A stretch of 64,000 bases of DNA from Candidatus Kuenenia stuttgartensis (lineage in GTDB: Bacteria; Planctomycetota; JAKEIC01; DYIT01). Below the pieces are notes generated by a model that saw only the letters and a program-made list of their open reading frames with translations, was not told where the DNA came from and searched no databases. Location of the stretch: NCBI GenBank assembly GCA_020723505.1, contig DYIT01000001.1, forward strand, positions 74,870-138,869, in the 5' to 3' direction. Positions within the stretch are counted from its first letter, which is position 1, and every line of letters starts with the position of its first letter. Shown one piece after another: positions 1 to 64,000 of the stretch. Made by a program: the position numbers and the translations under genes.

Positions 1-1814
1 ACCTGATTGACACTCCCGGATACATGGACTTCATGGGCGAGGCCATATCCGGGATTAAGGCCTCGGACGTGGTGCTGGTCACGATAGCCGCCGCGGCGGG
101 CGTGCAGGTCAACACAAGGGCGACGTGGAAAGCCGCCCAGAACGCGGGGAAATCCCTGGCCATAGTCGTCACAAAGCTCGACGTCGAAAACGTTTCCTTC
201 GCGCAGGCCTTGGAAGGCATCCAGGCGAACTTCGGCAAGAACTGCGTGGCGGTGTCCGTGCCGAAGAACGAGGGGCCCTCCATCTCCGCCATCGAGGACG
301 TGTTCGAATCCAAGGGCGGGCTCGACGAGTGGCGCGAAGCCCTGGTCGAGGCCCTGGTGGAGAGCGACGACGATCTCATGGAGAAGTATCTGGAAGGGCA
401 GTCGCTCGACCCCGCAAAGCTCAGGGCCGCCTTCCGCAAGGGCATGGTGAAGAGGTCCTTCATTCCGGTGTTCTCGGTGGTTGCGGAGAAGGACATCGGC
501 GTCGAACTGCTCATGAACTACATTGCTAGCGATTTCCCGACCGCGGCGGACGTGGTGTCCTTCAAGGGCAGGTCGGGGGACGGCCAGCCGGATGAGGATA
601 TCGTGCCGTCGGATTCAGGCCCATTCATCGCGCAGGTCTTCAAGACGGTCACGGACGACTACGTCGGGAAGCTCAGCTATTTCAGGGTGATATCCGGCCG
701 CGCCGACTCGGAGTCCCAGGTGGTGATGGGGCGCTCGGCCAAGAAGGTGAAGATGCAGAACATCTTCCTTATTCAGGGCAAGGAGCAGAAGCCCGTCACC
801 GAGGTGACCGCCGGCAACATCTATTCGGTTTCCAAGGTGGAGGACCTGAACATCTCGGAGACCCTGTGCCAGGCGACGAAGCCGTACAGGCTATCAGAGC
901 TTGTGTTCCCCGAGCCGATGGTCTTCCTTGCCGTGTCGCCGAAGGCGAGGCAGGACGAGCAGCGCATATCCGGCTCCCTGGCAAAGCTTTGCGAGGAGGA
1001 CCCGACGTTCAAGGTGACGCGGAGCATCGAGACCAGCGAGACGGTTGCCACCGGCATGAGCCAGCTGCACCTCGACATCAAGTTCAAGACGCTCAAGGCG
1101 CGGTTCGGTGTGGAAATCGTCACGAAGCAGCCCAGGATTCCCTACCGCGAGACTATTACGGCCAAAGCCTCTACTAAGTACAGGCACAAGAAGCAGACCG
1201 GCGGAGCCGGGCAGTTCGCGGAGGTCTGGCTGAGGGTCGAGCCGCTGAGGTCGCCCGAGGGGCGGTACGAGGGGTTCGAGTTCGACTCCGAGGTGTTCGG
1301 CGGCGCGATATCCACCTCGTTCATCCCGTCAATCGAGAAGGGCGTAAGGGCCGTGCTCAAGACGGGCGCGGTGGCCGGGTACGCCATTGACGGGGTGAAA
1401 GCCGTGGTCTATGATGGCAAAGAACACCCGGTTGATTCGAAGGACATCGCCTTCCAGATAGCAGGCAGGGAGGCGTTCAAGCTGGCAGTGAAGGACGCGA
1501 AGCCGGTCCTCCTGGAACCCATCATGGACGTGGAAGTTTCAGTGTCGGCGTCCTACATGGGGGAAGTGACCGGCGACCTGAACACGAGGCGCGGGCGCAT
1601 CCAGGGCATGAACTCGGAGGGGCAGTGGCAGGTGATTTCCGCCAAGGTGCCCCAGGCCGAGATAATGGCGTATTCCACGGATTTGAGGTCCATGACCGGC
1701 GGCGAGGGGTTCTACACCATGAAGTTCTCGCATTACGACGTGGTCCCATCCAACATCGCCGCCGAGATTATTGCGAAGAGCGCCCGCAAGGAGGAGGAGT
1801 CGGACGCGGACTAG
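1..1814 (+). CDS. fusA: Elongation factor G-like GTPase (EF-G2 type), 5'-truncated by window edge
   Basis: Frame open from base 3 with LIDTPGYMDF (G3 motif); TKLD at G4; EEDPTF, PRIPYRETI, KKQTGGAGQFAEV, HPVDSKDIAF, PVLLEPIM domain III-V motifs. Confidence 0.93.
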   Translation, partial: LIDTPGYMDFMGEAISGIKASDVVLVTIAAAAGVQVNTRATWKAAQNAGKSLAIVVTKLDVENVSFAQALEGIQANFGKNCVAVSVPKNEGPSISAIEDVFESKGGLDEWREALVEALVESDDDLMEKYLEGQSLDPAKLRAAFRKGMVKRSFIPVFSVVAEKDIGVELLMNYIASDFPTAADVVSFKGRSGDGQPDEDIVPSDSGPFIAQVFKTVTDDYVGKLSYFRVISGRADSESQVVMGRSAKKVKMQNIFLIQGKEQKPVTEVTAGNIYSVSKVEDLNISETLCQATKPYRLSELVFPEPMVFLAVSPKARQDEQRISGSLAKLCEEDPTFKVTRSIETSETVATGMSQLHLDIKFKTLKARFGVEIVTKQPRIPYRETITAKASTKYRHKKQTGGAGQFAEVWLRVEPLRSPEGRYEGFEFDSEVFGGAISTSFIPSIEKGVRAVLKTGAVAGYAIDGVKAVVYDGKEHPVDSKDIAFQIAGREAFKLAVKDAKPVLLEPIMDVEVSVSASYMGEVTGDLNTRRGRIQGMNSEGQWQVISAKVPQAEIMAYSTDLRSMTGGEGFYTMKFSHYDVVPSNIAAEIIAKSARKEEESDAD

Positions 1815-1905
1815 CCGGATCGCGGCGGCGGTATTCCGGTTCCGCCGCATCCGAAGGCCGCGCGCCCGCCAGTTGCCGTGGTTCGGTCTTTTGGGGAGGA
1901 TTGAG

Positions 1906-2973
1906 ATGGTCACCCTCGAGGAGCTGCTGCAGATACTCGTGCAGCGCAACGGATCCGATTTGCACATAACAGCCGGGTCTCCGCCGAAAATCCGCATCGA
2001 CGGCAGGCTGGTCAACACGGAGCACGACGTGCTCACGCCCGAGATGTCGCAGAAGCTCGTGTACAGCATCCTCGACTCCAACCAGATTGCCCGATTCGAG
2101 AAGGACCTCGAGCTCGACATGTCGTTCGGCATCGAGGGGCTCGGCAGGTTCAGGACCAACGTCTTCCAGCAGCGCGGCGCCATAGGCGGGGCGTTCCGAA
2201 TCATCCCCTATGACATAAAGAGCATGAAGGAGCTCGGACTCCCTCAGGACGTGTGCGAGAGCCTGTGCGCTCTTCCAAAGGGGCTGGTCCTGGTGACCGG
2301 GTCGACGGGCTCGGGCAAGTCGACCACGCTCGCCAGCATGGTCGACTACATCAACACGGTCCGTACCGACCACATCGTGACCATAGAGGACCCCATCGAG
2401 TTCGTGCACCGCAACAAGAACTGCCTCGTGAACCAGAGGGAGGTCGGCGCCGACACGCACACTTTCCAGGACGCGCTCATCCACGTCTTGAGGCAGGACC
2501 CCGACGTGATTCTAATCGGCGAAATGCGCGACGTGACGACCATCGAGACGGCCCTTACGCTGGCCGAGACCGGGCACCTCACCTTCGCCACGCTGCACAC
2601 CTCCGACACGGTCCAGACCATGAACCGAATCGTCGACGTGTTCCCGGCCTACCAGCAGCAGCAAATCAGGACGCAGCTCTCCTTCACGCTGCAGGCCGTG
2701 TTCTGCCAGCAGCTAATCCCCCGCGCCAACGGCCGCGGACGCGTCCTGTGCGCGGAAATCATGATTGCGAACTCGGCGGTCAGGAGCCTAATCCGCGAGG
2801 ACAAGGCCCACCAGATCTATTCCGTAATCCAGACCGGAGGCAAGCTCGGCATGAGGACGATGAACCAGTCGCTCTTCGACCTCTACCGCGCCGGGCTGGT
2901 CAGTTACGACGAGGCCATGTCCAGGACCTCCGACCCCGAGGACCTCAAGAGGACTTTCGCAAGGTACCAGTAA
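1906..2973 (+). CDS. pilT: Type IV pilus retraction ATPase PilT
   Basis: GSDLHITAG, Walker A GSTGSGKST, TIEDPIE, LRQDPDVILIGEMRD, AETGHLTFATLHT, AVRSLIRE; GGGGAGGA RBS before ATG 1906. Confidence 0.95.
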   Translation: MVTLEELLQILVQRNGSDLHITAGSPPKIRIDGRLVNTEHDVLTPEMSQKLVYSILDSNQIARFEKDLELDMSFGIEGLGRFRTNVFQQRGAIGGAFRIIPYDIKSMKELGLPQDVCESLCALPKGLVLVTGSTGSGKSTTLASMVDYINTVRTDHIVTIEDPIEFVHRNKNCLVNQREVGADTHTFQDALIHVLRQDPDVILIGEMRDVTTIETALTLAETGHLTFATLHTSDTVQTMNRIVDVFPAYQQQQIRTQLSFTLQAVFCQQLIPRANGRGRVLCAEIMIANSAVRSLIREDKAHQIYSVIQTGGKLGMRTMNQSLFDLYRAGLVSYDEAMSRTSDPEDLKRTFARYQ

Positions 2974-2991
2974 ATCCAGGCGGAGGGCCAG

Positions 2992-4677
2992 GTGCCCAGG
3001 AACAGCAAGCTGGACAAGAGGCTGGTTCGAATCCTCGTCCATTGGGGGCTGATGTCCACCGAAGACGCGGAGAACGCGGCCATAGAGGCGGAGAAGGAGG
3101 ACAAGCCCCTGAGCCTCTACGTGGTCGAAAAGCAGAAGGTGGACGAGAAGGCCATGATCGGCGTGGTCTCCAAGGAGGTCGGGGTGCCGCCAATCGACCT
3201 CGATTCCATAACCTTCGACGAGTCGCTCACCGAGGTGTTCGACAAGGAAGTTGCGCTCAAGCACGAGGTGTGCCCGGTCTCCATTCTCGACAACATCATC
3301 ACCATAGCGGTCGCGGACCCGTTCGACTTCGTCAAGATAGACGACCTCAAGCTGGTCGCGGCGGGCAGCGAAATCAGGACGGTCATCAGCTCGGAGCGCA
3401 AAATCCACCAGGCCGTGGACCGTCTATACAACAAGAGCGCCAAGGCCATGGAGGACCTGCTCAAGAGATCCGCCGACGGATCGATGGTGCTCAAGGAGGA
3501 CGAGGAGGACGAGGAGCTCGACCCGGACCTCGTCAGCGCAATCCAGGACGGCGACGAGGAGTCGCCCGTGGTCAAAATCGTCAACCTGATAATCATGGAA
3601 GCCATCAGGGCCAAGGCGTCCGACATACACATAGAGCCGATGGAGAAGCGCCTCCGCATCCGCTACAGGACGGACGGCGTGCTCCACGAGGTCCAGTCGC
3701 CGCCCAAGAAGATGCAGTCCGCGGTCGTCTCGCGCATAAAGGTCATGTCCCAGATGGATATCGCTGAGAAGCGCAAGCCGCAGGACGGCAAGATTAAGAT
3801 GATGGTCGACGGCCGCCACATCGACTTCCGCGTATCCACGCTCCCGCTTGTCCACGGCGAGAAGACCGTGCTCAGGATTCTCGACAGCTCTAGCCTTATG
3901 ATTAACCTCGAGGCGCTCGGCTTCGAGCCGAAATGCCTCGTGGACTTCCGCTGGGCCATCAAGCAGCCATACGGGATGATCCTCGTTACCGGCCCCACGG
4001 GAAGCGGCAAGTCCACCACCCTGTACTCCGCCCTCAAGGAAATCATGAGCATAGAGGACAACGTCATCACGGTCGAGGAGCCCGTCGAGTACCAGCTCGA
4101 GGGCATCAACCAGGTGCCCGTGAACGCGAAGAGGGGCCTCACCTTCGCTGCGGCGCTCAGGTCCATCCTGCGTCAGGACCCGAATAAAATCATGATAGGC
4201 GAGCTCCGCGACCTCGAGACCTCGGAAATCGCCGTGAAGGACGCCTCCTAGGCCATAACCAGGATGGTAGACATGGGCGTCGAGCCGTTCCTGGTCGCTG
4301 CCACGGGCCTCCTCACCACCGCACAGAGGCTCTCGAGGAAGCTCTGCTCGGAGTGCAAGGCGCCGGCTGAGGTGCCCAAGGAGACACTGCTAAACATGCA
4401 GTTCAAGGCCGAGGAAATCGAGAACGCCCACATCTTCAAGGCCGTTGGATGCCCGAGATGCCGCAAGGGCTACAAGGGCCGCGCGGCCATCGTCGAGTCG
4501 CTCAAAATCACCGACGCCGTGAAGAGGATGATCATCCAGGGCAAGACATCCCTCGAAATCAAGGCCTACGCGGTGGAAAAGGAGGGGATGATTACCCTGA
4601 GGCGCGCCGCGATTTTGAGGGCCATGAGAGGCGAGCTCTCGCTTGAGGAGCTGGAAAGAGTTACAATGGCCGACTGA
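2992..4677 (+). pseudogene. pilB: Type IV pilus assembly ATPase PilB/GspE, disrupted (in-frame deletion of His-box plus TAG at 4249-4251)
   Basis: ASDIHIEP, GPTGSGKSTT, ILRQDPNKIMIGELRD; then AVKDAS*AITRMVDMGVEPF continues in the same frame with CSEC/CPRC Zn motif and KGYKGRAAIVE; the usual AALTGHLVLSTLHTN segment is absent. Confidence 0.8.
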
Positions 4678-4735
4678 AATCCCGGCCGGGCCGGCGCTCC
4701 CCGCGACGCCGGGGCCGCTTCTTTGGAGATGAAAG

Positions 4736-5974
4736 ATGCCGAAGTTCAGGTACTCGGCCAAGAACGCCGAGGGAAAGAAGCTGTCCGGAACCGTCATCGC
4801 CCAGGACGAGAACGACGCCGTCGGAGAGCTCAGAAAGCAGAGCCTCGTCGTCCTGTCCGTGAAGCAGGAGTCCGAAGCCAAGGGCAAGGGCTTCCTGGGA
4901 CTGGGCGGCAAGGCTCCGCGGCCCAGGGTGAGGGGCGACGACCTCGTCGTGTTCACGAGGCAGCTCGCCACCATGATTAACGCCGGCATCACTCTTCTTG
5001 AGGCCCTGGACATCCTGTCCGAGCAGGCCGACGACAAGGGATTCCAGTACGTCCTGTCCACGATAGTCGACGACGTGAGGAGCGGCACCGACTTCTCCAC
5101 CGCGCTCGGCCAGCACCCGAAGGTCTTCAAGCGCATCTACGTTAACATGGTCAAGGCGGGCGAGGCGTCCGGCCAGCTCGACGAAATCCTCAACAGACTC
5201 GCGGGGTACCTGGAAGCTTCCGCCGCCCTGCGCAGGGAGGTTATCGGGGCGATGACCTACCCGGTGGTTTCACTGTGCCTCGTTATGGGCATCACCGGTT
5301 TCCTGCTCATATACATCGTTCCCAAGTTCGAGGAGATATTCAAGTCGTTCGAGAACCTCGAGCTGCCCGCCATCACCAAGTTCCTCCTCGGGCTGTCGAA
5401 ATTCCTGAGCTCGAACGTCCTCTTCATCGTGCTGGGACTGATTGCATTCGCCATCGCGTTCACCTTCTACAAGAAGACCGACAGGGGCGAGTGGCAAATC
5501 GACTGGCTCAAGCTCCAGCTGCCCATCTTCGGGAGCCTCTTCCGGAAGATTGCCATCTCGCGTTTCGCGAGGACTTTCGCGACCCTGATAAAGAGCGGCG
5601 TGCCAATCCTCGGCGCCCTGGAAATCGTGGCGGCCACCGCCGGCAACAGGCTCATCTCCGACGCAGTGGACGCCGCCCGCGAAAGCGTCAGGCAGGGCGA
5701 GTCCCTCGGAGACCCCCTTGCCGCCAGCAAGATGTTCCCGCCGATGGTCACGCGCATGATAAGCATCGGCGAGAAGTCGGGCGCGCTCGAAAGCCTCCTC
5801 GAGAAGATTGCCGAGTTCTACGACCAGCAGGTGAAGACGACCATAGAAAGCCTCACGTCCCTGATTGAGCCCCTCATGCTCGGACTCATGGGCTTCCTGG
5901 TCGGCTCAATCGTACTGGCGATTTTCCTGCCCATCCTCAAGCTCCAGAGCCAGCTGTCGTCCGGGGGGGGGTAA
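4736..5974 (+). CDS. pilC: Type IV pilus/T2SS inner-membrane platform protein PilC (GspF family)
   Basis: FTRQLATMINAG, MVKAGEASGQLDEIL, AMTYP, MISIGEKSGAL, SLIEP; follows pilT/pilB. Confidence 0.95.
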   Translation: MPKFRYSAKNAEGKKLSGTVIAQDENDAVGELRKQSLVVLSVKQESEAKGKGFLGLGGKAPRPRVRGDDLVVFTRQLATMINAGITLLEALDILSEQADDKGFQYVLSTIVDDVRSGTDFSTALGQHPKVFKRIYVNMVKAGEASGQLDEILNRLAGYLEASAALRREVIGAMTYPVVSLCLVMGITGFLLIYIVPKFEEIFKSFENLELPAITKFLLGLSKFLSSNVLFIVLGLIAFAIAFTFYKKTDRGEWQIDWLKLQLPIFGSLFRKIAISRFARTFATLIKSGVPILGALEIVAATAGNRLISDAVDAARESVRQGESLGDPLAASKMFPPMVTRMISIGEKSGALESLLEKIAEFYDQQVKTTIESLTSLIEPLMLGLMGFLVGSIVLAIFLPILKLQSQLSSGGG

Positions 5975-6003
5975 CGGGAAGAAACGCGCGGGGAGGACAT
6001 GAT

Positions 6004-6033
6004 GGGGCGGGCCGGAAAGCCCGCCCCTTTTTT
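6004..6033 (+). terminator. Rho-independent terminator after pilC
   Basis: 9-bp perfect stem GGGGCGGGC/GCCCGCCCC, 6-nt loop, followed by T6. Confidence 0.85.
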
Positions 6034-6051
6034 CACTGTCAAGCAGGGCTC

Positions 6052-7737
<1,686 letters not shown>

Positions 7738-9761
7738 GCCCCGGGGATTCCCGGGCTCCCGGCGACCCGCCCGGCGGCGCGCACCCGCCCGCCGCCGGTG
7801 CGGGCGGTTCCCCGCGGGACCGGCTGGAAACGGCCGCGGAGGGCGCCGGCAAGGCACTCGGGCCCCTGTGCGCCGCCCTCGCCGTCGCGCTCGCGATATC
7901 GCTTTCCGCGACCACGTTCAACTCCACCGACGGGCCCGCGCTGATCCGCTTCGGCATGCTGGCGCTGGAGCAGGGGCGGTTCGCTAGATTCGGCGACTAC
8001 GCGGCTCCCTCCGACGCAAACGACCCGCACGCCCTCCACCACCAGTGGCTCCTCGAGCCCGTCTCCGCCGCTGCCTGGTCCCTGCTCGGAGAGCGCGGCG
8101 TATGGCTGCTGCAGGCCGCCGTGCTCCTCTCGGTCATGCTCTTCCTCTTCCTCGCGGCCCGGGGAAGGACCCCGCTCTGGGTGCCGGCCGCCGCCGCCGC
8201 CGCAATGTTGATTGCATTGACGCCCAGAATCCTGCTCAGGGGGGATTTCGCAAGCCTCGCGTTCCTCGCAGCGGAATTGTACGTGCTCCGCTCAGCCGCA
8301 GAGCGGGGGAAATGGACCAGGGCCTGGTGGGTTGTCCCGATTACCCTCCTTTGGATTAACTGCCATCCCATGGCCGCCTTCGGAATAGGAATGGCCGTTC
8401 TCTGCGCCTGCGAGGAGGCGATAAGGCCGTTCCTGGACCGCAAACCGTTCATGACCTCGCTCCGCGAAAGGAGGCACCTTTTCGCCGCCGTCGCTCTCGC
8501 CGCCGCGTCGACCGCCCTCACGCCCTACGGCCCTGGGCTCGTCCTGGTCTGGGCCGGAGCAATGGCTCCTTCCGCCGAAGGGGCGGACGTGATGAAGTCC
8601 GTTGCCGAGTTCGCGCCGCTTGCAGACTTCTTCGACACAATCTTCCTCCTCGCCTTCAAGGCGCTCGCCGCATGTGCGGCGGCGATTTTCCTGCTCACGG
8701 CCCGAAAGACGAGATTCTGGCCCATGCTCGCATTCGCCGCATGCGCCGCCATGTCCTTCATGCATTTCCGGATGATTGGATTCGCTTCAGTGGCCGCCGC
8801 GTTCCTGATTGTCTTCTCCGCCCCGAACCTCGCCTCCTCCGCCGCACGCCTGCGGTGGTTCACCCCGCTGCGACTCAAGATTGCCTCGGCTGCCGCGGCC
8901 GCCGCCACGGCGCTGTGCGTCTCCCTGACCGCCTCGGACGCGTTCGGCGGCGGCCTGTTCCTCAGGAACTTCGACCTCAGGCGCTTCGGCGAGACCCAAG
9001 GCAACCTCCATTTCCCGTGGCGCGCCGTCGAGTTCGTAAAGGAAAAGGGTCTCGAGGGGAACTGCTTCAACAACTACGACATCGGATCGTTCCTTGCCCT
9101 CGCCCTTCCGCATGGGAACAGGATTGTCATCGACACGCAGTTCCTCTACACCAGGGAGTTCTATTTCGAATACGGGAACGTGATGGAAGCGAAGGCGCCG
9201 ATCGCGCCCTGGATTGCGAAGTACAGCATAGGATTCGTCATGCTCAAGCCCTCCTCCGGCGAGATTATGGAGGTATTCCGCCTTCTCTATGCCGATCCGG
9301 AATGGCGCCTGGTCTTCATCGACGAGGGGGGCGCCGTGTTCGTCCTGGCAGGCCATCCGAACTGGGCGCGGTCGGGCTGCAAGGCCATAGACCTCGACAA
9401 GGCTGATCCGGAAAGCCTTGTTTCGCGCGGCAGGGACTCGCGGCCCGAGGACATGGCGGCCATGGCCGACTTCCTGGTGCGCGCGGGCAGGCCGGAACGG
9501 GCCATGGGCCTCTACCTGACGGCCCTGGAGCGCGAGCCGGGACTCGTGACCGCATGGAACAACCTGGGCGTGATTCTCATGAACCGCGGCGAAGCCCGGG
9601 GGGCGTTCAGGTGCTTCGAAGAGGCCGTGAAGGTCAACGGCCGATACGGGAAGCCGAGGAAGAACCTCAGGCGCCTCCTCGATTCCGGGATGCTCGCGCC
9701 CGGGTCCGAGGAGGCTCGGACGGCTGAAGAACTGGGCCGGTAGAACCGATAACGCGGGGGA

Positions 9762-9841
9762 TTGAGCAGTCGAGCATTGGAACAGTTGAACAGGTGAGAA
9801 CGATCGGCTCGACTGCGGTCCACTGTTCAACTGCTCTACTG
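9762..9841. repeat. Octamer-based inverted repeat element
   Basis: ttgagcag/tcgagcat/tggaacag/ttgaacag run; cagttgaacag (9783-9793) pairs with ctgttcaactg (9823-9833). Confidence 0.6.
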
Positions 9842-9859
9842 TCATATTTCCATCCAAAC

Positions 9860-9934
9860 TTGCCTGCCGGCACTTCGCAGGTCAAACTGATCCTGTGGGA
9901 GGCGAATGTGCCCTGTTGCCTGCCGGCACTTCGC
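9860..9934 (+). repeat. 19-bp direct repeat pair
   Basis: ttgcctgccggcacttcgc at 9860-9878 and 9916-9934. Confidence 0.85.
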
Positions 9935-10003
9935 CGATATCATTAGTTCGTTGGAACAGCCCCGGGAAGCCGGCGGCAGTTTCCGGAATCATCGGAGGAT
10001 GCC

Positions 10004-10891
10004 GTGATCGATGCGCGCAAGGAAGCGAGCGAGTGGAGGATTGGTCTGGCGCAGGAGGCTTCGCGCCTTTACGCCGCCCTGGAGGGCGTGGAGATGATTG
10101 TCCTGGGGGGCTCCCCGTCCCGGGGCCTGTCGGACGCGTGGTCGGACCTCGACATCGTCGTCTACTGGGACGCGCGGGAATCGATAAGGCTCGAGCCCCA
10201 GCCGCTCGGGCAGGCGGGACTCGAAAGGCGGATGCTCAGGAAGACGAGCGAGGACGGGACGTTTCTCGAGTCATACTATCTCGGAGGCCTCAAGCTCGAT
10301 TTCGGCCATCTCCCGCTCGGCCTCTGGGAACGATGGGTGGGGGACGCCGTGGAAAGATTCGAGACCGCCGGCTGGCTTCACAAATCGATTGCAGGCTTCC
10401 TGGATTCCATCCCGCTGCACAATCCGGGGCTTGCGGAGGAGTGGAAGAGGCGCGCTTCGGTCTATCCGGACAAGCTCGCGAGGAAAATGGTCGCCGGGAA
10501 CCTCGGCTTCTTCCAGCGAGGAGTGCTCGATCACCAGGGACTTGAGAGGGGGGACGTGCTCTATTTCTACGACGGTCTCTGCGTGATGATGAAGAAGATC
10601 CTGGGCATTCTCGCGGGCCTGAACCGGATCTACTTCTCCGCGGACGAGCCCAGGTGGATTGAATACGAGCTCGGACGGATGCGCATCAAGCCGCGTGACG
10701 CCTGGGCCCGCATGAAATCCGCGCTCGAGGGCGACAGGACCCGTGCCGCGGGAATCGTCGAGGACCTCGTGGCCGAGACGCTGGAGCTGATTGCCGCGCA
10801 CATGCCGGACCTCGACGTCTCGAGGCTGAGAAAACTCTACCCGATGCCGATTACCGCATGCGAATCCAGGCCGGCGTTTCCTGCGAAATAG
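10004..10891 (+). CDS. Pol-beta-fold nucleotidyltransferase domain protein (DUF4037-like)
   Basis: VLGGSPSRGLSDAWSDLDIVVY (GS...DxD) plus helical C-terminus with LAGLNRIY. Confidence 0.75.
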   Translation: MIDARKEASEWRIGLAQEASRLYAALEGVEMIVLGGSPSRGLSDAWSDLDIVVYWDARESIRLEPQPLGQAGLERRMLRKTSEDGTFLESYYLGGLKLDFGHLPLGLWERWVGDAVERFETAGWLHKSIAGFLDSIPLHNPGLAEEWKRRASVYPDKLARKMVAGNLGFFQRGVLDHQGLERGDVLYFYDGLCVMMKKILGILAGLNRIYFSADEPRWIEYELGRMRIKPRDAWARMKSALEGDRTRAAGIVEDLVAETLELIAAHMPDLDVSRLRKLYPMPITACESRPAFPAK

Positions 10892-10980
10892 GTGGTTTAT
10901 TGCCTCCGCTTCGCGCGTTGTCACGGTATAATTCCGCACTTGCCGGCAATGACCGGATTTGGTTTTTTCGAAGTCAGGCC

Positions 10981-12771
10981 ATGGCCATAGTCCTCCAGGT
11001 CAAGGACGCGCTCAAGCGATACGGCGGCGTGAGGCTGCTCGACAATGCCTCCTTCTCCATGACCGACTCGCAGAAGGTCGGACTCATCGGCCGCAACGGC
11101 TGCGGCAAGACCACCCTGTGCAGGGCAATCATAGGCGAGGATGAGCTCGAAACGGGCGATATTATCAAGGCCCGCGACTTGAGGCTGGGCTACCTGAGGC
11201 AGGACAACCCGTTCCTCCCCGGGGAGACGGTCATCGAGTTCCTGCAAAGGGACACCGGATCACCTGACTGGCGCTGCGGCGAAATCGCCTGGCAGTTCGA
11301 AATCGGCAAGCCGCGGCTCGACGGCCAGGTATCGGCCCTGTCGAGCGGCTGGCAGACGCGCGTCAAGCTCGCAGCGCTCCTCCTCAGGAACCCGAACCTG
11401 CTCGTGCTCGACGAGCCCACCAACTTCCTGGACCTGAGGACCCAAATCCTCCTCGAGCGGTTCCTCAAGGGATTCCGCGGCGGTTGCCTCATGGTCTCGC
11501 ATGACAGGGCGTTCCTCAGGAACGTCTGCACCCACACGCTCGAGCTCGAGAACGGCAAGCTCACCATGTTCCCGGGCGACGTGGACTCATGGATTGCCCA
11601 CAAGCAGAAGCAGAGGGAGGTCGACGAGAAGACCAATGCCGTGATCGTCGCCCGCCGCCGCCAGCTCCAGGACTTCATAGACCGCAACAGGGTCCGCGCG
11701 GCCACCGCCTCCAGGGCCCAGGCGAAAATCAAGATGCTCGAAAAACTCAAGGTCAAGGAGCTCGACTCGCCCGAGGATACCGCGCGCATACGCCTCCCGA
11801 GCGTCGAGCGGCGCAAGGGATGGGCCCTCTCATGCGAAGACCTCGAAATCGGCTACCCTTCATTCAAGGTCGCGGGCGGCATATGCTTCGACGTGAACCA
11901 CGGCTCCCGCGTGGCCGTCGTGGGGGACAACGGCCAGGGGAAGACCACGTTCCTGAGGACGATAACAAGGGACATCCCTTCCCTCGGCGGCGGATTCCGC
12001 TGGAGCCAGAACGCGAAGTTCGGCTTCTACGCGCAGAACGTGTACGAAAGCCTCAAGGAGGGCGGCACGGTGCTCGAATACCTGAGCCGCAGGGCCGATC
12101 CGCGCACGCCTCCTGCCGTATTCCGGAACCTCGCGGGCTGCTTCCTGTTCTCGGGCGACGACGCGGAAAAACAGGTCTCCGTACTGAGCGGCGGCGAACG
12201 GGCGCGGCTCTGCCTCGCAGGACTGCTCCTCGGAGGATTCAACGTGCTCGTGCTCGACGAGCCGGGCAACCACCTGGATGTGGAAACCGTCGATGCGCTC
12301 GCCGACGCACTGAACGAGTACGAAGGCACGGTGGTCTTCACGAGCCACGACAGGCATTTCCTGGAAAGAACCGCCACCACCGTGATCGAGGTCAGGGACG
12401 GAAGGGTCGCGCTGTTCCCCGGAGACTACAGGGAATACGTCGATCACGTGCTCCTGGAAATCGCCGCGGGCGAAAGGGACCCAAAGGACAGGCCGGCGAG
12501 ACAACCCGCTCCCCCACACCCGGACAAGGACGTGAGAAAGGAACGCGCAAGAGCACTCCACGCCCTCCAGCGGGAACTATCCTCCGCGGAAAAACAGCTC
12601 GAAAGGCTCGGCGAACGCAAGGCCGAGCTGAACCGGCAGTTCCTCGCCTCGTCGAACCCCTCCGAGGCGCAACGACTCCATGCCGAAATCAGCGCGGTTT
12701 CCGGAAAAATCACCGCCCTCGAAGAACGCTGGATGACCCTGCACGAAGAACTCAACAAGCCTTCGGCTTGA
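10981..12771 (+). CDS. ABC-F family ATPase (ribosome-associated)
   Basis: Two NBDs: GRNGCGKTT/LSSGW/LDEPTNFLD and GDNGQGKTT/LSGGE/LDEPGNHLD; no TM segments; coiled-coil C-terminus. Confidence 0.93.
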   Translation: MAIVLQVKDALKRYGGVRLLDNASFSMTDSQKVGLIGRNGCGKTTLCRAIIGEDELETGDIIKARDLRLGYLRQDNPFLPGETVIEFLQRDTGSPDWRCGEIAWQFEIGKPRLDGQVSALSSGWQTRVKLAALLLRNPNLLVLDEPTNFLDLRTQILLERFLKGFRGGCLMVSHDRAFLRNVCTHTLELENGKLTMFPGDVDSWIAHKQKQREVDEKTNAVIVARRRQLQDFIDRNRVRAATASRAQAKIKMLEKLKVKELDSPEDTARIRLPSVERRKGWALSCEDLEIGYPSFKVAGGICFDVNHGSRVAVVGDNGQGKTTFLRTITRDIPSLGGGFRWSQNAKFGFYAQNVYESLKEGGTVLEYLSRRADPRTPPAVFRNLAGCFLFSGDDAEKQVSVLSGGERARLCLAGLLLGGFNVLVLDEPGNHLDVETVDALADALNEYEGTVVFTSHDRHFLERTATTVIEVRDGRVALFPGDYREYVDHVLLEIAAGERDPKDRPARQPAPPHPDKDVRKERARALHALQRELSSAEKQLERLGERKAELNRQFLASSNPSEAQRLHAEISAVSGKITALEERWMTLHEELNKPSA

Positions 12772-12869
12772 CCAAGCGACTCTTTTCCGGCGGATCAGCC
12801 GCTGTTCGGGCCAGTCGGCTTCCATCGGAGGCTCCCGCCGGTTTCGCGCAAGCCTTCGGCTTGACCAAG
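12756..12869 (+). repeat. 21-bp direct repeat with internal hairpin
   Basis: caagccttcggcttgaccaag at 12756-12776 (covering the ABC-F stop) and 12849-12869. Confidence 0.85.
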
Positions 12870-13151
12870 ACCGCGCTCATGCAACATGCGGCTCCTCGCG
12901 CGGTCTGTTTGCCGCGCTCCTTCTAGCCGCGGCGAAGCCATTCCCGCCTACGCCTGGCGCAATTGGCGCAGGCTTCGAAGGGCTGCGCCACGTCGCGCTG
13001 CGCGCTCCTCGCGATGATACTGGAACGTTTTTCCGATGCGAAGCAATGCCGGGCTGGAAACTACCGAGGCGGATCCTCGAGTTCCATTGGGATTTGGCTA
13101 TTGGAGGTTGGAATTTCCCGGATAATCCGCGTCCCTCGTGGATTATCCGGG

Positions 13152-13595
13152 CTATGCCCCGAGCTCGGAAGTGCAGTTCGGGCATTTCACGGCCTTTATC
13201 GGTATCGAGGTCGTGCAGAATCTGCATTCCTTCGTCGTGGGCGCGGCCTGCTTTTTCCTGTGCAGCGTGTTCATGCCCTTCACGAGCATGAACACGGCGA
13301 ACGCGACGATGATGAAGCTCAGCGTCGCGGTGAGAAACACGCCGTAATTGATGCTCACGGCCCCCGCGGCCTTGGCGTCCGCAAGCGCCGCGTACGGCCC
13401 CGGAGTCTTCCCTTCCTTGAGCACCAGGAAGAAGTTCGTGAAGTCCACGCCGCCGACCAAAAGCCCGAGCGGCGGCATGATGACGTCCTCCACCAGGCTC
13501 TTCACGATTGTCCCGAACGCCCCGCCGATGATGATGCCCGTGGCCATGTCCACGACGTTGCCGCGTAGCGCGAATTCCTTGAACTCCTTGAGCAT
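13152..13595 (-). CDS. mscL: Large-conductance mechanosensitive channel
   Basis: [38 protein letters not shown]; C-terminal CxxC..CxxC ribbon. Confidence 0.97.
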
Positions 13596-13800
13596 GTCTT
13601 ATCTCCTAATTTATCTGCGGATTTGCCTGATCTGAAGGGGAGAAGAACCACCTCCCTTGAAAAGCCCGGGATTCGATTAGGTGAATCAGATTGGCGCGAA
13701 GCGCCATCAGGTTGATCAGGATCGAAGACTCTGACTGGTCCCGATGCTGCATGTTTAGGGTTGTAGGGCCGACTGACCGGCCTCCAATCCTGCAAGGGTG

Positions 13801-15507
13801 CTACTGTTTCACTTCCTCCAGCTTCCCGCCCTTAGAAAGAACGTAGAACCTGTTCGGTTCGACCTTCTCGAACGTCTGCACGGTGTTCGGCCTGTCCGGC
13901 CACCTGACCTCGACCCTGTCTGCGATCCTCGCGGCGCCAATCCCGAATCTGCAGTCGGAATCGTCCCTGTGGCTGCCGATTCCAAGGCACCCGTAAACCT
14001 CGCGGATCTGCCTGTGATTGCCCGTGACCACCGTCACCCTCGCGCCCAAGGCCTGCCCCTTGAGCCTTATGTTCAGGAACCCGTTGCCCGACCTCCTGCA
14101 TTCCAGATTGCGGAAAAGGCCGGTCTCCAGCGGATAGGCCTTCACCTGCTCGGGAGTGAGCCTCATGTGGTTGCGCGATACCATGATGTCTGTCGCGCCG
14201 TCCCTGTCGAAATCCGCGAACGAGATGTTGCTCGCGTTCACCCATCTGAACCCGAGCCGCGGAGTCCAGTCCTCGAAGGCGCCCGAACCGTCCGGAATCT
14301 GGCGGAAAAGCTTGAGCACCTGCTCGTCGGGGTAGTCGCTCGAAGCGACCACAAGGTCCTGCCAGCCGTCGTTGTCCGCGTCGAGCCAGCCTGCATGCAG
14401 ATCACCCCAGTTCTCCGCGTTAATCTGCGGCGCGGGCCTCGGGACCAGAAGGAGTTCCCTCCGGAAGGCGAAACCTGCGTCCTTCCCCTTGTTCACGAGC
14501 ATCATGGAAGGGTCGTATACGCGGTTGTCCCAGTGCCTGATGGTCGCCTGGTAGCAGTCCATGTCCCCGTCGCAGTCATAGTCCGCGACCGCCGCCTCGA
14601 ACGTGCACGTGTTGCCGTAGGGGCTGTCGGCGCTCCCGAACACGTAGGTCCTGCCGTGGATGTCGCAGTCGAAGCCCGTCTCGCGGCCGGCGTCCGTGAA
14701 AGTGCCGTCGCCGTTGTTGCGCCACAAGGCGTTCCATTTCCCGGCGTACGTCCCAATCAGCAGGTCCTGGAACCCGTCGTTGTTCCAGTCGGTGTGGGCC
14801 GCGCAGAATACGGGCTTGCGCGACGCACGTTTTCCCGCTTCCGCTTCTCCGAGAAGGCCCGCCTTCTCCGTGACGTCCTCGAACGTCCCGTCCCCATGCC
14901 CGCGGTAGAGAGGGCTGACCATTGCTTCCCAGCCCTGCCACGGCTTCACGAACCAGTTGCCTACGAACAGGTCCAGGTTGCCGTCGCCGTCGTAGTCGAA
15001 GAAACAGGCGGTTATGGTCGTCTGCGGATCAGTCGAAAGGCCCGTGTCCTTCCTGAGGACGAAGCCGCCCTTGCCGTCCCCGAGCCAGAGCTCGTTCCTG
15101 CGGCCGTGGTCCTTGAAGTCCTTGTTGGCAAGGTCAATCAGGAACGTGGCGAAGAAGTCCAGGTTCCCGTCGTTGTTCACGTCGCCGACCGCGGTACCGT
15201 GGCCCGGAACAGGGGGATTCGCCTTGTCGTCAGGCGTCAGCATGGAGTCGACCTGGATCCTTGCGAACCGCTTGCCGCCCTCGTTCAGGAATATCTTCCC
15301 GCCGTTTATAATGGCGTCCGGCCTTCCGTCGTTGTTCAGGTCCGCAAAGCACACCCCGCCGTTCCCGTCCTCCTGCTTAATCCCCGCCTGCACTGAGATG
15401 TCCTCGAAGAGCTGGTTGGCGGATTTCTGCGTCTCCTCGGCAAAGACGGCAGCAGACAGGGAAAGACAGGCGACCATGCAGAGCCCCCTGAGGCTGATTC
15501 CCGGCAT
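13801..15507 (-). CDS. Secreted CRTAC1/ASPIC-UnbV family FG-GAP repeat protein
   Basis: Signal peptide; repeated DxNNDGxxD/DYDGDG motifs, FEDVTEKAG; C-terminal GARVTV...FGIG..VEVRWP. Confidence 0.9.
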   Translation of the reverse strand: MPGISLRGLCMVACLSLSAAVFAEETQKSANQLFEDISVQAGIKQEDGNGGVCFADLNNDGRPDAIINGGKIFLNEGGKRFARIQVDSMLTPDDKANPPVPGHGTAVGDVNNDGNLDFFATFLIDLANKDFKDHGRRNELWLGDGKGGFVLRKDTGLSTDPQTTITACFFDYDGDGNLDLFVGNWFVKPWQGWEAMVSPLYRGHGDGTFEDVTEKAGLLGEAEAGKRASRKPVFCAAHTDWNNDGFQDLLIGTYAGKWNALWRNNGDGTFTDAGRETGFDCDIHGRTYVFGSADSPYGNTCTFEAAVADYDCDGDMDCYQATIRHWDNRVYDPSMMLVNKGKDAGFAFRRELLLVPRPAPQINAENWGDLHAGWLDADNDGWQDLVVASSDYPDEQVLKLFRQIPDGSGAFEDWTPRLGFRWVNASNISFADFDRDGATDIMVSRNHMRLTPEQVKAYPLETGLFRNLECRRSGNGFLNIRLKGQALGARVTVVTGNHRQIREVYGCLGIGSHRDDSDCRFGIGAARIADRVEVRWPDRPNTVQTFEKVEPNRFYVLSKGGKLEEVKQ

Positions 15508-15700
15508 TGCTTTCTCCTTAAACCTCGGTATCGACTCCGGCCTGTCCGGATTGCGACGGAGTCTGCATTATCGAGGCATGCAATGCAAGGTCCGCTGGTC
15601 CCAAACAGCGATGAAGAATCGACCGACGGTACATCTAAGGAAACTCAGGGCGCCCGCTGCCCGAAGATTCCGGACTCTTCACCCCGCTACGGCCTGCAGT

Positions 15701-15728
15701 CCTGGATTCCGGCTTTCGCCGGAATGAC
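15701..15728 (-). repeat. REP/dRS3-like palindrome, copy 1
   Basis: Reverse complement gtcattccggcgaaagccggaatccagg; also at 17493 and 25748. Confidence 0.85.
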
Positions 15729-15908
15729 GATACAACTGGGTTCCCGGCTCTGCCCCATGCCCCCTGCAAACAGCTGTTGTTTGACCTAGATCTGGGACTT
15801 TCGACTTCCGACTTGCATCGGCAGTCCCCAGTCAGTCACAGCTTACGACAAGACACTGACTGCTGCTACTGAACACCGTACACTGAACACGATTTCAGTG
15901 CCCCCGGT

Positions 15909-17201
15909 CTAGTCCTTCCCAGTCTCGTCTGATCCGCTGCTGCCTGAGGAGAAACGCATGCTGCCGAACGAGCCCGAACGCGACCATGAGCCGTTCGATC
16001 CGAGTTCGAACCGGTCGAGGCTCCTGTATTTGCGGACCTTCTGCTTCGTCTGCTCGTCTATGTTGAGCGAATCGTGGATCCTCTTCAGCGCCTCAACCTG
16101 GTACCCGGCGATTTCCTGGTCGAGCGCCCTCCTCTCCGCTGCGGTCGCCTTGGCTCCGGCTCCCCCTCCGATTCGGGACTCGGCCATGCCGGACCTGTGC
16201 ACGTATTCCCGCACAATCGGCTCGAGGCCCGACGTCTCGCCTTCGGGAATGCCCATCTTCGACTGCCACTGCTTCTTTATGGACTGCACCGCCTCCTCCT
16301 GGTCCTTCACGCCCGTGCAGCTCTGGTCGGGCCACCATGTGTCTTTCGCCGATCCGCTCCCCTGCGGTTCACCCAGCATAGGGACGCCGGACATCTTCTC
16401 GCCCAGCGTCCTGGTCATCTCGTCGTTGAAGCTCTCCACGCATTTCGAGGTCTTCCTGATCCGCTCCAGCGCGAATTCACCCTGCGATCCCTTCGCAGCC
16501 TCGAGATATGAAGTCATCGCCTCGTCGGACTTCTTGAAAAACGCCTCCTTCTCGGAGTCGGAAAGGGGCTTGCCCATCTTCTCGAGAATGCCCGCAATCA
16601 TGCGCCCCTTGAAAGCAGGCGATTCAGTGACATAGCCCGGATCATCGAGCCCGAGCTTGCCCTGCATCTCGCCGATTTCAGTCATGAGATTGCCCAGAAT
16701 CTTCATCGCCTCCGCCTGCAATCCCGGGTCCTGCTTCGGCGCCGCGCCCTTCCCGTCCTTCGGCGGCTCAAGAGCGCCGAAGATGTCCAGCATCTTCACA
16801 ATCTGCTCCGCCATGGCGTCCCACGTCGCAGGCTGCTTCGGTTTCTTTGCCTCCGCGTCCGCATCGTCCGAAGCTCGCTTCGGCGCTGCTTTCGCAACAG
16901 ACGAATCCCCTGGCGCCCCGCTCTCCCCCTCCGGCACAGGCGCCATTCCCCCCGAGGCAGCCTCGGGATTCGTAGTCCTCTTCCCACGAAGAACCCTCAA
17001 CTCCTCCTCGGCCGATTCGAGCTTCCTCTCCACGTTCTTCAGGATTTCATCCTTCTCCCTGAGCTCGCGCTCGAGCTGATTCGCGCGATCCATCCCGGAT
17101 AGGGTCTCGTCTCCCTTTTCACTCATGATGACAACGATCGCCACCATGAGCAGCGCTGAAACCGCCACCCCTGCGAAAACGAAAACCAGTCTGCTATTCA
17201 T
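15909..17201 (-). CDS. Hypothetical membrane-anchored protein (TM, coiled coil, linker, helical domain)
   Basis: Long ORF with GC-rich codon usage, GGAGG RBS, N-terminal hydrophobic anchor then heptad-rich segment. Confidence 0.75.
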   Translation of the reverse strand: MNSRLVFVFAGVAVSALLMVAIVVIMSEKGDETLSGMDRANQLERELREKDEILKNVERKLESAEEELRVLRGKRTTNPEAASGGMAPVPEGESGAPGDSSVAKAAPKRASDDADAEAKKPKQPATWDAMAEQIVKMLDIFGALEPPKDGKGAAPKQDPGLQAEAMKILGNLMTEIGEMQGKLGLDDPGYVTESPAFKGRMIAGILEKMGKPLSDSEKEAFFKKSDEAMTSYLEAAKGSQGEFALERIRKTSKCVESFNDEMTRTLGEKMSGVPMLGEPQGSGSAKDTWWPDQSCTGVKDQEEAVQSIKKQWQSKMGIPEGETSGLEPIVREYVHRSGMAESRIGGGAGAKATAAERRALDQEIAGYQVEALKRIHDSLNIDEQTKQKVRKYRSLDRFELGSNGSWSRSGSFGSMRFSSGSSGSDETGKD

Positions 17202-17451
17202 GAAGAGACCTCCACGCGTCAAGTCCTTTGAATTCCCACAGCAATCTTCTGCAAGCGATCTGAGCCGAGGATATTATGCAATTAATGTACCAAAAGGGCA
17301 CGCATCGCATCTTATTGAATTCGCTAGAGTTATGGGATCGTGCCGAATCGCCGGGCTGTAATTGTTTTGCATTATCATAATATCTTTCAATTCGCTATCG
17401 CGCGGCGAGCGGACATTCCCTGTTTGGTTTCGGCTCGGCTGGGTTAGGCAT

Positions 17452-17491
17452 ATTCCACACGAAGCGCGGAGCCGCAAGCTTCGTGTGGAAT
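17452..17491. repeat. 40-bp palindromic element (CCACACGAAGC family), copy 1
   Basis: attccacacgaagc...gcttcgtgtggaat, 14-bp arms; homologous copy in the opposite orientation at 22594-22633. Confidence 0.8.
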
Positions 17492-17492
17492 C

Positions 17493-17519
17493 GTCATTCC
17501 GGCGAAAGCCGGAATTCAG
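17493..17519 (+). repeat. REP/dRS3-like palindrome, copy 2
   Basis: gtcattccggcgaaagccggaattcag. Confidence 0.85.
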
Positions 17520-17801
17520 ATTGGCAGTGACAACTCGAAACCAGAAATTGCCATTCTCATGTCTCACGCGAAACGGCGACGTATCTGCAATTCCGGCACA
17601 CCGATTGCGCATCAGTATTCTCCCGGCGATTTCCGATTTCATAAGCAACCGGGCATAACAGACTAAGATAATAGAGGTTAGGGCAATCGCTGAAAGAATC
17701 AATGCCGCCCTGCCGCACCCGTTCGTGTGCACCTTCGAATCAATGTGCACATGTTAAAGGTTAAAACACCCTTTCTTCAATGATATTCATTTAGACAATA
17801 T

Positions 17802-18825
17802 ATGCTCAGAAATCCATATTCATCGATATTTATGTTTGTTTTATGCCTCTTCGTGGGATGCAAAAGGGCTGCTTCTCCATATTTTCGATTATCATGTGAG
17901 CGTGATAGTAAAACATTCACTTCAGGTCCGTATAATCAATCACAGCAGATTCTTAATATTAGACATCCGGATGTTATGGTTAGTATTTATTCATTAGGTG
18001 AGCTTGAATTCCTTTCTCGTCATAATAACATAAACACAAGGGTTGCGGCAATTCGAGCGCTTGGGCTGACGAAAAATAAACTGGGTTATACAACCTATAT
18101 TGATTTGCTTGAAAGATGGCAGTTCACTTGTAAGGTCGGATGCGGCCATGGCGCTTGGAATGGTTGATAAAGAAGAGGTGGTTGATGCATTATTTGAAAC
18201 TCTGAAGGATTATAATTCATTCGTCCGAAGAGATGCGTCTTATGCCTTGCACAGAATTGCGAACAGAGGCATAGTGGTTATATATATATCAAGATTGATT
18301 TTACAAAAACTGAGTATGAATGATGTTAATGACGCAAAGTCAGCGCTTATTATATCTCATGGCAATAGAAGAATATGGTGTGAGTTGAATAGAATAAAAG
18401 ATAACCTAAAAGCATACGCGGGATTGGATGACCTTCTCAAGCAATCAATCATAAGGCAGGATTTCGATGGAATCAAGAAATATATAGATAAAGGAGCAAA
18501 TGTAAATGTCAATTTCAGCCTGTTGAAATGGACTCCTCTTCATTACTGCATTGCTGAATACCGGGGAAGGGGAAGGAAGGAAATACTTATTGAATACTTG
18601 TTGGACCACGGGGCACGTATTAATGAATTGGACAGCCTGAATCAAACTCCATTACATATTGCATTGCGATATCATGAAATATCCTCTGCGGAGAATCTCC
18701 TGAGACGTGGAGCTAGATTCGATATTAAAGACAAGGATAGTAAAACACCCAAAGATATGGCGTATGAAATGAAAAGCAACGCTCCGGATGAAATGAGAGA
18801 AATAATGAATATGATGGGTAAATAA
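17802..18825 (+). pseudogene. AT-rich HEAT-repeat plus ankyrin-repeat lipoprotein, split by a single-base frameshift near 18070-18090
   Basis: Lipobox-like LFVGC; HEAT-PBS motif RVAAIRALG continues in the +1 frame as VIQPILICLKDGSSLVRSDAAMALG; ankyrin WTPLHY, QTPLHIA, KDSKTP. Confidence 0.75.
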
Positions 18826-18859
18826 ATCACTGATTGATTCACATGGAATCCACGAAAGA

Positions 18860-21800
18860 TCATATGCGTATCCGGAGTCTCTGTTCCGTGCGGGACAGCG
18901 CAGGGAGCCATGCAAGCCGGCCGCCGTAATAGTGGCTTACGCTGTCCGAGGGAAACGCGGTTCGGCTGGATGCTCTCGAAAGCAGCGGAGCGCCCGGCCA
19001 GCACCCGCCGCGGCAGACCCTGAACGAGGCGTTCTCGTCGCCGGGCGGATTCAGACAGCCCTCGCGCGCGTTACCCGCCATGCCCCTTGCGCCGAAAGGC
19101 GACTCGTCCACTGGGAAGGAACCCACCGGGCTTGGCCGGATGCCGCCCGCATGCGAGGTCGAATTGTTGCAGAACGTCCCGTCCATGTGGTCGCCCCAGG
19201 GATAGATTCTGGAGTCCACGCCCCTGGCCGCCTTCTCCCACTGGACCTCGTGCGGAAGCATGAAGAGCCTGCCTGATTCCTTGGTGCGCCAGGACGCGTA
19301 TGCCGCGAGATCCTCCCATGAAATCCCGAACACCGGCCAGTCGGGATCCCACCAGACCGGGCTCATCTCCAGCTTCCCCGCCTGCCGCTTCCAATCCTGA
19401 TTCTCCTGATCCCGCTTCCTTGCTTCGCCTGCATACGCCGGCAAGGGCTTCGCAGGGCTGGCCGCGGGAGACTGATTCACCTGATTCGAGGCGGAAACCT
19501 CCAGGATCCACTTCTCCGTGGGGATGTGGAATCGGCCTTCGGAATCCCTCGGCCAGTAGAAGCCGGCAGTCGGAACCTTCCTGGGAACGCGTTTCTCCGC
19601 CCCGGCAGCTGTGTTCAAGAAATGAAGGTACTCGCTGCACGTGACCGGGAACTTCGAGATGAAGAAATCATCAGTCCACCTGTACGCCGCGGGAAGCGAA
19701 TACGGATTGTTCCTGTCCCCCTGGTATGCGAATCCCCCGCCATGCACCTGCACGAATCCACCGGGGATTTCCTCCTCGCGGTACAGCGTGACCGTCAGCC
19801 GCTCCTCCGCAAGCCTGCCGATGTTCACGACCGCGCGAATGGGGGCGTACTCGTGCTCAGTGCAAGGGTGGAGGGTGGAGGTTCGAGGGTCGAGCGAACT
19901 CGCTTCTTCAGGCATTTTGCTTCCACTCTTCCACACGTCATCCTTCACCCTCTCCTTATGCTCCACCCCGGACCCTTTGCCCTTTACCCTGTCTTCCTTG
20001 CCGTATGCGACGACGATTAGGTACGACCCCATTGGAAGCCTGAACTTGGGGATGGGGGTCTTGCCGAGATAGAGGCCGTCGGAGGGCCGGAAGGGCGAGC
20101 CGGTGTCGTACAGGCGGTCGAGAACTTGGGGTGGGAGGGTGGAAGGGTGGAAGGGGGGAAGGGAGGAAGGGGAATCAGGCAATGAAGGCAGTATTGGCAG
20201 AAGAATCCTTCCCCGCTCTTCGAACCTGAAGAGCCACACGTCCGCGCCGGCAAGGGGCTGCGTCTTGCATTCAGTCCCGTGGACCTTGAGGTGCAGCGGC
20301 TCCTCCGGATTGGTCCCGGCCGGCTCTTCCGCGATTTTGCTTTTTGCCGCGCGGCGGGAGCCCATCACTCCGCGGCTGGAAGGGTCCAGGGTCGAGGGGG
20401 GAGGGTTCGGCGAGCAGGAGCCTGCGTCTCCTTCCGCAGCCCGCGTACTCCTACCCTCCCACCCTTCACCCTTCACCCTTTCCCCTGCCAGCTCGTCCGG
20501 AGCGACAAAGCGCCCTTCCGTCAGGCATCGGCAGGGGAAGTGCCTAGTCAAGATTGCCAGCGTCCCGTCCCCCTTGAGGCGCATGTCGAACGATCCGTCG
20601 TTGTATTCCCGGACGAGGTTCTCGCAGAAGAGCATCTCCTTCCTGTTGCCCTTCTCCTCCTCGAAAAGGAACTGCCGCCAGTACATCTCGGCAAGGGCCG
20701 TCCGGGCTTCGGCGTTACCCCTGTCGAATTCGAGCGCCGCCTGCAGCGTTCTTCCTGCCTTCGAATAGACGCGGACCGATTCGTCCGAAAGATTCTGGAA
20801 CCGGGCTTCGATGTCCCACAGCTCCTTCTTGCGCTCGACCGGCCAGTGCTGCCTGACCTCGGCCTGTTTTTCCATGATGCGCAGCTCGAGGTCGTTCAGC
20901 TCTTCCCTGATGCGATCGAGCTCCGCGATGAGCGCCCTGCCTTCAGCTATCTTCTCCGACGCCTTGCCGCGGTCCCGTTCCCGTTCCCTCTCCCCCTCGA
21001 GGAATCTTCCAATCCCCGCATTCAGCTCGCGCACCGACTGGAACCGGTCCTCCTTGCGCCTCGACATGGCCTTGAGCACCATCGCATCGAGCTCTGCAGG
21101 AACCGGATGGGGCGGGAGGTCCTCGGGGGCAGGGTGGAGGGTGGAGGGTGGAGGATTCACCGGGAGGGATTCGATTTCTGCCGCCTGCACCTCATGCGGC
21201 TCGACCCTCGACCCTTCAACCTTCACCCTTTCGGAGTCTGCGCGGGCCTGCCTGATCTCCTCCACGCGCCTCGAAGGCGGAACCAGGCATCCGGAAAGCA
21301 CCTTGTCGATCACGCTCAGGACGCTGCTGCCCTCGAACGGCGCCCTGAGGGTCAGAATCTGGTACAGGATTGCGCCGAGCGAGTAGACGTCGCTGCGCTC
21401 ATCAATCTCCTTGAGCTTGCCGTCCGCCTGCTCGGGCGGCATGTAGGACGGACTGCCCACGATGTCGCTCTCCCACGTCGCGTCCGTGTCGTCCGCGTCC
21501 CATGCTCCGGCAGCCCTTGAGCGCATCCGCGGGGCCTCCATCATCCCCTTCCGGCCTGCAAGGCCCCAGTCGACCACGAACACCTCGCCGTAGTTCCCGA
21601 CCATCACGTTGGAGGGCTTCAGGTCCCTGTGGATGATGCCGTGGTCGTGAGCGAACTCGATTGCGTTGCAGATGCCCTGGAAGATCCCGAGAAGCCTAGG
21701 CATGGTGAACGCGGCGATGGATTCCGCATCCCCGTTCCGGATTGAAAGCAGAATCTGGCCGAGGTTCCTTCCCTCGATTTTCGCCATGGTGAAGTATGGC

Positions 21801-22417
21801 GTGTCCACCCCCTGGTCCTTGAGGATGCCGATGTCGTAGACCGGGACTATGTTGGGGTGGGGCAGCCTGCCTGCTATGCGGCCTTCGGCGAGAAACGGCT
21901 CCGCGTCGCCCCCGGCGTTCTCGGGAAGCATCATCTTCACAGCCACTTCCCTGCCGAAGTCCGTGTCCACGGCCTCGACCACGCGGCTTATGCCTCCCCT
22001 CCCGAGCTCCCCGCGAAACACGTACTTGTCCTTCTGCCCCCGCCTCAGCTTCGTGGTTCCCGCCTTGGATCTCCGCTGGGACTTGCTCCTCGACTTGAGC
22101 TCGGACCTGTCCATGGGTCCGCCCGTCGCGGGCCCGCCGAAGCATGCGAGCACCTCTGATCGGATCGAATCCCCAACGGGAAGGGTGGAAGTCGCGGTTC
22201 CTGCATTGCCGCCGCTCTTCGCGATAATCTCGGCCGACAGGAGCATGAGCGCCTTGAACGCCTGCTTGTTGATGCTCCCCTTCTCGACCAGGATCTCGGC
22301 AAGCGCCCTGCCTGGGGACGACATCAGAACGTCGATGGATCCCCGCAGGTCCTCAATCGATACTAGCCCGAGCTGGCGCCCGAGCATTGCCACGAGCATG
22401 TCGGTCTGGGATGACAT
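18860..22417 (-). CDS. Hanks-type Ser/Thr kinase fused to a C-terminal FGE-sulfatase (SUMF1, C-lectin fold) domain, with in-frame repeat insertions
   Basis: GELGRGG, VAVK, HPNIV, HRDLKPSN, DWGLA, GSPSYMPPE, SDVYSLG; FPVT, QWEKAARG..YPWG, GMAGNARE, RVCRGGCW; likely start MSSQTD at 22417. Confidence 0.92.
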   Translation of the reverse strand: MSSQTDMLVAMLGRQLGLVSIEDLRGSIDVLMSSPGRALAEILVEKGSINKQAFKALMLLSAEIIAKSGGNAGTATSTLPVGDSIRSEVLACFGGPATGGPMDRSELKSRSKSQRRSKAGTTKLRRGQKDKYVFRGELGRGGISRVVEAVDTDFGREVAVKMMLPENAGGDAEPFLAEGRIAGRLPHPNIVPVYDIGILKDQGVDTPYFTMAKIEGRNLGQILLSIRNGDAESIAAFTMPRLLGIFQGICNAIEFAHDHGIIHRDLKPSNVMVGNYGEVFVVDWGLAGRKGMMEAPRMRSRAAGAWDADDTDATWESDIVGSPSYMPPEQADGKLKEIDERSDVYSLGAILYQILTLRAPFEGSSVLSVIDKVLSGCLVPPSRRVEEIRQARADSERVKVEGSRVEPHEVQAAEIESLPVNPPPSTLHPAPEDLPPHPVPAELDAMVLKAMSRRKEDRFQSVRELNAGIGRFLEGERERERDRGKASEKIAEGRALIAELDRIREELNDLELRIMEKQAEVRQHWPVERKKELWDIEARFQNLSDESVRVYSKAGRTLQAALEFDRGNAEARTALAEMYWRQFLFEEEKGNRKEMLFCENLVREYNDGSFDMRLKGDGTLAILTRHFPCRCLTEGRFVAPDELAGERVKGEGWEGRSTRAAEGDAGSCSPNPPPSTLDPSSRGVMGSRRAAKSKIAEEPAGTNPEEPLHLKVHGTECKTQPLAGADVWLFRFEERGRILLPILPSLPDSPSSLPPFHPSTLPPQVLDRLYDTGSPFRPSDGLYLGKTPIPKFRLPMGSYLIVVAYGKEDRVKGKGSGVEHKERVKDDVWKSGSKMPEEASSLDPRTSTLHPCTEHEYAPIRAVVNIGRLAEERLTVTLYREEEIPGGFVQVHGGGFAYQGDRNNPYSLPAAYRWTDDFFISKFPVTCSEYLHFLNTAAGAEKRVPRKVPTAGFYWPRDSEGRFHIPTEKWILEVSASNQVNQSPAASPAKPLPAYAGEARKRDQENQDWKRQAGKLEMSPVWWDPDWPVFGISWEDLAAYASWRTKESGRLFMLPHEVQWEKAARGVDSRIYPWGDHMDGTFCNNSTSHAGGIRPSPVGSFPVDESPFGARGMAGNAREGCLNPPGDENASFRVCRGGCWPGAPLLSRASSRTAFPSDSVSHYYGGRLAWLPALSRTEQRLRIRI

Positions 22418-22593
22418 CGGGTGGATTATAACAGGCTGGAACAGCCTCTGCATAACCCGGACGAACCGGAACCCATCGCTGAAAAGCCATGCGCGGGGCG
22501 GGTCGGGCCGGCAACCGGCAGGGGAGTCGTGGGGTCTGGGAAGGACTTGCGAGACGGAACTGCCGCGCTTCCCGGTTGCGGTTGTCATGTCGT

Positions 22594-22633
22594 ATCCCAC
22601 ACGAAGCTTGTTGCTTCCCGCTTCGTGTGGGAT
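22594..22633. repeat. 40-bp palindromic element (CCACACGAAGC family), copy 2
   Basis: atcccacacgaagc...gcttcgtgtgggat. Confidence 0.8.
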
Positions 22634-23065
22634 TCGTGTACGTGTACGAAAATGTAGACGGGAACGGCAATACCCCTCACCCTTACCCTCTCCCCAAGGG
22701 CTGGTCTTTACCCACAAGTATCAAGTTTGATGCGGGTTTTATGCAACATCAGGCTGCAGCCGCCTCACGTGTCGAAGACCCGCCGAGCCCACGACCATCT
22801 GTTTAGGCGAAGGCGGGTCGGGGCGAAGATCACGGCAGCTGAGTGCCGTTGCCGCAGCAGGGTGCCCCGGCTCAAGCGATGTCGCTCATCGCAATCCCGC
22901 TCATCCCCGTGACTCCGAGGCTGCGCGAGATAGAATAGGCAGCGAAGCGTATGCGGCATGCAGGGGCCGATGATGATTTCAGAACGCGCCGAAGGAATGC
23001 ATCCGGAACACGACCCGGGCAATCCCGGACCCGGGAGGGATTCGGTTTCAGGCCCGTCCCGGTCC

Positions 23066-24220
23066 ATGGAGCGAATAGGGGCCGCCGTCATTGGCGGAGG
23101 CGCGGTAGGGTGCGCGATTCTGTATGAGCTCGCGAAAGCCGGATTCCGCGACCTCTTCCTTTTCGAAAAGCTCCCGCGCCTTGGCGAAGTCCAGTCCGGC
23201 AGGAACTCCGGAGTCGTGCATGCGGGCATCTATTACCGGACAGGATCGGCCAAGGCGGCCCTCTGCGTCGAGGGCAATCCGCTCATGTACGAGTTCTGCC
23301 GCGTGAACGGCGTGCCGGTCGAAAACACCGGGAAACTCGTGGTGGCCTCTTCGGAAGACGAGATCGGGAAGCTCGAGCAGGTCCATGCCCAGGCGGCGGC
23401 GAACGGGGTTCCGGGCGTCGAGATGCTGACCAGCGCGCAAATCAGGCGTCTCGAGCCCTGCGTCGAAGCCCCTGCCGCCCTGTTCTGCCCCACCACCGGC
23501 ATCGTGGATGCGGCAGGGCTCGTCAAGGCTCTCGCGAGGCTCGCACGAGACCGCGGCGCTTCCATCCTGACCGGCCGGGAGGTGACTGCGATTTCGCCCC
23601 TGGCCGGCGGCTCGTTCGAGGTCACTTGCCGGTGCAACGGCGTCGATGAGACGTTCGAAGCCGAAATCGTCGTGAACTCCGCCGGGCTCTATTCCGACGA
23701 GATCGCCCGGATGGTGAATCCCTCCTTTGGCGCCCGAATCGCCCCGCTGCGAGGCGAATATTACAAGTTCAACCGCCTGCGCAGGAAGGAAATCATGCTC
23801 AACCGGATGAACGTATATCCTGTTCCCGGAACGGTCGACGTCGGCGGAAGAAAAGTCGGGGTCGTAGGAGTGCACCTGACGCCCACGTTCGGGTATTCGG
23901 AAGGCCGACCATGCGCCCTGGGCGACGTCGTCACGGTGGGGCCCGAGTTCGTATCCGTCGAGGACAGGAACGACTTCGAGAGCGGCCGCCTCGGCCCCGA
24001 TCTCTTCCACGCGCGCGCGAAACGCTTCTTCCCCGGGCTCCGCCTGTCCGACCTCGAGATCGATTTCGCGGGCATAATGGCGAATCTCGAGTCGGGAACG
24101 GACTTCATCATCGAGCGCGACGCGCGGCACCCATGCTGCATCCATCTCGTCGGAATCGACTCCCCCGGCCTCACGTCCTCGCTCGCGATTGCAAGGAAGG
24201 TCGCAGATATGCTCCGGTGA
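23066..24220 (+). CDS. FAD-dependent oxidoreductase, L-2-hydroxyglutarate oxidase (LhgO)-like
   Basis: VIGGGAVG, QSGRNSGVVHAGIYY, TGIVD, NSAGLYSD, RGEYY, GVHLT, GIDSPGLTSSLAIA. Confidence 0.88.
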   Translation: MERIGAAVIGGGAVGCAILYELAKAGFRDLFLFEKLPRLGEVQSGRNSGVVHAGIYYRTGSAKAALCVEGNPLMYEFCRVNGVPVENTGKLVVASSEDEIGKLEQVHAQAAANGVPGVEMLTSAQIRRLEPCVEAPAALFCPTTGIVDAAGLVKALARLARDRGASILTGREVTAISPLAGGSFEVTCRCNGVDETFEAEIVVNSAGLYSDEIARMVNPSFGARIAPLRGEYYKFNRLRRKEIMLNRMNVYPVPGTVDVGGRKVGVVGVHLTPTFGYSEGRPCALGDVVTVGPEFVSVEDRNDFESGRLGPDLFHARAKRFFPGLRLSDLEIDFAGIMANLESGTDFIIERDARHPCCIHLVGIDSPGLTSSLAIARKVADMLR

Positions 24221-24292
24221 GGAATCAGAGGGGATTGGCCGGAACCTGCGTGATGATTTTTGCTTATGAGCAAATTTTCTTGCGATTTATTT

Positions 24293-24448
24293 TGCTTTGA
24301 AGCAAAGATAGATCCTTCCCTGCGCTACTTCCGGGAACGACTCCACATTCCTTGGGCATACCAGGCCGTTCTTGACGGCAATCGCGACTTCGAGCAGGAG
24401 GGAATCCGCAGCCTTCCGGCTTCGCGGTTCCTGGACGCGCTCGCCTGA
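24293..24448 (+). pseudogene. Possible 3' remnant of an AAA/DUF4143-type ATP-binding protein gene
   Basis: FEAKIDPSLRYFRERLHIPWAYQAVLDGNRDFEQEGIRSLPASRFLDAL resembles the C-termini of such proteins (recall, not searched); no upstream body. Confidence 0.4.
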
Positions 24449-24636
24449 AGGATGTTATTCTTCCTGAAACGCGCGAATATTGAATCCGGACCGGGACGTC
24501 GGCTGTATATAACCCGGACGAGCCGGAACCCCGGTCCGGTTCCGCCCGTCGGGGCATGTTGAACCCCTATGGCCGGGATTGTTTTTTCGTTGCGAACAAA
24601 TTCGAGAGAACAACGTAACGTCTTGCATCGTTGAAG

Positions 24637-24686
24637 TTTGGGATTTGGGTTTTCGTTGGGATTTGGATTTTGGGATTTGAGATTTT
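24637..24686. repeat. Degenerate heptamer tandem repeat (TTGGGAT)
   Basis: tttgggatttgggttttcgttgggatttggattttgggatttgagatttt. Confidence 0.75.
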
Positions 24687-24743
24687 CACATATTCTGCGC
24701 TTGTCAGTATGCAGTTCTGCGGTCCGTTTTGGAGGCCCGGGCA

Positions 24744-25616
24744 ATGAAGGATTTCCTCATCTACGCGAACACGCTGCTTCTCCTGGCGGGGCTGGCTGCC
24801 GGAGGGATTCTCTACGTGAAGGGAGGATCGGCGAGGGAGGAAACGATGAAGCCCGCTGCCGAAATCCAGTCCCAGCCGCCGCGGGATTCCGCGGACCGCA
24901 TGGACGCCGTCATGCACAGGCTCGACTCGATTGAGACCAGGCTCGGGGAGATAGCGCAAATCGCAAAGCCCTCTGGATCGGCCGGCGGCGCAGCGGCTCC
25001 CGGGCCGGGATCAGACGGGCCGGGGAAGCCCGAAGGCCAGGACGCGTCCAAGGCTGACCCCGGCGCCGCGCCGGAAGCCGGCCGGTCCGGGATGAGCCTG
25101 CCGAGGGACGAAATAAAGAAGATCGTCAGGGAGGCAATCCGCGACGAGGAGGAGGAGAGGGCGAGGAAAGCCGAGATCGAAAAAGAAGGCGAGGGCAAGG
25201 AGCAGCGCAAGCCCAAGAAGACGATTTCCGAGGTGGCCAAGGAACTCGGCCTGAGCCTTGAGCAGGAGCAGAAGCTGCAGGACCTCCACCGCGACATGTC
25301 GAACGATCTCATGAAGGTCCTTTTCGAAGTGCCGGACGACCAGGGGCTGCCGCAGCTCAGGGCGCAGCTCAAGGAGGCCGAACACAATCCGGAGGTGAAG
25401 CAGCAGCTCGCCGAGAAGCTCGTATACAACTGGACGATATCGCAGACCAAGGTGACCGCGGTGGTGCTCAAGGCCTACACGAGGGTCGCGTCGTTCCTGA
25501 AGCCCGACCAGGTCAAGGCCATAGACAAGTACGACCTCCAGGCCGACAAGCCGGAGTGGCCCGACATCGAGAAGATGTTCTTCCCCAAGCCCGAGGAGAA
25601 GAAGGAGGGGGAATAG
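24744..25616 (+). CDS. Hypothetical membrane-anchored protein (TM, coiled coil, helical C-terminus)
   Basis: GGAGG RBS; N-terminal TM; KELGLSLEQEQKL helical motif; typical codon usage. Confidence 0.75.
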   Translation: MKDFLIYANTLLLLAGLAAGGILYVKGGSAREETMKPAAEIQSQPPRDSADRMDAVMHRLDSIETRLGEIAQIAKPSGSAGGAAAPGPGSDGPGKPEGQDASKADPGAAPEAGRSGMSLPRDEIKKIVREAIRDEEEERARKAEIEKEGEGKEQRKPKKTISEVAKELGLSLEQEQKLQDLHRDMSNDLMKVLFEVPDDQGLPQLRAQLKEAEHNPEVKQQLAEKLVYNWTISQTKVTAVVLKAYTRVASFLKPDQVKAIDKYDLQADKPEWPDIEKMFFPKPEEKKEGE

Positions 25617-25747
25617 GCGGACCGTGGGCCGTCAGCGAAGGGGCGAAGAGCGAACGTGAACCGTAAACCGTTAACAGTAATAGCCGCCGCAGAGTCGAGG
25701 GTCGCAGGTATACCCTAGGCCGTGGGTAAGTAGACACGTTGCGCGCC

Positions 25748-25775
25748 GTCATTCCGGCAAAAGCCGGAATCCAGG
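25748..25775 (+). repeat. REP/dRS3-like palindrome, copy 3
   Basis: gtcattccggcaaaagccggaatccagg. Confidence 0.85.
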
Positions 25776-25805
25776 ACCACGCGCCATCAAAGACTCTGCG
25801 ACATG

Positions 25806-25893
25806 CCCGCCCCGCCTTCGCCGGATAATCCGGAGTCCGCGGAGCGAAGCCCGCCGTAGCCTCAGCGTTGCTTCAAGGCGAAGGCAGGGCGGG
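25806..25893. repeat. Inverted-repeat element (GGCGAAGGC family)
   Basis: cccgccccgccttcgcc / ggcgaaggcagggcggg, 17 bp with 1 mismatch; related arms at 22777-22819. Confidence 0.65.
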
Positions 25894-26015
25894 TGTTACT
25901 CCGTTCCTTCCCCGGAGATCGAGACGAAGGCGGGTGGACCGGGGCTTGTGTGGGAGGCGGATGTTCCGGGCGCCCATCCCTGTACCGCCCGGAACTCCGC
26001 CGATAGATAGCTCCC

Positions 26016-27293
26016 CTATTTCCCCTGCTGTCTTTCCCATGAGCAGCCGTCGCCCTTGCACGAGGGGCATTTGCCCTTGTTGTCCTTGCAGGCCGGGCAG
26101 TCGGCGTCGCCCTTCTTGCCAGTGCCGCCGCAGACGGCGCATGAGCATGAGCCCTTGCAGGCCCAGCAGCCGTAGCCGCGGTCGTCGATCTTCCACGTGC
26201 CGTCGGCCTGTTTCGCGAGCTTGAAGAACCTGCTGTCCGTGCGCTCCTTGCCTGTGCGGTCAATCCGGGTCTCGGCGCAGCACACGATTGCCGAATCGCC
26301 CTCGGCTTTCACTTCCTTCACGTCCTGCTTCAGGCCGTCCTTCTCCTTTATATATCTCGCGCTTCCCTCCTTGACGGCCTTGTCCAGCGTCTCAGCCGTG
26401 GCCTTGACGAAGTAGGAGCTCACCATCTTCTTCACGAGCGCAGTCAGCTCCCTGGCAGCGGCCGTGTTCCTCAAGTCGCGCTGCTCCTTGATGCTCAGGA
26501 AGGTCTTCACCGTGTTCGCAGAAGCCGTCAGATCGGAGTATGCGTCGGCTTTGCGGTCGACCTCGAGGAGGAATCCGCCGGCTTCGAACTCGTCCTGGCG
26601 CTTCCATCCCTCGCCCTTGCAGGTCATGCACTTGCCCTGCGTCTTCTTGCACTGCCAGCAGTCTTCCGGCTGCTTCTTGCCCGTGCCTCCGCAGGCCCCG
26701 CATTCGGTCTCGCCCGTCTTGCCCGTTCCCTTGCATCCGGGGCAGTCCTTCGCGGCGGTCTTCCCCGTGCCGCCGCAGTTCTCGCACTTGCCCGTACCGT
26801 TGCAGGAGCGGCAGCTCAGGAACCACTTCTGGATTCTCCACTCGCCGCCTTCGTTCGCGAAAACGCACCTGTGCCTGCGCGTCTCCTCGACCTGCTTCGT
26901 CACGGGCTCGCCGCCCTTATCCACGTCCTTCTTCGTCCTCGTCACCGCTTGGGTCCCGTAGATGACGACCGTCCCGCCCTCGCTGGCCTCCTCCTTCTCG
27001 AAGCTTATCTTCCCCTCCTTGTCCAGGTCGCGGGCGAAATCGAACTTCTTGTCCCTCTCCTTCAGGAAATCGACGTAGGACTGAGTGAAGACCACGGCGT
27101 ACACGTCCGAGTCCCTCGCGCTGAGGAGGCCCTTGAGCTTCTCGTCGACCCGGCTCTTCATGTCGAAGGCGCCGGCCGCGAAGCTCTCGAACGCGGCTTT
27201 GGCGGACGACAGGTCCGCCTTGGGGGTATCCTGGCCCAGTGTCGCGCCCGACGCGACCGCCAGGAAGATGCAAATCAGCATGAAACGCTTCAT
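26016..27293 (-). CDS. Exported protein with two modules, each followed by DnaJ-type CxxCxGxG zinc-finger repeats
   Basis: Signal peptide MKRFMLICIFLAVASGATLG; 6+4 CxxC(xGxG) motifs; modules end in GEWRI / GTWKI. Confidence 0.8.
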   Translation of the reverse strand: MKRFMLICIFLAVASGATLGQDTPKADLSSAKAAFESFAAGAFDMKSRVDEKLKGLLSARDSDVYAVVFTQSYVDFLKERDKKFDFARDLDKEGKISFEKEEASEGGTVVIYGTQAVTRTKKDVDKGGEPVTKQVEETRRHRCVFANEGGEWRIQKWFLSCRSCNGTGKCENCGGTGKTAAKDCPGCKGTGKTGETECGACGGTGKKQPEDCWQCKKTQGKCMTCKGEGWKRQDEFEAGGFLLEVDRKADAYSDLTASANTVKTFLSIKEQRDLRNTAAARELTALVKKMVSSYFVKATAETLDKAVKEGSARYIKEKDGLKQDVKEVKAEGDSAIVCCAETRIDRTGKERTDSRFFKLAKQADGTWKIDDRGYGCWACKGSCSCAVCGGTGKKGDADCPACKDNKGKCPSCKGDGCSWERQQGK

Positions 27294-27392
27294 CGGAATT
27301 CCTCCAGAAATCGGAAAACAGGGGGATGTTACGCTTTTCGCCGGGCGAATCAATATGCCGCATGACACGGACAATCCGGGACTGGTTCCATT

Positions 27393-27433
27393 GAAGGGTG
27401 GAGGGTACAGGGTTGAGGGTGGAGGGGGTTCGG
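27393..27433. repeat. Intergenic heptamer repeat (AGGGTGG family)
   Basis: gaagggtggagggtacagggttgagggtggagggggttcgg; same family as the kinase inserts. Confidence 0.8.
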
Positions 27434-27677
27434 TTAACCGTCAACCGTCAGCCGCAGACTGTACCCTGTAGTCGCATAAAAAAGCGCACCGATTCATGAA
27501 ACACTCGATGAATAGCAATGCAGAATCGCGAGAAACCGCACTTGCGGAAAGAACCGCCAACCTCACATAAAGTGAAGTTGAGGGATAAAGAAAACCAGAA
27601 CTTCCGGAGCACTAAGAAAGAGGGACGCGAGGACTAGGATTAACCACCGGACACGCCGAGGAAACCGGGGAAAAGGA

Positions 27678-27908
27678 TTAACCACCGAAGACACCGATGA
27701 CACCGAAAATCATGCCAGTTGGGTTGGGCTCTCCTCCTGGGGCACTTCTTCTGAATAAACGATGCGTTTGAACTCGAGCACTCGGGAGCCTACGTTGATG
27801 AGCAGGCCCAATTCGTGTCTCGTAATTTAAAGGCAGTTGATGATTTCAGCCCTTCGGGTCTATCTCCATCCCCCCTCCTTCGGCGTCTTCGGTGTCTTCG
27901 GTGGTTAA
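27678..27908 (-). mobile_element. MITE-like element: 30-bp terminal inverted repeats enclosing a GxxExxY-family gene remnant
   Basis: TTAACCACCGAAGACACCGATGACACCGAA (27678-27707) matches the reverse complement of 27879-27908 with 2 mismatches; minus strand reads RAEIINCL*ITRHELGLLINVGSRVLEFKRIV. Confidence 0.75.
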
Positions 27909-27987
27909 ATAAATATTTGCCCGCCGAGGCACGATTCTTTATGCAACGTTAGGGTTAATTCTTTTTCAGCAGTGAACCCTTAGTAAT

Positions 27988-28929
27988 CTACGCGTAAGCC
28001 TCTCCCTCGAGCGGCAGCAGGATATTCAGGCAGGCCTTCCTGATAACGAACTCGGCGGGTTCATCGCTCGAGCAACATCCCGCGAAATCACCGTCGAGGT
28101 GCACAGGCACGGAACCGCTGACGGGGCGCACGGACATGCATGCCCCTTGCGCGCTAATCCTGCCCGGGATTTCCGCGAACCTCCCGGCAAGCGCCAGCAC
28201 GACGCCCCGCACGAATTCCATCGCAGTTCCGCCCCGCAGCGCGGCGAAATCGAGAAGGCCGTCGGACGGGTCCGCGGCTTCGGCGAACCTGAATATCCCC
28301 CCGTAGTTCGCGGTGTTGGAGGCCATGGCCCAGAAGCAGCCGCCCCTGGGCGGGAGACCGCCGATGCCGACCTCGAGCTCGGGCATGGGGAGGCCGAAAA
28401 GCGCGCGGGCGAGCGGGACCGCGTATGCTGCATAGGATCCCGTGCTCTTCCTCCTCAGCGCGTATCTCCGCGCAACCTCGGCGTCGAATCCCACCCCCGC
28501 GACGCTCAGGAACAGCCTGGCTCCCCACGATCCGGCGTCGATGACGGCCTTCCTTCCGCCGAAGAGCGCGGATTCCGCAGCCTCCGGGCCCGCGGGGATG
28601 CACAGCTCCCTGGCGAGCATGTTGGCCGTGCCGGCCGGGAGGATGCAGAGGGGCACTTGTGTCCCTGCAAGGCCCTGCGCAACCTCGTTCAGCGTGCCGT
28701 CCCCGCCTGCGCAGACCACGGGCGTCGCGGCGGGGTCCGGCGAGCGTTCAGCCCATTCCCGGGCGGTCGCGGCCGCTTCGCCGGCTCCGGACGTCTCGCG
28801 GACGCTGAACGCCGTTCCCCTGCGCTCGAGCGCCGAGGCCAGGCCGGCGGCATGAATCCCGGCTCTGCCCGATCCCGCGCAGGGGTTGAGCAGAATCAGG
28901 ACTTCGCTCCATTTCCCGCGTCCGGACAA
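27988..28929 (-). CDS. Diacylglycerol/lipid kinase family protein (YegS/DAGKc)
   Basis: LNPCAGSG, CAGGDGTLNEV, LPAGTANMLAREL, GVGFDAEV, NYGG, HLDGD. Confidence 0.9.
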   Translation of the reverse strand: MSGRGKWSEVLILLNPCAGSGRAGIHAAGLASALERRGTAFSVRETSGAGEAAATAREWAERSPDPAATPVVCAGGDGTLNEVAQGLAGTQVPLCILPAGTANMLARELCIPAGPEAAESALFGGRKAVIDAGSWGARLFLSVAGVGFDAEVARRYALRRKSTGSYAAYAVPLARALFGLPMPELEVGIGGLPPRGGCFWAMASNTANYGGIFRFAEAADPSDGLLDFAALRGGTAMEFVRGVVLALAGRFAEIPGRISAQGACMSVRPVSGSVPVHLDGDFAGCCSSDEPAEFVIRKACLNILLPLEGEAYA

Positions 28930-29378
28930 TCAGCACCCCCGGTCTCCGCCCCGGCAGCCCTCTTCGCCGGGAGGTTGATGAGGTACACGGATCCAAGAGC
29001 CAAGGCTATCCCAATCGCCTGGCGAATGCCGGGCCTCTCGCCCAGGAAGATTGCCCCCAGCACGACCGTGACCACGGGATAGAGGGCGGTGGCCGCTGCC
29101 GCTGGCCCGATGCAGGTCTTCTCCGCGAGCCTGAGGAAGGTCAGCACGCCGAGGTAGCCGAATATGCCCGCCCCGAACGCGCACAACGCCCCGACGGGAT
29201 GGAAGTCCCGGTCCGCGAAGGGCAGGATCACAGCGCCCATCGCCACCGCGCCGGCGGCCTCGAACACGAACACCGCCTGCGGGCTCGCCTTGGCCAGGGC
29301 GAGCTTCGGCAGGAACGACCACAGCCCCCACGCGGCAATCGCCCCGAACGAGAACACGAGCCAGACATGCTCTTCCAT
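28896..29378 (-). CDS. EamA/DMT family single-domain transporter
   Basis: WGLWSFLPKLA, ALYPVVTVVLGAIFLGE, about 5 TM helices. Confidence 0.85.
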   Translation of the reverse strand: MEEHVWLVFSFGAIAAWGLWSFLPKLALAKASPQAVFVFEAAGAVAMGAVILPFADRDFHPVGALCAFGAGIFGYLGVLTFLRLAEKTCIGPAAAATALYPVVTVVLGAIFLGERPGIRQAIGIALALGSVYLINLPAKRAAGAETGGADCPDAGNGAKS

Positions 29379-29391
29379 CGAATCGGATCCC

Positions 29392-29796
29392 TCAGCCCGA
29401 GAGCAGCACGACGGCCGCCAATGCCATCGCGATGCCCGCGTAGTTCGCCGCGGAGAGCTTTTCCTTGAGAATCAGGAACCCGAGGACCACCGGGACCACG
29501 GGATAGACCGCCGTCAGCGTGGCGACGATTGACGCGTCGTGCTTCGATACGGCGAACACGTACAGGAGGAACCCGGTCGTTCCAACCGCTCCCGCTGCAA
29601 GCCCGTACCCCGCGCTCCTGCCGGGCTCGAGCTTCGGCCTGTACACGAGAATCACACCTGCCGCCACGACGATTATCGCGCAGACCTCGTAGATGAACAC
29701 GTCCAGCGGGCGCAGGTAGTCGGTGGCGAGCTTGGGCAGGAACGCCCACAGCCCCCAGAACGCGATGCACAGGGCTATGCAGAGGTGCTTGTTCAT
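29392..29796 (-). CDS. EamA/DMT family single-domain transporter (paralogue of neighbour)
   Basis: WGLWAFLPKLA, AVYPVVPVVLGFLILKE. Confidence 0.85.
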   Translation of the reverse strand: MNKHLCIALCIAFWGLWAFLPKLATDYLRPLDVFIYEVCAIIVVAAGVILVYRPKLEPGRSAGYGLAAGAVGTTGFLLYVFAVSKHDASIVATLTAVYPVVPVVLGFLILKEKLSAANYAGIAMALAAVVLLSG

Positions 29797-29851
29797 CTTG
29801 CTTCGGGCCGGAGGTTACCACGAAGAGCCGCCCGACGCCATACGGCGCCGC

Positions 29852-30610
29852 TCATAGCCCGGGCTTCCATTGCCCCGCGAGGAGGGCAAGGTACTTCTCG
29901 ACCGCGGATTCCGGGGGGCCCTCGAAAGCCACGCGGCCGCACTCGAGCAGAATCGCCCTCTGGCACATGGCTTTGACGAGGTCCATGGAGTGGGTCACCA
30001 GTATTATGCTCACCCCGTTCTTCCGGAACGCGTCTATCTTCTCCCTGCACTTCTTCTGGAATGCCTCGTCGCCTACCGCGATTATCTCGTCCGTGAGGAG
30101 GACGTCCGGGTCGACATGGACCGCGATTGAGAACCCCAGACGGACGTACATCCCGGAGGAGTAGTTCTTCACCGGCGTGTCGATGAAGCTGCCGAGCTCG
30201 GAGAACTCCACGATGCTTCCGCATTTCGCCTTCATCTCCTTCCTGGACAAACCCATAAGCGCGCCCTGGAGGAAGATGTTCTCGATGCCCGTCAGCTCGG
30301 GGTCGAATCCCGCGCCCAGTTCGATTAGAGGGCTCACTTTTCCAGTCGTCCTCAAATTGCCCTCGGTCGGGCGGAAAACCCCGGCGCAGATTCTGAGAAG
30401 CGTGCTCTTGCCCGACCCGTTCCTGCCGATGACGCCGACCGTCTCGCCCCGCCCGAGCGAAAAAGACACGCCCCGCAGGGCCCAGAAGTCCTCGTACGAG
30501 ATTTTGCGCTTGAAGAGGCGCACGACCGCTTCCTTGAGCGTCATTATCTTCTCGTGGTAGATGCGGAACCGCATGCCTACGGAATCCGAGACGAGGATTG
30601 AATCCGTCAT
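29852..30610 (-). CDS. wzt: Polysaccharide ABC exporter ATP-binding subunit Wzt (no C-terminal carbohydrate-binding domain)
   Basis: FWALRGVSF, GRNGSGKST, ELGAGFDPELTG.EN, YSSGMYVRLGF, VGDEAFQKKC. Confidence 0.93.
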   Translation of the reverse strand: MTDSILVSDSVGMRFRIYHEKIMTLKEAVVRLFKRKISYEDFWALRGVSFSLGRGETVGVIGRNGSGKSTLLRICAGVFRPTEGNLRTTGKVSPLIELGAGFDPELTGIENIFLQGALMGLSRKEMKAKCGSIVEFSELGSFIDTPVKNYSSGMYVRLGFSIAVHVDPDVLLTDEIIAVGDEAFQKKCREKIDAFRKNGVSIILVTHSMDLVKAMCQRAILLECGRVAFEGPPESAVEKYLALLAGQWKPGL

Positions 30611-30742
30611 GTCAGAGCCTGCAAACCATCTTCCTGCCGGGACGGGAGGATTGCGGAAGATTGAACGTCTTCATTCTCCACTCCGGTCCGAAGACGGTAT
30701 TCTATTCGGAGTCCGGATGATTGCAATCGGACGCTGGATTCG

Positions 30743-32920
30743 TCAGGTCCGCGATGCGAGGATTCGAGTATAGAACTCGAGGGTCCGCTCGGCGGATCCT
30801 TCCGGGGAGAATTCCGAACCGACTCTCGCCATGCCCGCGCGCCCCATGGAAATCCTTTTTTCGGAGTCCGCCGCCAGATCGAGCATGGCTGAAGCCAGGC
30901 CCATCGCGTCTCCGGGCTGCACGAGAATGCCGTCAACGCCGTGCCTTACGATTTCGGGGATGCCCCCCGCGGTCGTCCCAACGACCGCTTTGCCCCATGC
31001 CATGGCTTCGAGGTAGATGAGCCCGAAGGACTCGTATCTGGACGGGGCCACGAACATGTCGCAGCCTGCGTAATACGCCTGCAGGAGACCTGCGGGAACT
31101 CTGCCCTTGATTACGACCCTGTCTCCCCCGGCCTCCTTCAGGGACTCCGCGACGCGGCGGCTTTGGTCCGAAAAATCATTCGAACCGATTATGACGAATA
31201 TGGCGCCGGGATGATTCCCCAGCACGACCGGTACAGCCTTGGCCAGAGTATCCGCCCCCTTGCGCGGCTCGAGCCTCCCGACGAAGAGGATGAGGGGATT
31301 CCCCCTCTCGATGACGGGTTCCGGAGGCATCGAGGGCCTGCGATGCCCCAGCGGAATCACCTCGCAGCCCACTCCGAACGAGAGCCCGTATTTCTCCGAC
31401 ATCGTCTTGCGGATATCCCGGCTTATGAAGATATGCCCGGCGGAAAGCCTGGAGAGCGCGTATTCGCTCGCGAAGGCCGCCGAAGTGTCGGGGTTGCGCT
31501 CCCATCCCTCGATCTCCGCGACCACCTTCATGGGCGTCTCGTATCTCGTGACAACGGGAAACCTGGAGAACCTCGCCGTGACCAGCCCCTCCCAGTCCCA
31601 TATCGGCGTCTCCACCACATCGGGCGGGGAAGAGCTCATGTCCAATCTAATCTTCTTGAAGACCGCCAGGGAATACAGATAGTTCCGGTGCGTGATTGGC
31701 AGACGCCGGTCTTCTTCGAGCTCCGGAACGGCCTGGGACGAGACGAAATGGACGTGCACTCCGTCCGAATTGATGCATTCCGGCCCGGTACCTTCGGTGA
31801 AGACATGGACTTCGTTCCCCAGCGCCCGCAATCCCGCCGATATCGTCCTGGTATAAATCCCGATGCCCCCGGGGTGCTCGGACGAGTATTCCCGGCTCAG
31901 CATGGCTATCCTCAGCGGCTTCGACGCCGTTTCCGGGCGTCGTCCGGGCCCCTTGGGGAATCTGAGGAATGCCGGAGGAGGCTCCATCGGATTGCCCCAC
32001 AGCTTTCTTTGCCTGAACAGCCCGTCCATGTATCCCCGAAGAATACCCCTCCGCCACATCCTCCGGTAGGACTTGAGGATATCACTGTCAATCTTCCCGG
32101 ATTTGAACTGGTTCTTGAATTCCCTGCGCCAGATCCACGCCGCCTTGAAGCTGCCAATCAGGCGGGACGGAAAGCTCCGGATGCCGGCGGAGTTCTTAAG
32201 GGCGAAGTAGACCGTATTCTTCACGACCGGGAAGAAATTCATGCCCGATGCGGATTTGCGCAGATGGCTGTCGGCGAACTCGTGATGGACCACCGCAGCG
32301 TTGTTGTGATGGATCTCGAATCCAAGCCTTGCCGCCCGGAAACAGACGTCGCTTTCATCATGGTAGTATTCGATGTATTCGTCGAACCCGCCGCATGAGA
32401 CCAGGAGGCCGCGGCGGAAGGAGGCGTTCGTCCCCATCATTATCCTGCATCGTCCGTCGCGCACCGGTTCGAAGGCCGGGCATGTCTCCTGGATGATTTG
32501 CGGCGTGCCCCAGACATCTATTGCACCGCTCTTGAACTGGATTTTGGCCCCTCCCGGACCGTATACGAGGCCGCCGACCGCCCCCGCAGACGGATTCCTG
32601 TACGATTCGCCGAGCCTCTCGAGCCATTCCGGTTCCGGGATGGCGTCGTCGTCTATGAACGCCACGACATCGCCCGCCGCCGCCCGGATTCCAAGGTTCC
32701 GCGATATGGAAATGTTCACGAACGGATTCCTGGCAACCTTAATCCGGTCCGAATAGGCATCGAGCAGGGAATCGGTCGAGTCCGTGCACGGACCCGGCAC
32801 GACTACGACCTCGAAATCCCTGAAGGTCTGTTTCTGCAGGGATTCAAGGCATTTTGAAAGCAGCTCCGCCCTGTTGTATGTGACAATCACGACGGAAAAC
32901 GACAACCCGCTGTCAGTCAT
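30743..32920 (-). CDS. Bifunctional GT2-GT4 glycosyltransferase
   Basis: SVVIVTYNR, AFIDDDA, GGFDE; C-terminal FVGRLEPRKG, APSRYESFGLIYLEAMAWG. Confidence 0.92.
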   Translation of the reverse strand: MTDSGLSFSVVIVTYNRAELLSKCLESLQKQTFRDFEVVVVPGPCTDSTDSLLDAYSDRIKVARNPFVNISISRNLGIRAAAGDVVAFIDDDAIPEPEWLERLGESYRNPSAGAVGGLVYGPGGAKIQFKSGAIDVWGTPQIIQETCPAFEPVRDGRCRIMMGTNASFRRGLLVSCGGFDEYIEYYHDESDVCFRAARLGFEIHHNNAAVVHHEFADSHLRKSASGMNFFPVVKNTVYFALKNSAGIRSFPSRLIGSFKAAWIWRREFKNQFKSGKIDSDILKSYRRMWRRGILRGYMDGLFRQRKLWGNPMEPPPAFLRFPKGPGRRPETASKPLRIAMLSREYSSEHPGGIGIYTRTISAGLRALGNEVHVFTEGTGPECINSDGVHVHFVSSQAVPELEEDRRLPITHRNYLYSLAVFKKIRLDMSSSPPDVVETPIWDWEGLVTARFSRFPVVTRYETPMKVVAEIEGWERNPDTSAAFASEYALSRLSAGHIFISRDIRKTMSEKYGLSFGVGCEVIPLGHRRPSMPPEPVIERGNPLILFVGRLEPRKGADTLAKAVPVVLGNHPGAIFVIIGSNDFSDQSRRVAESLKEAGGDRVVIKGRVPAGLLQAYYAGCDMFVAPSRYESFGLIYLEAMAWGKAVVGTTAGGIPEIVRHGVDGILVQPGDAMGLASAMLDLAADSEKRISMGRAGMARVGSEFSPEGSAERTLEFYTRILASRT

Positions 32921-33983
32921 ACCCAAGCTCCGCCAGGAGATCCCTTATGCGAAGAAGGTTTCGGGGATATCCGAATTGTTCCACCCATTCCCTCTGCCGG
33001 CTCCTTATCCTTGACGCGAGGTCCGCATCCTCAATCAGCACCCTGCACAGCGCCGCCGCCTTTACCGCATCCCTAGTCAGAAGCTTCACCCCCGCCGGCC
33101 CCATTGTCGTCTCAACCGCTCCAGCCTTGTATGCTACCGTGAGGATGTCCGAGAGCATGCTCTCCACGAGCGGAAGGCAGAATCCTTCGTGCTCGCTCAT
33201 GCAGAGGTAGATGTCCGCCGAGCGGTAGTAGGCCATCAGATCACCGCCGCTGACTTTCCCGGCGAATGTCACGGCCCGTCCGGAACTCCTCGAGGCGATT
33301 CTCGAAAGAAGGCTTCCGAAGTACTCCGGGTAGTCGTGGTGATTGCCGACTATGAAAAGCCTGGAATTGCCGTTGAACAGACGATTATAGGCATCGAACG
33401 CATCAAGCAGCAGATGAATGGCTTTGTTGGGCACCACCCGCCCGACGAACAGGAAATTGTCCGTCTTCCCTCTCCGGTTACCCGCCATCAGGGCCTCGTT
33501 GCAGGGCTGGCGGAGCCATTCCGCGAAGTCGAGAAACAACGGCATGACTTCCACATTCGCGCACCCCATCCCGCGGAGAGGAAGGGCGTTGAACTCCGAA
33601 TCGCACCAGAACGCCTCATATCCCCTCGCAATCCTCTTCAACTGCCTGAGGCCCTCGATGCAGAAAAGCTCATGGGTCTTCATCCCCGAGAAATAGAGCG
33701 GCGGCGTCACGTTGTGGAATTTCATGACCTTCTTGCAGGGCTTCCTCGACAGGCCGTCCGCCCATTCCGAATTCCCGGCGAAATGAAGGACGGCAAGCAT
33801 GCCCCCGCCCATCGCGGGCATGCTCGTAGTCGCTTGCGACGGAAGCATGTCGAAATTCGTATACCTGTAAGCGATGCTCGTCTCGTGTCCGAGGTCCCGG
33901 AAGGCCCTGTCCATCATGAGCAAATCCCCGGTGACGGCATCCCCCTGGACAAGGGCGTTTGTGAATTGGACGATATGAGTCAA
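32913..33983 (-). CDS. GT4 glycosyltransferase
   Basis: GDAV, FHNVTP, FVGRVVPNK, MSEHEGFCLPLVES. Confidence 0.9.
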   Translation of the reverse strand: MTHIVQFTNALVQGDAVTGDLLMMDRAFRDLGHETSIAYRYTNFDMLPSQATTSMPAMGGGMLAVLHFAGNSEWADGLSRKPCKKVMKFHNVTPPLYFSGMKTHELFCIEGLRQLKRIARGYEAFWCDSEFNALPLRGMGCANVEVMPLFLDFAEWLRQPCNEALMAGNRRGKTDNFLFVGRVVPNKAIHLLLDAFDAYNRLFNGNSRLFIVGNHHDYPEYFGSLLSRIASRSSGRAVTFAGKVSGGDLMAYYRSADIYLCMSEHEGFCLPLVESMLSDILTVAYKAGAVETTMGPAGVKLLTRDAVKAAALCRVLIEDADLASRIRSRQREWVEQFGYPRNLLRIRDLLAELGYD

Positions 33984-35275
33984 GGTTTCGAAGCCCTAAT
34001 CTTGAACTCCATGCACTCGCCGTTCTTAACGCTCCTGTAGACCGTTTCAATCCCCTCGAATCCGGCTCCGGACAGAAGACCCGCCATGCTTTCGGGCGTG
34101 TGCAGCGACCGGTGAAGATTCACTTCATAGTCCTGACCGCCGAAAGCGACCTTGTCGAGCGTTTCCAACGTGATTTTCCCGGACGTGTAAGCACCAATCA
34201 TGGCTTCGAAATCGGGACACACGAGCTCAATCCCCCCCCCGGATTCAAGCAGCCTGAACCAGTACGGAAGGATTTCCCGCGCGAGCTCATTCCTCGAGAA
34301 GTGCTCCGCCGTATGGGATGAACGTATGCTCCGGACCGTGCCCTTATCGAACGGGAGGAAACGCGCGTCGGTTATGATATCCACCCCTTCCAGCCGCCTT
34401 ATGTCCACCGTCAGCTCATCCGCTACGTCCTCGGGCGACGGGCCTGAACCGATGTTCAGCCTGAATCCCGAGGTTTGCCCCGCGAGAACCCTCCTCGCCT
34501 TTTCGGTGGCCAGCGCCGGCTTTGGAGAGGCGGCTCCGTCCAACCGCGTCATCCTCGCCTGGATGCCGGCGAGATCCTTGATTTCCGAGAAAAGCTCGTT
34601 TCGCGTATTGTGAAGGAAAACCCACTGCGCCCGCATCTGCTCTTCGACGAAAGCCCTCGCATCCCCGGCTTCCTTCCTCGATAAGGCTGCCGTTTCCCCA
34701 ATCGAACTGATTGCCCCGCCCAGCCGTTTCTCCGCTCCAGCCGACTCCGAAACCATCCTGTCCAGCCCGGTCTTCACTTCGGCCGTCTCCCTGGCAATTT
34801 CATCCAGCGCCCCCCTCATAAGCCGGGCCTCCTCCGCCCACTCCATTCCCGCCGGCCGCGATGTAAGCTCTGCGCCCATCTGATGGACGATGCTGGCGAC
34901 GTCCCGGAGGTGCAGAATCGTGAGCTCGCAGAGGTTCTTCGAATGCAGGTTGAAATGCACCTGGCGGTGGATGAAAAAACGCATCAGCTTGTTGAGTACT
35001 CGTTTCAGGAACCTGAATTTGACTCCAAGAGGTACGTACATGACGTCCCAGCAGCCGTTCACAACCGCGGCCATCTCGTCGATCCGCCTGTCCGACAGGG
35101 CGAGCGGCGCGTGCCGGGCCGCCACGAAATCCGCCGGAGCGCAATCCTTGGCCTTCCCCGCGTCCTCGAGATGTCTCCTTATCCTCGTCAGGATTCCGGC
35201 CACTTCGGAGCCGCATCCATCCGTCTCGAAGAAGGAATCCGTCTTCCCGAAACCGCTTGCGTCCGGATCATCCAT
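33980..35275 (-). CDS. Coiled coil plus class I methyltransferase-like protein
   Basis: N-terminal amphipathic helix with RQVHFN, long heptad segment, RLNIGSG, DARFLPF, SSHTAEHF, CPDF. Confidence 0.75.
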   Translation of the reverse strand: MDDPDASGFGKTDSFFETDGCGSEVAGILTRIRRHLEDAGKAKDCAPADFVAARHAPLALSDRRIDEMAAVVNGCWDVMYVPLGVKFRFLKRVLNKLMRFFIHRQVHFNLHSKNLCELTILHLRDVASIVHQMGAELTSRPAGMEWAEEARLMRGALDEIARETAEVKTGLDRMVSESAGAEKRLGGAISSIGETAALSRKEAGDARAFVEEQMRAQWVFLHNTRNELFSEIKDLAGIQARMTRLDGAASPKPALATEKARRVLAGQTSGFRLNIGSGPSPEDVADELTVDIRRLEGVDIITDARFLPFDKGTVRSIRSSHTAEHFSRNELAREILPYWFRLLESGGGIELVCPDFEAMIGAYTSGKITLETLDKVAFGGQDYEVNLHRSLHTPESMAGLLSGAGFEGIETVYRSVKNGECMEFKIRASKP

Positions 35276-35442
35276 TCATCCCATCCTCGATTCTTCCGAC
35301 ATGCCTTGCGTCTTTCCGCTCAAAGGACACGATCAGCATATTACATCCATCACCCTGTTTTTTCCAGCGGCGGGCCCGATGCCGTTGAAATCGCCCCCTC
35401 ACGCCGTTATATTTCTGCTCATGAGGGCCGACGCAGTCGGGC

Positions 35443-36285
35443 ATGAAGCTCTGGCTTGCCGGGGTCCGGTTTTTTCTGGGCTCGCGCATGCTGGCTATAC
35501 AGGTCGTCCCCGACAAGGAAATGAGGAAACGCCCGGAACGGCCGCTTAACCGTCTCTGCGACATCAGCGACTGGCGGGCGGGGAGGCCTCTCTCCCTCGT
35601 CATGCAGGCTCTCGGCGAGGGAGTCTACATCCACAGGAAATCATGGGAATACGCCATGTGCCTCATAGGCCTTGAAACACTCGGCGTCGTCAGGCCTGAG
35701 GCGAGGGCCGTTGCCGTCGGCGCCGGCTCGGAGAGGCCCCTGTTCCATTATGCGAATAGAATCTCGGAGATGGTCGCGACCGATCTCTATGCGACCCCCG
35801 GCAGGGAGGGGGATCCCCGCATGCTGACGAATCCCGAGGTGTTCGCGCCGTTCGACTACAGGAAGGACAGGCTGAAGGTCCTGCGGATGGACGCGACCGG
35901 ACTCGATTTCCCCGATGCGTCCTTCGATTTCGGATTCTGCCTCTCGTCAATCGAGCACTTCGGATCGAGGGAGAAATCGGCACGTGCGATGCAGGAGATG
36001 CATCGCGTCCTGAAACCCGGAGGGGTCGTCTGCATCTCCACGGAACTCATCCTGAACGGCGCCAACCACGCGGAATACTTCTCCACCGAAGAACTGGACA
36101 GGACAATACTCCGGTCCGCGGCCTTCAAGCTCGCGGGAGGAGGGCCGGATCTGTCGATTTCACGATCACTGCTGCTGAATCCGATAGATCTCGACGATGA
36201 GACGGATTTGCACGTGAGTCCGCACATCGTCCTGAAACAGGGGAACGTCGTCTGGACATCGGTAATCCTTTTTCTGAGGAAGTGA
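35443..36285 (+). CDS. Class I SAM-dependent methyltransferase
   Basis: HRKSWEY, AVGAG, MDATGLDFPDASFD, SSIEHFG, RVLKPGG. Confidence 0.88.
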   Translation: MKLWLAGVRFFLGSRMLAIQVVPDKEMRKRPERPLNRLCDISDWRAGRPLSLVMQALGEGVYIHRKSWEYAMCLIGLETLGVVRPEARAVAVGAGSERPLFHYANRISEMVATDLYATPGREGDPRMLTNPEVFAPFDYRKDRLKVLRMDATGLDFPDASFDFGFCLSSIEHFGSREKSARAMQEMHRVLKPGGVVCISTELILNGANHAEYFSTEELDRTILRSAAFKLAGGGPDLSISRSLLLNPIDLDDETDLHVSPHIVLKQGNVVWTSVILFLRK

Positions 36286-36310
36286 TGCCGGGTTCAGCCG
36301 GCTTCGCGAC

Positions 36311-37525
36311 ATGAATATAATACAGCTGGTTCACGACATCTCCTCGGTCAACAGCGGGTCCTCGGTCTTCTACAGGAAAATCTCGGAATACGCCCCCGCT
36401 TTCGGACACCGCTGCTGGTCTTTCGATCTCAGCGGCCGGCTCGTCCCCCCTCCGGGCGAGCCCGCAAGGCCCGTCTTCGCGAACCCCTTCAGCAGATTCA
36501 GGGAAAAAGCCTTCCCGAGGCTTCCGCTCTCGAGTCCGTACTTCTCCGCCCTGATGAACCTAATCCCCTTGTGCCCGTCCGGGCAGATTGGACGCCGTTT
36601 CTACTTCCTGATAAGGAGGATCGAACCCGCCATAAGGGATATCGTCCGCCGGCTCCCGGATGCCGTGATCCACGTCTCGCCGAATCCCTTCGACGCGATG
36701 ATTGGGCTCGGCTTCAAAATCGCCAGGTCCATGGAGCTCCCCCTGGTCGTGACACCCCTTATCCACCCGCCTTTCCGTCCCCTCCTTCCTGGCAGAAAAG
36801 CGATGTGTCCGAACTGCCTCAGGGCTTTGAAAGCATCCAGTCTGGCTATCGCGCTCTCGGATTCGGAAAAACGGGTCCTGACGGGCGCCGGCGTTCCCGA
36901 GGGCAAGGTGCATGTCACTCAGATGGGTATCGACCTTCTCGCGGATTCCCGCGACGGCCGTCCTGCCGCGCCGGCGGGCGATGACGGCTGTTTCCGCGTC
37001 TGTCACATAGGAATGCTGTCGCGCGAGAAGGGCGCGCCCGATCTCATCAGGGCCCTCATCCCGCTCTGGGAAACCGGCCTCGGAATAAAGGTGGATTTCA
37101 TCGGGCCGAGAAAACCCGGGTTCGACCTCTTCAGGCTTCTTCTGAAACGGAAGCACCTGCGATTCTGCGAGTTCCACGGGAAGGTGGACGACCGCCTCAA
37201 ATGGGAGATCCTGGACCGATGCGACGCTCTGGTACTCCCCAGCATCGTCGACGCGTTCGGAATCGTCTTCCTGGAAGCCTGGTCGCTCGGAAAACCCGTT
37301 ATCGGTTACAGATGGGGCGGAGTGCCCGGAGTGATTGACCACGGCGTCGACGGTTTTCTCGTCAATCCCCGCGATATCCGCGATCTCACCCTTCGCATCG
37401 ACCAGCTCCGGGCCGATCCCGGTCTCCGGAAACGGATGGGAGAAGCAGGAAAGGCAAAAGCCCTCCTCTCCGGATGGTCGGGCATCGCCGGAAATATCTT
37501 CAGGGCGATTGCATCCGCCGTCTGA
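36311..37525 (+). CDS. GT4 glycosyltransferase
   Basis: SREKG, VLPSIVDAFGIVFLEAWSLGKPVI, DHGVDGFLV. Confidence 0.88.
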   Translation: MNIIQLVHDISSVNSGSSVFYRKISEYAPAFGHRCWSFDLSGRLVPPPGEPARPVFANPFSRFREKAFPRLPLSSPYFSALMNLIPLCPSGQIGRRFYFLIRRIEPAIRDIVRRLPDAVIHVSPNPFDAMIGLGFKIARSMELPLVVTPLIHPPFRPLLPGRKAMCPNCLRALKASSLAIALSDSEKRVLTGAGVPEGKVHVTQMGIDLLADSRDGRPAAPAGDDGCFRVCHIGMLSREKGAPDLIRALIPLWETGLGIKVDFIGPRKPGFDLFRLLLKRKHLRFCEFHGKVDDRLKWEILDRCDALVLPSIVDAFGIVFLEAWSLGKPVIGYRWGGVPGVIDHGVDGFLVNPRDIRDLTLRIDQLRADPGLRKRMGEAGKAKALLSGWSGIAGNIFRAIASAV

Positions 37526-37562
37526 CTCCCGTTCATCCGTTCCCGCGATACGGACAGGCCTG

Positions 37563-38333
37563 TCAGAGCCTGTATATCATCTTCTCGTCGAGCGACCTGA
37601 ACACGGCCAGGCCTGCGGCCAGCGACAGGATTGCGCAGGAGAGGAAAATCCCGAAATGGGTGGGGGAAGGAATCGTGCCCTCGTAGATTGGCAGGCGGAA
37701 GGACTCGACCATGTAGACCATGGGGTTGAACCTGAGGATGGACCTCAAGCCTTCCGGTCCGAAGGCCTTGCCGTTGATTGACAAGGGGTAGACAATCGGC
37801 GTGAGGTAGAACAGCATGGACATGCCGACTTCCGTTATGTGCTGAGTATCCCGGAAAAGGACGTTGAATGCGCTCACGGTCATCCCGATGCCGAGCGTGA
37901 AAACGAACAGGACCGTGATTGAAACCGGCAGGAAAAGCAAGGCCGGAGTCGCCCTCCCGCCGAGGAGGAGGAAAAGCACCGACATGGGAACGAGGGCGAA
38001 CAGGAAATTCACCAGCCCGGAAGTCACGACGGCCGCGGGGAAAATCGTCTTTGGCACGTAGATCTTCCTAATCAGCCCTCCGCTGGACACGACAGAGTTC
38101 GTGGACTGCACCACGCCCTGGGAAAAGAAGTTCCAGGGCAGCAATACTGAGAGCACGAATACTGGATAGTTCACTATGCTCTCGAACTTGAACAGGTGGG
38201 AGAAGACCATCGTCAGGACTACCAGCATCAGGAGCGGGTTCAGGAGCGTCCATACGAACCCGAGCATGGAGTTCTTGTAGCGGACCTTGAGGTCCCTGGC
38301 TACCAGATGCTGCAGGAGGTACAACCTCTTCAT
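37563..38333 (-). CDS. wzm: Polysaccharide ABC exporter permease Wzm
   Basis: RDLKVRYKNSMLGFVWTLLNPL, KIYVP, FRDTQH, FYLTPIVYP, FNPM. Confidence 0.93.
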   Translation of the reverse strand: MKRLYLLQHLVARDLKVRYKNSMLGFVWTLLNPLLMLVVLTMVFSHLFKFESIVNYPVFVLSVLLPWNFFSQGVVQSTNSVVSSGGLIRKIYVPKTIFPAAVVTSGLVNFLFALVPMSVLFLLLGGRATPALLFLPVSITVLFVFTLGIGMTVSAFNVLFRDTQHITEVGMSMLFYLTPIVYPLSINGKAFGPEGLRSILRFNPMVYMVESFRLPIYEGTIPSPTHFGIFLSCAILSLAAGLAVFRSLDEKMIYRL

Positions 38334-38497
38334 GGCTGATTCTTCAAATCATCGGCGAATGATATAATTCCTCGGAGTTTTTGTCACTCATGGATTCCCG
38401 CAGGCATGCGCTGACGGATTGCCGTCGCGCATGCGAAGAGGTATCAGCCATGCCTGGGATGGAAGAGGGGGCGAAACCGCCTGCCGCCCGTTGACCG

Positions 38498-39424
38498 ATG
38501 GGGAACTCTCCGGACATTTCAGTGGTGCTTCTGACATTCGACGGCGTGAATCAGGGTCTCGCGAAGACGATTGAGGCGCTTTTCGAGCAGAAAGCGTCCG
38601 GCCCTTTCGAAGTCATAGCAATCGACTCGGGGTCGATCGACGGAACTCTGGAAATGCTGCGCGCCCGGAGCGAGATTCGTCTCCACTGCATCAATCACGG
38701 GGATTTCGGGCACGGACGGACAAGGCAGATGGGTTTCGATCTCTCCAGGGGTCGGGCCGTCGTCTTTCTTTGTCAGGATGCGCTGCCGCTTTCGAACCGA
38801 TGGCTTGACGCCCTGATTGGCAAGCTCTACTCGAAAAGCGACCTCATGGCGGTCTGTTCCCGGGTAGTCCCCAAAGACGGGGCGTCTCCCCTGATGCGAA
38901 CAACCGTAATGTCTGAATGGTCGTCTTCGGAGGTGGACGCGGAAGTCCGAATCCCGTCTCCCCGCGTCCTCGCCCTTGGAAGTCCGGGAGAGGTGAGGCG
39001 CCTCCTCCGCCTGCATAACATAAGCGCCGCCTACAGGCGGGAAGCCCTTGAAGCCTTCCGTTTCGAGGACGTCGAAATGGGCGAGGATGTGCTAATCGCC
39101 CGCGAAATACTCTCCGCGGGTTTCGCGATTGGCTTCTCTGCGGGTTCGGTCGTCGCCCACTCCCACGAATACACTCTTTCCGCGGCATTCCGAAGGAATG
39201 TGATGGATGGGAGGTTCAACAGGAACCATCTGAATCTCGACACGGTAATCACTGCCCCTGAAGTACTCGTGAGAGCCGCCATCCTCGTTCTGAAGGATGC
39301 GGCTTCTCTGTTTCGTGACCGGCGGATTTCGCTTCCAAGAAAGACCGCCGGACTCTGCCGAAGCCCCGCCCTTCGCCTGTCCGAAATGATCGGGCAATAC
39401 ATTGGGAACTCACCAGGCATATGA
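38498..39424 (+). CDS. GT2 glycosyltransferase (rhamnosyltransferase-like)
   Basis: IDSGSIDGT, FGHGRTR, FLCQDALP, GED, VAHSHEY. Confidence 0.85.
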   Translation: MGNSPDISVVLLTFDGVNQGLAKTIEALFEQKASGPFEVIAIDSGSIDGTLEMLRARSEIRLHCINHGDFGHGRTRQMGFDLSRGRAVVFLCQDALPLSNRWLDALIGKLYSKSDLMAVCSRVVPKDGASPLMRTTVMSEWSSSEVDAEVRIPSPRVLALGSPGEVRRLLRLHNISAAYRREALEAFRFEDVEMGEDVLIAREILSAGFAIGFSAGSVVAHSHEYTLSAAFRRNVMDGRFNRNHLNLDTVITAPEVLVRAAILVLKDAASLFRDRRISLPRKTAGLCRSPALRLSEMIGQYIGNSPGI

Positions 39425-40770
39425 AGATTCTGTACCTCATCCACCAGTATTGGCCCGAGTACCAGTCCGGTTCGGAGAATTACACCCATTACCTCGCGGA
39501 AGCCCTCTCGGCAATCGGATTCGAAGTCACCGTGGTGGCGGCAGACCCGGCGTCACAGAATGATTACTCCATCGCGAGTTCGCTGGAAGGGCGGGTTCGA
39601 GTGCTGAAGGTGCGCAAGAACTCTTTCATGGACAGGAACCCGCTCACGAACTTCACGGACCCGGCATTCACAAGGGCCTTCCTGGGAATAATGGAAGAAG
39701 TGCGCCCCGACGTCCTTCACGTCCAGCACCTGATGTTCGCATCTGCGGACATCCCTGCTCATGTCAAGCGCATGTTTCGAATACCTGTTATATTCACATT
39801 GCATGACTTCTGGCTGGAGTGCTGCCGCACAATCCGGCTTGATTCCGAGGGAAAGGTCTGCGCAGGCGCTGATCGCCGACGCTGCATGAAATGTGTCCGT
39901 GATGACATGTCCTCGGAAAACCCGACGGCTGCAGCCATGTTATCCAGACTTGTCATGCTGAAATCCAGGCTGTCAACCGCCGAATTAGCCGGAGTCGTCC
40001 TCAGGAAACTCTCCCGATCGATACGGCGGGCCTGCTCATCGTCGCCCGACTGGGAATGCAGGGACCGCGGGATGAGGGCTCTCGCAAACGAGGTGGACCT
40101 GTTCATCTCGCCGTCCCGTTTCCTGCTGAAATCCTTCATCCGCTGGGGCATTCAGGAAAACCGGATTGTATTCTCGGCGAACGGACTCCCAATCCATCCT
40201 GGCGTTGCCGCAAGCGGGCCGCGGGAGGACAACGGCATCCTCAGGATTGCCTTCACGTCCGTCGTCAAGCCTGAGAAGGGCCTGCTCGTAGCGATTGAAG
40301 CATTCGATATCCTGCATAGGAAAGGCGTTTCCGGAGCCAGACTGGTGATATACGGGGATGTCCCGCACGGATCCGGATTCGGCAGGATTGTCAGGGCAAA
40401 GGCATCCGGGCTGCCGAACGTCGAATTCGGCGGGGCATTCGACAACAGGGACATCGCCTTGGCGCTGTCGGGAATCCATTTCATGCTTCTCCCGTCCCTG
40501 TGGTTCGAGAATGCGCCGCTTGTAATCGAGGAGGCTTTCCAGCAAAAAGTCCCATGCATCGTGTCGAACCTGGGGGGGATGGCCGAAAGAGTGGAAGACA
40601 TGGTCAGCGGAATCCACTTCGAGGCGGGGAACGCCGCGAGCCTGGCTGGACGGATTGAAAATCTGCTGGATAATCCCACCCTCCGGAGAAGGCTCGTTGA
40701 TGGGATTCCAAGGGTGAAGGCAATCGATGAGAACGCCAGAGAACTCAGGGAGATATACATGTCCTTCTGA
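39421..40770 (+). CDS. GT4 glycosyltransferase
   Basis: PDVLHVQHL, TLHDFWLEC, SPSRFL, LPSLWFENAPLVIEEA. Confidence 0.92.
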   Translation: MKILYLIHQYWPEYQSGSENYTHYLAEALSAIGFEVTVVAADPASQNDYSIASSLEGRVRVLKVRKNSFMDRNPLTNFTDPAFTRAFLGIMEEVRPDVLHVQHLMFASADIPAHVKRMFRIPVIFTLHDFWLECCRTIRLDSEGKVCAGADRRRCMKCVRDDMSSENPTAAAMLSRLVMLKSRLSTAELAGVVLRKLSRSIRRACSSSPDWECRDRGMRALANEVDLFISPSRFLLKSFIRWGIQENRIVFSANGLPIHPGVAASGPREDNGILRIAFTSVVKPEKGLLVAIEAFDILHRKGVSGARLVIYGDVPHGSGFGRIVRAKASGLPNVEFGGAFDNRDIALALSGIHFMLLPSLWFENAPLVIEEAFQQKVPCIVSNLGGMAERVEDMVSGIHFEAGNAASLAGRIENLLDNPTLRRRLVDGIPRVKAIDENARELREIYMSF

Positions 40771-40907
40771 ATCGGCGAATCGACGCGCATACGCGGCCTG
40801 GACCGCGGTCGAGCCGCCTTGATAAGGCTCCTCCTGGATGATAGGATCACCGAACCCTCTGTGGAATCCGAAAGCCATTAGCAGCTCAAAAAGGATGCGG
40901 AAGACCG

Positions 40908-42425
40908 ATGAACGGCGAGCTTGAAGCTTCTGACGGTCCATTCCAGGCCAATGAGGAGGCCGAATCCGCGGAGGAGCGCGAAGGGAAGGACGCCTCTGAC
41001 GGAGGAGGCAGGATTCGGGAACTCGAAAACTGCCTGATTGATTGCCGCAAGAACCTGTCCATGAGACAAAGCGAAGCAGAGGCCCTCAGATGCCTGGCAG
41101 AGAAATACAGGGACGACCTGCTCTTTTCGAACGAGAATCTGAGAAGATCTGTCGACGAGATGGTTTCGATTCGCGAAAAGCAGGCCGGCATCAGGAGCGA
41201 ATTGGAACGGAAAACATACGAGCTCGAAAACATCAAGCGTACAATCAGCTTCCGCGCAGTGCACAGGATTAGAAAGACATGGCTCTTCGGGCTATACATG
41301 CGCATGAAGGGAATCGACCGCGAATCCGGGCATCCCGTCGAGCCGGAATCCTCCACCTGCCAGTCCGGCGATTTTGCCCGGCACCCGCCGGAATCGCCGC
41401 AAAGGAGGGATTGGGGAAGCTTTTCCGAGGAAGAATGCGCCTGGATCGACAAGACGCGCCGCAATCCCGCGCCCCTGTCCGTCAACAATCCGCATTGGCT
41501 TGGAATCAGAAGCTCCGCTTCGCAGCTTTTCAGGGAGTTGTTCTTTCTCGAAGACAATCTCGACGAAGAGCGGGGCATGCATTACGCCAGATTATTCGCA
41601 GAAGCACGGCCGGCCTCGCTCGCAATCCAAGGGTTTCCTCTGACCTATGTGCATCTGGTTGACGGCCTCCGAAAAGCCGCTCCGGCAATGCCGCTCTACA
41701 TCATATGGCATGGGAGTTTCGTCCAGTCCCAGGAGGACTACAACTGGAAAGGATATCGGATATCGATTGATCTCTGCCGGAGCGGCGTCGTCAGGAGAAT
41801 CGGATTCGTGAAGAAAGGCATGGCCGAGGTCCACATCGCGAAAGGAATCCCATCGGGATTCGTGATGAACTGCGTCCGCAGAATTCCGGAAAAGCCGTCT
41901 TCTCCCCTCGCCGGTGGTCCGCATCTCGGGCTCTGGAGCCCGCTGGATTTCTGGAGGAAGCCTCCGTATGCGATGCTCGCGGCCGCGGGCACGATAGAGA
42001 ATTCCGTTGTACATGCGTCTAGCTTCAGCCCAAGGGCCTTGGAGTTTGCCGGATTGATGGGCGTCAGGCTCGCTGATATCTCGGAAAAGCCGATTTCGCA
42101 GGAAGACATGCCTGGAATCCTTTCCGGAATGCACCTGAACCTGTACGTCACGCTGAGCGAGTGCGCACCCATGCTCCCCCTCGAGAGCCTGTCCGTCGGT
42201 GCGCCATGCCTCATCGGGCCGGTGTCCCATCTGTTCGAGGACGACGCGTACCTTTCTTCCATGCTCGTGGTCGACAGGCCTGACGAGTCCTGGCGAATAA
42301 GGGCATGGGCCCTTCGCGCCCTCGAGGAAAGGGACTCGATTGTGGAAGCCTACAGGAAATACGCCCCGGGGTACAACATGCGGGCGGACAGGTCTCTCCG
42401 CGATTTCATCGAAATGGATGCTTAA
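40908..42425 (+). CDS. Coiled coil plus GT-B-like (GT4-related) protein
   Basis: N-terminal heptad region; YVTLSECAPMLPLESLSVGAPCL (E-x7-E-like motif). Confidence 0.65.
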   Translation: MNGELEASDGPFQANEEAESAEEREGKDASDGGGRIRELENCLIDCRKNLSMRQSEAEALRCLAEKYRDDLLFSNENLRRSVDEMVSIREKQAGIRSELERKTYELENIKRTISFRAVHRIRKTWLFGLYMRMKGIDRESGHPVEPESSTCQSGDFARHPPESPQRRDWGSFSEEECAWIDKTRRNPAPLSVNNPHWLGIRSSASQLFRELFFLEDNLDEERGMHYARLFAEARPASLAIQGFPLTYVHLVDGLRKAAPAMPLYIIWHGSFVQSQEDYNWKGYRISIDLCRSGVVRRIGFVKKGMAEVHIAKGIPSGFVMNCVRRIPEKPSSPLAGGPHLGLWSPLDFWRKPPYAMLAAAGTIENSVVHASSFSPRALEFAGLMGVRLADISEKPISQEDMPGILSGMHLNLYVTLSECAPMLPLESLSVGAPCLIGPVSHLFEDDAYLSSMLVVDRPDESWRIRAWALRALEERDSIVEAYRKYAPGYNMRADRSLRDFIEMDA

Positions 42426-42428
42426 TCA

Positions 42429-44567
42429 ATGTCGAAGATTTGTTTCGTCTCGTATGAATTGCATCCTTCGACATGGGGCGGATGCGGGGTTCTGCTGTAC
42501 AACGCCGCACATATTCTGCTGAAGGGAAATCATGAGGTTATCTTCCTCCTTGACGTGCCGCAGCGGGAATTCGAGAACTTCACGAAGAAGGACATATACT
42601 CGTTTCCCAATCACCAGAACTGCCGGGCCTACCTCGTGGACAGGTTGTGCGAAGACATGCAGCCAGGGGAGACCGACTTCTCCGGATGGAGCCTGTGGAA
42701 ATCATACAGGTTCTTCCATGCATGCAGGAAAGTCTGCCAGGTTGAATCGCCGGACGTCGTCGAGTTCTTCGACTATTGCGGCCCCGCCTATTACGCCCTC
42801 AATGCAAAGGTCGCCGGCCTCTGTTTCCGAAAGCAGCACATAGCGGTCAGACTCCACAATTCCAGGGAGATGATTGATGCGTTCGAGCCGACAAAACCGT
42901 TGAACTACGAGAATTACCTCATGTACGCCCTTGAGCACTTCTCTCTGAGGCTTGCCGAAAGCACGCTGTTCCCTTCGGAATCATATCTGAATCATTCTTA
43001 CCTGCCGCTCTACGAGGATTGGTTCGGCGCCAAAGAGCCCTCACAGTCCCCAATCGTGGATGCGCCCTCCCCGGGAAGGACGGGCGACACGAAGGACGTC
43101 GTCCTGTTCTATGGAAGGCTGTTCGCGTTCAAGGGAGCCGATGCCTTCGTGGACGCCGCCGTCATTTATCTCGACAATCCGGCAAACCCCAGGCTGGAAT
43201 TCCACCTGGTCGGATACGATTCAAATGAGACGCCCGTGCCCGCGCCCGACTACAGGTCTTACCTCGGCATGAAGATACCCGGCCCCCACAGGGCCCGATT
43301 CCATTTCCCCGGACATCTAAGCTGGAGGCAGCTTGGGGACCTCCTGCCCAGGGTGAGGTTCGCCGTGTTCCCCTCGCTCCTCGAATCCTTCTGCTATGCG
43401 GCTCATGAGCTGTACTCCGCGGGGATTCCGATTGTAGTCTCGGATATCCCGGGCTTCAGGGATTTCTTCAGGAATCTTGACAACGCCGTCGTATTTGACG
43501 GCTCAGTCATGGACCTCGCCCGGGCAATGCAGGTCCTTGCCTCCGATGAAGCGCTGAGATGCAGGATTACCAGGCCCTATCCCTCGGCGAACAATCCCCT
43601 GGGCGGCTTCTATGGCATGGATTCGCGCCGAAGCTGGATAAAGACCGGAACCGGGAACGGGAAGAAACCGGCCTTGCTGGTGTGTCTGATTGATGACGGC
43701 CAGGGCGACATCAATGCGACCGTGGATTCCGTCATCGGTTCCGGGATGAGCCGCATCGAACTGGTCGTGCTCCGTTCGCAGGGCCCCGGAACCGGCGACA
43801 GGCCAGCCGCCTGGTTCCTGGGCGGTATGTACCGCACGGAGTCGGCCTCCGGGAATCCGGTCAATCCGACGGAAATCCTTACCGAGGACGCCCTTCTCGT
43901 CCTCCTTGCAGGCGACAGGCTGTCCCCGGGTTTCCTTGATTCCGCAGCCGGCATCCTGGCCGGACAGGATCAGATATCCTTCGTCGGTTCCTGGAAGAAA
44001 GTCAGGACCGGAGATGCCTTTCAAATCGATACTTTCCCCCTGGATGCGATGCTCGAGGTCGTGCCGTTCATTTCGTATCCGCCCTTGTCACGTTGCGTCA
44101 TGAAAACCGTGAAGGGAAAACTCCTCTTGGATTTGTTTGCCAGACAGGCCGGTATCTACGGGGAGCTGGATTACCTCTGGCGACTGGAAACTGACCGGGC
44201 TTGCGGGATGGTGGTTCCCGAACCCCTGGTCGAGCAGAGGCGGTGGAACGCCGGTCAAATCGACCTCAAGACAATAAGTTATCTCCTGCTCAGGAATGGC
44301 TCTCATTGGAGGAAGGACAGGCTTGGGAAGCTTCTGCTCGTATGTGAGGGGCTCGGAGGGAAAAGCCTGGAGCCTGTCATAAGAAGAAAGGCTTCCAGCC
44401 TGCCGCAATCCGAAACAGGCGGGAATGACCGCCCGCCATGGGGAAAACCCGGATTCAATGACGTGTCGAGGCTTGCCGAGGAAATACTCAACGGAAGGGA
44501 ACTCGCCAGGCTTTCCCTGAGGAAGCTGCGACTGAAAATCCTGAGGCGCCTCGGAATCGGTAAGTGA
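42429..44567 (+). CDS. GT4 glycosyltransferase with degenerate GT2-like C-terminal domain
   Basis: GGCG, PDVVEFFDY, YGRLFAFKG, FPSLLESFCYAAHE. Confidence 0.8.
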   Translation: MSKICFVSYELHPSTWGGCGVLLYNAAHILLKGNHEVIFLLDVPQREFENFTKKDIYSFPNHQNCRAYLVDRLCEDMQPGETDFSGWSLWKSYRFFHACRKVCQVESPDVVEFFDYCGPAYYALNAKVAGLCFRKQHIAVRLHNSREMIDAFEPTKPLNYENYLMYALEHFSLRLAESTLFPSESYLNHSYLPLYEDWFGAKEPSQSPIVDAPSPGRTGDTKDVVLFYGRLFAFKGADAFVDAAVIYLDNPANPRLEFHLVGYDSNETPVPAPDYRSYLGMKIPGPHRARFHFPGHLSWRQLGDLLPRVRFAVFPSLLESFCYAAHELYSAGIPIVVSDIPGFRDFFRNLDNAVVFDGSVMDLARAMQVLASDEALRCRITRPYPSANNPLGGFYGMDSRRSWIKTGTGNGKKPALLVCLIDDGQGDINATVDSVIGSGMSRIELVVLRSQGPGTGDRPAAWFLGGMYRTESASGNPVNPTEILTEDALLVLLAGDRLSPGFLDSAAGILAGQDQISFVGSWKKVRTGDAFQIDTFPLDAMLEVVPFISYPPLSRCVMKTVKGKLLLDLFARQAGIYGELDYLWRLETDRACGMVVPEPLVEQRRWNAGQIDLKTISYLLLRNGSHWRKDRLGKLLLVCEGLGGKSLEPVIRRKASSLPQSETGGNDRPPWGKPGFNDVSRLAEEILNGRELARLSLRKLRLKILRRLGIGK

Positions 44568-44576
44568 AGGAGCTTC

Positions 44577-45281
44577 ATGGCGAAACGAAGATACCCGCTG
44601 GAATTCATCCGGGAGGTTCCGGATTGGCTCGACAGCGCCAAACCGTTGCCCTCGTGCGAAGAGCTTGCGAGGGCATCGGGAATAATCGCGGGATTCCTGC
44701 ATCGCGGGGTGAATCCGCCCTATATGCTCGACATAATCAGAGGATTCAGACTGATTCGTAACGCGAGGCGTTACGCAGGAGTAGGCACGGCCGGCAAAGG
44801 CAACATCGCCTATGCGTCGCATCTGCTCGCGGAGAACGCCAAAATCTACGACATCGACGATAAAAGAGACCCGGAGATGACAATCAAGGCCAGGAAGATG
44901 TTGAAAGCAAATCAGGAACTTATAACCATAATCGGCCAATCGGATGACCCTGCGACCATACGGGAACTGACCGTCGCGCTCGGAGAGGAAAAACTGGACG
45001 CCGTATTCATCGATGCCGACCATGCGGCTGATTCAGTGCTGGGGGATTATGCAGCCTATTCCCCTATGGTCAGGGATGGCGGGGTCGTCATGATTCACGA
45101 CGTATACTGGCGAGGCGACGATGCGGCATTCGGGTCGAGCATCGCGATGGAGCAAATCGACCGTCTGAGGCCGGTCTACGTCGTTTTCGCCGACCATCCC
45201 ATACACCGTTTCCTCCCCTGGCTGACAAAAAGCGATTGCGTATGGGGAGGGATTGGAATATCACGGATTCAGAAGGATTAA
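44577..45281 (+). CDS. Methyltransferase-like protein (Methyltransf_24-type)
   Basis: LDAVFIDADH, DYAAYSPMVRDGGVVMIHD, WGGIG; SAM motif I divergent. Confidence 0.7.
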   Translation: MAKRRYPLEFIREVPDWLDSAKPLPSCEELARASGIIAGFLHRGVNPPYMLDIIRGFRLIRNARRYAGVGTAGKGNIAYASHLLAENAKIYDIDDKRDPEMTIKARKMLKANQELITIIGQSDDPATIRELTVALGEEKLDAVFIDADHAADSVLGDYAAYSPMVRDGGVVMIHDVYWRGDDAAFGSSIAMEQIDRLRPVYVVFADHPIHRFLPWLTKSDCVWGGIGISRIQKD

Positions 45282-45282
45282 C

Positions 45283-46257
45283 ATGATTCTGCTTGCGGGC
45301 GGGGCGGGGTACATAGGAAGCCACACGGCGCTGTACCTCGCGGAAAAAGGCGTGCCGTTCGCCGTGTACGACAACCTGTCCAGGGGCCACCGCGAATCCG
45401 CCCTCGGATGGGAGATTATCGAGGGCGACATCGGGGACGCCCAGAGGCTCGCCGCGCTCATGCGCGACCTCAAGGTGGACGCCGTAATCCACTTCTGCGC
45501 ATACGCCCTGGTCGGCGAGTCCATGCGCTTCCCCGGCATGTACTACGAGAACAACGTCGCGAACGGGATTTCCCTGCTTCGCGCCATGGTCGAAGCGAAG
45601 GTGCAGAACCTCGTCTTCTCCTCCTCTTGCGCGGTCTACGGCGAGCCTTCCGCCGAGTTCATCGGCGAGAGCCTCCCCCACAATCCGGTCAACCCGTACG
45701 GCGAAACCAAGAGGATATTCGAGAACATGCTCGACTGGTTCGACCGCGCCTACGGGCTCCGGTCGGTAAGACTCCGTTACTTCAACGCCGCGGGAGCCGA
45801 CGAGAAGGCGAGAATAGGCGAGAGCCACGATCCCGAAACCCACCTGATTCCTCTCGTGCTGAAAGCCGCCTCGGGCGAGAGGAAATCCGTGAGCATCTTC
45901 GGAACCGACTACCCCACGCCCGACGGCACCTGCATCCGCGACTACGTCCACGTGACCGACCTCGCGCAGGCCCACCTGGCCGCATGCGAATACCTGCGTG
46001 AAGGCGGGCGGACCGCCGCATTCAACCTGGGCTACGGCAGAGGATACTCCGTCAGGGAGATCATCGACGCATGCAGGAAGGTTTCCGGCAGGGAGTTTGC
46101 AGTGGAAGAGGCGCCTCGCAGGCCCGGCGACCCCCCGCGGCTCGTGGCGGACAACCGCAGCATAAGGACGGCGCTTCCCGATCTCGAATTCAGGTTCGAC
46201 GATTTGGGAAAGATCATCGGCACCGCCTGGGAATGGGAGAAGAACAGGCGGTTCTGA
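45283..46257 (+). CDS. galE: UDP-glucose 4-epimerase
   Basis: GGAGYIGSH, FSSSCAVYG, YGETK, LRYFNAAGA, GTDYPTPDGTCIRDYVHV. Confidence 0.95.
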   Translation: MILLAGGAGYIGSHTALYLAEKGVPFAVYDNLSRGHRESALGWEIIEGDIGDAQRLAALMRDLKVDAVIHFCAYALVGESMRFPGMYYENNVANGISLLRAMVEAKVQNLVFSSSCAVYGEPSAEFIGESLPHNPVNPYGETKRIFENMLDWFDRAYGLRSVRLRYFNAAGADEKARIGESHDPETHLIPLVLKAASGERKSVSIFGTDYPTPDGTCIRDYVHVTDLAQAHLAACEYLREGGRTAAFNLGYGRGYSVREIIDACRKVSGREFAVEEAPRRPGDPPRLVADNRSIRTALPDLEFRFDDLGKIIGTAWEWEKNRRF

Positions 46258-46344
46258 ATCCAGAGCGCCTTCCGCGAGTAAGCTTTTGTCCTGGAGCCTT
46301 GATGGAATCCTTCGGCGCAGTCGGCTTCTTCAGCGTCGTCAGTT

Positions 46345-47499
46345 TCATTGAGGACATCCGCCTTGTGAAGGGCTGACGACCGGCCGGTCTGCTTCAGCGT
46401 ATCTGGTCAGCATCCCCGGAACGGTCGGGGAAAAGGCGTAGCATCGCCTGCAGTTGGCGTTCGAAAGCGGCTCTTTTCCGGCAAGTTGCGAACGGAGGGA
46501 TTTGTAGGCGGGTCCGTTCCAGATTTCCCCGAACGGCATGTCCCGCAGATTGCCCATCACCTCCTCTGACACGCAGCACGGCTTGACGTTGCCGTTGAAT
46601 TCGATGAATACCGTGCTCCACGGCGCCACGCACGTTTCCGGAAATCCCCAGTGATGCTCTTGGAGGATTCTGTCGGCAGCGGAGACCTCTTTCAAAGTCG
46701 GGAAGAATCTTCGCATTTCGGCGGCACCCTCAGTGTCGAAGAAATCAGGCGCCACGAGCCGGATCCCCAGCTTCCGCGCCAGTACGCGCGCCCTCCAGAG
46801 GACCTGGTTTCCCTCTTCGGGCTTGGAGCACAGGGAATACCGTTCAAGCCCCTCCTTGAGAACGACGAGATGTTGCATGTGAACCGTCTCGGCGCAGTAT
46901 TCCGCGGCCAGGTCGAGAATTCCCCCGATCTCCCCTGCGCTCACTGTCGAGAGGACGGTGACGAATTCGAGCGCCATACTGATCCCCGAATCCCCGTCAT
47001 TCCGCCTCCTGATTACGGCCAAAGCGTCCTTGAGCCGGTCCATGGACGCGCCGCCCCTCAGCCTCCGGTAGGCGTCCGCCGCGGCCGCGTCGACCGACAA
47101 CCTCAATATCCCCTCGTGTCTCGCAAAAAAATCGATTGTGCGGTAGTCAAGGTTCTGTCCGTTCGTCACAAGGAGAGGATGCAGCTTGTATCGCCCAACT
47201 GCCCGGAGCACGTCGTGCCACGCGTCCATCAGGAGGGAATCACCAAGACCGTTTAGGGCGGCCAGGACCGCCGTGGGGAATAACTCCCGTTCAACGGTTC
47301 TGAACAGATCCATGCCCATGTCTGCGCCTCCCGTGCCCATCCCGGCTGATGTCCGGGGACACATGAAGCACCTGAAATTGCAGCGCCGGGTCAACTCCAG
47401 GAAGACCTGGCCTGGAAGCGTCCGGCAGCTCGTTTCTCCCGCGGCCGCTTCCAGGCTGTTGGCCCGCATGTTTTCTATCTGCTTCTGGCTTTTCTCCAT
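46345..47499 (-). CDS. Radical SAM/SPASM domain protein
   Basis: CNFRCFMC (Cx3Cx2C), TNG; SPASM CVAPW..GNVKPCC..MGNL..EIWNG..CRRC. Confidence 0.9.
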   Translation of the reverse strand: MEKSQKQIENMRANSLEAAAGETSCRTLPGQVFLELTRRCNFRCFMCPRTSAGMGTGGADMGMDLFRTVERELFPTAVLAALNGLGDSLLMDAWHDVLRAVGRYKLHPLLVTNGQNLDYRTIDFFARHEGILRLSVDAAAADAYRRLRGGASMDRLKDALAVIRRRNDGDSGISMALEFVTVLSTVSAGEIGGILDLAAEYCAETVHMQHLVVLKEGLERYSLCSKPEEGNQVLWRARVLARKLGIRLVAPDFFDTEGAAEMRRFFPTLKEVSAADRILQEHHWGFPETCVAPWSTVFIEFNGNVKPCCVSEEVMGNLRDMPFGEIWNGPAYKSLRSQLAGKEPLSNANCRRCYAFSPTVPGMLTRYAEADRPVVSPSQGGCPQ

Positions 47500-47719
47500 G
47501 CCCCTTCCCGTCTCGTCCCGGCACCCGACGGACTGATATTTCCCCTGCCGGACGAACCGGACTGTTCATATCCTCGGTCCGTCATTGAATCCTCACTGAT
47601 ATCGTTTATCATAACTCATTGCCGTGCCTTTACGACGGGATCCGGCATCTTTGCGGATTCAAACCGCCCCGCGAGGATAACTAACGCTACCGGCTTTACG
47701 GCATTTCCGGATTGGTACC

Positions 47720-48940
47720 ATGAGCGAAGGCGTTACGGTCAACGACATCAACGTGGGGGAGATTTCCTGGAGAATCGTTCCAGGCCAGGAATTCCTGCCC
47801 TCTTCCAACTTCCTCTCGGGAATCGAGCTGCTCGTGGCCACTTTCGCGAGGGAAAACACCTGCAGGCTCGTCCTGAAAGTCGTCAGAATCAATGACGGTA
47901 TTAAGGAAGAGATTCGCACCGTCGAAAGACCAGCCTCCGCGTTCAAGGACAACTGTTGGCACCTGTTCGATTTCAAGCCCATCCCGGATTCCGCAGGGAC
48001 GACCATTTATTTCTATTTAGAGTCCCCCGACTCGAACGAAGGTGACGCGCTGACGGTCTGGGCAAACTCATCAGTCGCCCCTCCAGGCTGCAGGATGCAC
48101 ATGAACCACCTGCCGGTGCCGGGGAGCCTATGTTTCAAGCCCCTGTACACTCCGCTCGTCGACGCCGCTTTCAAGGAGGAGTGGGAACGGTGGGCGGGGA
48201 GCGCGCAGACCGCCTTTGCGATGGTGGACGGAAGCCGCACGGAAGAGGATTTGAGGCAGCGCGGCGGAATGGTGGCTTCCGTTCTGAAAGACGCTCTTGC
48301 AATCGATTCCTCCCACGAGGTACTTGAAATCGGCTGCGGCGTGGGAAGGATCAGCCGCGAACTCGCTCCTCATTCAGGCCGCTTCACGTGCGTCGACATA
48401 TCGGAGGGCATGCTGCGCTTCGCAAGCCGGAGAATGGAGCACCTGAGAAACGTCTCCTTCCACTCGCTGAGCGAGAAACCACTCGACGAATTCCCCGCGT
48501 TCTGCATGGACAGGATTCTGAGCCATCTCGTCTTCTTCCACCTCCCCAGGGAGCAGGTTTTCTCGTATCTGAAGCAGGTCGCCCGCCTTCTCGCGCCCGG
48601 GGGCGCCTGCTATTTCGACACCTGGAATCTCGCCTATCCGTCCACGTTCCAAAGGTGGCTTGCCGAGGTCGACATGTACAGGGGCAAAGAAAAACCGAAA
48701 TCCTACAACCGCTTCTGCACCCGGCAGGAAATCGACATCCTGGTCAAGATGTCAGGCCTCAGATCCGTCTGCGTCGTCGAGTCCGCCCTTCTCATGTACA
48801 TCGTTGAACGCGCCGGAACGCCTTCCGAGGCCTCCTTCCGGGCTCCAGCCCCCAGGACGCTTAAACGCATGGAAGAAGTCGCTTTGTTTTACATCGGTTC
48901 GGATGGCTCCGGAAAGTCCTCAAATGCAGAAGGATCCTAG
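47720..48940 (+). CDS. Class I SAM methyltransferase with N-terminal beta-sandwich-like domain
   Basis: VLEIGCGVGR, VDISEGML, LVFFHL, RLLAPGG; N-terminal GQEF..DNCW..FKPIPDSAG domain. Confidence 0.85.
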   Translation: MSEGVTVNDINVGEISWRIVPGQEFLPSSNFLSGIELLVATFARENTCRLVLKVVRINDGIKEEIRTVERPASAFKDNCWHLFDFKPIPDSAGTTIYFYLESPDSNEGDALTVWANSSVAPPGCRMHMNHLPVPGSLCFKPLYTPLVDAAFKEEWERWAGSAQTAFAMVDGSRTEEDLRQRGGMVASVLKDALAIDSSHEVLEIGCGVGRISRELAPHSGRFTCVDISEGMLRFASRRMEHLRNVSFHSLSEKPLDEFPAFCMDRILSHLVFFHLPREQVFSYLKQVARLLAPGGACYFDTWNLAYPSTFQRWLAEVDMYRGKEKPKSYNRFCTRQEIDILVKMSGLRSVCVVESALLMYIVERAGTPSEASFRAPAPRTLKRMEEVALFYIGSDGSGKSSNAEGS

Positions 48941-51900
48941 AACCGGATTCATTTTCCTGGAATCCCCCCCGGCAGGCCCGGCACTGGTGGTGGCTCCGCA
49001 CCCGGACGACGAGACGCTCGGCGTCGGCGGGATTATCGCCATGCACCGGGCCAGAGGAGACCGGGTGGACGTGCTCCTTCTCACAAACGGCAGTTCGGGG
49101 GACCCTGGTCGGGGGGACACAAGGTTGAAGGAATTCCAGCGGGCGGTCTCCGTGCTGGGCGTAAGCGGCTGGGAACACGTGGGACTTCCCGACGGCGGGC
49201 TCGAATCGGCCGCTGACTTGGACTCGGTGATTTCATCCAGAATAGAAACTCTCAAGCCTGCCGTCTTGTACTGCCCCTCCCCGTTCGATCAGCACGCCGA
49301 TAACGCCACGACCGGAAAAGCCTGCTCCGTTGCCGCAAGGCTTTTCGCGGAGCCCCCCGTCCTCGCCTTCTATGAGGTCGGATCCCCAATCCTGGCCACT
49401 CATATAGTCGATGTCACCTCCGTGGAGAAGACGAAGGTTCTGGCGATGGGCTCATACGAGAGCCGGTCGGCGGTTTTCGATTGCATCGCAGCCATCCGGG
49501 GCAGGGACAGTTTCAGGTCTTTCGGAACCCCCCCAGGCTGCCGCTTCGCAGAAGCCCTCTGTCTGGAGAAGATCTCCTCACCGCCCAGGCCGCCCGAGCA
49601 CGAGGATTCAATCTCTGCAATCGAGCAGCCCGGATTGACCGCGACCGATGTATCCAGATTGTCGGTCATCGTCAGGTCGTACAAAAGGCCCTTTCTTCTG
49701 GCGGAAGCGCTTCTGAGCATCGCCTCGCAGGACGCGGGCGGGATGGAAGTGGTGCTCGTCAACGCGGGCTGCGACGACCTGGGGCCTGTAATCAGGCGAT
49801 TTGACGGGGTGCTGAACGTGAAAGTCGTGGATCCCGGCCGGGAATTGTCCAGGCCGGCTGCGCTCAACGCCGGCATCCGCGCATCCTCCCGCGAATTCAT
49901 CACATACCTGGACGACGACGACATCCACATGCCCGGCCATGCGCGGAGAATCGTGTCGGCGCTCGTCGCCGAGCCCGGCGAAATCGTCTATACGGGTGCG
50001 CTCGTTTCCGAGGCTGGATCATCCTCTGCCTGCAGGAAGATGGCCCTTCCATGGAATCCGTCGCTCCTCCTGTTCGGGAACTACATCCCGCTAATCTGCC
50101 TGGGGCACGCAAAGTCCGTGTGGATGGATGCAGGTGGGTTCGACGAGACCCTCTCGCGTTTCGAGGACTGGGACTTTCTCCTCAGGCTGTCCAGGAAGCA
50201 CACCTTCCGCCTGCTGCCCCATGTGACCGCGGAGTATCGCTTACGGCCTGAGTCGCGGAACGAAGGCGCAGAAGATTTCGAAAAAGTCTTCCAGCGCCAC
50301 CGGGCGGAAATCACCCCTGCGGACTGCAGAGCCGCAATGGATATCATGAACCTAGAAATCCGCCGACTGGGCGAGGTGAACGAGCGGATTTCAAGGAGGA
50401 CTTCAAGGCTGGAAGAGGAAGCAGCCGCGCTGGAAAAAACCCTCAATCGCCAGTCGGCGGACTTGCGCTGCCCGGACGAAATAAAGAAAACGGCGTTGGC
50501 TCTTTCCAGGGAAATCTATGTCAAGCGCGCTGAAAACATGAGGATGCAGAAAAGAATGGAAAGCGCACTCAGGAAGGCTTCCTCTTCCTCCATGTCGGTT
50601 GTTTCCCATTCCTCCGCAGGCGCCGCCGGGCCCCGGAAAGACCTGCTGGCGCTCAGGATGTCTTCCACTTCCGGCTGGAGGAGGACCCTCCTCGCCGGCA
50701 TCTGGGTCCTGCTCCACCAGGGGCCGGGGATATTCGGCAGGAAGCTCGTCAAATATGTCCTCGGACGCAGGGAGCCGTCGCCCGGGCTGGACGGGTATCA
50801 CTGGTGGTTCATGGAGAATTACGCGAAAGCATACGACCCGGACCGCGCCGTCTCGGATGCGGCCGCCCTGGAATCCGCTCCAATCCTGAGCCTCATCATG
50901 CCCGTGTACAAGCCCGACATGCGCCTGCTGCGCGAGGCTGTCGATTCCGTGCTGGCGCAATCGTACCCGAAATGGGAGCTTTGCATCGCCGACGACGGAT
51001 CCGGGATTCCTGAACTATCCGCATATCTCGAAGGCCAGGCGGACCGCGACCCGCGCATACGGGTCACAGCCCTTCCCCGCAACATGGGCATAGCGCAGGC
51101 GACCAACGCCGCTTTCGGCCTCGCCTCAGGCGGCTTTGCCGGATTCATGGACCAGGACGACCTGCTTCCTCCCTGGGCGCTGCTGGACGTAGCCCGGATG
51201 ATTGGGCGGAATCCGGGGGCCGATATCTGTTATACCGACGAGGACAAGGTCGACTCCAAGGGCATCCACTCCGAACCATATCTCAAGCCCGACTGGTCGC
51301 CCGACCTCCTCCTGTCGCACAATTACATGTGCCACCTAATCTTCTACAGGCACTCCCTCCTGAAATCCGTCGGCGGGCTCAGACCGGGATTCGACGGAGC
51401 TCAGGACTATGACCTTGTACTCCGTATGACCGAGAAGTCGGACAGAATAGTCCATGTTCCGCGCATCTGCTACCACTGGAGGAAGACCAGCGGATCGACG
51501 GCGGTGCGATATTCGAACAAGCCCGACGCCGAAAATGCGACACTGAAAGCCCTGTCCGAAACCATGGACCGCAGGGGAGTCCGGGCAGAAGTGTCCAAAG
51601 GAATCTTCGCAGGTTCGTTCAGAGTCAGGAGGATTCTGGAGAATAAACCTCTCGTTTCCGTCCTCATTCCATCCCGCGACTCGCCCGACCTAATCCGGCA
51701 CTGCACGCAGTCAATATGGTCGAAGACCTCCTACGACAACTACGAGATCCTGGTCGCGGACAACGGATCCTCGGACCAGGACACCTTGGACTACCTGGCC
51801 GAAATGAGCCAGGCCGGCCGCATCAGAGTGATGCACTGCCCGGGACTCTTCAACTTCCCGGAGCTCAACAACCGCGCCGCCGAACAGGCCAGGGGCGAGG

Positions 51901-52448
51901 TGCTCATCCTCCTCAACAACGACATCGAAGTCGTTTCGCCGGGCTGGATTGAAGCCATGCTCGAGCACGGCCAGAGACCCGAGGTCGGCGCCGTGGGCGC
52001 GAAGCTCCTGTACCCCGACGGGTCCATCCAGCATGCGGGAGTCGTCACCGGGCTCGGCGGCGTCGCGGGCCATTCGCATAAATACTACCCGAAATACTCC
52101 CGCGGCTATTGCGGGCACATCGACCTCGTCAGGAACTACTCGGCCGTCACCGCGGCCTGCATGATGGTCAGGAAATCCGTGTACCGGAAGCTCGGCGGCA
52201 TGGACGCGAAAGCTCTTCCAAGGGCTTTCAACGACGTGGACTTCTGCCTCAGAATCCGCAAGGAGGGGTATCTGATTGTCTACACGCCCTATGCGGTCCT
52301 CTATCACCTGGAGTCGGTTTCCCGCGGATTCATGATTGAAGGGTTCGAGATAGACGCCATCAAGAAGAAATGGGGGGACAGCCTCCTCCACGACCCCTAC
52401 TACAACCCGAACCTCACCCTTGACAGGGAAGACTTTAGCCTGAGGTGA
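48924..52448 (+). CDS. Multidomain PIG-L deacetylase-GT2-coiled coil-GT2-GT2 protein
   Basis: APHPDDETLG; YLDDDD/GGFDE/EDWD; WELCIADDGS, DQDD, YTDEDK, GAQDYD; LLNND, VGAKLLYPDG, SAVTAAC, NDVDFCL, DPYYNPNL. Confidence 0.9.
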   Translation: MQKDPRTGFIFLESPPAGPALVVAPHPDDETLGVGGIIAMHRARGDRVDVLLLTNGSSGDPGRGDTRLKEFQRAVSVLGVSGWEHVGLPDGGLESAADLDSVISSRIETLKPAVLYCPSPFDQHADNATTGKACSVAARLFAEPPVLAFYEVGSPILATHIVDVTSVEKTKVLAMGSYESRSAVFDCIAAIRGRDSFRSFGTPPGCRFAEALCLEKISSPPRPPEHEDSISAIEQPGLTATDVSRLSVIVRSYKRPFLLAEALLSIASQDAGGMEVVLVNAGCDDLGPVIRRFDGVLNVKVVDPGRELSRPAALNAGIRASSREFITYLDDDDIHMPGHARRIVSALVAEPGEIVYTGALVSEAGSSSACRKMALPWNPSLLLFGNYIPLICLGHAKSVWMDAGGFDETLSRFEDWDFLLRLSRKHTFRLLPHVTAEYRLRPESRNEGAEDFEKVFQRHRAEITPADCRAAMDIMNLEIRRLGEVNERISRRTSRLEEEAAALEKTLNRQSADLRCPDEIKKTALALSREIYVKRAENMRMQKRMESALRKASSSSMSVVSHSSAGAAGPRKDLLALRMSSTSGWRRTLLAGIWVLLHQGPGIFGRKLVKYVLGRREPSPGLDGYHWWFMENYAKAYDPDRAVSDAAALESAPILSLIMPVYKPDMRLLREAVDSVLAQSYPKWELCIADDGSGIPELSAYLEGQADRDPRIRVTALPRNMGIAQATNAAFGLASGGFAGFMDQDDLLPPWALLDVARMIGRNPGADICYTDEDKVDSKGIHSEPYLKPDWSPDLLLSHNYMCHLIFYRHSLLKSVGGLRPGFDGAQDYDLVLRMTEKSDRIVHVPRICYHWRKTSGSTAVRYSNKPDAENATLKALSETMDRRGVRAEVSKGIFAGSFRVRRILENKPLVSVLIPSRDSPDLIRHCTQSIWSKTSYDNYEILVADNGSSDQDTLDYLAEMSQAGRIRVMHCPGLFNFPELNNRAAEQARGEVLILLNNDIEVVSPGWIEAMLEHGQRPEVGAVGAKLLYPDGSIQHAGVVTGLGGVAGHSHKYYPKYSRGYCGHIDLVRNYSAVTAACMMVRKSVYRKLGGMDAKALPRAFNDVDFCLRIRKEGYLIVYTPYAVLYHLESVSRGFMIEGFEIDAIKKKWGDSLLHDPYYNPNLTLDREDFSLR

Positions 52449-52452
52449 CGCG

Positions 52453-53400
52453 ATGGCTGGATACTCTCTGGAAGAAGAAGCCACCGAAAACAACTTCGAC
52501 GAGAAATGCTATCTTGACGCCAATCCTGATGTCGCTGCGGCGGTCCTTGACGGGAGGCTGTCATCCGCGAAGCAGCATTTCGACCGGTTTGGCATTAGCG
52601 AAAAACGCAGGATTCGGATTCCAGGGCGCATTTCAGAGGCCAAAAAGACGAAAATGGCCAGAATCCGCTCCCTGCTCAGGGCAGACCTCCCTCACTTGAA
52701 AAATGACGACTGCTTCGATTTTCTTCCCGACGACCAGCGAGATCGTTCCATACCGGGCCCTGCCCATATCCCTTCGTCGCATCACTACGATGACCGCATT
52801 ATAAATCTTATAGGGAAATACGGAGAAGGCTTGGTTCTGGACTGCGGCGCGGGCAGACGCCCCGTGTATTTCGACAACGTAGTCAACCTGGACATGTTCC
52901 GCTACGATACGACCGACGTCGTCGGGCTTGCGGAGGTCCTTCCATTCAAAGACAGTTCATTCGAAGCTGTCATCTCCTATTGTCTGCTCGAACATGTGAA
53001 GAATCCGTTCGTCTGCGCAGACGAAATCGCGCGAGTTCTGAAGCCCGGGGGCGAACTGCAGTGCAGCGTCCCGTTCCTTCAGCCGGTCCATGATTTCCCC
53101 GCCCATTACTATAACATGACGGCGCAGGGCCTAGCGAACCTCTTCGAGCGGTCGCTGGTCATAGACGGCATCGAGGTTGTGGAATCCGGACTGCCAATCT
53201 GGACCCTTACCTGGTTCCTTCGGAGCTGGTCCAAGGGTCTTGAGGGTGCTGCGAAGGAGAAGTTCCTGTGCATGAAGGTGTCAGATCTAATCGGGGACCC
53301 GATAGGATATCTCGACAGCGAGTTCGTCAGGGGACTTTCTCGCGAGAAGAACTTCGAACTTGCCGCAGGATGCGTCCTGCACGCCCGAAAGCCTGGTTGA
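52453..53400 (+). CDS. Class I SAM methyltransferase (type 11) with N-terminal YLxxNPDV repeat module
   Basis: FDEKCYLDANPDVAAA..HF..FG..E.R; VLDCGAG, LPFKDSSF, LEHV, RVLKPGG, VPFLQPVH. Confidence 0.88.
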   Translation: MAGYSLEEEATENNFDEKCYLDANPDVAAAVLDGRLSSAKQHFDRFGISEKRRIRIPGRISEAKKTKMARIRSLLRADLPHLKNDDCFDFLPDDQRDRSIPGPAHIPSSHHYDDRIINLIGKYGEGLVLDCGAGRRPVYFDNVVNLDMFRYDTTDVVGLAEVLPFKDSSFEAVISYCLLEHVKNPFVCADEIARVLKPGGELQCSVPFLQPVHDFPAHYYNMTAQGLANLFERSLVIDGIEVVESGLPIWTLTWFLRSWSKGLEGAAKEKFLCMKVSDLIGDPIGYLDSEFVRGLSREKNFELAAGCVLHARKPG

Positions 53401-53419
53401 GACCGTCCAATCCGGGCTC

Positions 53420-54583
53420 TCACCTCTTCCGCATCACCACCAAATCCTGGTTGTTGCCGATGTATCCGGGAATAATCCTCAATATGTCGAAGTACGCCGA
53501 CCATCTTTTCCTGACGTAATCGGTCCCGTGGAAGGTGGAGCGGTAATAGCCGCTCTCGCCGATTACCCCGTCGAGCGCATTGTCGGAGCCAAGGTCCAGG
53601 AAGCCGCCCGAATCATCCAGAAGCCGGAGCGCGTCCGCAACCGGGGTGCGGCAGGCGGCGAAAGGCCCGTTGATGCTGACCAGAACCGCCGCGCCGGGCG
53701 CGGCGATGCGGGCGAGCTCGGCAAGCCATTCGAACTGCTCGCGCTCCTTGAGATGAGTGAATATGGAAATCCCGGCTATCAGGTCGAAGCTCCCTGCGCC
53801 GAGTCGCGTTGGAGGATGGAGGGGAATCGCATCGAACTCGCCGAATCTCAGATGGCTCCGGCACCACCTTATGCTCTCCGCGTCTATGTCCACCCCGGTA
53901 ATCGCCGGACCCCTTGTCCTGCTGAAATACCTCGTCACCCGGCCGCAGCCGCAACCCCAGTCGAGGATCCTCCTGAAATCGCCCAGACCCGCCTGGAACG
54001 CGTCTTGAACAGCCTGCCCCAGCTTCACGAAGGATGAGTATCCCTCGAGGCGGAAAGAGATCTCAAAATCGCTCCCATGCACCCTCTTCCTGTTGCCCGG
54101 CGGCGGGAGGGGGAACTCCTCGCGGGTCGGGAAATAATAATCGTGATCATCCCTGAATGGCCTGCTGGTTTTAAGATTGGTGTACGATATCCTAATAAAT
54201 CCGTCCGGGGGACACGTCCTCTCCGGGAACCTGCTCCTGCAGACGAATCCGAATCCCTGCCTCATGCCCGGAAGGTAGTTGAATATGGCGTCGATGTCCG
54301 GCCGAGGCGTCGGCCAGGCGACTTCCTCGAAATCGCGCCCGTTGAAGGCGAAGCCTGCGCCCGCGTGCCCCGCGGGCGGAGGAATGGCCCATCCCGAAAC
54401 CTCGATGCGCCCCGGCGACAGCTCAATCCGGTCCATGCACCAGAAAGCCTCGCCGGCGGCTTCATGCAGCATTTCCTCGTTCATCGTTCCATCCATTGCC
54501 ATCCTTCTTACAGTGCCTGCCCAAGCCCCCCGGGTCGAAGTCCGGAAATCATCACCCCGGGGCATGGCCCATTCCTCCCCCAC
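53420..54583 (-). CDS. Class I SAM methyltransferase with N-terminal Ig-like domain (start may be about 54500)
   Basis: SGWA..RPDI..GF domain; ILDWGCGCGR, GVDID, SIFTHL, QDLVV. Confidence 0.88.
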   Translation of the reverse strand: MGEEWAMPRGDDFRTSTRGAWAGTVRRMAMDGTMNEEMLHEAAGEAFWCMDRIELSPGRIEVSGWAIPPPAGHAGAGFAFNGRDFEEVAWPTPRPDIDAIFNYLPGMRQGFGFVCRSRFPERTCPPDGFIRISYTNLKTSRPFRDDHDYYFPTREEFPLPPPGNRKRVHGSDFEISFRLEGYSSFVKLGQAVQDAFQAGLGDFRRILDWGCGCGRVTRYFSRTRGPAITGVDIDAESIRWCRSHLRFGEFDAIPLHPPTRLGAGSFDLIAGISIFTHLKEREQFEWLAELARIAAPGAAVLVSINGPFAACRTPVADALRLLDDSGGFLDLGSDNALDGVIGESGYYRSTFHGTDYVRKRWSAYFDILRIIPGYIGNNQDLVVMRKR

Positions 54584-54647
54584 CCTATACGTCCCCGCCG
54601 CGGAGCGGAAAACAGCTTTGACCCTCGCATAACCACCCGGGTCAAAG

Positions 54648-55493
54648 CTAGTAGTCCCACTTCGACGCCTTGCGGTAGATGAGTATCGACAGCGCCCAGA
54701 GCGCCATCGCCAGAAGACAGAACGCCCCGCTCATGCCAATCCAGCTGAATCCGCTGTAGGCCCCGATTGCCACCCTCGCCACGATCGCCACAGCGACGCC
54801 CAATATGAGTATCGCGTAGACCGATACGAGGAAGTTCACGATTCCCGCGAGCCCGACGGGACGGAAGATGAGCGACCACATCACGCCGGAAGCGGTCGTG
54901 AACAGCGTCGCGGACGCGAACAGGGCGTAGTGCTTCGGTATCTCCAGCGGACCCACGCCGCCCAGCCGCGAGCCGAGCATGAAGAAGGGCAGCATGGCGA
55001 GGACCGGCATGAAAGCCCTCAGGAACGCCGAGATTGTCTTGCCTCCGACCACTTCCGACGGAGTGAGCGCGGTCGAGGCCAGCAGGTCCATCGTCCCTTC
55101 CCTCTTCTCCCTCGAGAAGGACCCGCACGATATCCACGGCGCCGCGAGCAGGATGTACGCCGTCGCCACGACCGTGAGCGCGAAGAATACGCCGGTTCCA
55201 GCCGCGCTCCCTCCGGACTCGAGCTCGACGAACCGCGCCTTCATCCCGTAGACCGCCGCGAAAATCAGCCCGGCCGCCAGGACGAGCACGGAACTGGCCA
55301 GGTAAGGGAGGGGCGATCTGGCGAGATGCGTCTTGAGCTCGAGCCTAAGCACCGGGCTCGCCACCGACGCCATGCAGACGCGGAATGGGAACAGGACCAG
55401 TCCGGCCGCCGCCGGGACCGGACCCGCGGCGCCTCTGACCGACCCGGCGGCAGGCGCTCCCCGAATCCCGTTTCCGTTCGCCTCGGTATTCAT
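54648..55493 (-). CDS. ABC-2 type transporter permease
   Basis: SREKREGTMDLLASTALTPSEVVGGK motif, multiple TM helices. Confidence 0.85.
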   Translation of the reverse strand: MNTEANGNGIRGAPAAGSVRGAAGPVPAAAGLVLFPFRVCMASVASPVLRLELKTHLARSPLPYLASSVLVLAAGLIFAAVYGMKARFVELESGGSAAGTGVFFALTVVATAYILLAAPWISCGSFSREKREGTMDLLASTALTPSEVVGGKTISAFLRAFMPVLAMLPFFMLGSRLGGVGPLEIPKHYALFASATLFTTASGVMWSLIFRPVGLAGIVNFLVSVYAILILGVAVAIVARVAIGAYSGFSWIGMSGAFCLLAMALWALSILIYRKASKWDY

Positions 55494-56563
55494 TCCATCC
55501 CCTTTCCGGATTGTTGCGGCCCGGTCACGGGTGAATCACCCGGAGGGAGGCCCGCCGCCTCCGCGCCTGCGTCCGGCGCGGGCGCGTCTCCTCCGGCCGG
55601 AGGAAACGCGGATTCCGGATTCCGAGACGCGTGCGCCTCCGCGCCCGAAGGGGATGCCGCCGGTCCGGCCTCCGCCTGGCCAGCCTCGGCGCCAGCAGGC
55701 GCGGCTTCAGGCCTGCCGGGATCGCGCCAGACTCCCTTCACCGCGAAAGCGGCGTCGGCCTTGTGGAGCCTCTGGGACGCGGTCTCCGCCGCTGCCGCGG
55801 GCGGCTCGAAGACGCCGCCCTCCGCCGGGTTGAGAATCTCCGGCGCCGGAGGCCTCGGCCCTTCGCGCTGATCAGGCGCAGGGGGCCATCCCCGCTCCTT
55901 TATCCTCGCAAGCACCTCTCCGCACTCCCCGAATTCCGCGAACCTGCCCTTGTGAAGCACGGCCGCCTCGTCCGCGATGCCGTCGAGGGCCGTAGGGTCG
56001 AGGCAGGTGAATAGAATCGCCTTCCCCATGGACCTGAGCTCGCCGACTATGGCCCCGAACTGGTCCGGACCTTCGATTCCGAACGCGGCCATGGGCTCGT
56101 CCAGAATAAGGAGCGCGGGATTGTGCATGAGAATCCTGCCGAACGCGAGCCTGAGAAGCTCGTACTCGCCCAAATCGGAGGTCATCCTGTCGCGCGAGTC
56201 CCACAGATCGACGAGCTTCAGCACCCCCTCCGTCACGCCGGGCCTGCTTCGGCGCGGCACCCGGAACGCGGCGCCGAAGAACTCCATGAATTCCATCACC
56301 GTCGTGCGCTTGACTGCCCCGAAACGCCTGGGCATGTACCCGATTTTCAGCCTCGTTCCCGGCTCGGATACCGGCATGGAGTCGACCAGCACCCTGCCGG
56401 ACGTAATCGGCGACAGGCCTGCCAGAACGCGCAGAAGCGTCGTCTTCGAAATCGGATGCGTCCCGGCAACGCCGAGAATCCTCCCGGGAGAGAGGGTGAA
56501 GCCTATCCCGTCCAGGAGCCTCACCGATCCCAAATCCTTCCTCAGTCCGGTTACTTCGAGCAC
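55490..56563 (-). CDS. ABC transporter ATP-binding protein with degenerate Walker A and signature motifs
   Basis: MLEVTGLRK, GTHPISKTT, IGYMP, LILDEP; low-complexity C-terminal tail. Confidence 0.8.
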   Translation of the reverse strand: MLEVTGLRKDLGSVRLLDGIGFTLSPGRILGVAGTHPISKTTLLRVLAGLSPITSGRVLVDSMPVSEPGTRLKIGYMPRRFGAVKRTTVMEFMEFFGAAFRVPRRSRPGVTEGVLKLVDLWDSRDRMTSDLGEYELLRLAFGRILMHNPALLILDEPMAAFGIEGPDQFGAIVGELRSMGKAILFTCLDPTALDGIADEAAVLHKGRFAEFGECGEVLARIKERGWPPAPDQREGPRPPAPEILNPAEGGVFEPPAAAAETASQRLHKADAAFAVKGVWRDPGRPEAAPAGAEAGQAEAGPAASPSGAEAHASRNPESAFPPAGGDAPAPDAGAEAAGLPPGDSPVTGPQQSGKGME

Positions 56564-56567
56564 CGCG

Positions 56568-59024
56568 TCATCTCCCAGTCCCGGCCCGAACCGCCGTGAA
56601 ATCGACCTTCAATGGTCTCACGAGATCCCCGGGTTCCATCCCTTCGAACAGGAATCGGACCTCGCCGGTCTCCGTGTCCATGACCCCGTCCGGCAGCCGG
56701 CTGCGGCCCCCGGGGGAATGCAGGATCCATTCGTCCCGCGAAAAGTCGAAAATGCTCGTCGAAATCCTCTGCCCGCCTCTCGAGTCGATTCCCTGTTCCA
56801 CGGGGTCAATCCTGTCGAAAAGAGCCGGGTTCAGCGGGAAGAACACGGACTGTATCACACCGCAGGGCTTGAGTATCCTCGCGCCGCCCGGCTCGATTTC
56901 GAACTCCCCGGCGCCGTCGCCGCCCTTCGCCGACTTGAAGCTCGTCTCGGTCATGACGCCCGGGAAAAGGACCGCCTCGGAGACGAACACGGCCCGCGCA
57001 GAGCAAAGAAGAAGCGACCAGGATCCTGCCGTCTCGGGCTCCGGACTGAGCCCTCCGCCAATCCCGCGCCTCCCGATCCTCCCCGCCAGCAGGACCGCGG
57101 CCGATAGGCCCCCGCCCTGCCCGTCGAGCGAAAAGCCGGTTCCCGAGAACCGCGAGAATTCGGCTATCCTGTCGTTCCACGGCTTGTAGACGCCGAGCTT
57201 GGAATCCGCGAAACTGTAATCCTCCGCGCCGGGCTTGCCCTTGAGCAGCGCCCCGGCGAAGAAATCGGGCGGGCCCGCCCTGAACGGCTTCCTGAGACTC
57301 GCGCGGACCGTCTTCCTGGACAGCGCGGGAAGATCGCCTATGGGCCCGAAGAAGTCGCCGTAGACCACGCATGCCCCGGAAATGCCGTCGCCGGTCCTGT
57401 TCTCCACCACGCCCCGCGCGACCAGGCCGTTCTCGTCATAGGAAAGCTCGAGGTCCGCATCGAGGATTCCGCCCTCTTCGAACACCGGCCTCCAGAGCTG
57501 GAGCGGTATCCCGGCATCCAGACGGGTCCTCATGCCTGCGCCCGCGCCGGTCCCGCCGTCAGCGGCGCGGATTTCCCCTTTCCCCCTCTCCTCCCGATCC
57601 CCGAAACCGATGAGCCTCAATCCCTCCCCGGACCCGCCGATGTCGATTTCCACCGACCGGGAAGACCCTATGCACAGCCGCTCGCAGCCGGTCGCGCAGG
57701 ACCCGCCCGATTCGGTGATGATGATTGATGCGCTCGTCGCGAATACCCCTGCAGGCAGGATTAACGCGTCCAGCATCGCGGCAAGCCCAGGGCCGGCGCA
57801 CAGGACGGCGACCGGAAGCCACAGGTTCGCGTGCCTTCCCCGCCTCAAGACCGCCGGCACCACGCACGCCGCGAGCACTACCGAGCAGCATACCGCGAAG
57901 ACGAGTACGCCCGCGGGCGTCTTCCGGACGTCGCCCTCGACCACGGCGTCCATGACCATCGCGGCAGCCTTGCGGCGCATCGCCGCGCCGGGACTGTCGA
58001 GGCAAAGGTCCACGAACCGCCTCTTGCCTCTCCATTCGGCGAACATCGGGAGCGAGAGATCAGCGGCGCAGAAGAAGACCGCACCCATGCCGATGCTCCT
58101 CCTGACCAGGAACGGCATGCCGGAAGCCTCCTGAACCACCCTCAATCCGCCGTCCCCGCCGCCCGCGTCGATTCTCGCGAGGAATGCCCTGCCCGAAGGC
58201 ATGTCCAGCGGCCCCTTCCCCCCGGCCGAAAGGTCGGCGACGCTGTCGGCCGGTCCGGCGTTCCTCCCCAGCAGCTCGCGGAACACCTGCGACGACAGCT
58301 TCCCCAGCCCGCCCGCGGGATGCACAAGCCCCGTCCCGCCCCGGCGAATCCAGTCGAGGATGGCCGCCCTCTTCTCCTTCCTGAGCGAGTCCGCCTTGAA
58401 ATCCCCGAACATGATTGCGTCCACGCACTCGTATCCCTCGGCCGAATCGGGCAGGAGGCTCCCGTCGCTTTCGAACAGCCGGAACGTCCCGGCGAACGGC
58501 CGGTGTCCCGCGAGGAAAGTCCTGCTGCCGCCCTCCTCGTCCACGACGAGGACGACCATGTCCTCCCCGGACGCCCATCTGGATTCGAACTGCCGCGTGT
58601 ACACCGGATCCGCGGCCCCTTCCGGGGTCACGTCGATCCTCACCCTGTGCGCCCAAGCGGGGAACGCCGGATACAGGCAGGTCACTTTCCTGGAAGCGCA
58701 GGCGAGGTCGAGCGGCCGCCTGAACAGCGGGACGAAGACGTAATCCAAATCGCAGGCCAGTATTTCCGCGGTTCCCTTGAAATCGGTCTTCCCGCGGTTC
58801 TCCATCATGAGGAATATCGCCGCGCAGGACCCCCTGCGCAGCAGCATCTGCACGGCCCCGCCGGTTTCCGTGCCGCATAGCACGCGCGTCTCGAAAACGA
58901 TTTCGTCTGCCGCCTTGCCGGACGCGGCGCATTCGGCCGCGATGAAAGCGGAAAGCAGGCAGACCGCGCAAATCGCCGGAAAAACTGCGTCGGTATTCCG
59001 GGGCCGGCATTTCATTGATTGCAT
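56568..59024 (-). CDS. Large membrane/exported protein associated with the ABC-2 system
   Basis: Signal-like N-terminus, LPD..EGYE.VD, AILDWIRRGG (glutamine amidotransferase-like fold), central TM pair; operonic with the ATPase and permease. Confidence 0.7.
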   Translation of the reverse strand: MQSMKCRPRNTDAVFPAICAVCLLSAFIAAECAASGKAADEIVFETRVLCGTETGGAVQMLLRRGSCAAIFLMMENRGKTDFKGTAEILACDLDYVFVPLFRRPLDLACASRKVTCLYPAFPAWAHRVRIDVTPEGAADPVYTRQFESRWASGEDMVVLVVDEEGGSRTFLAGHRPFAGTFRLFESDGSLLPDSAEGYECVDAIMFGDFKADSLRKEKRAAILDWIRRGGTGLVHPAGGLGKLSSQVFRELLGRNAGPADSVADLSAGGKGPLDMPSGRAFLARIDAGGGDGGLRVVQEASGMPFLVRRSIGMGAVFFCAADLSLPMFAEWRGKRRFVDLCLDSPGAAMRRKAAAMVMDAVVEGDVRKTPAGVLVFAVCCSVVLAACVVPAVLRRGRHANLWLPVAVLCAGPGLAAMLDALILPAGVFATSASIIITESGGSCATGCERLCIGSSRSVEIDIGGSGEGLRLIGFGDREERGKGEIRAADGGTGAGAGMRTRLDAGIPLQLWRPVFEEGGILDADLELSYDENGLVARGVVENRTGDGISGACVVYGDFFGPIGDLPALSRKTVRASLRKPFRAGPPDFFAGALLKGKPGAEDYSFADSKLGVYKPWNDRIAEFSRFSGTGFSLDGQGGGLSAAVLLAGRIGRRGIGGGLSPEPETAGSWSLLLCSARAVFVSEAVLFPGVMTETSFKSAKGGDGAGEFEIEPGGARILKPCGVIQSVFFPLNPALFDRIDPVEQGIDSRGGQRISTSIFDFSRDEWILHSPGGRSRLPDGVMDTETGEVRFLFEGMEPGDLVRPLKVDFTAVRAGTGR

Positions 59025-59235
59025 CCTTGTTTCGCCCGTAAATAGCTCTGAAGACGGGCGAATCATATCAAATTGAAGCATGGCGATTAAATGCATCCTC
59101 GTAACCATTTGGGTCTTGGTCCCTTACACGCTTCTTGAAAAGGTCGATTCCGCCGGTAGCTTAATCCGGGTTTTTGCGGCGGAATCAAATAAGACTTGCC
59201 CGGAAGGCGCATAACTGCAAGAATTCAAGCCCGGC

Positions 59236-59697
59236 ATGGGAGACGGAAACCAAAAGACCGGAACAATACCATCGAGGCGCGACCCCGCGGTCGCGGCGGC
59301 GCTCGCATGGGCGGTGCCGGGAGCGGGACACTTCTACGCCGGCAAGCGCGGGAAGGCCGCGCTCTTCTTCGCTCTCATCTCCGGGACCTTCTTTTTCGGC
59401 CTCCTGATTTCGGGTTTCAAGTGCGTGTCGTACACGCAGCAGCCCTACTGGTTCATCGGACAGGTTTTCGCCGGGATTGCGAGCCTGGCAACGGCTTTCA
59501 TCGACCCTGCCCGCGACAGCCTCGAAATTTCCGAGGAACTCGACGTCGGCACGCTCTTTACGACAGTTGCGGGCCTTCTCAACCTTCTGGTCGTATTGAA
59601 CGCGATAGCCGAAGCCAGGAAGCCAGCCCAGCCCGCCGAGCCTGCCGGGACCGGCGCAGGACGCGGCCAGAAATCCGGAAAGGCGGACGGGAAATGA
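59236..59697 (+). CDS. Small membrane protein (DUF6677-like)
   Basis: LAWAVPGAGHFYAG.RGKA, GTLFTTVAGLLNLL. Confidence 0.75.
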   Translation: MGDGNQKTGTIPSRRDPAVAAALAWAVPGAGHFYAGKRGKAALFFALISGTFFFGLLISGFKCVSYTQQPYWFIGQVFAGIASLATAFIDPARDSLEISEELDVGTLFTTVAGLLNLLVVLNAIAEARKPAQPAEPAGTGAGRGQKSGKADGK

Positions 59698-60002
59698 CCG
59701 GACTCCTGTATTTCCTGCCGATTTCGCTCGTAATCGCCCTCGTGCTGAGCGCATTGAAGAAGGACAGCCCCAGGGATATCCTGCTTCATGGCCTCAAGGT
59801 CTTCCTGCTCCTCGCTGCCGGAACAGCCGCCTTTTCCGCCCTGCTCTTCGTATGCGCGAGGACCCAAGCCATGCTTTTCGGGTTCATGGGCGTGATTCTC
59901 GCCACGCTGGGGTTCTTCACGCTGAAGGGGGCGGCGGAATGGGTCGCATCCCTCGTCAGGGGCGAGAAACCGCCCGAAGAGAAGCAGCAGGAAGAAGACT
60001 GA
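59694..60002 (+). CDS. Small hypothetical membrane protein
   Basis: ATGA overlap with the upstream stop; three hydrophobic helices. Confidence 0.65.
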   Translation: MTGLLYFLPISLVIALVLSALKKDSPRDILLHGLKVFLLLAAGTAAFSALLFVCARTQAMLFGFMGVILATLGFFTLKGAAEWVASLVRGEKPPEEKQQEED

Positions 60003-60120
60003 CTGTGGGAGCCGCCGGAGAACACTTGCACAAGTCAGTAAGAAGTCTGTGGGAGCCGCCGGAGAACACTTGCACAAGTCAGTAAAAAGTCTGTGGGAGC
60101 CGCCGGAGAACACTTGCACA
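60003..60120 (+). repeat. 44-bp tandem repeat (about 2.7 copies)
   Basis: ctgtgggagccgccggagaacacttgcaca at 60003, 60047, 60091, joined by agtcagtaa(g/a)aagt. Confidence 0.92.
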
Positions 60121-60221
60121 GCAAGGCGGCGATTACCATGACCCATCCCGGCAAATTCCGACCGTCGGCTTTCTCTTTTGATTGTTTTCCATGCCGCGTT
60201 CTTGATATCGTATTTTTCGCC

Positions 60222-61952
60222 TCACGGTCCACGGTCCGCCGATTCCATGCTTCCCTGCTTTAAGACCATGAACGGCCCGATGGCCAGATGCCTGAGACCT
60301 GACGCGAAGAAAGTCCTGATCGCGTCCTCGGGCGTGCAGACAATCGGCTCGCCTCTGAGGTTGAAGGAAGTGTTGAGAACGGCGGGGATTCCGGTCAGCC
60401 TCTCGAAAGCCGCGATGATTCCGAAAAGGCCGGGATTGTCCTCCTTTCCGACCACCTGAGGCCTCGCCGTGCCGTCCACGTGCACGGTCTGAGAAAGCCT
60501 CTTTCTCCAGGATTCCGCGACATGGAAGCTCAGGGTCATCCATGGGCACGGATGCGACGATTGGAGGATTTCCCGCGCATGGCCCGAAAGCAGCGCAGGA
60601 CAGAAGGGCCTCCACGCCTCGCGGAACTTGATGGTCCTGTTAATCAGGTCCGCGGTGCCCGGAAGTCCCGGATGGGCGAGTATGCTCCTGTTCCCGAGCG
60701 CCCTGGGTCCCCATTCCATGGCCCCTTCGAACCGCGCCACCGGATCGCCTGCGGCGAGCAGGGCGGCGGTTTCCGATGCCAGGTCCGCGGGTCTCCGGAA
60801 AGGGATTCCCAGCGTCGCCAGCATGGCGGAGATGCGCGCTTCGCCGAACGAGGGCCCGAGGAACGCAGTTTCCATGGGGGCAACCCTGCCGCCTTCCCGG
60901 AACGCGGCGCTGACCGCCGCCCCGAGCGACCCCCCGGCGTCGTTGGCCGCCGGCTGCACGAAAACCCTCTTCACTCCCGGAACTTGAAGCAGCCTGCCGT
61001 TCGCCCGGACGTTCAGGGCGAGGCCGCCTGCAAGGCAGAGGTTTCCCCCGGTTTCGCGCAGCGCCGGCCCCAGATCCCCGGTCACGATGGACTCTATCGT
61101 CTCCTCGACGAATTTCTGCACTGCCGCCGCGATGTGGATGTACGGCTCAGAAAGCCCGTCCCCGGTCCTCGGCGGGCCGAATTTCTCCCTGAAGAGCCTG
61201 GAATAGTACTTCGCGCCGTCCCGGTATCTCGAAGGCCCGAAGACGTCCGCGGGGCTCACACGGAAATCCCTGCCCTTCCCGGCGACTATCGGACTCAGGT
61301 CGGCGCGGGCAGGATCCCCATAGGGCGCCATGCCCATGAGCTTGTACTCGCCGTCGTTCGCTCCCAGGCCGAGATACTCGGTGAAAGCCGTATAGACCGT
61401 CCCCAGGGACTGCGGGAGGAAATAGCGCTTCAGGACCCTGATGCCGCTTTCCGATCCGAGCCCGAGGAGCATCGAGTCGAATTCCCCCATCGCGTCCATG
61501 CTGAGAACCGCCGCCTGCTCCATGCCGGAGACGTGGAACGCCGACGCGGCATGCGAAAGGTGGTGGGGAACGAAGCGTATCAGCGGACCGCCCTCCATGA
61601 ACCCGAGCTCGGAGAGCATGGTCTCGATGCTCTTCATCTCCTTCTTCCACCTGCTTCCGGTCCTTGCGACCGCCCTGATTCCGGAAAGCGGCAGTCTCAG
61701 GTGATTGAGCAGGAACCTCCATCTGTTGGCGGCGTAAGCCTCGAACGACCATGGGTAGGCCACGATGTCCACGTCGCGGGGATCGACGCCGGCCGACTCC
61801 ATGCAGAACCGCGCGGCGGAAACGGGCATGCGGCCGGGAGCATGCTTCACCCTTGCGAACCGCTCTTCTTCGGCGGCTGCCGCTATGCGGCCGTCAATGA
61901 CCAGGGCCGCCGAAGGATCGTGCGCCGCCCTGGTCAACCCGAGAATGATCAT
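60222..61952 (-). CDS. Carbamoyltransferase (NodU/CmcH/TobZ family)
   Basis: HDPSAAL, EEERFARVKH, HHLSHAAS, EYKLMGMAPYG, QPAANDAG, GPRALGNRSIL, HVDGTARPQ, LNTSFNLRGEP. Confidence 0.95.
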   Translation of the reverse strand: MIILGLTRAAHDPSAALVIDGRIAAAAEEERFARVKHAPGRMPVSAARFCMESAGVDPRDVDIVAYPWSFEAYAANRWRFLLNHLRLPLSGIRAVARTGSRWKKEMKSIETMLSELGFMEGGPLIRFVPHHLSHAASAFHVSGMEQAAVLSMDAMGEFDSMLLGLGSESGIRVLKRYFLPQSLGTVYTAFTEYLGLGANDGEYKLMGMAPYGDPARADLSPIVAGKGRDFRVSPADVFGPSRYRDGAKYYSRLFREKFGPPRTGDGLSEPYIHIAAAVQKFVEETIESIVTGDLGPALRETGGNLCLAGGLALNVRANGRLLQVPGVKRVFVQPAANDAGGSLGAAVSAAFREGGRVAPMETAFLGPSFGEARISAMLATLGIPFRRPADLASETAALLAAGDPVARFEGAMEWGPRALGNRSILAHPGLPGTADLINRTIKFREAWRPFCPALLSGHAREILQSSHPCPWMTLSFHVAESWRKRLSQTVHVDGTARPQVVGKEDNPGLFGIIAAFERLTGIPAVLNTSFNLRGEPIVCTPEDAIRTFFASGLRHLAIGPFMVLKQGSMESADRGP

Positions 61953-62185
61953 CCTGTTCACCCTGTCTTGTTCGACGGGCGGGCAAACGCCCGGGTTTGC
62001 GGAATAGCCTGCATAAAGACCGGATTCAACCGGCCGCTCCGGGAACAAACCCGGTTGCGGCGTCGCCGTACTGGAGTATAATATATTCATTTGCCGGAGC
62101 GACCTCATCCAAATGCGGTCGTAATTCCCGGTCTTCGGGGGGGGGAATGCATTTTATATCAAGCTGCTGAAGGAGTTGCGTCGGA

Positions 62186-63166
62186 GTGTCTGCGCCCGAA
62201 GTCTCGATTGTGATAGTGAACTTCAAGTCGGGAGATCTGCTCCGCGATTGCCTGGACAAGGTCTTCGAATCGCGGAACGCCCTTTCCGTCGAAGTCATCG
62301 TAGTGGACAACTGTTCGAGCGGAGACTGTCCGGAAAGGATCCGGAACCGGCATCCGGAGGTCAGATTCATATGCAACGACCTGAACCTGGGATTTGCGAC
62401 CGCCGTGAACCAGGGGATACGCGCAAGTTCGGGCCGTTTCATACTGGCGATGAATCCCGATACGCGATTTCTGCAGGACGGCATTGGCCGGCTTATTGCA
62501 TTCGCGGAGGAGAAATTCCGGGCGGAAAACGCAGGCATCTTCGGCTGCAGGCTCCTCAACAGCGACGGCACTCTGCAGTTCTCGAAGGGCAGGTTCCCGA
62601 CCCTGGCCAGGACGCTGTTTGACGTCCTGAAACCGAGGAGGTGGAGGAAGTACGACCATTCGGGGTACGATTCCGCCTCTGAGCCCGACTGGGTCACGGG
62701 CGCATGCATCCTCATCCGCCGCGAGGTCATCGAGGAGGTCGGATTGCTCGACGAGAACTACTTCATGTATTACGAAGACGTCGATCTCTGCTACAGGGCC
62801 CGGAAAAAAGGTTTCCGCGTCCTCTACTTCCCGGGAACCCATGTATACCACTTCTATCCTCATTCCCAGAGGAGGGGCGACAGGGACTTCATCCCGGTCG
62901 AAATCCGCCGGTCTCACCTCTATTTCTACCGGAAGCACTACTCTCGCGCCGCGTACTGCGCGCTCTGGTGCCTTACGGTCGGTTTCGCGGTCGGACTCGC
63001 CGCCATGTCGCCGCTGCGCTCGGTTTTCAAGCCCGGGACGCCGGCGGGGAACACCGGCGCCAGGCTCCTGAAAGACCTGTTCCTCAACGGATTCGGTCAT
63101 GGCAGGGCCTATTCCATCAACGGGACCATCGTGGCGAATCCGGACAGGACATGCACGGCATCTTGA
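62186..63166 (+). CDS. GT2 glycosyltransferase (WbbL-like)
   Basis: SIVIVNF, VDNCS, NLGFA..NQG, MNPD, WVTGAC, DENYFMYYEDVDLCYR. Confidence 0.92.
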   Translation: MSAPEVSIVIVNFKSGDLLRDCLDKVFESRNALSVEVIVVDNCSSGDCPERIRNRHPEVRFICNDLNLGFATAVNQGIRASSGRFILAMNPDTRFLQDGIGRLIAFAEEKFRAENAGIFGCRLLNSDGTLQFSKGRFPTLARTLFDVLKPRRWRKYDHSGYDSASEPDWVTGACILIRREVIEEVGLLDENYFMYYEDVDLCYRARKKGFRVLYFPGTHVYHFYPHSQRRGDRDFIPVEIRRSHLYFYRKHYSRAAYCALWCLTVGFAVGLAAMSPLRSVFKPGTPAGNTGARLLKDLFLNGFGHGRAYSINGTIVANPDRTCTAS

Positions 63167-63180
63167 GTTGAAGGGTTCCG

Positions 63181-64000
63181 ATGCCCGTCCAGCCGATTTC
63201 ATCCCGCCATTCCGAATCGGACGGCCGTCCGGGATTGCCCCTTGCCGGCCTTGCGGCAGGAGGCGCGTTCCTGCTCGTCTTCGCCGGCATGAGGATTTTC
63301 TCCGCCGCCCTGGAGCCCGTGCCGGACGTCGACTCCGTCAGGTTTTTCGCCCTTGCCGAGCGCTGGATTTCCGGGGAATTCGGCCCGGCGCTGCACCACC
63401 CGTATCATCCCCTCTACCCGATTGTCCTCGGGGCGTGGCTTAAGCTCTTTCCATGGCCCGAACCCGCCGGCCATGCTCTCTCAATCGTCCTGAGCGTCCT
63501 TGCGCTCCTCCCGCTCGCCTTGTCCGCCAGGGAAATCGGAGGCGCCCGCGCCGCATGGGCGACGGCCGCCATTTTCGCCCTCGCTCCGGTTCCCTTCAGG
63601 CTCTCCGCGTCAATCCTAACCGAGCCGCTCTTCATCCTCCTCGCAGCCTGGCTGTCATGGGCCTGCCTTCTGGCGGTTCAAAGGCATGGGCTCCGCTGGT
63701 TCGCCCTCGCCGGGCTCTTCGCGGGACTCGCCTACTTCACCAGGCCCGAGGGGCCCGCGCCCCTGGCCGCCATGGCGGCAGCGGTTTCTCCGGCGGCTTT
63801 CCTGGCGGCCGCGGCGCTGGTCAGGCAAAAGCAGGCCCGCGCGACCGCGGAGGTTGGCCGCCCGCCCGAATCAGCCGGACCTGGAACGCCGGGCAGGCAT
63901 CCCGCCGAAGCCGGCGACGCCCGGCGGTTGGCGTCGATTCTGCTGTGCATTTCAGCGGCTGCCGCGGTTTTCGCCGCGGTCGCCGCGCCGTACATGCTTT
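63181..64000 (+). CDS. GT-C (ArnT/PMT-like, GT39/83) membrane glycosyltransferase, 3'-truncated; absent from the ORF track
   Basis: Own translation from ATG 63181: ...PDVDSVRFFALA...HPYHPLYPIVLG...SILTEPLFILL...GLAYFTRPEG, open to the window end. Confidence 0.75.
   Translation, partial: MPVQPISSRHSESDGRPGLPLAGLAAGGAFLLVFAGMRIFSAALEPVPDVDSVRFFALAERWISGEFGPALHHPYHPLYPIVLGAWLKLFPWPEPAGHALSIVLSVLALLPLALSAREIGGARAAWATAAIFALAPVPFRLSASILTEPLFILLAAWLSWACLLAVQRHGLRWFALAGLFAGLAYFTRPEGPAPLAAMAAAVSPAAFLAAAALVRQKQARATAEVGRPPESAGPGTPGRHPAEAGDARRLASILLCISAAAAVFAAVAAPYML

Follow-up and report, generated by a model that had tools for sequence, protein, structure and literature searches.

Hairpin inserts in a kinase-FGE gene of Candidatus Kuenenia stuttgartensis as probable miniature relatives of 23S rRNA intervening sequences

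A kinase-FGE gene of Candidatus Kuenenia stuttgartensis, found in a stretch of 64,000 nucleotides of contig DYIT01000001.1 (the window), contains several in-frame inserts built from short repeats, which are probably (at roughly 60%) miniature, ORF-less and translated derivatives of selfish hairpin elements similar to the intervening sequences (IVS) of 23S rRNA genes, and which would be tolerated in surface loops of the protein. Each arm of such an element consists of 7-8-nt units repeated a few times in tandem, with a variable centre between both arms; full-length elements carry an S23p/Avd-like (PF05635) or a GxxExxY (PF13366) gene between the same arms, and the copies of about 100 nt in the window gene would be the miniature forms that lack an ORF. 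The elements appear to occupy a few permissive surface loops in a kinase-FGE family that has expanded in this lineage, being inherited along with the paralogues and probably also spreading from one site or paralogue to another by copying or replacement, a process that we infer to proceed most simply through recombination primed on the common arms. The ribosome would read through the inserts, yielding disordered loops rich in Gly, Pro and Ser, and survival would be limited to those insertions that keep the host frame; conservation of this frame is the one observation that suggests translation.

The maximal host ORF (18860..22717, minus strand) has 1285 codons without internal stops, and codes for a protein with a Pkinase domain (residues 233-471) and an FGE-sulfatase domain (residues 988-1269) according to Pfam. 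Judging from the alignment of homologues, its true start is likely near M101, at about window position 22417; the peptide GEGKGEG in the spurious 5' extension corresponds to a short array in the leader. The features of the window are the following:

18860..22417, minus strand: host gene, coding for a Ser/Thr kinase, a coiled-coil, a beta-rich middle region and an FGE-sulfatase domain (ORF and Pfam).
22672..22693, minus strand: short array of the G family that precedes the likely start, within the leader, with ACCCT cores at 22672, 22679 and 22685.
21104..21256, minus strand: insert A, which spans residues 488-538 and separates the PPSRR segment from the helix VPAELDAMVLKA in the kinase C-lobe (alignment with homologues and PknB).
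20369..20482, minus strand: insert B, residues 746-783, a G-type hairpin (repeat search, homologues and fold).
20128..20174, minus strand: remnant at site C, a single arm, C-rich on the coding strand, with a period of 8 nt.
19859..20005, minus strand: insert D, a G-type element that spans residues 905-953 and interrupts the motif LIVVAYGKE / YAPIR (repeat search and homologues).
19397..19495, minus strand: insert F2, which spans residues 1075-1107 within the FGE domain and represents half of an 8-mer (E-type) element (repeat search and homologues).
27395..27454, plus strand: intergenic composite array of four AGGGTNN units followed by AACCGTC heptamers, a single arm (repeat search).

A first-pass annotation of the window had proposed that this ORF stays open through multiple in-frame inserts, and the 1285 codons bear this out, with three inverted-arm elements and one single-arm 8-mer run where they had been predicted, and one further 8-mer insert. 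The core of insert A (21131-21230) is a G-type hairpin with three AGGGTGG and four ACCCT-type units in its arms, and its 51 residues are located between residues 242 and 243 of PknB, which is contiguous at this point. Insert B has four units on each side of a 43-nt spacer, with its inverted-arm core at 20380-20482, and reads GERVKGEGWEG...NPPPSTLDP, whereas the arms of insert D (19864-19993), whose peptide is RVKGKGSGVE...LDPRTSTLHP, are less well preserved, the left arm on the coding strand (right on the forward strand) being degraded. The remnant at site C, which reads SLPPFHPSTLPP and gives no fold in RNA folding, has lost its partner arm; the orthologue in genome G001 and other paralogues keep both. 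The insert that had been placed at about 19395-19490 and described as made of 9-mers was found there, but its units are 8-mers of the CTGATTCN family and its arms are direct, two ATCAG-type copies around about 60 nt that read NQVNQ...DQENQ. This arm type is that of the right arm of a long element carrying a GxxExxY gene, and, of the 39 family members that extend over the F2 site, just 3 have it filled.

RNA folding of the coding strand, with 200 shuffles per element for comparison, gave -65.2 kcal/mol for B (z -4.5, no shuffle as good), -45.9 kcal/mol for A (z -2.3, 4/200 shuffles as good) and -44.7 kcal/mol for D (z -1.2, 25/200 as good), with z -0.1 for F2 and z from -1.9 to +0.06 for four neighbouring coding segments used as controls. 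Inserts A, B and D were found in none of six outgroup homologues, and F2 in none of the five that cover its site. AlphaFold assigns pLDDT values below 50 to B (model residues 62-82) and D (224-263), flanked by strands with values of 80-94. Absence from the outgroups and from PknB, together with these low-confidence segments between confident strands, supports the earlier proposal of clean in-frame indels in loops. A protein atlas look-up with residues 540-990 returned a single match (0.86), and the model of the middle region had no match in the PDB at E <= 0.001 with Foldseek.

Relatives of the host gene were found in genome contigs by an alignment-based scan, a single-protein scan having returned none. 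Across 43 family members, eight sites contain a total of 100 inserts of at least 15 aa: 62 in the source genome (G000; 24 of 27 members), 19 in G001 (all six members) and 19 in G003 (all eight), while the only members in G017 and G032 have none and are empty at every site. The reading frame is kept through each of the 100 inserts. This is not due to a "frame-proof" design, an idea that was rejected because just 22 of the 100 elements have no stop in any of the three frames, compared to 27% of random coding segments; the host frame is therefore kept by selection. Sites show a patchwork of filled and empty states, many paralogues being empty at each of them, and several types of arm unit are present (AGGGTNN/ACCCTNN, AGTGTNN/ACACTNN, CTGATTCN/ATCAG-type and GGGGCAC/GTGCCCC); G and T types are both found at sites S2, A, B and D, and sister genes can carry different types at one site, such as AGGGT heptamers and CTGATTC octamers at S2. 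Whole elements, spacer included, are also common to non-homologous sites: B of paralogue C148 and C of C124 are 87% identical over 87 nt, S2 and S3 of C195 87% over 84 nt, and A of a G001 gene and B of a G003 gene 82.5% over 80 nt. Therefore, copying between sites took place. Target-site duplications were not resolved at any site, filled and empty sites being too diverged.

The source genome is a metagenome-assembled genome (MAG), 89% complete with 4.4% contamination, in which contigs often end in these repeats, and gene positions come from a crude ORF-based caller whose models cover 85% of it. The pattern of four AGGGTNN units occurs 34 times in this genome and its reversed-pattern control twice, which is more than expected by chance, and period-7 arrays (1010) are much more numerous than those of period 5 (123). 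Period-7 arrays with at least three copies (403) are located outside genes (271), at gene edges (20) or inside genes (112). Of these 112 intragenic arrays, 66 are in genes of the kinase-FGE family, which represent 138,234 of 4,219,239 coding bases (3.3%); the binomial tail for this enrichment is 1.5e-67, a value that treats as independent array copies that are kin. A similar picture is obtained with the 66 AGGGT/ACCCT arms: 42 are in kinase-family genes and one at the edge of such a gene, 21 are intergenic and the remaining two lie within other ORFs or at their edges. Inverted pairing of period-7 arrays is also concentrated in family genes (18/62), with 16/278 in intergenic regions and 0/38 in other genes. 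The AGGGT type is absent from the 16 inverted-paired intergenic arrays; in intergenic DNA it occurs as single arms within composite heptamer arrays, and an intergenic source copy of the in-gene elements was not found in G000. One of these copies is in the window, where a heptamer copy had been noted at about 27393-27433: AGGGT units are indeed present (27395-27420), as a single four-unit arm without inverted repeat, in an array that starts 21 nt upstream of the start of a minus-strand ORF (26019-27374 in the crude gene model).

These distributions change two of the original proposals and sustain a third. A view of the inserts as intergenic inverted-repeat elements that entered a gene is not supported, and the repeat does not invade genes at large, as its copies are nearly confined to one expanded paralogous kinase-FGE family, at about eight recurrent sites. 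The nucleotide kinship of inserts and intergenic copies stands, both belonging to a heptamer vocabulary that is spread through the whole genome.

The link with IVS comes from long forms of the elements. In paralogue C56, site B contains 33-nt arms, 85% complementary and 380 nt apart, that enclose a complete ORF for a four-helix-bundle protein (109.7 bits with TIGR02436 and 117 bits with PF05635), and the host frame stays open through this cargo-bearing element. A G001 gene carries, at site C, GGGGCAC arms around a PF05635 ORF interrupted by one TGA, which matches in two pieces at either side of it (69.5 and 35.1 bits), and a G003 gene carries, at site S3 in the activation segment, an in-frame GxxExxY ORF (PF13366, nuclease fold, 131 bits) within an insert of 156 aa. 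PF05635 is the "23S rRNA intervening-sequence protein", S23p/Avd-like, and PF13366 a GxxExxY protein with a PD-(D/E)xK fold. Arms of the long forms measure 33-40 nt and are 380-421 nt apart, giving full-length elements of about 450-490 nt. Derivation by internal deletion can be followed in the E-type elements alone, whose short forms align with both ends of the 492-nt GxxExxY element of the G003 gene. In the G type, arms are common to the short elements and the C56 long form; the short spacers, those of the window included, have no detectable similarity to the interior of this long form, so only the arms match.

Genes of the PF05635 type are themselves commonly flanked by arrays in the genomes sampled. 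Inverted arrays, with scores of 15-16 of 16, flank three of the four PF05635 genes in G000, and in a sample of Planctomycetota (30 loci in 19 genomes) 16/30 PF05635 loci have an inverted flank match of at least 14 of 16 and 16/30 an array in a flank, compared to 0/22 displaced control windows by both measures. PF05635 matches in G002 were rejected as embedded genes, their open frames of 403-1360 aa being spurious ones produced by high GC content, at the end of which the small gene is located. PF13366 was not found in G000, and no transposase or other mobilising enzyme was found linked to the elements, whose cargo genes are not known transposases.

Among known systems, 23S IVS are the closest in architecture. 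The available part of PMC4990558 describes them as selfish inserts of a few hundred nucleotides whose complementary ends pair into a long stem enclosing a variable centre, with an optional PF05635 ORF in the loop, decay of this ORF and forms that lack it; in Coxiella, the S23p ORF is adjoined by tandem heptameric repeats of variable number and the IVS is excised by RNase III. All of these features except excision have a counterpart in the elements, including the heptamers beside the ORF. However, here the host is a protein gene whose frame stays open through the element, arms are made wholly of tandem 7-8-mers, there is a second type of cargo (GxxExxY) and many copies reside in one paralogue family. 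Assignment as inserts of 23S helix 25 or 45 does not apply, the elements being in protein-coding genes. The 23S gene of G000 itself (C108:16122-19178) has neither a period-7/8 array nor an inverted repeat of at least 11 nt within 400 nt.

The comparison made at first was with Rickettsia palindromic elements (RPEs), which, according to the parts available of PMC10969869 and PMC3733652, are short palindromic repeats placed in frame within protein genes, where they code for a segment compatible with the fold. This parallel holds for the in-frame palindromic insertion, clean when compared to homologues, but RPEs are reported in many unrelated genes and the consensus of an RPE family encodes a conserved peptide, whereas here nearly all copies are in one family at recurrent sites and consist of short tandem units around a free centre with unrelated spacers. 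Long forms with PF05635 or PF13366 genes, a further difference, tie the elements to 23S IVS as well, beyond RPEs alone. REPs and REPINs, described in PMC3733652 (in the portion available) as inverted doublets that fold into hairpins, mostly intergenic, with some wholly inside ORFs and different REPs at about the same recB site in two Xanthomonas species, differ in having a single palindrome instead of tandem arrays as arms. A RAYT link was discarded: only one 2.6-copy array is within 600 nt of any of the nine Y1_Tnp (PF01797) matches. Like MITEs, the elements have terminal inverted repeats and a longer parent with the same ends (the 492-nt element for E-type forms, the C56 arms for the G type).

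Heptamer repeats of the STRR-like kind (GGGNATC of Xanthomonas and Nostoc, TAACTGA of Beggiatoaceae) appear in the available sections of PMC4692102 and PMC4679880 as direct arrays with proposed regulatory roles, with a preference for four units in G-rich repeats (PMC4692102) and a few arrays within ORFs (PMC4679880). The tandem heptamers described here are likewise plentiful and chiefly intergenic, 34 of the 66 AGGGT/ACCCT arms have exactly four cores, and the sequence of G-type arms agrees with the G3N4 x4 quadruplex motif. A G-quadruplex was rejected as the common property, however, T-type and E-type arms having no G-runs, and inverted pairing, cargo genes and in-frame residence in a gene family are not described in those sections of PMC4692102 and PMC4679880.

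A different reading, unlikely but with several observations in its favour, is that the hairpins could be functional RNA modules, mRNA stems that RNase III would cut or that would stall ribosomes, giving some 27 paralogous kinases a common post-transcriptional control or splitting their messages at domain borders. A total of 85 of the 100 elements fold at -30 kcal/mol or lower, and left and right arms are of the same type in 30 of the 32 elements with at least two cores in both halves (15 G/G, 15 T/T, one mixed and one tied). In three of four groups, similarity is lower among spacers (49-59%) than among arms (61-87%). Arms match or exceed the flanking coding DNA in conservation in one group (87% and 70%) but not in the others (61-71% and 68%). 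The source genome has one RNase III gene, and the Coxiella IVS is cut by this enzyme at the first heptamer repeat, as stated in the portion available of PMC4990558. On the other hand, stems are not uniformly kept, given the decay of D and the single arm at site C, many paralogues are empty at each site, and conservation of the frame through every insert points to intact translated messages; moreover, template switching or conversion in the absence of selection would also produce matching arms.

The elements could also work as a diversification device, in which common arms would recombine and allow paralogues to exchange loop cassettes, and possibly domains as well, altering the activation loop, the aG-aH loop and loops on the sensor side. 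Exchange between sites and paralogues, different types in sister genes at the same site, the many family contigs that end in arms and the use of the activation segment (S3), with the 156-aa insert of the G003 gene, are all consistent with it. This proposal is nevertheless doubtful, as peptides at one site are set by the nucleotide repeat (RVKGEGWEG in one case, SAKCGVSSVEK in another) and not by conservation at the protein level, and insert peptides are predicted to be disordered. A role in regulation or diversification would still be compatible with an origin as miniature IVS-like elements.

If there had been no mobility, inserts would be ancestral low-complexity linkers that change in situ through slippage during replication and correction templated on hairpins. 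The same sites are in use in three genomes from a single order, left boundaries at site D are alike across genomes (YRKxGS...) and orthologue pairs from different genomes agree in occupancy at several sites; this recurrence also fits ancient insertions followed by evolution in place. The explanation is disfavoured and quite improbable: outgroups, G017 and G032 are empty at every site, unrelated arm families are found in sister genes at one site (S2), near-identical elements, including the spacer, are located at non-homologous sites, and long forms contain complete foreign genes.

A diversity-generating retroelement (DGR) could be suspected from the FGE domain of the host, a C-type-lectin fold that is often a DGR target, and from the cargo, PF05635, which resembles Avd and is the commonest Pfam near DGR reverse transcriptases in the available part of PMC10053308. 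It seems most improbable that the elements are parts of one, since the C56 ORF, although of the same four-helix-bundle superfamily, matches DivGenRetAVD weakly (27.8 bits, far below the curated equivalog cut-off of 80 bits), no RVT_1 reverse transcriptase match was obtained in the 89%-complete G000, and elements reside in loops of the kinase and the middle region rather than at the C terminus of the FGE domain.

Lastly, misassembly of a repeat-rich metagenome bin had been named as a possible source of error. Logan contigs from the run probably behind the MAG cover 18800-20446 without differences and 20479-22592 with two, and a contig of 92 nt spans the gap between both, across the right arm of B. 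They come from the same sample as the MAG and for this reason are not independent data; coverage is about 8x. Among the three DNA runs of one study whose contigs were compared, X2 and X3 contain almost none of the stretch. Where contigs join with sides of 20-27 nt, the joints most probably represent arms of paralogues. In spite of frequent contig breaks at arms, the low coverage and the break at 20446-20479, an artefact is barely conceivable: A, C, D and F2 are identical in the Logan contigs, which bridge B with overlaps, the independent MAGs G001 and G003 have elements at the same sites within long contigs, and the frame is kept in all 100 cases.

The origin and mobility of 23S IVS and the function of the S23p ORF have been questions for decades (PMC4990558, in the part available), and bacterial heptamer repeats are likewise presented as a standing puzzle in the available sections of PMC4692102 and PMC4679880. 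An IVS-like architecture, with inverted arrays, a PF05635 or GxxExxY gene and ORF-less miniatures, is placed here in protein genes, a setting in which frame conservation, presence or absence among paralogues and copying between sites can be read directly, providing a testable link between both puzzles. More speculatively, and with the odds clearly against it, hairpin elements with tandem-repeat arms and S23p/Avd-like or GxxExxY genes may constitute a widespread and hitherto undescribed class of mobile element, of which 23S IVS would be one special case and the unexplained heptamer arrays of several phyla the footprints, and the stems of those that colonised the kinase family may be processed or sensed as RNA, exerting a common hairpin-dependent control of the paralogues. 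The 100 in-frame inserts in 43 genes, which include whole foreign ORFs in another frame, are also a warning for annotation, and the filled and empty sites of the family offer natural alleles for asking how such hairpins affect the mRNA and the kinase.

The window carries a gene for a kinase-FGE protein, with a Pkinase domain at residues 233-471 and an FGE-sulfatase domain at residues 988-1269, which is interrupted in frame by several short repeat elements:

18860..22717, minus strand: kinase-FGE open reading frame, 1285 codons
22672-22693: short G-family array (AGGGT/ACCCT), in the leader crossed by the 5' extension of the frame
21131-21230: insert A, inverted-arm element
20380-20482: insert B, inverted-arm element
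20128-20174: site C, lone arm with an 8-nt period
19864-19993: insert D, inverted-arm element
19397-19495: insert F2, 8-mers of another family in two direct arm copies
27395-27454: intergenic composite array with a single AGGGT arm

Inserts A, B and D follow the pattern (NNAGGGT)n, spacer, (ACCCTNN)n on either strand, and are found, with their inverted arms, where the first-pass annotation had placed them, as is the lone arm of site C; F2, which had been taken for a 9-mer insert, is also present and consists of 8-mers with direct arms. At the mRNA level, B is predicted to form a strong hairpin (-65.2 kcal/mol, z -4.5, equalled by 0 of 200 shuffles) and A a moderate one (-45.9 kcal/mol, z -2.3, 4 of 200), while the fold of D has decayed (z -1.2) and no outstanding fold was found for the lone arm or for F2; four control coding segments gave z values from -1.9 to +0.06. 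Misassembly is argued against by Logan contigs from the probable source run, which reproduce the insert-bearing stretch, with no break outside the right arm of B.

Upstream of the kinase gene, at 22470-22700, there is a second dispersed repeat, because of which the TTG annotated as the start, at 22717, is spurious; judging by homologue alignments, translation probably begins at M101, about window position 22417. This repeat has 53 blastn matches in the genome (about 50 copies), the best non-self match being about 90% identical over 150-200 nt, contains a 17-nt inverted pair (22591-22636) and reaches a Logan contig depth of 220-447 versus about 8 elsewhere.

That the inserts would be clean indels in loops, as had been anticipated, is borne out by six outgroup homologues of about 1000-1050 aa, from Planctomycetota MAGs and genome G017, which share the architecture of the window protein (kinase, coiled-coil, middle region, FGE). 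Inserts A, B and D are missing from all six and F2 from all five that cover it, and at site A the outgroups have 0-20 unrelated residues. The match to M. tuberculosis PknB ends at PPSRRVEE (chain residue 242) and restarts at VPAELDAMVLKA (residue 243), so that the window protein is longer by 51 residues at a single position in the C-lobe. In an AlphaFold model of residues 690-1000 (16-sequence alignment, mean pLDDT 68, pTM 0.62), pLDDT falls below 50 in two stretches, model residues 62-82 for insert B and 224-263 for insert D, each flanked by strands with values of 80-94; this modelled region has no fold match in the PDB. The coiled-coil and beta-rich middle region (residues 540-990; 19748-21098) has no Pfam match and a best Foldseek E value of 0.29 against the PDB, and its motif PMGSYLLIxA...YAPVRVPV is, we presume, reminiscent of PEGA-type domains.

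The window gene belongs to a paralogue family with more than 200 tblastn matches in its genome, from which 27 genes or fragments were recovered through the family-specific coiled-coil or middle regions. In these data, all from metagenome assemblies, alignment with members from four other genomes (G001, 6; G003, 8; G017 and G032, 1 each; 43 in total) reveals eight sites where insertions recur: S2 of the kinase, which falls between the aD and aE regions, S3 of its activation segment, sites A to D, and two within the FGE domain, F1 and F2. Inserts of at least 15 aa total 100, 62 in the window's genome (24 of 27 members), 19 in G001 (6 of 6) and 19 in G003 (8 of 8), and none in the G017 and G032 members, these counts including kin and thus not being independent. 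Folds of -30 kcal/mol or lower are predicted for 85 of them. Every site is empty in many members, among which poorly aligned fragments may be counted, and occupied in others. The occupants are of G type (AGGGT/ACCCT), T type (AGTGT/ACACT), E type (8-mers CTGATTCN, read as DSPD or NQVNQ), AAGCGGT/CTCACCG, GGGGCAC/GTGCCCC or, in G003, other palindromes. The host frame is maintained through all 100, although just 22 can be read without stops in all three frames, compared with 27% of random coding segments; this indicates that selection on the host gene maintains the frame.

The distribution of types is a patchwork. In a quick FastTree phylogeny (813 core columns, arbitrary root), the sister genes C124 and C199 differ at S2 (G versus E) and at B (G versus T), and the window gene differs from its G001 orthologue at both B and D (G versus T). 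Left and right arms are of the same type in 30 of 32 scorable elements, and both types are seen at four sites. Copies that include the spacer occur at non-homologous sites: B of C148 and C of C124 (87% over 87 nt), S2 and S3 within C195 (87% over 84 nt), and, across genomes, A of a G001 gene and B of a G003 gene (82.5% over 80 nt). Among G-type elements at site B, similarity is 87% in the arms, 59% in the spacers and 70% in the adjoining coding DNA, a contrast less clear in other groups.

The genome (a 4.95-Mb MAG of 207 contigs, 61.5% G+C, 89% complete, 4.4% contamination, whose best matches suggest Planctomycetota) is rich in tandem heptamers, TRF reporting 1010 arrays of period 7, 403 of period 8 and 123 of period 5. 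Gene models from a crude home-made caller occupy 85% of it, and the 403 period-7 arrays of at least three copies lie 271 outside, 20 at the edges of and 112 inside these models. Of the latter, 66 are in the kinase-FGE family, though it makes up 3.3% of coding DNA (binomial tail 1.5e-67, for copies related by descent and hence not independent), 8 in other kinases and 38 elsewhere, many at doubtful ORF starts. AGGGT/ACCCT arms of at least three cores number 66: 43 in family genes (42 inside, 1 at an edge), 21 intergenic and 2 in other ORFs or at their edges. An inverted partner (at least 16 of 18 within 150 nt) accompanies 18 of the 62 arrays in family genes, 2 of the 8 in other kinases and none of the 38 in remaining genes; between genes, 16 of 278 arrays are so paired. 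The intergenic inverted-repeat relatives of the first-pass annotation did not hold up, none of the 16 paired intergenic arrays being of AGGGT type. Intergenic AGGGT arms, including the heptamer kin at 27395-27454, are single and stand within composite arrays of recurring order, (AAGGTCN)n, (AGGGTNN)n, (AACCGTA/AGCAGTA)n. Other composite arrays lie, for example, at C75:33398 and C168:16340, and some hold a small REP-like hairpin (GGCGAAGTCCCTCGACTCCGCTCGGGACATTCGCC, three copies). Four tandem AGGGTNN units occur 34 times in this genome versus 2 for the reversed control. Of 301 genomes sampled from the phylum, 13 have this pattern, with 41 and 27 occurrences in two of them and one in G001; it is absent from G002 and G003.

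The reading of the inserts is altered by long forms that carry genes. At site B of the C56 paralogue, two 33-nt G-type arms with 85% complementarity, separated by 380 nt, enclose a complete 123-codon gene for a four-helix bundle, which matches TIGR02436 (109.7 bits) and PF05635, '23S rRNA-intervening sequence protein' (117 bits); the kinase frame remains open across it, in a different frame, giving an insert of about 150 aa. At site C of a G001 paralogue, GGGGCAC/GTGCCCC arms (33 nt, with 88% complementarity and a separation of 421 nt) flank a PF05635 ORF with one TGA, and at S3 of a G003 paralogue E-type arms surround an in-frame GxxExxY protein (TIGR04256, 131 bits; PF13366, E 2.5e-38). There, at L039:3350-3841 (G003:C15), a complete GxxExxY domain of PD-(D/E)xK fold lies in frame within the kinase activation segment. 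Short E-type elements of the window's genome and G001 align to the ends of the G003 long element (1-36 or 1-93, and about 445-484) and are, by this alignment, internal-deletion derivatives of it; for short G-type elements, likeness to the long form is limited to the arms.

PF05635 genes are more generally flanked in this way. Of four in the window's genome, three have inverted short-unit arrays (AGGGT, AGAAGTTA and GACCGTG, 15-16 of 16) and the fourth scores 11. PF05635 matches occur in 19 of 31 related genomes, with up to 52 per genome and many with stop codons. Among 30 loci from these 19 genomes (170-nt flanks), 16 have an inverted flank match of at least 14 of 16, 16 carry a 7/8-nt array on at least one side and 7 on both sides, versus 0 of 22 control windows displaced by 800 nt on all three measures (Fisher p 2.8e-5). 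The unit differs from copy to copy (TTCAGTT, GGAGTCTT, GTAGGTTT, GGGAAGTT and others). L144 (G006:C99:1-1937) has 13 TTCAGTT copies before its PF05635 gene and AACTGAA-type units after it; this unit is similar to TAACTGA, a heptamer that has been reported in Beggiatoaceae, Cyanobacteria and Bacteroidetes (PMC4679880). G011, a complete 9.3-Mb genome of the same phylum, has 52 matches, many with exactly one internal TGA, or one TGA and one TAG, which looks like a decaying multi-copy family or recurrent in-frame TGA.

For Coxiella, the literature describes a selfish 23S intervening sequence (IVS) of 428 nt that contains an S23p ORF, has variable-number tandem heptameric repeats just upstream of this ORF and is excised by RNase III at the first repeat, and mobility of IVSs is an old hypothesis (PMC4990558); PF05635 is reported to be Avd-like (PMC10053308). 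In-frame palindromic elements are reported from Rickettsia (review PMC10969869), REPs within genes from several bacteria (PMC3733652), and heptamer arrays from Xanthomonas and Nostoc (PMC4692102) and Beggiatoaceae (PMC4679880). The titles and abstracts searched, from a library with few subscription journals, give no account of hairpin elements within protein-coding genes that are of IVS type or carry PF05635 or GxxExxY genes, nor of a general link between these cargo genes and inverted tandem arrays.

No mobilising enzyme was found in the window's genome, where reverse transcriptase (in an 89%-complete MAG) and PF13366 are absent and no Y1 transposase gene adjoins an array. Y1_Tnp (IS200-like) matches lie at C18:492, C66:30855, C161:6155, C36:3710 and C29:34449, the last directly following a kinase gene, in open frames of about 300-365 aa versus a 121-position Pfam model. 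In the single 23S rRNA gene (C108:16122-19178; 3057 nt versus a 2925-position model), neither an array nor a long inverted repeat was found. The genome has one RNase III gene, so that IVS-like processing of family mRNAs is possible.

The window inserts are most likely miniature members of an IVS-like class of selfish elements. These would have settled in a few permissive loops of the kinase-FGE family in one order-level lineage, been inherited along with the paralogues and been swapped between sites, presumably through recombination on shared arms; they would be translated as disordered loops and are probably neutral. If translated, the insert of L039 would place a domain of nuclease fold inside the activation loop of a kinase.
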